Shown: positions 1 through 42,627, numbered from the stretch's first letter. The stretch is DNA of 42,627 bases from Promethearchaeota archaeon (GCA_019057795.1 JAHLWS010000055.1:1-42627); one strand, 5' to 3'. The notes: generated from the sequence alone by a model not told the origin. Numbers and translations: made by a program.

Positions 1-18
1 ATTAGATGTTTAAATTAG

Positions 19-360
19 TCATTCATTAGACCATCCTGTTGCATTGTTATATGTAGCATACATTATTTCGGAATCTGTACCCCACACACCGTCAGTATAA
101 TCTTCCCATACTACATGAACTCTATCGCTACTATCAACAGCGATTGCGGCGTCATAACTTTTTCCATCGTTCCAGTAAGTACCATCATAACCGTCTGAAA
201 TTACAGTGGCGTTAGAAAAATCCACCGCACTTGATTTAAGATAGTAATAATCATAAGTACTAGAAGAAGCTGTTATATGGTTCAAAGTACTAAATAAAAG
301 CCCACAGAAGAAGAATTGCAGTATTATAAAATATATTATCAAAGATTTTTTTTTCAGCAT
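19..360 (-). CDS. Secreted protein with a single beta-propeller/BNR-like repeat unit; probably truncated
   Basis: N-terminal basic plus hydrophobic signal-like segment, then SNATVISDG...IAVDSSDRVHVVWED...EIMYA...GWSN; the ORF stops just where a second repeat (WSN) would begin. Confidence 0.55.
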   Translation of the reverse strand: MLKKKSLIIYFIILQFFFCGLLFSTLNHITASSSTYDYYYLKSSAVDFSNATVISDGYDGTYWNDGKSYDAAIAVDSSDRVHVVWEDYTDGVWGTDSEIMYATYNNATGWSNE

Positions 361-708
361 TTTTTTAACTTTTCAAGAAAAAATTGGATAATAATAAAAT
401 TGTCATATTCATATTTAATTATTGATACTCTACGAGACTTATCTTAAAAAACAATTAAGTTTAAAGAATAAAAAATGATTAAATAACGCTATTGATTGCT
501 GGAGCTATTGGCGCCCTATTTTTTAACAGTAAATAGAAAAAACAATCAGACTTAAGATAAAGTGTGCCCATGGGAGATATCTATTCATTGATATTTAGTT
601 ATAAAACTACTCTCATAGATACACTATAATGGGCACAAGAACTATAAGTAACTATAATTTTTATAGTTTTAAATTAAAATACAAAAACTCAGTATGTAAC
701 AATACAGT

Positions 709-1356
709 TTAGATAGATTCAGAGTGTTTCTTCAACATATCTGCGTTTGTCTTACCCATTCTGATAGCTAATTCCGCAATAATTGCATCTAAGTATACAA
801 ATGCGGCAATCTCGAACATTGTACCTTCGGGAGTTAGAATAGCAGTGTCGTCGTGAAGATCGACTTTATCCCTTTTAGTTCTTCCCTTTAATTTTATAGT
901 AATATCCCCAATTCGCCCTATTATTGTTTCAGGATGAGATGTAATACTTATAATCCCGTGCGGTTTAACTGTATTTACGTAATTTTTAAGTAAACTTACA
1001 ACAATCGAAGTTGTACCTGACCCTGAAAGAACAATTAAAATATCCTCCTTCGAAAGAGCAGGTATAGAACCTAAATTGGTAACCATATAAACTTCTGCTC
1101 CAAGATGCACTAATCTAGTGGCAAAGCATTGTAAAATGAAAGCTGAACGCCCACTTGCTAATAAGAAAAATTTTCGCTTTTGTATTAATCCATCAAATAC
1201 TAAATCTATAAATTTTTGAGTGTGCGAGAAATATTTGGCTTTACTCAAATGTTCCATGTTGGATTTAAGGTTTCCCAGTATCACATCCATAGATTGAAAG
1301 AGTATCTGTCTTTCTTTTCCATTTAGCCTTTGTTCGATATTAACTTTATCAGCCAT
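709..1356 (-). CDS. hxlB: 6-phospho-3-hexuloisomerase (SIS domain)
   Basis: SGRS, RLVHLG, DILIVLSGSGTT, ITSHPET, PEGTMFE...DAIIAEL and terminal H motif typical of PHI/HxlB. Confidence 0.85.
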   Translation of the reverse strand: MADKVNIEQRLNGKERQILFQSMDVILGNLKSNMEHLSKAKYFSHTQKFIDLVFDGLIQKRKFFLLASGRSAFILQCFATRLVHLGAEVYMVTNLGSIPALSKEDILIVLSGSGTTSIVVSLLKNYVNTVKPHGIISITSHPETIIGRIGDITIKLKGRTKRDKVDLHDDTAILTPEGTMFEIAAFVYLDAIIAELAIRMGKTNADMLKKHSESI

Positions 1357-1579
1357 ATCTAATCAAAAATAACATTATTAGAGATATATATTAAATAAGT
1401 TAAGATTTAAAAAATACATTTCGGTTAATATTAATTTTAAGCTAAATATTTTAAACCCCATCTATCAAGGGATTAATTCTATAACTATACAGAAATTTAA
1501 TTAAATATGTCAAATTAACGCTTTAAATAATAAAAAAAAGAAAAAAAATAATATTAGAACTTATACCAAGAAAGTTTCT

Positions 1580-1798
1580 CTATTTGTACTTAATTGAAAG
1601 TAAGAGGTCATTCTTAGTAATTTTCTTTCGGTTAGCATGCATGGTAAAGGCTCGAGCTTGTTCAGTTAAGCCAATAGCAGTTTTTTCAAGATGATCGATT
1701 AATAAATCGACTGCGTTGCGAGCAACAATGCTGGCACCCTGTTGTTTCATAAGCCGTCTGATGGGAGACCACGCAAAGCTATGTTTCTTTTTAGCCAT
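1580..1798 (-). CDS. Archaeal histone (HMf-like histone fold)
   Basis: 72 aa, PIRRLMK...GA..VA..AV...HANRKKIT..D histone-fold pattern; GGAGG RBS upstream. Confidence 0.93.
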   Translation of the reverse strand: MAKKKHSFAWSPIRRLMKQQGASIVARNAVDLLIDHLEKTAIGLTEQARAFTMHANRKKITKNDLLLSIKYK

Positions 1799-1993
1799 TT
1801 TTTATTCCTCCACTATTGAAATTTTTAAATGTTTAATTTTTAATTTTTTTTGAATTTATAATTAAAGTTTCTTAGATAGTAATATATCCGAAGAGTTATT
1901 TAAATCTTTTGCCTAAATGTGAAGAACTTCAAGAATTAAATGCATAAAAAATCACGACAAAAAATTTTGGTTGTAATTTAATGGTCAATTTGT

Positions 1994-2016
1994 ATGATCA
2001 TCCAATGGTTGATCAT
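1994..2016. promoter_or_regulatory. Near-perfect palindrome in the histone/psmB divergent intergenic region; possible transcription-factor site
   Basis: ATGATCA-T-CCA-A-TGG-T-TGATCAT dyad with one mismatched pair. Confidence 0.3.
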
Positions 2017-2421
2017 TCGAAAAATTTGAATCCACTTTTTTAGAATCAAAATAATTCAAATATCAAAATAGAATAAACCTCGTTTTATATTGGTTTTATT
2101 ATCATTTAATGAGGTAGTAAAAAATTTTGAATTGAAAAACATCATCCCCAATGAATATTATTTTATCGATTGTACGATCATAATTATTAAGTCATAATTG
2201 ACCTAAGTAATAAAAATTAGTTTCAATCTAGAGATCTTATAACTAAATCAAATATTAAAAATAATAACTTTAATTCTTGGATAATAAATTTTAATTTTTT
2301 GGAGATTTCAACAGAAAGTTATAATTTAAAACGAAAATTTTAATTAATTCTGACTTTTTTAATAGTATTAACAATAACAATTTATTATTTCTTAAAATTA
2401 GTTTTTGAAAGGTAAAATGAT

Positions 2422-3039
2422 ATGTCTCAACAAATAATGGTACCCGGCGCAACGGCAGTAGCTATCAAGTGTAAAGATGGTGTAGTGTTAGGAAACGATC
2501 GCAGGGCAACATGGGGTTATACTGTAATAAATAAATCCACAAAAAAATTATTTAAGATTACAGATTATATTGGCTTGGCAGCTTATGGCTTAATAGGTGA
2601 TTTTCAATTTGTCGTGAGGGTGATAAAAGCTCAAAGCGTGTTATATGAATTAGATGCTCACGATAGAATTAACACAAAAAGCGTAGCGAAAATGCTTTCT
2701 AATATGTTGTATTCTCGAAAAATGGCTCCTTTTTATACAAATTTAATCATTGCGGGAGTAGATCAAGATGGGCCAAAATTGTACACGTTAGACGCGCTTG
2801 GCTCGTTGATTCCAGAGGATTATGGTGCAACAGGATCAGGTATGCTCCTTTCTATGGGGATTTTGGAAGCAGAATATAAACCAGACATGACTATCGAAGA
2901 TGGCGTAAAGCTCGTTGAAAAGGTGATAAGAAATTCAATTAAGAGAGATGTAATGAGTGGTAATGGCATTGATTTACTAGTAATTACCCAAGATGGTACT
3001 AAAGAAAAATTCATTGAGATAAAGGAATTAGGGGAATAA
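2422..3039 (+). CDS. psmB: 20S proteasome beta subunit, probably the non-catalytic type
   Basis: GATAVAIKCKDGVVLGNDRR, GSG, RDVMSGNGID Ntn-hydrolase motifs; Ala at the Thr1 position. Confidence 0.93.
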   Translation: MSQQIMVPGATAVAIKCKDGVVLGNDRRATWGYTVINKSTKKLFKITDYIGLAAYGLIGDFQFVVRVIKAQSVLYELDAHDRINTKSVAKMLSNMLYSRKMAPFYTNLIIAGVDQDGPKLYTLDALGSLIPEDYGATGSGMLLSMGILEAEYKPDMTIEDGVKLVEKVIRNSIKRDVMSGNGIDLLVITQDGTKEKFIEIKELGE

Positions 3040-3145
3040 AAAGGAGTTTTTTTAAAAGTTATTTCTCTCTTATTATTCTAAAAAATTTTATTAAATGATA
3101 TATTTTTTTACTTGTTAGTTAATCTAATTATTTTGGTGTTTTTCT

Positions 3146-5182
3146 TTGCGTTTATTTGGTAACACATTTGAAGGTTATAGAGAAATAAAAGGATATAATA
3201 AAGAAGAGATTTTAAGTATTAAAAATTCTATTTCTAGCCTTAAATCGGATAAAACAAAATCACAAGAGATGGAAGATTTCCTTAAATCTGAATTTAAGCT
3301 TGAGGTTCTCAACTCTTTCACAGAATATTTTAATGAAATTAAACTTTTTTGCGAGAATTATTTATTCTCTCAAACAAAAAAGGATTATTATTCTTTAAAA
3401 ACAGTAATTATTGACGAGTTAAAACAAATCTCTAGCAATTTAGCAAACTTAAGCTCAAATGGTAGAAATGTGAAGCGATTCGTAAAGAATGGAAGACACA
3501 TTGAAAATTACTTAACAATTTGTAAGGAGTCTAGTAATAACCTTGACGATTTTATCCTTCGTTTAGAGGATTTTTCAGAAAAAATAGAGCACGATTACGA
3601 AAACGATATATCGTTATGGATTGAAGCAAATAAAATAAAAAACCTATCTTTTAAATTAAACCTTATTCCAGATGATTTGAATAATTGGAAAGAAATACAG
3701 GAGCTCACCATCTATATACAAAGTTTAGTTAAGGCCAAAGCAACAAAAAAAATAAAATCTCGAAAAGGAACTTTATTAACATTTCATTTCGATGAGCTTT
3801 ACCAGTTTTTTTTAAGTAAATCAGATGGAAAAATAGATTCTTACGGTGATCTAATTTATTTTTTATATCAAAATAAGATGTTCGAAGAATTTGAAGGAGA
3901 AGAATTTGTAAACATCATTGAAAGGAAAGAGTCAGTGCAAAGATTAAGAGAAAAAATGCGTCCAATTGTAATTTCATTAATGAAAGATAAATTAAAAGAA
4001 AATTTGCAAGAACTTGAAGATTTAGATAAGCAATACGATTTAACTGGACATGGACAGGGTAAACTAGATTTAAACCGCGTTATGGAGCAAAAATTCAGCG
4101 AATTTCTCCCTAAAGTAGTTGATTTATATTTTAAGGGTATAGATAAGAAATTTCAAGGGGCGATAGATGATGTAAGTGACTCCGAGGAATTTGTAAAAAT
4201 TGTGAATTCAAACTACGAGAAAGTTGATGATTTTGCGTTAAAAATAGACGAAATTGACACATGGATATTAACTTTTGATAAAATTTTAAAACCTTATGAG
4301 AGTATTACAGCTACTTTAAAAAAAACCTTGGCAAATATTATATCTGAGATTATTCGACGCAAGGAGGAATTTATAAATTATCTTAATAGTATTAAAGATG
4401 AGGGCTTACGAGTAGAAGTCAGAAGTTTTGTTGACGAAAAGATTGCTGAAGTGAATAAATTAATTAATTCATACGAAGATAAGACATCTGTTATCATTAG
4501 AGAAGAATTACCGCAATTAAGAGAAATAAAAGACTTATTAATTAATTATAAAGTAAAAATTGAACAAATCAAAGAAGAAGTTTACATTAAATTGGATACT
4601 TACAAGGAAAGCAAAATAGATATATATTCAATCATCAAATATTGGGAAGATAATTTTAATCGTAAGAAACAACAGCTCACTTTCTTATTAACAGTTTTGA
4701 TGAATAAGATTTTTAAAAGTTTTAAGGATTTAATTGATAAAGAATCAATTTTATTTGCTGAAATTACTGAAATCACTAAACAAACCGAGAATTTCGAAGG
4801 ATTACCTTTAAATTTTGCTTTATCATCTTTTTTAGCAAATAAATTATCTGAAGATGAACTTAGAGAAAGGATTTCCGAAATTAATTCAAAAATTAATCAA
4901 TTGACAACTAGTCTTGGACTTTTTGAGCTTGAACGCTCAAAAATTGAAGAAATACTATCTACTAAAGTTAAAATAAGAGAGGGTGTATCAGTATCCAATG
5001 TTCAATGTACTGTGTGTCATAAACACATAAATTTTGCCAAAGATAAATTAATTACATGCCCTTTCTGTGGGTCTACTTATCATTATCTATGTGTTGCTGA
5101 TTGGCTTGCGAGATATAATTCATGTCCTATGTGCCAGAACACTTTTTTAGACCCTAATATAGGATTATTTGAAGGCGAATAG
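3146..5182 (+). CDS. Long helical/coiled-coil protein with C-terminal RING-variant finger (putative E3 ligase)
   Basis: C-terminal CTVC-x13-CPFC-x4-H-x2-C-x3-W-x6-CPMC; extensive heptad-rich helical region; TTG start uncertain. Confidence 0.75.
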   Translation: MRLFGNTFEGYREIKGYNKEEILSIKNSISSLKSDKTKSQEMEDFLKSEFKLEVLNSFTEYFNEIKLFCENYLFSQTKKDYYSLKTVIIDELKQISSNLANLSSNGRNVKRFVKNGRHIENYLTICKESSNNLDDFILRLEDFSEKIEHDYENDISLWIEANKIKNLSFKLNLIPDDLNNWKEIQELTIYIQSLVKAKATKKIKSRKGTLLTFHFDELYQFFLSKSDGKIDSYGDLIYFLYQNKMFEEFEGEEFVNIIERKESVQRLREKMRPIVISLMKDKLKENLQELEDLDKQYDLTGHGQGKLDLNRVMEQKFSEFLPKVVDLYFKGIDKKFQGAIDDVSDSEEFVKIVNSNYEKVDDFALKIDEIDTWILTFDKILKPYESITATLKKTLANIISEIIRRKEEFINYLNSIKDEGLRVEVRSFVDEKIAEVNKLINSYEDKTSVIIREELPQLREIKDLLINYKVKIEQIKEEVYIKLDTYKESKIDIYSIIKYWEDNFNRKKQQLTFLLTVLMNKIFKSFKDLIDKESILFAEITEITKQTENFEGLPLNFALSSFLANKLSEDELRERISEINSKINQLTTSLGLFELERSKIEEILSTKVKIREGVSVSNVQCTVCHKHINFAKDKLITCPFCGSTYHYLCVADWLARYNSCPMCQNTFLDPNIGLFEGE

Positions 5183-5268
5183 TATTATATTATTCTAATT
5201 CTTTTCAAGTTTCTTTCTAAGAAATCATTAAAAACCTGCACTAAAATTTGATAATAGCAAAAAAGAGG

Positions 5269-6132
5269 TTAGACTTTAAGCTCTTTAAATAAATCATTCA
5301 TGAATAAACGAATTTGCTTGTTAGAAGAGGGATCGTTATTAAAATTGGAATACAAGTAATTACCCAAATAATTTTTTATTTGGAATTCAAAATCTTCAAA
5401 TTTAATGAACTCGTACCCTTCTTCAAGTTGTTTTTTGCTAATTAAAGGCTTTATATGTTTTTTAATCAAGAATAAAACGAAATCAACGAGGATATTATCT
5501 ATATTTTCCTCATCGTCACCCGAAAGTTCGTAATCTCCTTTAACAATCCCGTCTTTGATGTTATTTAATTGTATTAATGAGATTTCGATGTCTTTTGGAA
5601 GCTTTAACCTTTTTATTTTATTCGACATGTTTTTATCGTTTCCCATTCCTGACTGGGAAAAATAATTCTCTAAATTGGCAAAAAAACGCACAAGAAACTT
5701 AAAATTGTCGTCAATGGCGTATAAATTTTCCCAGACTTCGAAATTTAAATTTTTTAACTCGGTATCGATCTTGCTTTTAACTTTCCCAGTTATTTCTTTT
5801 AGGTGTTGTGAATAATCTCCGTAAGGGAATCCAAAGTAATAACTGTTATATTTTTCTCTAACTTCTTTTGATTCTTTATTTTTAGAAATTATCTTTTCTT
5901 TTCTAACAATTTCTTTTACAAATTTTAAAATGTAATTACATGAAGTGCAATAAGTTATCCAGGTACTTAGAATAACTTCTGGGGGTTTTACTGTTCTGGA
6001 ACTTATATATCCATTAAAGCCTGATAATTTCTTTCCATCGTGCGTAGAAAAAATAGATTCTTCAGGGTAAAATGTTCTGGGAATAAACTTAATCCCGCAA
6101 ACGGGGCAACTAATCATTTGTTTTTCGTTCAT
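5269..6132 (-). CDS. Hypothetical protein with N-terminal Zn ribbon
   Basis: CPVC ... CTSC pairs in a 287-aa ORF with native codon style. Confidence 0.6.
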   Translation of the reverse strand: MNEKQMISCPVCGIKFIPRTFYPEESIFSTHDGKKLSGFNGYISSRTVKPPEVILSTWITYCTSCNYILKFVKEIVRKEKIISKNKESKEVREKYNSYYFGFPYGDYSQHLKEITGKVKSKIDTELKNLNFEVWENLYAIDDNFKFLVRFFANLENYFSQSGMGNDKNMSNKIKRLKLPKDIEISLIQLNNIKDGIVKGDYELSGDDEENIDNILVDFVLFLIKKHIKPLISKKQLEEGYEFIKFEDFEFQIKNYLGNYLYSNFNNDPSSNKQIRLFMNDLFKELKV

Positions 6133-6396
6133 AATTCATCTGGTGGTGGTTATTATCCTATTTAATTAAATAATCAAAAAATCATTTCAATTGAAATAAC
6201 AAGATTCTTGAAATTGTTTAAAACAAAATTATTTTTACTCTTAATCCGATAAATTTCGAAATTTACATTCGTATTTGTAAGAAGATTGTTGGTATTTATT
6301 ATATATATATGAGTGATATTAGGATATCTCTACATTTAATATGTCTGATACTGAAAGTGCCTAATGCTATTACTTTAAACTTAAAAGAAGTCAAAT

Positions 6397-7056
6397 TTAA
6401 ATTGATGGTGGATTGAAAATTATATTAAAAAATAAATAAATACCAAAAATGATCATGAACGCACCGCAAACGAGCAAAATATATTTATAGACTTTAGGAT
6501 TTAAAGATTTCCCTCCATAATAGACGAAGGTAGAGATAGGCAGGTACCAAATCATATCTCCGAACTCGTGACCTATAAAAAACAATAATATGCCAAGTGG
6601 ATTTGCAAAGGAGATGTTGAAATTTACCATAAAACCTAAGCCGATAACTGCCCACCAAAACGTCCAAAATGGGTTTGATAAACTAACGACGATTCCTCCA
6701 ATAAAGCTATTCCCTTTAAAGCCCTTTACTTTGTCCTTCTCGAAAGTGAAAGTCGAATCAAAATTAGTTTTTGATACATCTCTTATAACAACTACTCCGA
6801 AAACTACTAAAAAAAACCCTCCAATAGTTCCTACTAACATTAGAAAAACGATATTATGAAAAAAGAAGGCCGTTCCAGCAAGTAAAGCAATGATTAGCAC
6901 GAATTCGATTGTAGCATGGCCCAAAACAATATAAATACCCGCTAAATAACCCCTTTTTTGCTTAAGCGACCTATAAATAGTAAATGTCAAAAGGGGTCCT
7001 GGAGCTAGGGCTCCAGTTAACGCTATTAAAAACGAAAAGACGAGAATTTCTATCAT
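6397..7056 (-). CDS. LysE-family transporter
   Basis: GALAPGPL, GHATIE, SLSNPFWTFWW motifs and about 6 TM helices; start moved to the ATG at 7056 to avoid overlap with the upstream gene. Confidence 0.88.
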   Translation of the reverse strand: MIEILVFSFLIALTGALAPGPLLTFTIYRSLKQKRGYLAGIYIVLGHATIEFVLIIALLAGTAFFFHNIVFLMLVGTIGGFFLVVFGVVVIRDVSKTNFDSTFTFEKDKVKGFKGNSFIGGIVVSLSNPFWTFWWAVIGLGFMVNFNISFANPLGILLFFIGHEFGDMIWYLPISTFVYYGGKSLNPKVYKYILLVCGAFMIIFGIYLFFNIIFNPPSI

Positions 7057-7081
7057 ATGAATGGATAAATCAATATTAAAT

Positions 7082-7675
7082 TTAGTCCGGCAAGAATTGA
7101 GTGAGATAATACATAATAAGGACAAAGACAATCAAGATAGGTATCATAAATACTAAGAACATGAAGGAGCCCTTAATCATCTCTCTACGGAATGATTTTA
7201 GACCTTTATCCCAATCTCTTTTCGTTTGCTTTTGCCAACTTTTTACATCTTGGTTAATTTTCTGTTTTCTCGCTTCCCATTGTTCCTTAGTCTCGATTTG
7301 TCTTTTCTCTAAATCAGTTGTCCATTCTTTTATTTTATTATCCCAAGTTTCTTGAGTAGTTTTGAAAAACGCGTTAATCTTTCCTAAGTTGTTATCCCAC
7401 AATTCTTTGTTATCTTTGTGAGTTTTTTTAAATTCAGTGCCCCACTCTGTTATTGTAGCATCCCAATTTTCCTTGGCATCGTTAAGGAATTTATTAATCT
7501 TTTCTTGATTTTGATTCCATGACTCAGTATTTTCACTAGTGATTTCTTCAATACTTTTTTGGAATTTATTGTATCCTTCTGTAATGCTAGAAACAAAATC
7601 ATTCCAACCCTTAGATAATAAGTTCTCTTTTGGTTTGATCTCGTCAATATCTTCTTTTTTTTCGTTTTCAGACAT
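7082..7675 (-). CDS. Tail-anchored amphipathic-helix protein with periodic Trp repeats
   Basis: Regularly spaced Trp/Phe in a charged helix, single C-terminal hydrophobic segment. Confidence 0.65.
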   Translation of the reverse strand: MSENEKKEDIDEIKPKENLLSKGWNDFVSSITEGYNKFQKSIEEITSENTESWNQNQEKINKFLNDAKENWDATITEWGTEFKKTHKDNKELWDNNLGKINAFFKTTQETWDNKIKEWTTDLEKRQIETKEQWEARKQKINQDVKSWQKQTKRDWDKGLKSFRREMIKGSFMFLVFMIPILIVFVLIMYYLTQFLPD

Positions 7676-7792
7676 TTTTTATTAATATTCCTCAAATTTT
7701 TTTCTTTATTTATATTAGGTTATATATCTTTTTTATATTTAAATTTAGTATTAAGGTTTTTAATTTCCTATTAAATTCAAAAATTAAAAAAA

Positions 7793-8152
7793 TTAAATGA
7801 ATGGAGATAAAAACCAACCTAATATAAGTCCTACGCCTACCAATATAAAATAAAACAAGATAAATATACCAAATACAAACCAACTAGAAAATCTAAGAGA
7901 AGCCATAAAATCTAACTCATAAAACTTTGATATTAAAAATGCGCCTATAATTGAACTAATGAAATATGAAATTATCGTATCAAAAGGAAATACTACAAAA
8001 TAATCCATTAGAACTAAAATTATAAGCATGATTAAAATAATTGGAAAAGAATAAAAAAAGGGTTTATTTAATTCTTTTTTCTTTGCCCAAAACATTAGCA
8101 ATATTGACCCCATCAAGAAAAAAATAAAGTATCCAATTATATTGGAAATCAT
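7793..8152 (-). CDS. Small integral membrane protein (about 4 TM)
   Basis: Almost entirely hydrophobic 119-aa ORF; GGTGA RBS upstream. Confidence 0.6.
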   Translation of the reverse strand: MISNIIGYFIFFLMGSILLMFWAKKKELNKPFFYSFPIILIMLIILVLMDYFVVFPFDTIISYFISSIIGAFLISKFYELDFMASLRFSSWFVFGIFILFYFILVGVGLILGWFLSPFI

Positions 8153-8268
8153 ATAATATCACCAAATAGAATAAAGATGTTAACACTATTTAATTGTATT
8201 GAGTAAATTTATGTCATTATAAAAATAGTAAGATGAATTTAAAACTTATATTCCATGAATAATTACAT

Positions 8269-9657
8269 TTGATAATCATGGAATTTAAAATTATTAAAAG
8301 AACTCCTCTCTATAAAGCTTTATCAGAGCTAGGAAAACGTATTTATCTACCTCAAGGCGTATTTTATTGGGCTGGTAGAGCAAAAAAGGAAGCAGAAATA
8401 ATGGGTACGCTTGGGTCAGCTTTCAGTTACGAAAAAGATTTTATTGAAGGAGGCACTTCTAAATGGGTTCCTTGTTATTTAGAAGATATTAAGAATTATA
8501 CTAAGCTTAATATAAATGAGATCGTACCATATCCTAAAATCTCTGGGCTTGAAGAGCTAAAAACAATCTGGAAGAATTGGATCATTGAAAAATCACTTAT
8601 CAATAAAACTATAGAAAAAGAAAGGTTAAATAGACTTGAAAATTATATTTCAACGCCAGTGGTAACTTCTGGTTTGACAAATGGAATATTTTTGTGCTGT
8701 AGTTTGCTCCTGAATTCAGGAGATTACATTATTTCTACAAATAAAAGATGGGGAAACTACGATAACATTATTGAGAACCTACTTGGTGCAAAAATTAAAT
8801 CTTTTGAATTTTTTATTAATAGTAAATTTAATGTTCAAGGATTAAAAGACGCTATTTACGAGGTTTCAAAAATTCAAGAAAAAATTGTTCTTATTTTAGG
8901 TTTTCCTAATAACCCTACGGGATATATTCCCAAAAAGGAAGAACTTGAGGAAATTATTAATGTTTTAAGGCTATCTCAAAAAGATATATCTAAACCTATT
9001 ATTGTACTTGTTGACGATGCTTACGAGCCATACATATATTCTAATAACGTAATAAATCGCTCAATTTTTTATGAATTACACGATTTAGAAGAGGATATAA
9101 TCCCTATTAAAATAGATGGTATAACTAAGGAATTTCTAATATACGGCGGACGCATTGGGTTTGTTACGATTGGATTAAAACCAAACTGGGTAAAAAGCGA
9201 AGAAGAGTTAGATATTTTAAAAACAGAGATTAATAACAAATTATCTGGTTTAATTAGAGCAACGATTTCAAATTCTAATCATTTTTATCAAAGCCTAATT
9301 ATAAATCTCTTTAAGGATGTCGGAATAGATGGTTTAATTAAAAAAAGAGATAAAGTAAAAGCTCTCCTTAAAGCAAGATACGAAAAAATTAATGCTGAAC
9401 TAAGAAAAATAAAAAACTCTGATATTTCAGTAGATCCAAACGCAGGAGGTTTCTTTGTTTTTGTAAATCTAAACCCTAAAAAATTTCGCGCAAACGATTT
9501 TGCTGATCACCTTTTGAAAAAATATAAAGTAGGTGTTATTCCCATAGAAAAACCAAATAATAACATTAACGGAATTCGTATTGCATATTGTTCTATTGAT
9601 CTTACACAGATTACTGAATTCGTTAACAGAATTAACCTTGCACTCGTAGATTATTAA
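8269..9657 (+). CDS. PLP-dependent aminotransferase class I/II
   Basis: WGNY, FPNNPTGY, DDAYEPY, KIDGITKE...GGRIGF (PLP lysine), IRIAY. Confidence 0.9.
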   Translation: MIIMEFKIIKRTPLYKALSELGKRIYLPQGVFYWAGRAKKEAEIMGTLGSAFSYEKDFIEGGTSKWVPCYLEDIKNYTKLNINEIVPYPKISGLEELKTIWKNWIIEKSLINKTIEKERLNRLENYISTPVVTSGLTNGIFLCCSLLLNSGDYIISTNKRWGNYDNIIENLLGAKIKSFEFFINSKFNVQGLKDAIYEVSKIQEKIVLILGFPNNPTGYIPKKEELEEIINVLRLSQKDISKPIIVLVDDAYEPYIYSNNVINRSIFYELHDLEEDIIPIKIDGITKEFLIYGGRIGFVTIGLKPNWVKSEEELDILKTEINNKLSGLIRATISNSNHFYQSLIINLFKDVGIDGLIKKRDKVKALLKARYEKINAELRKIKNSDISVDPNAGGFFVFVNLNPKKFRANDFADHLLKKYKVGVIPIEKPNNNINGIRIAYCSIDLTQITEFVNRINLALVDY

Positions 9658-9773
9658 TCGAACCCAGATGTTTTTTACATAATATATCACTTGACTTGAT
9701 TATTTTTGCAAGTAATTAAAAACATTGAATTTATACTTTTTTTATAATATAAAAAAATTTATTTGAGGTTTTT

Positions 9774-10796
9774 TTGATATTGAAATTATTTTTAGTAGAT
9801 CAAGGTAATTTAAAAGAAATTAAGAAACCAGTGTTTAGTACTGGAGACACATACATCGTGGACGACGACAAAACAATTTACGTGTGGATAGGAAGTAAAT
9901 GTAGCGTAGATGAAAAGACAGCTGGTGCTGCACAAGCTCGAACTTTAGACCAACAACGGGGTGGAGCAGCAAAAATAATAACTGTTGACCAAAATCAAGA
10001 AACATCTGATTTTATGAAATCAATATCTACTATGGGCGCTATGAAGGTTGTTGAGAAGAATTACGCAAAAACTCTTCTCAAAGATGTATCTACGGGGGAT
10101 TTTGCTGGATTCTCAGAGTGGAAGAATGTTCTATATCGCGTTTCGGCTGAAGAGTTTGATGGAATTAACACTATGAAAATGATTCAAGTCCCATTCACTA
10201 AAGATTCTTTAGATTCAGAAGATTGTTTTATTGCTGATTTAGGTAATAAAGTTTACATCTGGCAAGGAAGTACGTGTAACGTAAAAGAAAAAGTTAAAGC
10301 GGGTCAATGGGCTAGACACATTGATGCTGAGAGAGCTGGCGCCCAAAATGAGAAAATCTTTGAAGAAGGGGACGATAGCGAATTTCTCGCAGCGATAGAT
10401 AGAGGGGTGGATTACAAAGAATCGGACGCCGTTCAATTAAGAGCGGAATCAGTGTTGGAACCCGAAACAGAAGCCGATAAAGCCGCAGCAGAAATTCAAC
10501 CAGAACTCAAATCAGAAGTTAAAGAGGTCACTCCTGACGAAATAAAAGCAGATATTGCCCAGATTAAGGCAGTAAGTGCTTCTAGTGCCAGTCCTGGAAT
10601 TCCTGGACGACAAGACGATTCTATTTTAACCGTTGAAAAACCTGAAGGACGCAGAAGATGTCCAAAATGTAACAATGAAAATAAGATGATGATTCACGAA
10701 ACCGTTGACAAAAGCAACATAATTCTAGATTATCCCAGAGTTTACGGTAAGAAATATAATTGTGGCCAGTGTGGTCAAGAGTGGCGTGAAAAATAA
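9774..10796 (+). CDS. Asgard two-domain gelsolin with acidic linker and C-terminal Zn ribbon
   Basis: Two gelsolin repeats (GDTYIVD..KTIYVWIGSKCSVDEK; LDSEDCFIADLGNKVYIWQGSTCNVKEK), then CPKC...CGQC. Confidence 0.9.
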   Translation: MILKLFLVDQGNLKEIKKPVFSTGDTYIVDDDKTIYVWIGSKCSVDEKTAGAAQARTLDQQRGGAAKIITVDQNQETSDFMKSISTMGAMKVVEKNYAKTLLKDVSTGDFAGFSEWKNVLYRVSAEEFDGINTMKMIQVPFTKDSLDSEDCFIADLGNKVYIWQGSTCNVKEKVKAGQWARHIDAERAGAQNEKIFEEGDDSEFLAAIDRGVDYKESDAVQLRAESVLEPETEADKAAAEIQPELKSEVKEVTPDEIKADIAQIKAVSASSASPGIPGRQDDSILTVEKPEGRRRCPKCNNENKMMIHETVDKSNIILDYPRVYGKKYNCGQCGQEWREK

Positions 10797-10864
10797 GCAC
10801 GAATTTGTTTCAATTTTTTTATCTTTTTTTAATTTAAGAATTTAATGTAAGAATTTTAAAAGGT

Positions 10865-12142
10865 TTAAGATTTTGTAATATCTCTACGCATAACTTTAAT
10901 TTTTTTCTTTAACTCAACTATCTCACTATCTTTGGCTTTGTATTTGGATTCAAGCTTCAGTTTTTCGTCCTTAACTTTTTGCATTTCGGTTAGAATCCTG
11001 TCTTCGATCTGTTCCACTTCGTATAACTTGTCTTTTAATTTTTTTCCATTTTCCCTTAAATCTTTTATTTCGGCTATTTGTTCGTCAATGACATTTCTTA
11101 AATTCATTATTTCTAATTCGAGTTTCCCAGAAACATTGCCAGATTTTTCCTGGGATTCTTCTAGTCTCGCTTGAATTTGATTGACAAATTCTTCATTTGT
11201 TATATTTTTTTGAGTTAATCTTTCAATCTCTAGCACTAAATTATTAATCCGTTCTTCTTTTTTCTCTACATCTTTTTTTACTAAACTGAAAGTTTCAAGT
11301 TTCTGTTGCATATCTTTTATCGATTGATTGTAAGATTGTTGCGAGCTTTCAAGTTTAAAGATTTCTTTTTCTTTTTCAGTAATAATTTCGTCTTTCTTCT
11401 CTACTAATATCGTGACTTTTTCGAATTTTGATTTTTGAACCGTATCATTTTCTAAATATTGGAGTTGTTCCATCATTTCTTTAATTTTGTTGTCTTTTTC
11501 TTGTAGTCGTTCAACTAACCCTTCATGCGCTGATTCCTCGGACTTTAATTGTTCTAATTCTGAAGTAAAGTTTTGAATTTCCTGATTTTGATCGTTAATA
11601 ACATTATTTAACTCGTTAATCTTGTTAGTTTGATCTTGAATAATTTGGTTTTTTTCTTTACTTGAGAAATCTAATTCTTGAATTTGTTGGTTTTTATCTC
11701 CTAACTGAGATTTTAGCGTTTCAATTTCTTGTTCTTTACTCTCGATTGAACTGCTTATCTCTGAATCCTTTATTGTGACTTCGTTTAATAATTGAATTTT
11801 TGATTCGAGCTCATTTATAACTTCATCTTTTTGAACAACTATTTGAAGTAGGTCTTCTATTGTGGAATTGGTTTCATTAGTTAATTGAAGGGTTTTTTCT
11901 TTTTCTTGAGAGAGAGCATCAGATGAAATTTTAATACTTTCGTTTTCTTCTTTAAGCTTACTGATTTCTTCGTTAAGTTGTTTATTTTGTTCTATAAGGA
12001 GATTTAATTGCTCTCTGAGATTTTCTTCATCGGAAAGGGGAGTTTCCTCTTCCAATTCTTTCTCTTCAATCCAGCCAAGTGAACTTAACGCGTCTACCAT
12101 CGACGCATCTTCTTCTTTTTGATCTCTCTGTTCCTCTGCCAT
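10865..12142 (-). CDS. Long acidic coiled-coil protein
   Basis: About 380 aa of near-continuous heptads rich in E/K/Q with almost no Pro; no ATPase motif. Confidence 0.75.
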   Translation of the reverse strand: MAEEQRDQKEEDASMVDALSSLGWIEEKELEEETPLSDEENLREQLNLLIEQNKQLNEEISKLKEENESIKISSDALSQEKEKTLQLTNETNSTIEDLLQIVVQKDEVINELESKIQLLNEVTIKDSEISSSIESKEQEIETLKSQLGDKNQQIQELDFSSKEKNQIIQDQTNKINELNNVINDQNQEIQNFTSELEQLKSEESAHEGLVERLQEKDNKIKEMMEQLQYLENDTVQKSKFEKVTILVEKKDEIITEKEKEIFKLESSQQSYNQSIKDMQQKLETFSLVKKDVEKKEERINNLVLEIERLTQKNITNEEFVNQIQARLEESQEKSGNVSGKLELEIMNLRNVIDEQIAEIKDLRENGKKLKDKLYEVEQIEDRILTEMQKVKDEKLKLESKYKAKDSEIVELKKKIKVMRRDITKS

Positions 12143-12417
12143 AATATTATAAACAATTTTTGTTCTATTAAATTTTTCTAGTTGTAATTAAAATTATAAT
12201 CTTGTTAAAATGAAAATTGTTAATCAGAATTAACCCAAACTATATTACATTAACTTTAGATAAGCATAGCTATCATAAATTTATATTATAAAAATTTAAA
12301 AAAAATTGATTAGATTTTGATATTCAAATAATTAAACAAAATTAGAATAAAAAAGTGATATTAATTTCTGAAGAGAAGGTATTAAATCGAAATTAATTTA
12401 TCATAAATACGCATTTA

Positions 12418-13635
12418 TTACGCTCCTAGCAGATTGATCTGGATTAATAACAGAGATGCAATTATTATAATTCCCGAGCTCACGAACCATGCCAGAGCGG
12501 AAGCGAGAATACCTTTTTTAAAAGGTTCAGTTCCTATGGCAGTAACTATTACTGCTACTACGATGGAACTAAAAACAAAAACATACATAATCACTAGATT
12601 CGTCATACCTGCGATTGTAGGTATTGCACTAACAATAAAGAGAGCAATAGTACCATTTAGAGCATTAATCGAGTCGAATGACTTCACGCCGAATCGTTTA
12701 GATAATACACCCATTAGATTATAGATAAACAAATATTCAATGACCACGAAACCAGAACCTAATATTGTAACTATTATAATAAGAGATATAGTGAATACTA
12801 AGAGAAAGCTGTTGAACTCTGAGTTTATTATAACTCTTACCGCCACCCCGATGATAACCAAGAATGATACATACATACCAGCCACAGACACATGCTTAAT
12901 CTTACTTGGTTTCTTTGGTCTCTCACTAGAACGGGGATGCGTGGAGAAGAGTCTCCAGTGAGACCCTGTCGCTCTATTTTTTACTTTTCTGAGAGTCCTA
13001 TTGTGTTCATCCATTTTCATTAGAGCGCTACTGAGTGCGGCGGGATTAGATGTACTATCGGCCAATGTCTCAATGTTTCGGAGTAATGTGAGTGATAAGA
13101 TTAGACCAATTGATATTATCGTCACATAAGCGAACACGAATATAATAAGTGTGTATAATGCTATTGATACAATAGAGAACACAACAAAAATCGACAGGAT
13201 CCCAGGCATCATTAATGTGAGGTTATGCATTTGGCGGATGTGATTATCCTCGTGATTTATGATTTCCGAAAACTCTAATTCGTTAAGAAGTCCAATGAGT
13301 CCCGTGCTTACTATGATATATCCGAAATATTTCCAGAATCCCACCGCTAAGGCATTTGCGATTTGATCATCTATTTCATAGACAGACACGCCTAACTTGC
13401 TTTTCCCGATCAGTTTAACCGAACCTAGCTTCAATGAGCTCTTCAGAAGAATTCGTGCAATGAAAATGTACAACACTATAATCAATACTCCACCAAGAAC
13501 AAAACTCAAGGTGAGTCCAATGAAATTTATGGCTAAAGATCCAGCAATACTAACTGGAAGGAATGCGAAAAAATTGATCGTACAAAAACGCATGAAGTTT
13601 ACGCCTGGTTTTTTTGTGGTAGAATTGTTGCTCAT
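12418..13635 (-). CDS. M48 (HtpX/Ste24-like) membrane zinc metalloprotease with extra C-terminal TM domain
   Basis: ANALAVG, HEDNH (HExxH), ETLAD (ExxAD), FSTHPRSSER; multiple TM helices; GGAGG RBS. Confidence 0.8.
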   Translation of the reverse strand: MSNNSTTKKPGVNFMRFCTINFFAFLPVSIAGSLAINFIGLTLSFVLGGVLIIVLYIFIARILLKSSLKLGSVKLIGKSKLGVSVYEIDDQIANALAVGFWKYFGYIIVSTGLIGLLNELEFSEIINHEDNHIRQMHNLTLMMPGILSIFVVFSIVSIALYTLIIFVFAYVTIISIGLILSLTLLRNIETLADSTSNPAALSSALMKMDEHNRTLRKVKNRATGSHWRLFSTHPRSSERPKKPSKIKHVSVAGMYVSFLVIIGVAVRVIINSEFNSFLLVFTISLIIIVTILGSGFVVIEYLFIYNLMGVLSKRFGVKSFDSINALNGTIALFIVSAIPTIAGMTNLVIMYVFVFSSIVVAVIVTAIGTEPFKKGILASALAWFVSSGIIIIASLLLIQINLLGA

Positions 13636-13654
13636 AGTAAATTAACCTCCAATA

Positions 13655-14134
13655 TTAGTATTCTTTTGTGAAGACATATTTTCTGTCCAGAAAGAACTTT
13701 GTAATATAACCAATAGATAAAGCGACTACAAAACTAACTTCTAAAGGTGCATTGAAAAGGTTGGTTAAGATAAATTGACTTCCTACATTTAATATTGTTG
13801 TTAAGATCGCGAATCCAAAGTATTTAAAAAACTCCTGTGAAGTTTCCTTGATTTTTAAGCTTGATTTTTTGAAAACTATATACTTATCTAGAAAAAACTT
13901 AATTATGTACGTAATCCCTACGGCTGCAATCGAACCTATAAATTCAGGCATATTATATGGGCTAGTAGAGCAATAAAAAATTTGGATAAACTCTATACTT
14001 CCAAAACTTCCACAGATAAAAGGTGCAATAACTATTTGGTTTGTCTTTTGAATAATATAGTTTAGCGTAATCATACAAGCGGCAAAAATAAAATAGAGCG
14101 CCATTTGCTTCTTAATGTTATCTTGATCTTCCAT
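13655..14134 (-). CDS. GtrA-family membrane protein
   Basis: Two KFFLD[KR]x[YV]-VF repeats and 4 TM helices. Confidence 0.8.
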   Translation of the reverse strand: MEDQDNIKKQMALYFIFAACMITLNYIIQKTNQIVIAPFICGSFGSIEFIQIFYCSTSPYNMPEFIGSIAAVGITYIIKFFLDKYIVFKKSSLKIKETSQEFFKYFGFAILTTILNVGSQFILTNLFNAPLEVSFVVALSIGYITKFFLDRKYVFTKEY

Positions 14135-14189
14135 ATTTTAAATCAATCAAAAATTAGTAGAATGTTCAAAATTTATTTTCCAATTTAAG

Positions 14190-14819
14190 TCATTTTTTTA
14201 TGCGGTTTTTCCAAGAATCTTCTTGTTCATCGATATATCCTTGTTCCTGAATTGGTTCCTGAATTGGTTCCTGAATTGGTTCGTTAATTTGTCTTGTCAA
14301 CTGAATAACACTTTCGGAATCCTCTGCTTTGGATGATGCCATTCCTAATATTGATGGTTTAACACGTTTAACTTCTTTACCAGTCAGCTTTCTGTACAAT
14401 CTCTTAAATCCATAAAGAATTAAGCTAAAAGTTATTGAGAACAAGAAGTATACGGCCCACCATCCACTTCCAAAAATTAAGATTGGAAACGGAAGAAGTC
14501 CTTCCGCATAACCAGCATATACAGTTCCAATGACAACAAAGATCCCCCCAAAAATAAGGCATCTTACACAAATCGGAATCGTTTGCTTTTTTATCATTAA
14601 TTTATATAGCTCCATTGATTCTCGTTGTAGTTCTAGCATTATTTGAGCGTTTCCAGTAAGTTGAGCCGTTCTCATTCGTTCTAGTAAGTTTTTTGCTTTT
14701 TCCTGCATATCTCTTACGGCACCCGTATTTACGCCCATAATTCTATTAAGAATCTCGCTCACAATAATCATCGTTATCGTAATAAACATTATTCCTAGAA
14801 TAATTTCTTCGTTTGCCAT
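14190..14819 (-). CDS. EMC3/TMCO1/Get1-like (DUF106, Oxa1 superfamily) membrane insertase
   Basis: TM1, Met/Gln-rich coiled coil, TM2, LPFP..FG.GWWAVYFLFS TM3. Confidence 0.75.
   Translation of the reverse strand: MANEEIILGIMFITITMIIVSEILNRIMGVNTGAVRDMQEKAKNLLERMRTAQLTGNAQIMLELQRESMELYKLMIKKQTIPICVRCLIFGGIFVVIGTVYAGYAEGLLPFPILIFGSGWWAVYFLFSITFSLILYGFKRLYRKLTGKEVKRVKPSILGMASSKAEDSESVIQLTRQINEPIQEPIQEPIQEQGYIDEQEDSWKNRIKK
14243..14282. repeat. 12-bp in-frame tandem repeat (about 3.3 copies) encoding PIQE repeats
   Basis: GTTCCTGAATTG x3 + GTTC. Confidence 0.9.
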
Positions 14820-14927
14820 TTTTCCTCACTATTATATGAAAAACACAATTTTAAATAAATTTTATTATCTCAATTTAGGAATTAAGATTCTATACTATAA
14901 ATAGCAAAGGATGAATATTTGAAACTA

Positions 14928-15992
14928 TTATCTTAAATTTCCTTTCAGATAACCTTGAATATATTTAGGGTATAATGTTTTCAATGTTGTTGGGAGACTT
15001 GAGGCAATAGCACATCCCAAACGACACTTATCGCAAAAATCATAGGTGTCGTGCTGCTTCATTATTTCTCTTACCTCACTTGAGTAATAGATGTTATTAA
15101 TAGTATCTTTTAGTGCGTTAAAGCTTTTTACAGGGTGAATTTTACATGGATAATCTATGAAACCATCGTACCTCACAAATAAATAAGCTTCTGCTACGTG
15201 ACATCGCAAACTCGTTTGATGATATTCTGGAGCCCCTCCAAAGCCCCCCTTTTCTACAACATTAATACTAATAGGGTCGGTTAAGATATTTTTATATTTA
15301 GATCTTAAAGAATGAAGTAATTTTGCCCAAACTGAAAGATCGGGAATCATATCTTCTATGTTATTAATTTTATATTGAAAATTTCGATGATCTCTTATAA
15401 TATCTTCGCACGGAAATAATTCTATGGAACAATTTAGGTTTTCGGCCAATTCGCAGATATTTTCAAGAAATTGTATGTTGTCTTTCATAACAACGGTGCT
15501 AATTATAACGCTTATGTCTCTTTTATTTGATAAGGTTATCGTTTCCATAACTCTATCAAAAACTTTAATTCCTCGCTTTTTATCGTGTAATTCTGCTGTA
15601 GGGTAATCGAGAGAAAGTAATATGTAATCTAAGCCCTCTAGCCTACTTTTTTCCTTTAATAATTGAGGCATTAAATATCCATTTGTCGCGATTCCATTCA
15701 TAAAATCGTGAATAACTCCCGCGTGATAGACTAATTCTGGAAGATCTTTCCTTAGCGTTGGTTCGCCTCCGGTAAAAGAAAGCGCGTTAGCCCCCAATTC
15801 AGATATTTGATCAATTAACGATTTTATCTGGTGTGTAGTCATCTCATTAGATTTAAGTCGTTTTGGTATCAAATGAATTGAACAAAAAGGACAGGTCGCA
15901 TTACATCTTAGCGTAAGTTCAATTTGTGCCGAATACGGTACTTTTTTATTAGTGAATTTGTTCAGGGTGAAATTTCGAATATATCTGAGCAA
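14928..15992 (-). CDS. Radical SAM enzyme with C-terminal SPASM/twitch-like Cys cluster
   Basis: CNATCPFC (Cx3Cx2C), TGGEPTLR, TNG, SLD; C-terminal C...YPC...CDKCRLGC. Confidence 0.9.
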   Translation of the reverse strand: MLRYIRNFTLNKFTNKKVPYSAQIELTLRCNATCPFCSIHLIPKRLKSNEMTTHQIKSLIDQISELGANALSFTGGEPTLRKDLPELVYHAGVIHDFMNGIATNGYLMPQLLKEKSRLEGLDYILLSLDYPTAELHDKKRGIKVFDRVMETITLSNKRDISVIISTVVMKDNIQFLENICELAENLNCSIELFPCEDIIRDHRNFQYKINNIEDMIPDLSVWAKLLHSLRSKYKNILTDPISINVVEKGGFGGAPEYHQTSLRCHVAEAYLFVRYDGFIDYPCKIHPVKSFNALKDTINNIYYSSEVREIMKQHDTYDFCDKCRLGCAIASSLPTTLKTLYPKYIQGYLKGNLR

Positions 15993-16196
15993 ATTTTTTA
16001 CTCTTATTGGAGGGATTTTATTTCACCTTGATGTGGTATATGACTTGTTATGAACTATTATCATTTAGTTGTGTTAGAATTAAAAAGATAACCAAAAGAA
16101 ACCATCGTAAAATAGCGATAGTTTTTTGACAAATAAGATAGATTTCATAGTAAATAAATAAAAAAAAGCTTAAAAAAAAATTGTTTTAATTCAGAA

Positions 16197-16535
16197 TTAA
16201 ACTTCAGTTCCACAACTTTTGCAGATATATTTTTTAGCATATATCTTCATTCCGCCTTGTTGGAATAGTACTTGAGTTTTATCTTCTTCAGTGTTAAATG
16301 CAGTCCCCCCACAAGCTGGACAAACCCTTCTCCCCTCAACTGGTGGCTTCTCTATAGCCTTTTGTTCTTCCTCTTGTTTTTCAACTAAAGCAGAGGGCTT
16401 CACATATTCATCTCCTGTTGATGAAGCCGTTGTTTTAATAGATGTGCTTACAGAGTCGCTCGTGTTTAAAAGTTTGTCTAATTTATTGTTAATTTTTTCT
16501 AGTAAACTTATTACTTTATCTTCGAATTCAGACAT
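16197..16535 (-). CDS. Small protein: N-terminal coiled coil, S/T linker, C-terminal Zn ribbon
   Basis: LLEKINNKLDKLL; EGRRVCPAC...KKYICKSCG; GAGGAG RBS. Confidence 0.75.
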   Translation of the reverse strand: MSEFEDKVISLLEKINNKLDKLLNTSDSVSTSIKTTASSTGDEYVKPSALVEKQEEEQKAIEKPPVEGRRVCPACGGTAFNTEEDKTQVLFQQGGMKIYAKKYICKSCGTEV

Positions 16536-16674
16536 TTAATCATCTCCTCATTCTATTTTTTTAAAAAATATATTTTTTATTAGATGATCTAAGATTTTTA
16601 TTAAAAATTTTTGTAAAAAGAAAATTGAAAGTTTTCTTAAAATAAATATAAAATAGAAGATTACAAGATAAAAA

Positions 16675-16965
16675 TTAACTTATCATTGGAGCTTTTAACT
16701 TTCTTGGTTTTCTTGATTTGGCTCTTGTCTCATAATTTTTATTTGCGTAATGGATGGAAATTCCTAGCCCAATTAGATAGAGAGAAATTAATAAATAAAA
16801 AATCCAAAATGTAAGGCTTGCTATGAAGAATGTCAAGTTTGTAATCCCTAGTGGTAATGCAAAAAAGAATATACCAATAATTGCGATTAATGAGGAGGTG
16901 GTACCACATATGCAATCAAAATAAATTGCAATTCTTTCATTTTTAATTTTTTTATTTTCATTCAT
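16675..16965 (-). CDS. Small 2-TM membrane protein
   Basis: Two hydrophobic segments and a basic tail; GAGGA RBS. Confidence 0.6.
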   Translation of the reverse strand: MNENKKIKNERIAIYFDCICGTTSSLIAIIGIFFFALPLGITNLTFFIASLTFWIFYLLISLYLIGLGISIHYANKNYETRAKSRKPRKLKAPMIS

Positions 16966-17284
16966 TATTCTATCCTCATTTAATAGAAATTATAAAATTA
17001 ATATTACTTAGATGATATAAGATTTTTATTAAAAATTTATGTACACATAGAATTGTAAAAAAAAATTAAATAAAATAGATTTTTTCATTTTATAGCTTAA
17101 AAAATCCCGAATCCTTTGACGTTTTCATAGATTATGTCTTTGAAATTGTATTTTTCTATTAGATTTTCCCAATAATCGGTCGCGTTTTTTAAAGATAAGG
17201 TAGGAAATTTAGAGATTCTAAAAGAGATGATTGAAATAATCTTTACTATAGAAAAAACTGGAAATAGGTTATAATTTATTATAG

Positions 17285-17740
17285 TTAAAATTCTCTTCTT
17301 TTTCCTTCTATAGATTCAAAATAATCGAGAACAGATTCTCTTATTTCAACGGCAGGAAAAATTAGCCTTGATTTATTTATGTAGTCCATGGCATCGTTCC
17401 AACTCCATGTGGGGTTTTCCTTTAAAATCCACGCTACGATAATTCCTCCACTTCGAGATATCCCCATAGCACAATGTACTAAAACCTTTCCATCCTTTAC
17501 GTGTTGATCGATAAAGGATAATATCTCTTCTATATAACTGTGGGGTGGGTACCAATCGTCGGGAAACCCTTTGTAAAGGTAGGTAAATCCTAAGCGTGTT
17601 GGATCGTAAAAGTCTTCTTCCATTAAGTTTACTATTGCCGTAATCCCAATTTTTTTAAACTTTTCGAAGTTTAATCTTGGCCAATAAGCACCTATATACA
17701 AATTATCGTGAACTTTATAAATTTGATCTAATTCAACCAT
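17285..17740 (-). CDS. Dual-specificity protein phosphatase
   Basis: LYIGA, GITAIVNL, VLVHCAMGISRS (HCx5R). Confidence 0.92.
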   Translation of the reverse strand: MVELDQIYKVHDNLYIGAYWPRLNFEKFKKIGITAIVNLMEEDFYDPTRLGFTYLYKGFPDDWYPPHSYIEEILSFIDQHVKDGKVLVHCAMGISRSGGIIVAWILKENPTWSWNDAMDYINKSRLIFPAVEIRESVLDYFESIEGKRREF

Positions 17741-17810
17741 TGTAATATCCCCAAAGCTCTTTTGAGATAATTACTAAATATTTTCAGTGTCATTTTTACA
17801 AAAAAAAGCC

Positions 17811-18191
17811 TTAATATTTTCCTAAATCTCTGCTAGCAATAATATTAACGCCTAATTCAAGTATATTTTCTATGAGAACAGCCCCCATTTTAATTGGCGC
17901 TTTTACTTCAGCTTGAGCGATCTCGTTTAATGCGTCTCTTAATTTATCTTTTAGAATTGGTTTATTACTTCTTACCGGGATTAAAGGTAAGAAACCATTC
18001 TCCACCCTAATTGTCGTTGTAAGGATTCTCTTAGGGGAGTAATATTCTTGCTCTGCGTATTCCAATCCCCTCTCACAAGTGTACCCTTCAAATGATATTT
18101 CAGAACCCTTTGAAATCGCTTTTATTTGGCAGCCAGTGGGACATACGATACATCTAATTACTTTTACAACGCTTACACTACTTTCACTCAT
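17811..18191 (-). CDS. DUF1667-like CxxCxxxC small subunit of a G3P dehydrogenase/oxidoreductase cluster
   Basis: CIVCPTGC, GYTCERG..YA..E...PKRILTTT; third gene of the glpA-like operon. Confidence 0.85.
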   Translation of the reverse strand: MSESSVSVVKVIRCIVCPTGCQIKAISKGSEISFEGYTCERGLEYAEQEYYSPKRILTTTIRVENGFLPLIPVRSNKPILKDKLRDALNEIAQAEVKAPIKMGAVLIENILELGVNIIASRDLGKY

Positions 18192-18212
18192 TATTTAACT
18201 CACCTATGATTT

Positions 18213-19511
18213 TTAATCCTCCTCAATTAATACCTCTGGTCGAGGAATCACATCAATTGTTATCGATTTGCAATCCGGGTTTATACCGGACTCTCCTAGA
18301 TTTATGTTCAATTCAAGCATTTCACTTGGGATGACGTAAATTTTCTTTCTTTTATAGATTATGCTATTATTTTCGTCTTTAAATTGAATAAGAACCCTTC
18401 TATCGGGATATTTAACTCTGAATGTAAAAATTATTTCTTCTGATAAATTTCGTTTATTGATAATATCTGGTTTAACATAATTTACATTTTCGCCAGGGAC
18501 ACACTTGATTATTTCCTTCTTCATTAATTCTTTACCATACCTCGAGTTGATATATTCTATTGCGTTTTTTCCAGCTCGTTTAGCCTCAGCAGTTACCAAA
18601 TCCACTAAATCGTGAACTTGTAATACATTTCCACAAGCGAATATACCATCAATTATCGTCTCCAAATTCTCATCAACTACAGGTCCTCCGTTTTTTGATA
18701 ATTCAGCTCCTGCTTGCAGAGTTAACTCATTTTCAGGAATTAACCCAACAGATAATAACAAAGTGTCGCATTCAATGAATTTATCTGAACCTATTATTCT
18801 ATCAAAGTTTCTACCTACTTTTGAAATGGTAACTCCTTTTATGCGATCTCTTCCGTGGATTCGGGTTACGGTATAGCTCGTTATGAGCGGGATCCCGTAA
18901 TCCTCTAAGCACTGAACTTGATTTCGAAGTAATCCACTTACATAAGGTTGGATTTCCACCACAGCCTTAACTGTACAACCTTCCCAAGTCAATCTTCGAG
19001 CCATTATCATTCCAATATCTCCACTTCCCAAAATCACATAAGTATTTCCTGGTAGATACCCTTCGATATTAACAAACCTTTGAGCTTGCCCAGCAGTATA
19101 TATACCAGCAGGTCGAAACCCTGGAATATTAATCGCTCCTCTCGTTTTTTCCCTACAACCCATCGCTAAGATAATTGCTTTTGCTTCAACTTCAATTAAT
19201 CCTTCCTTTTTGTTCACTGCATATAACTTTTTATCTTTAGTAATTTCAATTACCGTTGTATCTAGTATATAGGGAATTTTTAAATCTTTAACTTGGTTAA
19301 TAAATCTTTGAGCGTACTCCGGACCTGTTAATTCTTCTTCAAATTCTTTCAAACCAAATCCATTATGGATGCATTGTAAGGTTATCCCTCCTAATTCTTT
19401 GTCTCTCTCGATAATTAAAACGCTTAAATCCGCTTCTTTTACTTCTATAGCTGCTGCAAGCCCACCCGCTCCAGCGCCTATAACTACAACATCCGCTTTA
19501 TATTTCTTCAT
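18213..19511 (-). CDS. FAD/NAD(P)-dependent pyridine nucleotide-disulfide oxidoreductase
   Basis: GAGAGG, GGITLQCIHNGFG, AMGCRE, ILGSGDIG, FACGNVLQVHDLVD; start overlaps upstream stop (ATGA). Confidence 0.9.
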   Translation of the reverse strand: MKKYKADVVVIGAGAGGLAAAIEVKEADLSVLIIERDKELGGITLQCIHNGFGLKEFEEELTGPEYAQRFINQVKDLKIPYILDTTVIEITKDKKLYAVNKKEGLIEVEAKAIILAMGCREKTRGAINIPGFRPAGIYTAGQAQRFVNIEGYLPGNTYVILGSGDIGMIMARRLTWEGCTVKAVVEIQPYVSGLLRNQVQCLEDYGIPLITSYTVTRIHGRDRIKGVTISKVGRNFDRIIGSDKFIECDTLLLSVGLIPENELTLQAGAELSKNGGPVVDENLETIIDGIFACGNVLQVHDLVDLVTAEAKRAGKNAIEYINSRYGKELMKKEIIKCVPGENVNYVKPDIINKRNLSEEIIFTFRVKYPDRRVLIQFKDENNSIIYKRKKIYVIPSEMLELNINLGESGINPDCKSITIDVIPRPEVLIEED

Positions 19512-20980
19512 TCTTTTTCACCCCTTTTTAAACGAAGTAGCGCAATTTCTTTCGTTTTAGCCATAAGAAAGTTTGTATCTTCTCCACTTTTCATTACTTC
19601 CTCATAGGGAATATTTAATTCTCTAGAAAGAATCTCAATAACACGAGGACGGCAGAATCCGGCTTGGCAACGCCCCATACCAGGCCTACATCTGAACTTA
19701 ACTCCGTCCACGGTGGTCGCACCTACAGGTGCGTGTATGGCATTAAGAATTTCTTTTTCTGGAATAGTTTCACACCGACAAATGATTCTTCCCCACGCAG
19801 GATCTTCTTTTATTTTTCTGTCTAATTCTTCCTTATTAAAATCTTTAAACCTTTCTGGTTTTGGGCGCGTAGGATTATAATCTTCTTTAATCTTCGTGTT
19901 TGCTCCTAATAATTCCAAAAATTCTACAACTCTTTCAGCAATGGCATAACAAGATGTTAAACCAGGTGATAAGATGCCAACTACGTTAATAAAACCATAT
20001 ACATCCGTATTATCAATTATAAAATCATAGGTATCTGGTACTGCCCTTAAACCAGCAAAATTTCTAATAGAAGCTCTTACTGGCAAATTAGGAACTAATT
20101 TACTTCCCCCTTCTAAAATTTCCTTTAAACCAGCTTCAGTAGTCGAAATATCCTTTCTATCAGTGATATTAAGAGCAGTAGGGCCAACAAAAGTATTTCC
20201 ACTAACAGTTGGGCAAACTAAAATTCCCTTTGAGACTTTAGTGGGCGTAGGAAATAATATTTTATTTAGGTGCATCGCGTTCCTATCAAAAAGGATATAT
20301 TCTCCTTTTCTAGGCATTAGTTTGAAATAATCTAGACCAACCAATTTTGAAATCTTTAAGCCATATACTCCAGCAGCATTAATAACATTGTTAGATTTGA
20401 ATTCATTTGTTTTAGTTTTAATCACATATATGTAATTTTGATGCTTAATTCGTCTTACTTTTTGGTTCCGGAAGAATTTAACGCCGTTCATAGCTGCATT
20501 TTCAGCTAGCGCGTAAGTCATCTCATATGGGCTTACAATTCCTGCCGTTGGGGCGTGTAATACGCCAACTACTTCATCTGTAAGATTAGGTTCCATGTAC
20601 TTAATTTTTTCTTTATCTAAAATTAATTCTAAGCCTGGAACTCCATCTTGAGTACCTAGTCTTCTTTGTTCTTCAAGTTTTTTTATCTGACTATCTTCCA
20701 AAGCGACAATAAAAGAACCAATTCTTTGAAAAGGAAAATTAAGCTCTTCTTCAGCTTGAGTATATAATTTATTCCCTATTATACACATATCCCGCTTAAC
20801 ATATTCTCTTGGTGACGCATAACCCGCGTGTACGACTCCAGAATTAGCTTTAGTAGTGCCTGAAGCTATATCTGCCTCCCTCTCTAATAAAGCAACCTTA
20901 AGATCGTACTTTGATAATGTTCGTGCGATGCAACAACCAATTACACCGCCCCCAATAATTATAATGTCATATACTGTCAA
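19508..20980 (-). CDS. glpA: FAD-dependent glycerol-3-phosphate dehydrogenase-like (GlpA/LhgO family) with C-terminal BFD-like [2Fe-2S] domain
   Basis: GGGVIG, GTTKANSGVVHAG, RKGEY, SPGLT, ICRCE...RPGMGRCQAGFC. Confidence 0.78.
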   Translation of the reverse strand: MTVYDIIIIGGGVIGCCIARTLSKYDLKVALLEREADIASGTTKANSGVVHAGYASPREYVKRDMCIIGNKLYTQAEEELNFPFQRIGSFIVALEDSQIKKLEEQRRLGTQDGVPGLELILDKEKIKYMEPNLTDEVVGVLHAPTAGIVSPYEMTYALAENAAMNGVKFFRNQKVRRIKHQNYIYVIKTKTNEFKSNNVINAAGVYGLKISKLVGLDYFKLMPRKGEYILFDRNAMHLNKILFPTPTKVSKGILVCPTVSGNTFVGPTALNITDRKDISTTEAGLKEILEGGSKLVPNLPVRASIRNFAGLRAVPDTYDFIIDNTDVYGFINVVGILSPGLTSCYAIAERVVEFLELLGANTKIKEDYNPTRPKPERFKDFNKEELDRKIKEDPAWGRIICRCETIPEKEILNAIHAPVGATTVDGVKFRCRPGMGRCQAGFCRPRVIEILSRELNIPYEEVMKSGEDTNFLMAKTKEIALLRLKRGEKE

Positions 20981-21147
20981 GGGATTTACCTCTCGAATTC
21001 TAAAGAGTGAATTAAAAAGCTTAAGTAATAAAACAAGTTATTTCTTTAAAATTTATTTGGAACATTAATATTTTCTATTTGATAAGTTTCATTTCATTTC
21101 ATTAATAGGAAAAAATTTATTAAGTCCAAATTTATTCGCTTTCATAA

Positions 21148-21480
21148 TTAGACAAAAAAAAACCACATAACATTAAATACAAATGCAATAATAATCAGAG
21201 CTATAGTTACGGGGTTTAAAATTGTACTTCTTAAAGCTTTTGCGTATTTTATGTCTATATCCCCTTTTAACAATGTATTAATTGATTTATATCTCGAATT
21301 TATTGCTTCTTTAAGGTGATAAGAACCTAAAAATTGAGGTTTTGTTAAGCTTTTAAGGTGAGCATTATGATTGCTTGTAGGAAAGAGATTTAATTTATTA
21401 TTATTAAGAATATCTTCATAATCTCTTATTACATAGGGTTTATCTGGCACTTTTTTGAGTTTATTATTACTTTCATTCAT
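21148..21480 (-). CDS. Hypothetical tail-anchored membrane protein
   Basis: Soluble N-terminus with a single hydrophobic helix at the very C-terminus. Confidence 0.5.
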   Translation of the reverse strand: MNESNNKLKKVPDKPYVIRDYEDILNNNKLNLFPTSNHNAHLKSLTKPQFLGSYHLKEAINSRYKSINTLLKGDIDIKYAKALRSTILNPVTIALIIIAFVFNVMWFFFV

Positions 21481-21580
21481 TTGAGGAATATCTAACCTAT
21501 TTTATTTTGCTCATGTTTTTAATATCATTTCGTTCTTAAATTTTTTATGGTTATTTTAAATAACAAACAACAAACAAATA

Positions 21581-22003
21581 TTACCAAAAAGCGTCTTTCA
21601 GTTTTTTGATAGGTTGTTTTTCTAAAGATTTATCAATATAATCGCCAAAATCAGAAAAATAATTCACATCGTTATCCCAATTTACTAATATTTCGCTATA
21701 AACTTCAAAAAACATATCGGATATTAGCTTTAATTCATCAATCACTTTTTTCTCTTTTGTTTTGTTTAAAGAACTCCCAATAAATAAAAAGCTTCTTCGT
21801 TTTACAATTACAAAACGAAGATCCGACATTTCGAAGTTAGATATCCCTCCGTCAGTAAGTTTTTCAGCAAAAGTGTTTAAAGCGCTCATCAAACCACCAA
21901 AAAGTTGGGGGTTAATTGTTTGATCAAAAACCCTTGAGAATAAAACTACTCCATTTTCAGTAAGAATCCACAAATCTTTTAATATTTTAGGCAATAATAC
22001 CAC
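21581..22003 (-). CDS. Asgard longin-like domain protein
   Basis: LWILTENGVVLFSR...PQLFGGLMSALNTFA...ISNFEM...RFVI pattern of longin/sigma-adaptin-like folds. Confidence 0.7.
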   Translation of the reverse strand: MVLLPKILKDLWILTENGVVLFSRVFDQTINPQLFGGLMSALNTFAEKLTDGGISNFEMSDLRFVIVKRRSFLFIGSSLNKTKEKKVIDELKLISDMFFEVYSEILVNWDNDVNYFSDFGDYIDKSLEKQPIKKLKDAFW

Positions 22004-22169
22004 AAGTTTTAGTTAATCTTTTATCCCACTTTCATATTAAATATGGTGTTTTATTATTTAAAAAATCATTTTTAGAAATTTTTTATTACCGTATTAAACA
22101 TAGAAAAGGAAAAAAAATAAAAATTTGTATTTTATATACAATATTAAAATAATAAAAAACAAAAAAGTT

Positions 22170-23051
22170 ATGATTTGGAAAACTAAAATAACCCAAATGG
22201 CGGAAATAAGGTACCCGATAATAATGGGTGCCTTTGCAGCGATCGGTTGTGCTGAATTTGCAGCTGCATTTTCCAATGCAGGCGGGTTAGGAATAATTAC
22301 TGCAATAAATTATCCTATAATCGAAGATTTTCAAAAGGAACTTGAAAAAATGTCTAAATTTACCAAAAAACCTTTTGGAGTAAATTTTACAATTACGCCA
22401 CCTTATATTGCAAAAAAAGGGCGTGGAAAAACTGAAGAATCTTACGTTGATTTTTTGGATGTATCAATTAAGAAGGGAGTTAAGGTATTCACGACTTCTG
22501 CTTACCAAACACCACATTTAGGAAAAAAGATTAAGGAAGCTGGTTGTTATTGGTTCCATAAATGTACGACTATAAAACACGCAATGGCGGCCCAAAAAAG
22601 AGGGGCAGACGCCATTACAATCGTAGGTCTTGAGGGAACAGGATTTAAAAACCCTAACCAAAACACAACCTTAGTAAATATTACAATGGCGCGTAGGTTG
22701 CTAAGTATTCCAATTATTGCTGCGGGGGGGATTGGAGATGCTAGGGGATTTCTTGGTACATTAGCTATGGGAGCAGACGCTGTTTGTTTAGGAAGCTCAA
22801 TTATAGCCACAGAAGAGAGTCCCGCTTCAAAAAGATGGAAAGCTCAGGTATTAAATCAAGATATATTTGACGAGAAATATTACAAAAAAATATTTCATCT
22901 TGAATTAAAAGATTCACCAATAGCTTCAATGGCGATTGGTCATATAGACGAAATACTACCAATAAAGGTGTTTCTCAATAATTTAATTGACGAAGCGGAA
23001 CAAATTCTAAAAAGTTGGGGTTATATGGGCGATGTATTTAACACATCATAA
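22170..23051 (+). CDS. Nitronate monooxygenase / FabK-like FMN oxidoreductase
   Basis: YPIIMGA, SNAGGLG, PFGVN, GADAI, PIIAAGGIGDARG, GADAV; start set at ATG 22170. Confidence 0.88.
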   Translation: MIWKTKITQMAEIRYPIIMGAFAAIGCAEFAAAFSNAGGLGIITAINYPIIEDFQKELEKMSKFTKKPFGVNFTITPPYIAKKGRGKTEESYVDFLDVSIKKGVKVFTTSAYQTPHLGKKIKEAGCYWFHKCTTIKHAMAAQKRGADAITIVGLEGTGFKNPNQNTTLVNITMARRLLSIPIIAAGGIGDARGFLGTLAMGADAVCLGSSIIATEESPASKRWKAQVLNQDIFDEKYYKKIFHLELKDSPIASMAIGHIDEILPIKVFLNNLIDEAEQILKSWGYMGDVFNTS

Positions 23052-23127
23052 GATATATTGATTAAAGTTAAAAAACAATAAATTTTATATTACTTTATAT
23101 AAATCATCTAAATTTTACGCGATATTA

Positions 23128-24405
23128 ATGAAATTTGATTACGGTAAAAGTGGAATTGAAGTCTCACTCGATCCTAGTTGGAACATGACAATATTTCGCC
23201 CATCGAAACAAGATGTTATTGAAGACCCAATTAACGCGATTAGAAATGCCATCAAAAATCCAATAGGAACTCCTTCTTTAAATAAAATTGTAAAAAGTAA
23301 GAAAGAAATAAAATCTGTTTGCATTGTAGTTTCAGACGCTACACGTCCCGTTCCATCTCATCTCCTTTTAAAGGGGCTCTTAAAAGAATTGAGCGATTAT
23401 GGGCTTCAAGAGGAAAAGATTTTAGTTTTAATTGCGACGGGATTACATCGTACATCTCGTAAAGACGAATTAGAAAGAATTTTAGGGGAATATCTAACAA
23501 GCAGCGTGAAAATCGTTGATCACATCGCAAGAGATAAAAATTCTCTCACATACTTAAGAAATGCTAACAACATTCCCATTTATATCAATAAACACTATTA
23601 CGAAAGCGATTTGAAAATCTTAACGGGTTACGTCGAACCTCACTTTTTCTTCGGTTTTTCAGGGGGAAAAAAGTCTATTATTCCAGGAATAGCAGGCGCT
23701 GAAACTATCTTAGCAAACCATTCGGCGGAAAATATAGCTTCCCCTAATGCTCGTTTTGGAATTTATAAGAATAATCCAATGGCTGAAAACTCAACTGAGA
23801 TTACTAAACTAGTAGGCGTAGATTTCGTTGTAAATGTATCCATCGATGAAAATCACGAAATTACACAAATAGCAGCAGGTGATTTAGAAAGAGTTCATAA
23901 AAAACTTGTTAATTATCAACTTAAACATATTTTCAAGGAAATTCAAGAACCATTTGACATCGTTGTGTGTGGTAATGGTGGATATCCCCTAGATCTCAGC
24001 CTATATCAAGCTGTAAAAAGCATGGCAATTGGCGAAATGGCAGTTAAAAAAAACGGAACGATAATATCAGTTAATGAATGTGCTGATGGGATTGGTGGTG
24101 GGCAAGATGAGTTTAAAGAATTACTTTATTCTAATATGTCCCCAGAAGAGATTCACAAAAAAGTCCTACACAAAGAAATTGTAGTACCTGACCAATGGGA
24201 AATTCAAGTTTTAACCCGAATAATGATGATGGCAGAGATATATATCGTTTCTAAAATGAAAGAAGATGAGATCGGAAACATTGGCTTAAAACATGCAAAA
24301 ACTGTCGAAGAAGCTATAAAAAAATCTTTAAATAAGCATGGATCTAAAGCAAAGATATTAATTTTACCTAATGGACCACAAATCCTTCCAATTCTTCTTA
24401 GCTAA
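23128..24405 (+). CDS. larA: Nickel-pincer-dependent lactate racemase family
   Basis: SDATRP, ATGLHR, DH, VEPHFFFGFSGGKKSIIPG, NH, GGYPLD..LYQAVK, DQW. Confidence 0.9.
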   Translation: MKFDYGKSGIEVSLDPSWNMTIFRPSKQDVIEDPINAIRNAIKNPIGTPSLNKIVKSKKEIKSVCIVVSDATRPVPSHLLLKGLLKELSDYGLQEEKILVLIATGLHRTSRKDELERILGEYLTSSVKIVDHIARDKNSLTYLRNANNIPIYINKHYYESDLKILTGYVEPHFFFGFSGGKKSIIPGIAGAETILANHSAENIASPNARFGIYKNNPMAENSTEITKLVGVDFVVNVSIDENHEITQIAAGDLERVHKKLVNYQLKHIFKEIQEPFDIVVCGNGGYPLDLSLYQAVKSMAIGEMAVKKNGTIISVNECADGIGGGQDEFKELLYSNMSPEEIHKKVLHKEIVVPDQWEIQVLTRIMMMAEIYIVSKMKEDEIGNIGLKHAKTVEEAIKKSLNKHGSKAKILILPNGPQILPILLS

Positions 24406-24518
24406 CAATTTTAGTCAAGCTATCATCATTATCAGATGTGATGAATTCACAAACACATGATTTAAATCAATGAATTGGTAACTTTATATAAGAAATGTCG
24501 ACTTAAAAAAGGATTAAT

Positions 24519-25574
24519 ATGGAATTAGCGCACGCAATTATTTATCTTGATTTGAACCAAGATAAGCCAAAAATGAACTTTTGGTATCCACACGATCTTC
24601 CTAAAGGAATCCGAAGATTTATCGGTGATGAATGTTTTTCAATTATATCAGGAGATTCATCTTTCATCCCTGAAGTTCTCTTAATTTTTCCCATTTCGTC
24701 TTTAAAGTTAAAAGTATTGATTAAATATTTTAAAAGGGAAGATAGTACCAAAATAGGGAGCTTTTCAAAGTCGGCTATAACTTTTTTATTCGATGAAAAA
24801 GACGATCACATTTATTACAGATATATGAGTTATATTGATTCGTACGTTAGTAAAGCTGTTAGCGTAATTGTCGACTTAGAGAATAATGAGTCGGAAGAAG
24901 ATTTAATCTATGATGAGATTGTTAAGTTACAGCGTACGCTATGCGAGTTAACTGACTATTTACGTTCTAAAAGCGAGTATGTTTCTAAGCCGGAAGAACC
25001 ATCCGAAACAACACTTGGAGTTAAAAAGTTAGAAAAAAAGCAGATAGAAAAAAAGAAATTTAAAGTAGTAGTACTAGGAGACCCCAGCGTTGGAAAGACA
25101 TCTACTATTCTTAGATTCACTGATAACGTATTTCTTAGGGCATATATCCCAACAATGGGTTTAAATATTACTCAAAAAATCTTTGATATTAATAAAAACT
25201 CTGTTGAATTAGTATTATGGGATATTGGAGGACAAACTAAGTTTGAGATCATAAGGAAGAAGTTTTATGAAGGAATGAGCATGATTCTTGTACTGTTTGA
25301 TTTAACCAACCCAATGTCTTTTGCAAATGTTCCCAAATGGCATCAAGATATAAAGAATTATTTCAAAAATGATCAAAAGATTAAAGGTTATCTTATTGGT
25401 AATAAGAACGATTTAGTGAAAGAAAGAATTGTAAGCGAGAATGACGCGGTTAGACTCGCATTCGCGTTAGACCTTGATTATATCGAAATTTCTGCGTTAA
25501 CTGGCTACAATATTGAGAAAACTTTCCATGAGATCGCAAGTAACTTACTAAAATTTAAAAATATTGAAGATTAA
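24519..25574 (+). CDS. Rab-like small GTPase fused to an N-terminal longin/uDENN-like domain
   Basis: G1 GDPSVGKT, G2 YIPTMG, G3 WDIGGQ, G4 NKND, G5 SAL; about 175-aa N-terminal extension. Confidence 0.85.
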   Translation: MELAHAIIYLDLNQDKPKMNFWYPHDLPKGIRRFIGDECFSIISGDSSFIPEVLLIFPISSLKLKVLIKYFKREDSTKIGSFSKSAITFLFDEKDDHIYYRYMSYIDSYVSKAVSVIVDLENNESEEDLIYDEIVKLQRTLCELTDYLRSKSEYVSKPEEPSETTLGVKKLEKKQIEKKKFKVVVLGDPSVGKTSTILRFTDNVFLRAYIPTMGLNITQKIFDINKNSVELVLWDIGGQTKFEIIRKKFYEGMSMILVLFDLTNPMSFANVPKWHQDIKNYFKNDQKIKGYLIGNKNDLVKERIVSENDAVRLAFALDLDYIEISALTGYNIEKTFHEIASNLLKFKNIED

Positions 25575-25984
25575 ATTTGAACGACAATTCAATAATTTAC
25601 TATACAATTTGACGATATAATTCTATAACAATCAGATTCACGATAATATCTTATAAGAATTCCCAAAAAAAAGTAAAGAAAAGCATTCTTTAAACGTTAA
25701 TTTATAAAAAATAAATTGGTGCCCTTCCCATTATATACCCGCAAATTTCACACTTTTTCATGTTCTGTCGTATATAACTATTCTAAACAAAAACACTTTT
25801 AAATAGTGGTGTAACTTATTACTATATTAGCAATATAATGATAAAATTATAAGTAACAAATTTGTCAAAAAACTTATAATTCAAAAACATCAATATTATT
25901 TACGATAATTTTCGCTATTATTATTGAATAATCATTAAAATTTGTTGCAAAAAATACATTAGAAACGATAAAAAGTGAAAAAAT

Positions 25985-26908
25985 ATGTCATATAAAGACC
26001 GCCTACGATCTACAAAGATTAGTTCAGATGAGAACGGTGTCGCAGACGAGTGTTGCGAGAATCCTTGTATGGAATCGAAAGATGGCGATGTTGTTTGTTT
26101 AAACTGTGGAATGATCCAGAGTAGAAATCTAGTAGGAAATGAAAGGAGAGCCTATACCGTCGAAGAAGTAAACAAGCGTAGACGTACTGAACCGCGATGG
26201 AGAGAATTTGGTCCAAGAACTATGTTACCAAATTCCAAAATCGATTCAAAAGGACGTTTAATTAACGCAAAAGGAAAAACTTTATTCTCCAGACTTTCAA
26301 AAATCCAGAATTCTCTAATTTCTAGCATAGAAAGAAACTTTTGGGAAGCTAAACCTAAGTTGAAGATGCTCACCTCTAAGATGAATATCCCTGAGTACAT
26401 TAAAGAAACAGCTTGGAAGATTTATAGCCTTGTAGCTAGGAAGAAGTTAACGATGGGAAGGTCAATTGATGGTTTCATTGCTGCCTCATTATACTCCGCA
26501 ATCAGAGTGCACGAATTTCCACGATTGTTGGAAGAAGTGTGCGATGCTTCAATGACGCCCCGTAGAACTGTCCACAGAAGCTTAGGCATGATTGTGAAAG
26601 AAGTGTTGCCCGAATTGGGACTTAGGTATCGTCCTATCACCGCAGAACAATTAGTCTTTCGGTTCGGCAACGATTTAAATCTGCCGATGGAAGTCCAAAA
26701 GAAAGCAATCAACATGCTCTCACAAGCTTCGAAAAACGGATTAATGCGCACAGGAAAAGACCCAAAAGGCTTAGCGGCAAGTGTTATTTACATGGCGGCA
26801 AAATCAAGTAACTGTCGGAAGACACAGGCTGAAGTAAGTTCCGTCGCAAAAGTTACGGAAGTCACTTTGCGGAGCCGCTCCAAGCAGATTAAAATGAAGC
26901 TAATATAA
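25985..26908 (+). CDS. tfb: Transcription initiation factor IIB
   Basis: N-terminal Zn ribbon (CC...CLNCG), two cyclin repeats, GRS, GKDPKGLAASVIY, TQAEVSSVAKVTEVTLRSR. Confidence 0.95.
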   Translation: MSYKDRLRSTKISSDENGVADECCENPCMESKDGDVVCLNCGMIQSRNLVGNERRAYTVEEVNKRRRTEPRWREFGPRTMLPNSKIDSKGRLINAKGKTLFSRLSKIQNSLISSIERNFWEAKPKLKMLTSKMNIPEYIKETAWKIYSLVARKKLTMGRSIDGFIAASLYSAIRVHEFPRLLEEVCDASMTPRRTVHRSLGMIVKEVLPELGLRYRPITAEQLVFRFGNDLNLPMEVQKKAINMLSQASKNGLMRTGKDPKGLAASVIYMAAKSSNCRKTQAEVSSVAKVTEVTLRSRSKQIKMKLI

Positions 26909-26939
26909 AGAGATTTCGTAAATCTGGGCAAACACGGTA

Positions 26940-26971
26940 ATTTTTTTTAATATTTTTTTTTTTTATTTTTA
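26940..26971 (+). terminator. Oligo-T tract downstream of tfb (archaeal-type terminator)
   Basis: Several T runs within about 60 bp after the stop codon. Confidence 0.45.
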
Positions 26972-27081
26972 TTAACTTTCCATTTTGTTAATCTTATTTT
27001 TGTCATAAAATTGTAATTTAAGCAAATTACATAGCACTATGGATTTAAATATCGCTGTTATCTATAATAACTTAGGAACAA

Positions 27082-27900
27082 ATGAAGATGAAAATGAATG
27101 CGAAGATGAAACCAAAAGAACCAAAAGGATTCGCGGTTAACGAGTTTTTAACCGTAAAATTGGTCGGGGAGGACACTATTATTTACGTTAACGGCGAATC
27201 GTTTATGCTGTGTAAACGCTTATTGATAAACGTTCCAATCGATAAAATCCGCGAAACCGACGAACTCGATTCGATAGACGAAGCTGCAGAGAAATTGGGC
27301 TGGGATGAAGATGGTCAAATAAAAATGGATGGAATTAATTATAACCTCTCTCCCGAAACGGAATTCTGGGGGCACTGTTCGAATCTGCAAGCTTGGTACG
27401 AGCACAACTACGATACGCGACTATTACATTCTAATTTAGCGTTTAGCTTGCTAAAAAAACTCGCGGAAGTCGGGGATCCTCAGGCAAAAAAAGTCTTTAA
27501 GGAAGAGATTGCCAAACGACTCGAAAGCGGTTATCCTCCTGTTGTAGAATATCTAGTACGAGAAGGCTATACTCGCTATCTTAACAGTGAAGAGCTTTTA
27601 TTTTTGGTTTTGGTTCCTGAGGAGGCTGAAATCCTTTTAGAGATAGAAAGCCATCTATTTGAGCAACACAAGGAGAATATTGAATTAGTTGGTGAATTAG
27701 ATCTTCATTTAGCTCCATGCTTCACGGTTAAAAACAAGCATGTTACTGGAATTTATTTGTTCGACTGTGGTTTAGATTTTCTACCTGATTCAATAGGAGA
27801 TTTAAGTTATTTAGAGAGCTTAGACTTAACTTATAACAAATTAAATTTGTCAAAAGAATTGATTGCAAAACTACGCGACATTAAAACCTTTTACTGGTAA
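27082..27900 (+). CDS. Lokiarchaeal LRR-associated protein (conserved N-terminal domain plus 1-2 LRRs)
   Basis: EFWGHCSNLQAWYEHNYDTRLLHSNLAFSLLKKL..VGDP.AK.VFKEEIAKR domain; LPDSIGDLSYLESLDLTYNKL LRR. Confidence 0.8.
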   Translation: MKMKMNAKMKPKEPKGFAVNEFLTVKLVGEDTIIYVNGESFMLCKRLLINVPIDKIRETDELDSIDEAAEKLGWDEDGQIKMDGINYNLSPETEFWGHCSNLQAWYEHNYDTRLLHSNLAFSLLKKLAEVGDPQAKKVFKEEIAKRLESGYPPVVEYLVREGYTRYLNSEELLFLVLVPEEAEILLEIESHLFEQHKENIELVGELDLHLAPCFTVKNKHVTGIYLFDCGLDFLPDSIGDLSYLESLDLTYNKLNLSKELIAKLRDIKTFYW

Positions 27901-28212
27901 TAAGTAAAGTAAAAAAAAAGATTAGAAAAAATTAGACTTCATACCGGAGACCAAGAAGATTAAAAACTCGTGTGCCCCCCATTCCGGTGCTCGCAAAAAG
28001 CCTTACAAACTTATCCTTCAAAATTTAGCCGTTTTTATCGGTGGGTACCAAACTTGTACGGACCGAACGATATGAGATATGCTATTAAATAACTCTTACA
28101 CATTAAGCAAACATAAACAAATTTATCCTCAGAAATAAAATCAATGTTGAAATCGTAAATATAAACAAACGAATTATTACATAGGTACTTTGATTAAAAT
28201 CAAAATTTCATA

Positions 28213-29376
28213 TTAGTTAAAATCTGGATTAGATAACGCATATTCAAGCGTTTGTTTCACCATTTCTGCATCAATCATTATACAGAATTCATCGTTTTTA
28301 TAAAATTTTATATCGTTAACTCTGTTACCATTGTTAAATAGCCATTCTTTTTTACTTCTAATAATGTAATTACCCAAAATTGATTTTAAAATCTTAAAGA
28401 AATGATCGCTATCAGGACTCCTCTTAAATTTGTCAGAAGTATAATCAAATGTTTCTTTGATAACGCTATAAGAGATGAAAATAGGTTTGTGAAACTCGTC
28501 TATTAAAAATCCTAAAAAGTACTTCTCAAATCTACTTGCATTCAAAATAAAATTATAAACTGCTTCTTGCTTAATATCAGATGGACCAAGCGTATCATTA
28601 AACACATTAAGAAGCAAACTTGAGGTAATATTTGGATAGTGTGATTTATTTTCTTTTAAAATTGGATACAATTTCTCAATTATCTTTAAACTATTTCCTG
28701 GAAGTCCTTTTGTCTCATCATAGACTAACATGGCGATATTTAAAATTATATCCTTATCAATTTCATGGTTAAACTTCCATTCATATAACATTTTGGTAAT
28801 TTCTAAGAACTCTTTTTCAGTAAAGGGGTGTAATTTTAATTTGAAGTCAATATTAGCTTGAATTTCAAGGGGTAATTTGCCAGAGAGACTACGAGAAAAT
28901 AGGAATAGGAAATTCGTCCTTAATTTTAAATTAACAAACTTAGTTAACAAATTTTGACGATTGCTGATATTTGGTAAAAAAATAGTGAGTGGTTTATTTA
29001 TTTTATTTAGAGTTTTATAAAAATCCATCCACAAAAAATCATTGTTTTCTAGATTAACAATTAGGTTTTTAAGGCTTACTGGGCAGTGATATTTTAATTG
29101 GTGTGAAAGACTCCGAATTATTTCTGGAAAAGTTGATTCTTTACAATCAAGGAACAAAAACAATCGGTTAGATTGGAGGAGATGTTTTTTACAATATTTT
29201 GCGAATAGAGTTTTTCTCCCCTCTCCCGTATCACCTTTACATATGATGTTAATTTTACGAAGATCAATGGACTTTTCAATCATTTCATTTAAATTAGAGG
29301 TTTCCACTTCGCGATATAATACTTTTGGGGGATAATCTTTATTTAATATATTATTTCTGTAATCTATCTCTGACAT
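28213..29376 (-). CDS. Degenerate Cdc6/Orc1-like AAA+ protein
   Basis: N-terminal LNKDYPPKVLYRE resembles the Cdc6 start; Walker A-like GDTGEGRKT; Walker B lacks DE (IFLPN); LHPFT...I and G.P box; possible C-terminal winged helix. Confidence 0.55.
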   Translation of the reverse strand: MSEIDYRNNILNKDYPPKVLYREVETSNLNEMIEKSIDLRKINIICKGDTGEGRKTLFAKYCKKHLLQSNRLFLFLDCKESTFPEIIRSLSHQLKYHCPVSLKNLIVNLENNDFLWMDFYKTLNKINKPLTIFLPNISNRQNLLTKFVNLKLRTNFLFLFSRSLSGKLPLEIQANIDFKLKLHPFTEKEFLEITKMLYEWKFNHEIDKDIILNIAMLVYDETKGLPGNSLKIIEKLYPILKENKSHYPNITSSLLLNVFNDTLGPSDIKQEAVYNFILNASRFEKYFLGFLIDEFHKPIFISYSVIKETFDYTSDKFKRSPDSDHFFKILKSILGNYIIRSKKEWLFNNGNRVNDIKFYKNDEFCIMIDAEMVKQTLEYALSNPDFN

Positions 29377-29569
29377 AATATATCATTATTATTTGTGGTT
29401 TTAAACTCCTATTAAAAAGTAATAAACAACCTTATTGGTTTTATTCTCAGTTGTTTTTTATCCATAAAAGCAGTGCTTGAAATCTTATCTAAAGAAAAGA
29501 TTAGCGGAAAAAACCCCTAATGATATTGGATTGTTATCAATATTGAAGAAAAGAAATTATTTAGAATTA

Positions 29570-29818
29570 CTACTTAATGTGCTTGTATAGGAACTGTTCC
29601 ACCCTCCTTATGAGAAATTCTTTACGAGCAGGATTACGCCATTCGTCTCCAGAGAAAAGTTGGTCTTCTTTTGCGTTTAACTGGAGACCATATTTCGCAA
29701 GGATATAATATATATGGGTATAAAATTTTGTAAAATCAGTAATATCGCAAATTTCGTTTAACGCTTCTTGTATTAGAAACTCTCGAGCTTGTTCCTTCGT
29801 ATGATGGGTATTGTTCAT
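29570..29818 (-). CDS. Hypothetical protein
   Basis: 82-aa ATG ORF with plausible helical composition. Confidence 0.55.
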   Translation of the reverse strand: MNNTHHTKEQAREFLIQEALNEICDITDFTKFYTHIYYILAKYGLQLNAKEDQLFSGDEWRNPARKEFLIRRVEQFLYKHIK

Positions 29819-30139
29819 TATAATAAAAAATTAACTAAAATTTATATATTCGAAGAGAGGTAAATATTTTCAAGAAAGACCGAGAAAATGCAGATATAAG
29901 ACATAATACTCAATTTTAAATTTTTATTTTATCCTTGTTAAATTGTCAATTTTTGAAAGAATTGTATTAATCTCTTGCTCGAAAATATCTTTTTATGATA
30001 TTTGATGAAAAATTTAAATATTCCTTAATCATTATATCTTAAGAGGAATTTTTGTTTACCAATTAGTACAAAAATAATATATATTGGATAAATTAAGAGC
30101 ATATATAATAATTTAAATATAAGAGGGATAACTTGGGCG

Positions 30140-31288
30140 ATGACAAGTATATATACTAAAAAAATTGATGGTCCTGCGACACTTGCTATTGTGATTGGCG
30201 TTGGTGCTTATTCACATTTACCAGAAGGCGATGGTACCCCTTTCGAGGATAACGAAGGAATGGAACAATTAACATCACCACCATATTCAGCACGTGAATT
30301 CGCAAATTGGTTACTAAGTGAGTATAATAATCCAGATAAACCTTTGGCTTCAATAGAATTACTAATATCTGATGCTGCAAATGATAAATTCATTTTTCCA
30401 GATGATAAAGAGACCAAAATTGAAAAGGCTAACAAGTCAAATGTTAAAAAAGCCATACATCATTGGGTAAATCTTGGTGATGAAAACCGAGACAATCGAA
30501 TGATCTTCTTCTTCTGTGGTCACGGAATCGCTAGTGGTCCTTTTGTTTCGTTGCTATTAGACGATTTTGGTAAATATAAACACGCTCCCCTAGATAATAC
30601 GATTGATTTTGATGGTTTTTATCTTGGGATGGATAAGTGTAAAGCTCGCGAGCAATGTTTTTTTATTGATGCATGTCGAACTGCTTCATCGACACTTATT
30701 GAGTCATTGAATTACGCTGGAGATCCTATTATTGGTCCTTCAGCAACTCCTTCAAATCATGGAAGACGGTACGCACCTGTTTATTACTCTACAGTTCCAG
30801 GTGATAGTGCTTATGGTCGACCTATGGACACAAGTGTGTTTACAGAAGCGCTTATTAAGGCTCTAAATGGTGCTGGAAGTGATGATATCGAAGGGGATTG
30901 GCGTGTCTATACAGATAGGCTTAACATTGGGATTTATTATCTGATTAAAAGAATGATGAGTAATATTCCATTTCTCGAACAGGTTATTTCCGTCGATGGA
31001 TTAAGTAGCCCTTTTACAATTCATTATCTTAAGGGAAAACCTCTCGTCCCCGTTGCAGTGGGATGTGATCCTAAAAAGGCAAATATAATGGCACAATTCT
31101 CCTTTACTAACCAAACAACGAAAATAGAACGACCAGATATGGAACTATCGGACTGGTATATCGATATATTGGAAGGAGAATATGTCTTCAGCGCTAATTT
31201 TCCAAGGGGTCCTTATCTTAACAACGAAATAAAAAAACATGTGCGACCACCATTCCGCAAGATTCCAATTGAGGTGAGGATTAAATGA
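30140..31288 (+). CDS. Caspase-like cysteine protease (peptidase C14, ortho/metacaspase) with C-terminal beta-sandwich-like extension
   Basis: ALVIGVxxY-like first strand (AIVIGVGAY), FFFCGHG (His128), FFIDACR (Cys179), YSTVPG..AYG...SVFTEALIKAL. Confidence 0.9.
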   Translation: MTSIYTKKIDGPATLAIVIGVGAYSHLPEGDGTPFEDNEGMEQLTSPPYSAREFANWLLSEYNNPDKPLASIELLISDAANDKFIFPDDKETKIEKANKSNVKKAIHHWVNLGDENRDNRMIFFFCGHGIASGPFVSLLLDDFGKYKHAPLDNTIDFDGFYLGMDKCKAREQCFFIDACRTASSTLIESLNYAGDPIIGPSATPSNHGRRYAPVYYSTVPGDSAYGRPMDTSVFTEALIKALNGAGSDDIEGDWRVYTDRLNIGIYYLIKRMMSNIPFLEQVISVDGLSSPFTIHYLKGKPLVPVAVGCDPKKANIMAQFSFTNQTTKIERPDMELSDWYIDILEGEYVFSANFPRGPYLNNEIKKHVRPPFRKIPIEVRIK

Positions 31289-32610
31289 GTATTTTAAGAT
31301 TACGGCTTAACATTCCTTTGGAGGGAATTCCCCGATTTGGTGTATTGTCCAATATTTATGATCTTTCAGACAAGAGAAAGAGCAAACGTGATATAATTAT
31401 TCCTATAGGAACATATCAAGACTATTATGATGTTAAACTCGATCCTGGTAATTATATTATTGAAGTGATGTTGCCATCTGGACAAGTATTAAATGAAGAA
31501 GTAGCAGTTAAAAAATCGCGTAAGCCACAAGAATTGTATATATCTGCAGGTTTTTCACCGCATGAATGGCTAAGTTGGCAACAGTTCATTGGGAATGTAG
31601 AATATGAAAATTATAAGTTAATGCAAGAGAAACCGTATGTTGAAATACAAGCAAATTTAGTCTTAATTACGGCACCATTAATTACTATTGATGATAAAAG
31701 GGAAGTATCTGACCCGAATAAATTAGTCTCACAGGGTTATTTTTTTAAATTTCCATCATTAACAACTGTTCCAATTGATTCTTTATCACGCTTATCTCCT
31801 TTCAATAACTTAAATATTGATATCAAATTTGGGACCAAAATATTAGAGACAAATACTAAAGATAATTTATCAGAAGTTCATTCTTTTGGATCTGAAGATA
31901 TTCCTTACTTTGTTGATGGGGAGAGTAATAGAAAATATATTTTCGTTCGAGGTGCAAACATACCTACACAATACTGCGTCTTACCGATTCCTTGGATGGT
32001 TGTTGATCGTGGGGAATACGCAGTTGTAGAAGTTTTAATATATCATTTTGCTGTAGAATCATCAAAGATCGACTCAGGCTATAGACTGTCTGTCGTAGTA
32101 CGCGATAATCTTCTTGGTAGTATTCTAGGATACCTTGGTTCAGGAAATCTTCCAACCGCAGCTAAAATCATGGATTATTCTTACGCAAAGGAAATGCTCT
32201 TTTTAAAAATGCAGAATCCTCTTGCTGCTGCAGCTGGTGCATATGTGCTCTTGAAAATCGAAACAGGTCAGGACCAGCGATGGCATCAATGGGTTCGCAA
32301 TTTAAAAAATCGGTTTAAGTGGTTACCAGATGGTGCTATTCAGCATGCATGGACAATTTTAACTAAGCAAAACATTTCTGAAGATGAGAAAAAAGAAGCT
32401 CGTGCCAGTTTATTGGAAGGTTATCGCAGAGGAATTCCATTCTATTCAATAGGTGTAAAATTATTATTGGATGGTCTTCGATTGTTCGCTAATGATGCAA
32501 AAGTTGCAAATGAAAATGATACCGAAGTGGAAGAGGCGCTTAAGTTAATATGGCAGTTAGCTTCACGCACAAATATGCGACAACCGTTCACTACTGTAAT
32601 CGTGCGTTGA
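31285..32610 (+). CDS. Uncharacterised caspase-associated protein
   Basis: Start overlaps caspase stop (ATGA) with GAGGTGAGG RBS; N-terminal LDPGNYIIEV beta-sandwich-like region; helical C-terminus NPLAAAAGAYVLL...W..NL...F.WLPDGAI. Confidence 0.8.
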   Translation: MSILRLRLNIPLEGIPRFGVLSNIYDLSDKRKSKRDIIIPIGTYQDYYDVKLDPGNYIIEVMLPSGQVLNEEVAVKKSRKPQELYISAGFSPHEWLSWQQFIGNVEYENYKLMQEKPYVEIQANLVLITAPLITIDDKREVSDPNKLVSQGYFFKFPSLTTVPIDSLSRLSPFNNLNIDIKFGTKILETNTKDNLSEVHSFGSEDIPYFVDGESNRKYIFVRGANIPTQYCVLPIPWMVVDRGEYAVVEVLIYHFAVESSKIDSGYRLSVVVRDNLLGSILGYLGSGNLPTAAKIMDYSYAKEMLFLKMQNPLAAAAGAYVLLKIETGQDQRWHQWVRNLKNRFKWLPDGAIQHAWTILTKQNISEDEKKEARASLLEGYRRGIPFYSIGVKLLLDGLRLFANDAKVANENDTEVEEALKLIWQLASRTNMRQPFTTVIVR

Positions 32611-32656
32611 GAAATGAAAGCTAATATTTAACTATTAAATATAAATTATTAAAGGG

Positions 32657-33739
32657 ATGAAAGAGATGAGCAAAATTTTTCGCATTAAGATGTTACCTGC
32701 ACGAAATGGCGATTGTTTTTTAATACAGTACGGTGATCCTCGAAATCCTAATAAAATTTTGATTGATGGAGGAACCTCTGGTACATATAAAGACATTCAA
32801 AGTGAACTACAAAAATTACCAAGCGACCAGCACCATTTCGAGCTATTAATTGTAACCCATGTTGATAGAGATCATATTGAAGGAATCCTTGCGCTTCTGA
32901 CTAATTCAAATAATAAAGTCAAATTTGATGATATCTGGTTTAATGGTTGGCGGCATCTTCCTGGTTCTGGATTTGAAGATTTCGGTCCTGTTCAAGGAGA
33001 GAAATTGACCACCCTCCTAATAAAATCAGATATATCATGGAATAAGCGATTTAACAAGCAAAGAGTAGTTGTTTCCAAAACAGGGACATTGCCGTCGTAC
33101 GATCTCCAAGATGGCATGAAATTGTTTCTCCTTTCTCCTGGAATTGAGCAACTCAAGACCTTGCGCCCAGTTTGGAAAAGTAAATGCCGAAAAGCGGGAC
33201 TTGATCCATCAATTGTTCCAAAAGATCCAACTCCAGTTCCATCAGGATTTGAAGTGCTTGGACCTCCTAATATTGAAGTTTTATCAAATAGACCATTTGA
33301 TTGTGATGAATCAGAGACGAATGGTAGTACTATTGCGGTTTTAGCTGAATACGAAGGAAGACGTATTCTCTTAGCTGGTGATGGTTATCCAAACGTTATT
33401 CTGGAGAGTATTAAACGCCTTGTAGGATCAAATGAACAGCTTAAACTGGATGCTTTCAAGCTACCTCATCATGGTAGCAAAGCCAATATAACCCGCGATT
33501 TACTTGAAAAAATTGACTGTAAACGATATCTATTCTCAACCAACGGAGCATATTTCCAACATCCAGATAAAGAAGCTATAGCACGCGTGATTAAGTTCGG
33601 TGGCCAGAAAACTCAGCTGATATTCAATTATCGAACAAAATATAATATGATCTGGGATAATAAAAGTTTGATGAAGAAGTACGGTTATTCTGTAAATTAT
33701 TCAATTGATAAAAGTGGTCAAACAATCGATCTTTTATAA
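32657..33739 (+). CDS. MBL-fold metallohydrolase, Avs1a/ComEC-like putative nuclease
   Basis: MLPARNGDCFLI, ILIDGG, THVDRDHIEG, NGSTIA, LLAGD, KLPHHGSKAN, STNG..FQHPD. Confidence 0.88.
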   Translation: MKEMSKIFRIKMLPARNGDCFLIQYGDPRNPNKILIDGGTSGTYKDIQSELQKLPSDQHHFELLIVTHVDRDHIEGILALLTNSNNKVKFDDIWFNGWRHLPGSGFEDFGPVQGEKLTTLLIKSDISWNKRFNKQRVVVSKTGTLPSYDLQDGMKLFLLSPGIEQLKTLRPVWKSKCRKAGLDPSIVPKDPTPVPSGFEVLGPPNIEVLSNRPFDCDESETNGSTIAVLAEYEGRRILLAGDGYPNVILESIKRLVGSNEQLKLDAFKLPHHGSKANITRDLLEKIDCKRYLFSTNGAYFQHPDKEAIARVIKFGGQKTQLIFNYRTKYNMIWDNKSLMKKYGYSVNYSIDKSGQTIDLL

Positions 33740-33839
33740 TGAATTTTTTTAAAGAATAAATAAATCATAAATATGAAAATAATTCAGATAATGAATAAGA
33801 ACTTAAGAATTGTTAAGATATGTTAAAGAGGGAATTAAA

Positions 33840-34598
33840 ATGCATGAAGTTATTGTGAGTATGGAAGAGTTATTAAAGTCAACAAAAATGTCAAGTTTCT
33901 TTGAAGCTTTCGAATCTTTTGGTCCTAGAGCAGATTTAGAGCGAAAAGATGAGGAAGTACTTTCAATTGGTCACGAATTTTTTAAAGTGAAATTAATTGA
34001 TAATAAAAATGTAAAGGTTGGTAATCATGAATTTGGGATTCCAGAAGAAACGGTAAACCTACTCAATCAGAATGATTACTATTTAGTTAATTTAGCATTA
34101 ACCTGCCGTGGTGGACCATTAAAAATAACAGAAATGGAAGTTGACATAAATTTTAAAGATAATGACGATGCTACGAACCATTCAATGGATCCTATAAAAG
34201 AAATTGATGAAAAAAAGAAAACAAGAAAGTGGGGGTTGAATCCTTCATTAAAAATACATGAAGTTCTTGGAGCCTCACTAGGCGAAATTATTTCCAACGT
34301 GACTGAATACCATGTTAACATCCATAGAATTATTGGATATTATGAGTTACAACACAGAGCTGCTTGGAAATTAAAAGCTACAGATATTAATCCAGAGTTA
34401 GAAGGTACAGCAAGACTGATATTCATTTTAAAACAGCCTAAAGGAACAAACACAGGAATTGTAGTTAATTTGAGCGGAGAACTCAATTATAGGAGCTTTT
34501 GGCAATCTTTTAAAGCTTGGATAACTAGATCTGATAAATTAAAGAAAGGAAAAATTTCCCATGGAGAAGAACCCACATTTATGGTTCCAAACGAATAA
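33840..34598 (+). CDS. Uncharacterised beta-rich protein, last gene of the caspase operon
   Basis: ATG at 33840 after AGAGGGA; alternating beta-strand pattern; N-terminal FESFGP motif. Confidence 0.75.
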   Translation: MHEVIVSMEELLKSTKMSSFFEAFESFGPRADLERKDEEVLSIGHEFFKVKLIDNKNVKVGNHEFGIPEETVNLLNQNDYYLVNLALTCRGGPLKITEMEVDINFKDNDDATNHSMDPIKEIDEKKKTRKWGLNPSLKIHEVLGASLGEIISNVTEYHVNIHRIIGYYELQHRAAWKLKATDINPELEGTARLIFILKQPKGTNTGIVVNLSGELNYRSFWQSFKAWITRSDKLKKGKISHGEEPTFMVPNE

Positions 34599-34939
34599 AA
34601 GAAAAAGAGGATTTACACAGGCAACCATTTCCTTATTATCCATTGATGCTAAAGATCTTAAAAAATTCTCAGAGTCTTTAGGTTATCAACAATCAGATTT
34701 AATAATATCGAGTGGTTTTGATGCTCCAATTAAATAGTAGAAATTCTTAAGAAAGAAAAGAGAAAAAACTAAAGAGAAGATTAAAGAAGACCTACTAGTC
34801 TATAATAGGGACGATTTAAAAAGAACGAAATTTATTTACGACCTATTAAAGGCAAAATCATAAATAGGCAAAAACACATGTTAAACTAATTTGTTAAAAT
34901 TAGATTTATGAAGTTAACTCATTTAAAGGTTTTTATGTA

Positions 34940-36979
34940 ATGTTAACAAAATATCGCGGATTTAAGATACCTGAGGAAGAAGTCTTAGTACTTTTAAAAT
35001 TTGAAGAATTGATTGGAAGTGATTTTTCGGATAAAAATTTTGTTGTTGGTCTGTATGATGGTGAACCCAGATCTGGGATTAGAAAATTATATCTCTCAGA
35101 TATGGGATTAAAGACAATTCCCCGCAGTATTGGAAATTTAAAATTTTTGAGAGTATTATCCCTTAGTAATAACGAAATAACAAAAATTCCTACTGAAATT
35201 GGTAATCTTGCTTCATTAGATTATCTTGACTTAGGAAAAAATTCTATAACCATAATACCAGAAAGTATTGGTAACCTAAAAAGCCTTAACACATTAATCT
35301 TAGAAGGGAATGCATTGAAAGTACTTCCTGAAAGTTTGGGGAATCTTAAGAAGCTAGTTTACTTATATCTTGACGGGAATGAATTGAAAACACTTCCTGA
35401 AAGTTTTGGGAAACTAGAGAATCTGGTTCACTTATATCTTAACGGAAAAAAATTAAAAACAATCCCAGAGAGTTTTGGAAGACTCAAAAATCTTTCAGTT
35501 TTGCAGCTTAATAGGAATAAAATATAAACACTTCCAGAGAGTTTTGGAAGACTCAAAAATCTTTCAGTTTTGCAGCTTAATAGGAATAAAATAAAAACTC
35601 TTCCAGAGAGTTTTACTAAACTCGAAAATCTTAAGAAATTGGAACTTTTCGAAAACGAACTATCAGAGCTCCCTCCTAACATTGGTTACCTTAGAAAACT
35701 TGAGAGTTTACTTATACGGCATAACAAATTAAAAATATTACCTGATTCTATTGGAGATTTAAAATATTTAACGCGTTTTCACTTAAGTGAAAATTATATA
35801 GAATCTCTCCCATCTAGTATAAATAATTTAAGGAATTTGAAATTCCTTGATTTAAGTTATAATCTACTCACTGATTTACCCAAACTTGATTCTGATAAGG
35901 ATCTTGAATTAAGAATAGATGGGAACTTTTGGTTAAACTTTACAGCAATTCCGAATTTATTTCCAGGAGAGAAATATGATAAGTATTCTGCTTCATTACA
36001 GAAGAGAAATTTAAGAGATTTGATTGCAGCTAAAGAATACTACTGGGATTTTATCTTAGAAAAATATTATGATACTATAATAAAACAAGATGCTGAAATA
36101 GATTGGGGATTTTCATTATTTCATATCAAAGAGGAAGAGTTCATAGATTTAACCGATGATGAGATCGTAGATGTAGTCCTATTGAACGATGAGATAACAC
36201 AGTATAGAGCAGTTTCTACGCAAACAAAGCCTTCAATACATCGCAAACATCCTAATCGTAAAAAAAATTATATAAGATTGTTATTGGTTGTCGAAGATGA
36301 TTCAAAGGATATTTCTATTGAATTTCTCTTTCCATTTATCAAGAATATTACAATTACAGTAACTACAAATCGAGGTGACATTATTCCAGTTGTTTTTACA
36401 GATTTTTATTTTAAAAAAACTTGTTGGGAAAAAAAAATTGCCTATCAAACTTCAAGTATTGTTAAATTTGATCAAGGATATAATCTTGAACCTTATGCAA
36501 GGTTAAGATTTTCTGATGTACAAGTTGAATATGAAGAAGAATTAATTCCAAAGACTGAAGGATCTAATATTCTTAACGAAAAATTAGATAGGGTGATCTT
36601 GTTTTTGGAAAATAAGTTTTCTAACGAATTGAGAGGTAAAGATAGTACTGGAAAAGATCAAGAAGAAGTAAAAGAAACTAAGGGAAAGATAATAGAACTT
36701 TCTAAGAGATTTGATAAAGCTTTTAGCGAGCCCCTATTTCCAGATGTCATTCTTAAAGTAGGAAATACATTATTTGGTTGGATTGGAAAACTATCTGAAT
36801 ATTTAATGGCTGGTATTGTCTTTGCTAGTGCTTTACCTTCCGTTTTACAATTTGTTCTTACACTTATTTGGGAAGAAATCCCCTTTTGGATAGAGCTCTT
36901 GACATATTTACCTCTTATCATTTTTATTATAATATATTTTCTGAAGTTCTTGATCCGTCATAGAATTCCTAAAATTTAA
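34940..36979 (+). pseudogene. LRR protein with two C-terminal TM helices, interrupted by a single in-frame TAA (679 aa if intact)
   Basis: ORFs 34940..35527 and 35570..36979 are in the same frame; 23-aa LRRs continue across TAA at 35525-35527, where the duplicate copy has AAA. Confidence 0.8.
35465..35602 (+). repeat. 69-bp tandem duplication of one LRR unit
   Basis: 35465-35524 is identical to 35534-35593. Confidence 0.92.
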
Positions 36980-37189
36980 TTGGACCAAAAATAGAAATTC
37001 GAGCAAAAATAAAAGGTTTTACTTAAATCGGACGAAAAATTTTTACCCACTTAGGATATAACGACAGTTTCTAATTTGACTAATATTAAAATTATGTTCA
37101 TAGATTATTAAAAAATGGAATGAGGATAACCATCCAATAAATTCAAGATTACCAACATTGTTAAGAAATTCAAGCACTTTGTATTCTAA

Positions 37190-37504
37190 TTAATCATTTA
37201 AAGATTTATTTTTTTTATTAATTGAATTTCGACTAACCTGAGACTTGTTTGGTTTAATTGTCGTATTAAAATCACTTTTTCTTATATCAATTTGATTACG
37301 CCTTCTAAGTTCATTTAAATACAATTTTATTTTATAGCTTAAGGCCCCACGTTTACCCTTTTGAAAATCTAAGTGAATTTTATTCCAGTTAAGTGTCTCC
37401 AAGAAGAAGAGAAATTTCTGAAGAAACATTTCGCTATTGAATCCACCCCAATCATAGATTAATCTTCGGATTGCATTACATTCATCAGAAATAAGTGAGA
37501 TCAT
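37190..37504 (-). CDS. Small winged-helix protein resembling SocA/DUF4065/YwgA-type antitoxins
   Basis: LQKFLFFLE...F....GALS..I...LNEL.....I resembles the LQKLxY...F...GPYS..L...L..L pattern. Confidence 0.4.
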   Translation of the reverse strand: MISLISDECNAIRRLIYDWGGFNSEMFLQKFLFFLETLNWNKIHLDFQKGKRGALSYKIKLYLNELRRRNQIDIRKSDFNTTIKPNKSQVSRNSINKKNKSLND

Positions 37505-37732
37505 TTGCTATAGCCTTATCTTTCTTCCAAAAAGGAATAAATTGAAGATCCATAATTAAGGTAAGCATAGACCTTTTTAAAGCTCGAGAAAATATGCTTT
37601 GTTAAGTTTAGTTTAAATATTAATTTTAAAAAAAAGAATGTAAATAACATAACCCAAAAAAAAAAATCCAAGTCATTAACGAAAACCTGAAAAATTAATT
37701 CGATTTGATTAGTTTAATATTTATATTTTTTT

Positions 37733-39025
37733 TCAATTGCTTACATTTGAATGGCTAACGCGATTACCTCCCGGGATATAAACATAAAGAATACCTCTTG
37801 AACTTTTATCATATTTTTCTCCTATCTGATATCCCCCTTTTTTAATTCTGGCTATAAAATAATTTTTAATGTCACTAAGTTGTTCTAAACCAATATCAGA
37901 AACATCTAAAACCACCAGAAAAGCGAATTTCTTAGTCAATGCAATAATTTCTGAATCACATTGAGCCGCAAACTCTTCATATGGGTTATAAATATTATTA
38001 GGTCTTTTCTTTAATAACTTGAACTCCAATAGAATCTCTTTTTTATATAGAAATTCAATGTTTCCGCGACCAATTTTAATTTCTGAAAAAGAGGAAAATT
38101 TTGATGGTTCTGCTAAATATTGCTTTATATAAGGATGAAAGTCTCTTACTTCATCTTGAAATTCCTTTGTTGTTTTCCATCCTTCAAGCATATTGATCTT
38201 TTCCCAAAAGTCATATAATTTAGATAAAACCTCATAGAATTCTTTAGTTGGTTTAACATCTATGTTTTTTGAGAAAAATTTCGTTATTTCTTTTTCAATT
38301 TCTACATATTTGGGTTCAAATTTCTTTCTCTGTATTTTTCTGACAACAAAATACCAATTTTTATATTTTTTATGAGAAATTATATACCCTATAAAAATGA
38401 AAGTAAAGGCCAAAAATATGATTCCGAGAAAACTAAGTAAATTACCAACGTTGTAAATATTCTTATCATATAAATTAATTATTTCATAGGAAATATCAAC
38501 ATTTAATCCGTAATTGAATTGAGTTAGGGTATATTGAGTATTATTATTTATTAATTCTCCATGAAAAATTATGAGATACCATTTTCCTGTAAGATCTCTT
38601 TTATTATCTGAAAAATAACTTAATGGAATATCTAAATCATCAACTATCATTATATTATCATGACAGTTTAGAAAAAAATAATATGGCTCCTCTAATACTG
38701 TAAAAACAAAAAATCCATATTCATTTATAAAGGAAGGAATAGCACTTAATAAAATAGAAAGTTTTTCATAAGCTATGTTAGAATTTTGACTTAAGGTAAT
38801 TTTGAATTTGAACCATTTCATTTTTTCTCCTTTTTTACCAACTTCTATTTGGGAAAATATCTGTGAATCATCAATATCAATATTGTATTTATTTTCGCAT
38901 ATAGATGTCTGATAGTATGATAATTGACCTGAATTGGGTGTTGTTGTTAAATACCCAATGGTTAAAAATATTCCGCTACAAAAAGTTAAGATTATTAGAC
39001 AAATTAAGAATCTAGAAAGTCTCAT
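37733..39025 (-). CDS. Membrane protein: N-terminal TM/signal, external domain, second TM, C-terminal PD-(D/E)xK-like domain
   Basis: Hydrophobic aa ~5-26 and ~193-216; C-terminal E..FH..I...L...SEIKIGRGNIEF....ILLEFK...AQ...FAFLVVLD. Confidence 0.6.
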   Translation of the reverse strand: MRLSRFLICLIILTFCSGIFLTIGYLTTTPNSGQLSYYQTSICENKYNIDIDDSQIFSQIEVGKKGEKMKWFKFKITLSQNSNIAYEKLSILLSAIPSFINEYGFFVFTVLEEPYYFFLNCHDNIMIVDDLDIPLSYFSDNKRDLTGKWYLIIFHGELINNNTQYTLTQFNYGLNVDISYEIINLYDKNIYNVGNLLSFLGIIFLAFTFIFIGYIISHKKYKNWYFVVRKIQRKKFEPKYVEIEKEITKFFSKNIDVKPTKEFYEVLSKLYDFWEKINMLEGWKTTKEFQDEVRDFHPYIKQYLAEPSKFSSFSEIKIGRGNIEFLYKKEILLEFKLLKKRPNNIYNPYEEFAAQCDSEIIALTKKFAFLVVLDVSDIGLEQLSDIKNYFIARIKKGGYQIGEKYDKSSRGILYVYIPGGNRVSHSNVSN

Positions 39026-39496
39026 TCTTATAAACTTGAAATAGATAAATTTTTTCGCTTTTATCTATGAAAACAATGTTTGAATATAATGTTATTTATC
39101 AATCCTCTATTAACTTTGATATAAGAATTATATCTAATTTAGTATTTAATAATAGACAAAAGTGAATAAAATGAAACAAATTACAAAAAGAAAAGTAATT
39201 ATAATAGTCCAAGATACGATGTATTATTACTTTTAGGAATTGTATCAACTATAGCTGTAATAATCGTCAAAAAAAGGTTAAATCATTAAAATTAAATTTT
39301 ATTATAATCTTTATTTTTGGGTGGATACAAAATTCAGTGAATTAGAATTGAAAATTCAAGACGTTGCTAAAATATCGTTTAAATATCATATATAGATCAT
39401 TAACTAATGTTTCTTTTTGTCTATTATCTAACAAGCTTGATTTTATAGAATTAAGTAGTTTTTTTTTTATTATAGCACAATCTGAAACATCAGATT

Positions 39497-40210
39497 TTAT
39501 CCTAAAACTATCCGGCAGGCAACATCCATTACTTTTGCTATATCCGTCATGTATAGTGAAAATTCCTGATCCGAGCAATCTGTAATCCAATCAAGGAGTT
39601 TCTTCTCGCTTTTAGCCCGTAATTCATCCATTTCTTCGCTAAATATTTCTAAATCTACGAAAGATATGCTATTTTCCTTAAATTTGATAATATTGTCTTT
39701 AATAATAGAATCGTTTTGCTGCCAACGTTCTTCGCATATCTCTTCAAACTTGTCATGATCTGCTTTGAACTTGACAAGATTAAAAAGTCTGTCTAATATA
39801 GCCCAAAAAATCTCACCACCATTTTCAGACTCCTTATTAAATATATCACTTTTTGAGTCCAAAATATATTTAGACATTGTATCTGAAGAATGGTATGGCG
39901 TTGCCCAATCCGTAATAAAATGAAAAACCCATCCGAGCCAACGAGACCAAGACTGATCACCAGAATTATAAGCTTCAGAGGTTTTATTAATATATTGGAT
40001 CGACAATTCCTTTGCTTTAGCAGTATGGTCAGCAAACCATCTGATTGAGGTCGTTATCGCTTCGAGCATACCCTTGCGTAAGCCCTCTCTATTTATTTCG
40101 TCTGGTTCTACTGATGAAGACTCGAGTATTTGCAAGTTATCGGAATCTATAGCATGAGATCCGTATAATCCTACTAATCGAGCTAAACCTTTATGTGTGA
40201 TCTCTCTCAA
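39497..40210 (-). CDS. Zinc-dependent phospholipase C / S1-P1 nuclease fold protein
   Basis: TH near N-terminus, EPD, DH, LGWVFHFITDWATPYH, HDKFE match the Zn ligands of this fold; no signal peptide. Confidence 0.8.
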   Translation of the reverse strand: MREITHKGLARLVGLYGSHAIDSDNLQILESSSVEPDEINREGLRKGMLEAITTSIRWFADHTAKAKELSIQYINKTSEAYNSGDQSWSRWLGWVFHFITDWATPYHSSDTMSKYILDSKSDIFNKESENGGEIFWAILDRLFNLVKFKADHDKFEEICEERWQQNDSIIKDNIIKFKENSISFVDLEIFSEEMDELRAKSEKKLLDWITDCSDQEFSLYMTDIAKVMDVACRIVLG

Positions 40211-40960
40211 TTTACATCTTTTTTATGCATTTTATTGCCTTGAATTAAATTCTAGATTTTAGAATTTTGTTAATTAAAATAACATTATAATCTTTATTAA
40301 ATTGTCTTTAGCAAATCTTAGAAGAAATATTAAAATTAAACTTGTATCAACCTACGAAATGTAAAAATAGTTTATGTAAGAAATAAGCAATACATATATA
40401 ACTGATCTCGATAGTCTTCTCTTTTTTATTAAAAGTTTATGCTGAAAAAGAGGAAAAGAATGTCATAATTATAAAAGGTCATAATAAAGCACGAATGCTC
40501 CCTAATGGAGAAGTGGGGTTATTAAATGGCCATGACCTGTATTGGTTATTGTGAAAAATCTATTAAATTTTTAAATGAGGAGAAATTAAGATGCAAGTTC
40601 TGCTACTGCAAATAATGTTGGTGATATTACAAATGATTTCTTAAGATTATATTATTTAGTAGAAAACACTAAAAAGAATATAGATATTGAACGCTATAAT
40701 GAGAGATTTAGATTTTCTGTTAGATTTTAAACCAAATAACGATAATGGGATAATCGAGATTGAGAGCTTCGATATTAGCCCTCGAAAGAGAAAAAAATCT
40801 CTGATTTGTATAAAGAGCTTCTTAGAGTTAGAGTATAAAAGCGATTACGAGATTCATTCATGATTTAAACAATTCGGCAATTCTGTTTTTAGCTTGACTA
40901 CTTGCTACCGTTGATGGTAGCTAAGGAAATTTTCTCAATACCATTTATAAGTATGCTAAA

Positions 40961-41221
40961 TTACCTAAAAAAAATACCTAAAATTAATCCTAAAATTAAT
41001 CCTACAATTAAAGTTGGAATTGTAGCCCATAAACCTTTCTTTATAAAAACTACTCTTTTATTCCAAATTTCATCTTGTTTCTTAAGACATTCATCAAAAA
41101 ATTTCATCCCTATTGGTAAACTAAACCCTACAACCTTATAAGCCTTAATTAGACATTTTTTATATTTTATTCTTTTTTTAAAAAAACCCCAATCTTTTGG
41201 AACATATATTTTTTTCTTCAT
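40961..41221 (-). CDS. Small hypothetical protein with C-terminal TM helix
   Basis: 86-aa ATG ORF with hydrophobic C-terminus. Confidence 0.4.
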   Translation of the reverse strand: MKKKIYVPKDWGFFKKRIKYKKCLIKAYKVVGFSLPIGMKFFDECLKKQDEIWNKRVVFIKKGLWATIPTLIVGLILGLILGIFFR

Positions 41222-41738
41222 AGTCTTATTTGAGGACAGAATATTAAAAAATTTTTGCTCTCTCTAACAACATCATGTTTTTATAAAATCATCATTTTAA
41301 GCTATTTCTAACCCGTTTTTTAACTGATTTTATAGACGATTATTAAATTTTCGCTGAAATAATTAAAAAAAGTAATAAAAAATTCTTTTGGGGAGATAGA
41401 AAAAAGGAGGGTACTCATTAAGAATTGGGGTGCTTATATCATTAAACAGAGACATATCCCAATTCCCTCTCTTACGCAAACCTATCTTCACCCGAAATGG
41501 ACGGAGGAGGAATGTGAACAATTCGCCACGAACTGCCGTGAGCAATTAAAAGATTAAAATATATCCTTAAATGAGATTAGAATAAATACAAATTCATATA
41601 TCTAAAAAAAAAGTAGGATAGAACTGAAATTTATAGAATTTAATCGAAGAGAGATTATTATTCGATTCGCGAATAATAAATTAATTAAAAAACCATTCAC
41701 TTCAAGCTGTTATGCTTTATCTTTCATAAATTAAAGAG

Positions 41739-42029
41739 ATGACCGAAGAAATATATAATTTAATAATGGATTTTTCTCTGCGGATGTATTACCAACTTAT
41801 GAAACCCTATTCTGATGGTGAACGGCTAGTTATAAAAAAATTGTGTTCTGAATTATATCAAGTTAATCTTGAAGAATTCCTTCCAAAAGATGAAAAAAAA
41901 GCATTTTTGGAGCTAGAAAATAAAATTACCCATGAAGATTTACAATTGATGTTAGCCGACCAAGAAAAAACTAAAAAACTTCAAAAATCTCAGAAACAAA
42001 TAGCAAAAATTTTATCTTATTTTAGGTAA
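41739..42029 (+). CDS. Hypothetical protein
   Basis: 96-aa ATG ORF, helical composition. Confidence 0.5.
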   Translation: MTEEIYNLIMDFSLRMYYQLMKPYSDGERLVIKKLCSELYQVNLEEFLPKDEKKAFLELENKITHEDLQLMLADQEKTKKLQKSQKQIAKILSYFR

Positions 42030-42123
42030 AAAGTGAACAAATATTAAGATCTCATAATCACATGAGTTTTAGCAAAATTTAAATAGTTAAATTGATATAA
42101 TAATTTTAGGGGTGCCAATATAA

Positions 42124-42627
42124 ATGAAAATCAAGTCCAACAAAATTAATTATTCTCCTTTTTTACACGGAAACCAGGTATTCTATAAGTGTGAAATTAA
42201 GGAGAATAAATTTGAGTGGCTTAATATAATAGAAACTGAAGGAAATGGAATTATACAAAAAGTTTATGTTGATTCTTTTATTAAAAAGGTTTCCATAGAA
42301 GATATAGCTCAAATGGTAGTTGCGAATGGGGAAAATTCAGTTTCTTTTATGGAAAACAGCGAAAAAAAGTTTATAGTGAATTATACTATTCAAACTAATT
42401 CAAATATTCTTGATAATGCAATTTTTGTCATAATAAAACTTATATCGAATATTCTCTATGCTGAAGTAGCTAAATATAAAAAGTTAATAATTTACGACCA
42501 TTTAAAGAAAGAAGTTTGTTCTTATACAAACGACCTGAAAAATTTCATAAAGAACTCAACTACACATATATTAGCCGTGTGGAGATATCAAGATGAAACC
42601 CTAGAAATAATTGGAAATGAAATTATG
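42124..42627 (+). CDS. Hypothetical protein, runs off the window end
   Basis: ATG at 42124 (MKIKSNKINYSPFLHGNQ...) open for 168 codons to the edge; absent from the ORF track because it has no stop. Confidence 0.6.
   Translation, partial: MKIKSNKINYSPFLHGNQVFYKCEIKENKFEWLNIIETEGNGIIQKVYVDSFIKKVSIEDIAQMVVANGENSVSFMENSEKKFIVNYTIQTNSNILDNAIFVIIKLISNILYAEVAKYKKLIIYDHLKKEVCSYTNDLKNFIKNSTTHILAVWRYQDETLEIIGNEIM

What the first reader, a model, noticed from the sequence alone, without database searches (positions are those of the whole stretch)
30140..34598. Candidate Asgard protease-gated cell-death/antiviral operon: caspase + partner + MBL nuclease + beta-rich effector
Seen: four co-directional, tightly spaced genes (ATGA overlap, then gaps of about 46 and 100 bp) in an accessory region. 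Gene 1 has an intact His128/Cys179 C14 dyad. Gene 3 has the HxDxDH/HHGS signature of Avs1a-like MBL hydrolases. Established: MBL hydrolases of this type accompany trypsin-like proteases in AVAST type 1 and related anti-phage systems, and bacterial caspase-like proteases activate latent effectors such as gasdermins. Inference: a caspase takes the place of trypsin, there is no STAND/NLR ATPase in the operon, gene 2 is the sensor or regulator, and genes 3-4 are cleavage-activated effectors. A caspase-activated nuclease in an Asgard archaeon would be an analogue of apoptotic caspase-activated DNase. I cannot confirm that this exact architecture is undescribed.
Basis: partly seen in the sequence, partly recalled or inferred. 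Interest (0 to 1): 0.92.

Follow-up and report, generated by a model that had tools for sequence, protein, structure and literature searches.

The report
Archaeal Canu system with pore protein
An Asgard archaeon carries a known bacterial anti-virus system, in which a caspase-like protease switches on a DNA-cutting enzyme, plus an extra gene for a probable pore-forming protein that has the same protease cut signal and may be a second killing arm.

Summary
The four genes are real, and the host is a Promethearchaeota (Loki) archaeon. Genes 1-3 are not new: they match Canu (CanABC; Tuck et al., Science 2025), a caspase, a partner and a gated MBL pro-nuclease. That order holds in 98 of 111 Y4kD-family loci, nearly all bacterial where named. 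The trio was found in 1 of 400 Asgard genomes searched, which points to lateral gain, not an ancestor of eukaryotic CAD. The scan has met Canu before on other DNA.

Gene 4 is the new part. Its model resembles alpha-hemolysin/leukocidin beta-pore formers (Foldseek E 2e-7, Z 10.4; moderate support), with no signal peptide. Its N-terminal loop carries the E-x-F-G motif of both nuclease gating loops: third-best of 1.28 million host windows (P about 6e-4), absent from 20 homologues away from Canu. In MBL-less CanAB loci, adjacent subtilases and 2-TM proteins carry the same motif. The four genes travel as one block across strains.

Best reading: a Canu variant whose caspase cuts both a nuclease and a pro-pore protein. 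Cleavage and pore formation are untested.

The parts
30140..31288 (+). Gene 1, canA: caspase-family (C14) cysteine protease, His128/Cys179, with an ~85-aa C-terminal beta domain (Ig-like by analogy with KaeCanA)
   Evidence: Pfam Peptidase_C14 E 1.7e-10; PADLOC caspase E 1.6e-16; dyad 100% conserved; C-terminal domain conserved and weakly similar to the N-terminal Ig-like domain of gene 2 (hhalign E 1.3e-4, probability 53%)
31285..32610 (+). Gene 2, canB: Y4kD_C family (PF27295) partner; N-terminal Ig/transthyretin-like sandwich, middle beta domain, C-terminal TPR-like helical bundle; likely regulator/sensor bound to the caspase
   Evidence: 279 homologues; the 120 listed all carry PF27295 (name); model pLDDT 89.7; TPR-like Z 8-9.5 for residues 274-427; Ig-like N-domain; same motifs as KaeCanB by eye
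32657..33739 (+). Gene 3, canC: ComEC-type MBL-fold pro-nuclease with two gating insertions
   Evidence: LmuA E 6e-78, Avs1a E 5e-53; NCBIfam Avs1a 254.6 bits, under the 420 cut-off; ComEC structures E 3e-6; metal ligands conserved
32969..32989 (+). Gating loop 1 of CanC, motif GFEDFGP (E107...G110), equivalent to KaeCanC G104
   Evidence: E 92%, G 99% conserved; Kae G104K mutant listed, loss of defence reported
33245..33265 (+). Gating loop 2 of CanC, motif GFEVLGP (E199...G202), equivalent to KaeCanC G189
   Evidence: E 96%, G 99% conserved; Kae G189K mutant listed
33840..34598 (+). Gene 4: cytoplasmic protein with a predicted alpha-hemolysin/leukocidin-like beta-pore-forming fold; candidate second caspase substrate
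   Evidence: Foldseek top 50 all hemolysin/leukocidin/cytolysin-type, best E 2.3e-7; VIA Z 10.4 gamma-hemolysin, Z 9.7 with rmsd 3.2 over 147 aa NetF prepore; atlas TM 0.51-0.52 to leukocidin clusters; no hydrophobic helix
33906..33926 (+). Putative caspase site AFESFGP (residues 23-29 of 252) in a low-confidence N-terminal loop of gene 4
   Evidence: PSSM score 18.6, rank 3 of 1,276,920 host-proteome windows, P about 6e-4 per protein; not present in 20 homologues away from Canu; loop pLDDT under 50
34212..34313 (+). Putative stem hairpin of gene 4 (residues 125-158) with alternating polar and hydrophobic residues
   Evidence: Alternation conserved across 18 homologues; disordered in the monomer model
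29995..34599 (+). Four-gene block shared as a unit between strains; homology with L073/L075/L076 ends 1 nt after the gene 4 stop codon
   Evidence: a 4,691-nt contig of about 97% identity from another study covers 29995-34630

Best explanation
This is a Canu (CanABC) abortive-infection system, gained from bacteria by a Lokiarchaeon lineage and extended by a fourth gene. CanA (caspase) is held in a complex with CanB (Ig-like plus TPR-like). On sensing infection, CanA cuts at E-x-[F/L/M]-G sites. The first target is CanC, whose two gating loops are opened so that the MBL nuclease degrades DNA (shown for Klebsiella CanABC; inferred here from homology). The second target is gene 4, whose ~28-residue N-terminal cap would be removed, letting a leukocidin-like beta-sandwich oligomerise and insert its hairpin into the host membrane from inside (inferred only). 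One protease would thus launch both DNA destruction and membrane permeabilisation. Confidence: about 0.93 that genes 1-3 are Canu; about 0.65 that gene 4 is cut by CanA; about 0.5 that it is a cleavage-released pore former.
For: Caspase-Y4kD-MBL order in 98 of 111 loci with room on both sides. All Canu features listed in PMC12799240 that can be read from sequence are present. Gene 4 motif rank 3 of 1.28 million windows, missing in 20 homologues away from Canu. Independent support that the motif marks CanA substrates: adjacent same-strand ORFs reach score 15 in 4 of 220 cases versus 0 of 2,362 other ORFs (Fisher p 5e-5, but the four are related subtilases). All four sit in CanAB loci that lack the MBL, while three subtilases in MBL-containing loci lack the site. 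All four complete 2-TM proteins that replace the MBL carry E-x-[L/M/Y]-G near the C-terminus, with weaker scores of 7-15. Beta-pore fold from three searches. Gene 4 homologues sit beside other proteases: directly after TPR-CHAT (L167), two genes before a CHAT (L162) and beside EAD1-trypsin and EAD1-NACHT (L080). The four genes stay together in strains with different flanks. Complex prediction of CanA with gene 4 residues 1-120 gave weak support only: 0.42 against best control 0.02, runs agree in 51% of contacts, partner pLDDT 40-46. The mark was reached by 51 of 78 solved and 2 of 108 mismatched pairs, but at 0.60 or under by only 5 solved pairs and by all 4 passing mismatches.
Against: Gene 4 was found beside Canu only in near-identical strains; none of the other ~140 Y4kD loci has it, including the 77%-identical L001, so the link rests on one lineage and no conservation test of the motif is possible. 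The gene 4 model is mediocre (pLDDT 69, 18-sequence alignment), TM-scores are about 0.33 in Foldseek, and unrelated adhesin/cohesin sandwiches reach Z 8-9.2 against 10.4. There is no sequence match to Pfam Leukocidin or to PDB. Some gene 4 homologues have no protease close by (L077, L163). The commonest Canu neighbours (patatin, Tle1-like, alpha/beta hydrolase) lack the motif, so a neighbour need not be a substrate. The exact bond cut by CanA was not mapped in the text read. No activity was measured.
Confidence: 0.5

Rival explanations
1. Plain three-gene Canu with an unrelated passenger: gene 4 is an independent defence or orphan gene that landed in the same hotspot, and its motif is a coincidence.
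For: Gene 4 is absent from all other Canu loci and from L001; homology breaks fall right after stop codons of gene 3 (L001) and gene 4 (L073, L075), as in a gene-shuffling hotspot; 100-nt gap before gene 4; some homologues stand alone.
Against: Motif P about 6e-4, in an exposed N-terminal loop, and absent from homologues away from Canu; same strand and same block in several studies; the motif recurs in other effector swaps.
Confidence: 0.25
2. Gene 4 is a CanA substrate but not a killer: a decoy or threshold-setting inhibitor (an ICAD-like or bait role), or a beta-sandwich scaffold that regulates the caspase.
For: The motif shows recognition, not outcome; alternative fold matches include cohesins, adhesins and the alpha-2-macroglobulin receptor-binding domain at Z 8-9.
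Against: All top 50 Foldseek rows are beta-pore toxins; a conserved amphipathic hairpin occupies the stem position; in other loci the motif-bearing partners are effector-like (subtilase zymogen, 2-TM protein).
Confidence: 0.17
3. The operon is an ancient Asgard programmed-cell-death pathway related by descent to eukaryotic caspase-activated DNase.
For: Caspase-gated nuclease logic in an Asgard host; codon GC3 of the four genes (0.24-0.27) equals the host median (0.257), so residence is not very recent.
Against: Found in 1 of 400 Asgard genomes searched and 0 of 200 closer relatives; its tree neighbours with names are Chloroflexota, Coatesbacteria and Hydrogenedentes (midpoint root only); from established knowledge, CAD is a His-Me finger nuclease released from ICAD, not an MBL.
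Confidence: 0.03

Closest known systems
Canu / CanABC (Klebsiella aerogenes; Tuck et al., Science 2025, PMC12799240)
   Same: Gene order caspase - partner - MBL; caspase with C-terminal Ig-like domain; CanB homologue; two gating loops with conserved Gly; catalytic His271 equivalent; no STAND or trypsin.
   Different: Archaeal host (the paper's tree is of bacteria; no mention of archaea in its supplements); longer CanB (441 versus 347 aa); a fourth gene with a beta-pore-like fold and the same cut motif (no pore or hemolysin accessory gene found in the paper's supplement text; figures could not be read).
Trypsin-MBL modules of AVAST type 1 (Avs1a/b), Hachiman HamM, Lamassu, DRT
   Same: Same gated MBL pro-nuclease family.
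   Different: Caspase instead of trypsin, Gly-type instead of Ile cut sites, nuclease downstream of the protease, no STAND/helicase/SMC sensor.
Protease-activated pore effectors: bacterial gasdermin, EACC1, Pepco (Evans et al. 2025, PMC12642450)
   Same: Latent cytoplasmic pore former next to a caspase-like protease, released by cleavage (inferred for gene 4).
   Different: Gene 4's best fold match is the alpha-hemolysin/leukocidin family; no Pfam, NCBIfam or PADLOC model of these effectors hits it; it sits beside a nuclease under the same protease.
Alpha-hemolysin / leukocidin beta-pore-forming toxins (gamma-hemolysin, NetF, CytK, Vibrio cytolysin pro-toxin)
   Same: Predicted beta-sandwich with a stem hairpin; Vibrio cytolysin is likewise activated by removal of an N-terminal pro-part (own knowledge).
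   Different: About 10-16% identity, no Pfam match, no signal peptide, archaeal defence context; would act on the producing cell from inside.

Membership tests
Canu (CanABC) | Caspase-family protease with His-Cys dyad as first gene | tested here: met
   PF00656 E 1.7e-10; H128/C179 invariant
Canu (CanABC) | C-terminal Ig-like domain on CanA | tested here: inconclusive
   Conserved ~85-aa beta domain that matches KaeCanA's tail by eye and gene 2's Ig-like N-domain weakly; not folded on its own
Canu (CanABC) | CanB homologue (Ig-like and TPR-like) between protease and nuclease | tested here: met
   Model has Ig-like and TPR-like parts; family motifs K-x-x-[N/D]P, WLPD and LLD are visible in the published KaeCanB. 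Compared by eye only: no reference to the Klebsiella locus could be fetched
Canu (CanABC) | MBL nuclease with intact metal ligands downstream of the caspase | tested here: met
   H68, D70, D72, H73, D242, H271, H272, H302 100% conserved
Canu (CanABC) | Two gating insertions, each with a conserved glycine | tested here: met
   G110 and G202, 99% conserved, in E-x-[F/L/M]-G; equivalent to Kae G104 and G189
Canu (CanABC) | Conserved A-B-C gene order | tested here: met
   98 of 111 loci
Canu (CanABC) | CanAB-dependent nuclease activation and anti-viral defence | not testable with these tools
   Needs biochemistry and phage challenge
AVAST type 1 | STAND ATPase and trypsin-like protease in the operon | tested here: not met
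   No such hits
AVAST type 1 | Avs1a equivalog score | tested here: not met
   254.6 bits against cut-off 420
Alpha-hemolysin/leukocidin family (gene 4) | Beta-sandwich pore-forming fold | tested here: met
   Foldseek E 2.3e-7; Z 10.4 (rmsd 8.7, 178 aa) and 9.7 (rmsd 3.2, 147 aa); atlas TM 0.51-0.52; margin over unrelated sandwiches is small and the model's pLDDT is 69
Alpha-hemolysin/leukocidin family (gene 4) | Amphipathic stem hairpin | tested here: met
   Alternating pattern at 125-158 across 18 homologues
Alpha-hemolysin/leukocidin family (gene 4) | Sequence membership (Pfam Leukocidin PF07968) | tested here: not met
   No hit for any of 18 members at E up to 1; no PDB sequence hit
Alpha-hemolysin/leukocidin family (gene 4) | Secretion signal | tested here: not met
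   No hydrophobic stretch; highest 19-residue hydropathy 0.76
Alpha-hemolysin/leukocidin family (gene 4) | Oligomeric membrane pore | not testable with these tools
   Needs liposome or cryo-EM work
Gasdermin (gene 4) | Gasdermin fold | tested here: inconclusive
   Not among the listed fold matches, which does not exclude it

The most novel reading that the evidence does not exclude
Canu caspases are multi-substrate initiator proteases with a portable E-x-[F/L/M]-G cut code, and in this Asgard archaeon one caspase activates both a DNase and a cytoplasmic alpha-hemolysin-fold pore former. That would be a new class of protease-gated immune pore effector (a gasdermin analogue of toxin-like fold), whose relatives pair with CHAT and trypsin proteases in other Asgard archaea.
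Probability: 0.45. Interest if true: 0.8.

Novelty: new variant of a known kind. Interest (0 to 1): 0.6.

Why it matters
What remains is testable and useful. (1) A cut motif that predicts Canu substrates from sequence and reveals effector swaps (nuclease, subtilase zymogen, 2-TM protein, beta-pore protein) not found in the text of the Canu paper. (2) A candidate immune use of the alpha-hemolysin/leukocidin fold, known mainly as secreted toxins, acting from inside an archaeal cell. (3) One caspase driving nuclease and pore together would parallel the DNase-plus-gasdermin output of animal caspases by convergence, and extends Canu to archaea.

Tried and rejected
AVAST type 1, Lamassu and DRT assignments: only the MBL matches; partners are missing. 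Conserved four-gene operon: rejected; the gene 4 profile hits no other Y4kD locus. Vertical Asgard inheritance: rejected by distribution. Patatin, Tle1-like and alpha/beta-hydrolase neighbours as substrates by this motif: best scores 6.4, 3.5 and 6.5. A second motif-like site in gene 4 (residues 139-145, score 3.6) is within chance (P 0.16). Fetching the Klebsiella locus with short probes failed in E. coli genomes, plasmids and viral contigs, so no score against KaeCanABC was computed; the published sequences have no reference here and were compared by eye. No Y4kD relative in viral contigs. Promoter/terminator scan gave chance-level counts. No direct or inverted repeats bound the block. Short contigs from one RNA library cover the gene 3-4 gap and the 3' half of gene 4, but this does not show transcription. 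Burroughs and Aravind 2020 (PMC7685563), cited for these loci, was not available, so earlier computational mention of the gene 4 family or the subtilase swap cannot be excluded. Literature searches found no leukocidin-fold defence effector.
Full report
Observation. The four ORFs, their spacing and the catalytic motifs are as described. Gene 4 most likely starts at ATG 33840 (252 aa; residue numbers below use this start). The contig is archaeal: window proteins fall in clusters named Promethearchaeota / Loki_b31, and it carries TFIIB and a Ras-family GTPase.

Genes 1-3. Gene 1 is a C14 caspase-family protease. Gene 2 belongs to the Y4kD_C family, PF27295; its confident model has an Ig-like N-domain and a TPR-like C-domain. 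Gene 3 is an Avs1a/LmuA-like MBL below the Avs1a cut-off. I fetched 64 genome and 80 metagenome loci with the gene 2 alignment. A caspase lies directly upstream in 118 of 120, an MBL directly downstream in 117 of 131, and both in 98 of 111 (loci are not all independent). Named hosts span Pseudomonadota, Actinomycetota, Acidobacteriota, Chloroflexota and others, plus one uncultured archaeon.

Known system. This trio is Canu (Tuck et al., PMC12799240). There, CanA and CanB form a complex that converts CanC into an active nuclease, both catalytic sites and both gating glycines are needed for defence against T4, and escape maps to the dda helicase. The published Klebsiella sequences show the same motifs in all three proteins by eye. 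The mutated glycines G104 and G189 lie in E-x-[L/M]-G, matching E107-G110 and E199-G202 here; the Glu and Gly of these motifs are 92-99% conserved in 108 homologues. I could not fetch the Klebsiella locus, so no score was computed.

Origin. The system was found in none of 200 relatives and only in this genome among 400 of the phylum, apart from one 39-residue hit in an unrelated ORF. In a concatenated tree the window groups with L001 (unclassified, low GC, 77% nucleotide identity) inside a supported set whose named members are Chloroflexota and Coatesbacteria (midpoint root, so the donor is not shown). GC3 equals the host median. Lateral gain, not very recent, is the simplest reading.

Gene 4, linkage. 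It occurs in no other Canu locus. However, 97-99% identical four-gene blocks occur in several marine sediment and cold-seep studies with different flanks; homology ends one base after the gene 4 stop in L073, L075 and L076, and one contig from another study spans just the four genes.

Gene 4, fold. A deep search gave 18 other hits, 17 of them full-length at 24-34% identity. The model (pLDDT 69) is a beta-sandwich with a disordered 34-residue insert. Foldseek's top 50 are all hemolysin, leukocidin or cytolysin pore formers (best E 2.3e-7). The wide structural search ranks gamma-hemolysin, NetF, CytK, LukAB and alpha-hemolysin first (Z 9.3-10.4), with unrelated sandwiches close behind at 8-9.2. 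The ESM Atlas gives leukocidin as the nearest named family by features (0.88, a lead only) and by shape (TM 0.51-0.52), plus unnamed actinobacterial and fungal clusters. The insert alternates polar and hydrophobic residues like a pore stem, and there is no signal peptide. The assignment is moderate: no sequence profile confirms it.

Gene 4, cut site. A matrix built from 192 CanC gating loops (the window and L001 left out) scores AFESFGP at residues 23-29 of gene 4 at 18.6, higher than gene 3's own sites. Only 3 of 1,276,920 windows in the host proteome reach that score, giving P about 6e-4 for a protein of this length, and none of 20 homologues away from Canu has a site there. The site lies in a low-confidence loop before the first core strand. 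A predicted complex with CanA gave weak support only (0.42 against 0.02; partner pLDDT 40-46).

The motif as a code. Scanning neighbours of all loci, score 15 or more occurred in 4 of 220 adjacent same-strand ORFs and 0 of 2,362 others. The four are S8 subtilases with the motif in the N-terminal pro-region; all lie in CanAB loci without an MBL, and three subtilases in MBL-containing loci lack it. They are 57-78% identical, so they count as one or two events. Six further loci have a small 2-TM protein in place of the MBL; the four complete ones carry E-x-[L/M/Y]-G near the C-terminus with weaker scores, 7-15. Patatin, Tle1-like and alpha/beta-hydrolase genes are the commonest neighbours (16, 20 and 5 adjacent of 142) but lack the motif. 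CanAB therefore looks like a sensor-protease unit with exchangeable substrates.

Gene 4 family elsewhere. Homologues lie directly after TPR-TPR-CHAT in an operon with PLD and C25 genes in another Asgard genome, two genes before a CHAT protease, beside EAD1-trypsin and EAD1-NACHT in a Hodarchaeales genome, and near a TIR gene; others show no protease close by. This fits a protease-associated effector family, but the sample is small.

Mechanism. Shown elsewhere and inferred by homology: infection sensing by CanAB, cleavage of CanC, DNA degradation, abortive infection. Inferred here only: CanA removes the N-terminal cap of gene 4 protein, which then forms a beta-barrel pore in the host membrane. 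The trigger in an archaeon is unknown.

Verdict. New variant of a known kind. The core is Canu (about 0.93). The added value is a statistically supported second substrate with a pore-toxin-like fold and evidence of effector swapping; both await experiment. An earlier first-reader note on this window also proposed the FESFGP site and a beta-pore role; I saw it after my own tests, and it is not independent evidence. Interest 0.6.

Noticed in passing
L045:137-1402, L096:2527-3741, L140:293-1525, L159:3467-4648: CanAB loci without the MBL but with an upstream S8 subtilase carrying the caspase motif in its pro-region: a candidate caspase-to-subtilase protease cascade.
   Followed up: partly
L065:8644-9039, L066:8752-9213, L097, L100, L128:721-1323, L131:883-1320: A small unnamed 2-TM protein takes the place of CanC in six loci; complete copies have E-x-[L/M/Y]-G near the C-terminus.
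   Followed up: partly
e.g. L007:5666-6847 (patatin), L039:1229-2386 (Tle1-like), L017:5389-6798 (alpha/beta hydrolase): Phospholipase-like genes recur directly next to Canu (16, 20 and 5 of 142 loci) without the cut motif; role unexplained.
   Followed up: partly
L167:860-11618 (G359, Asgard): Co-directional run TPR, TPR, CHAT protease, gene-4-like protein, 435-aa unknown, PLD, C25 peptidase: an unnamed candidate protease-gated defence operon.
   Followed up: partly
L080:1-7735 (Hodarchaeales): EAD1-trypsin plus two EAD1-NACHT/AAA genes divergent from a gene 4 homologue.
   Followed up: no
L049:9303-12341: CanAB followed by a 1,012-aa PLD-C25 peptidase fusion instead of the MBL, with a patatin upstream.
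   Followed up: no
window 34940-36979: LRR membrane protein gene split by an in-frame stop at 35525-35527 inside a duplicated 69-nt LRR unit; nonsense mutation or assembly error.
   Followed up: partly
window 28213-29376 (-): 387-aa protein with a degenerate P-loop and a faint Cdc6/Orc1 match (E 0.09); linked to the block in L075 (84% identity) but not in L073.
   Followed up: partly
window 28024-28074: A 51-nt element with three further copies in the genome and one in L073; homology with L075 starts right after it (28077).
   Followed up: partly
L161:3809-7802 (pNGR234a): Rhizobial symbiotic plasmid caspase locus next to a RES-domain gene and IS21; only a distant caspase match, not examined further.
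   Followed up: no
L095:366-1889, L099:2286-3809: Two CanB proteins carry a perfect GFESFGA site internally, hinting that some CanB are themselves cut.
   Followed up: no
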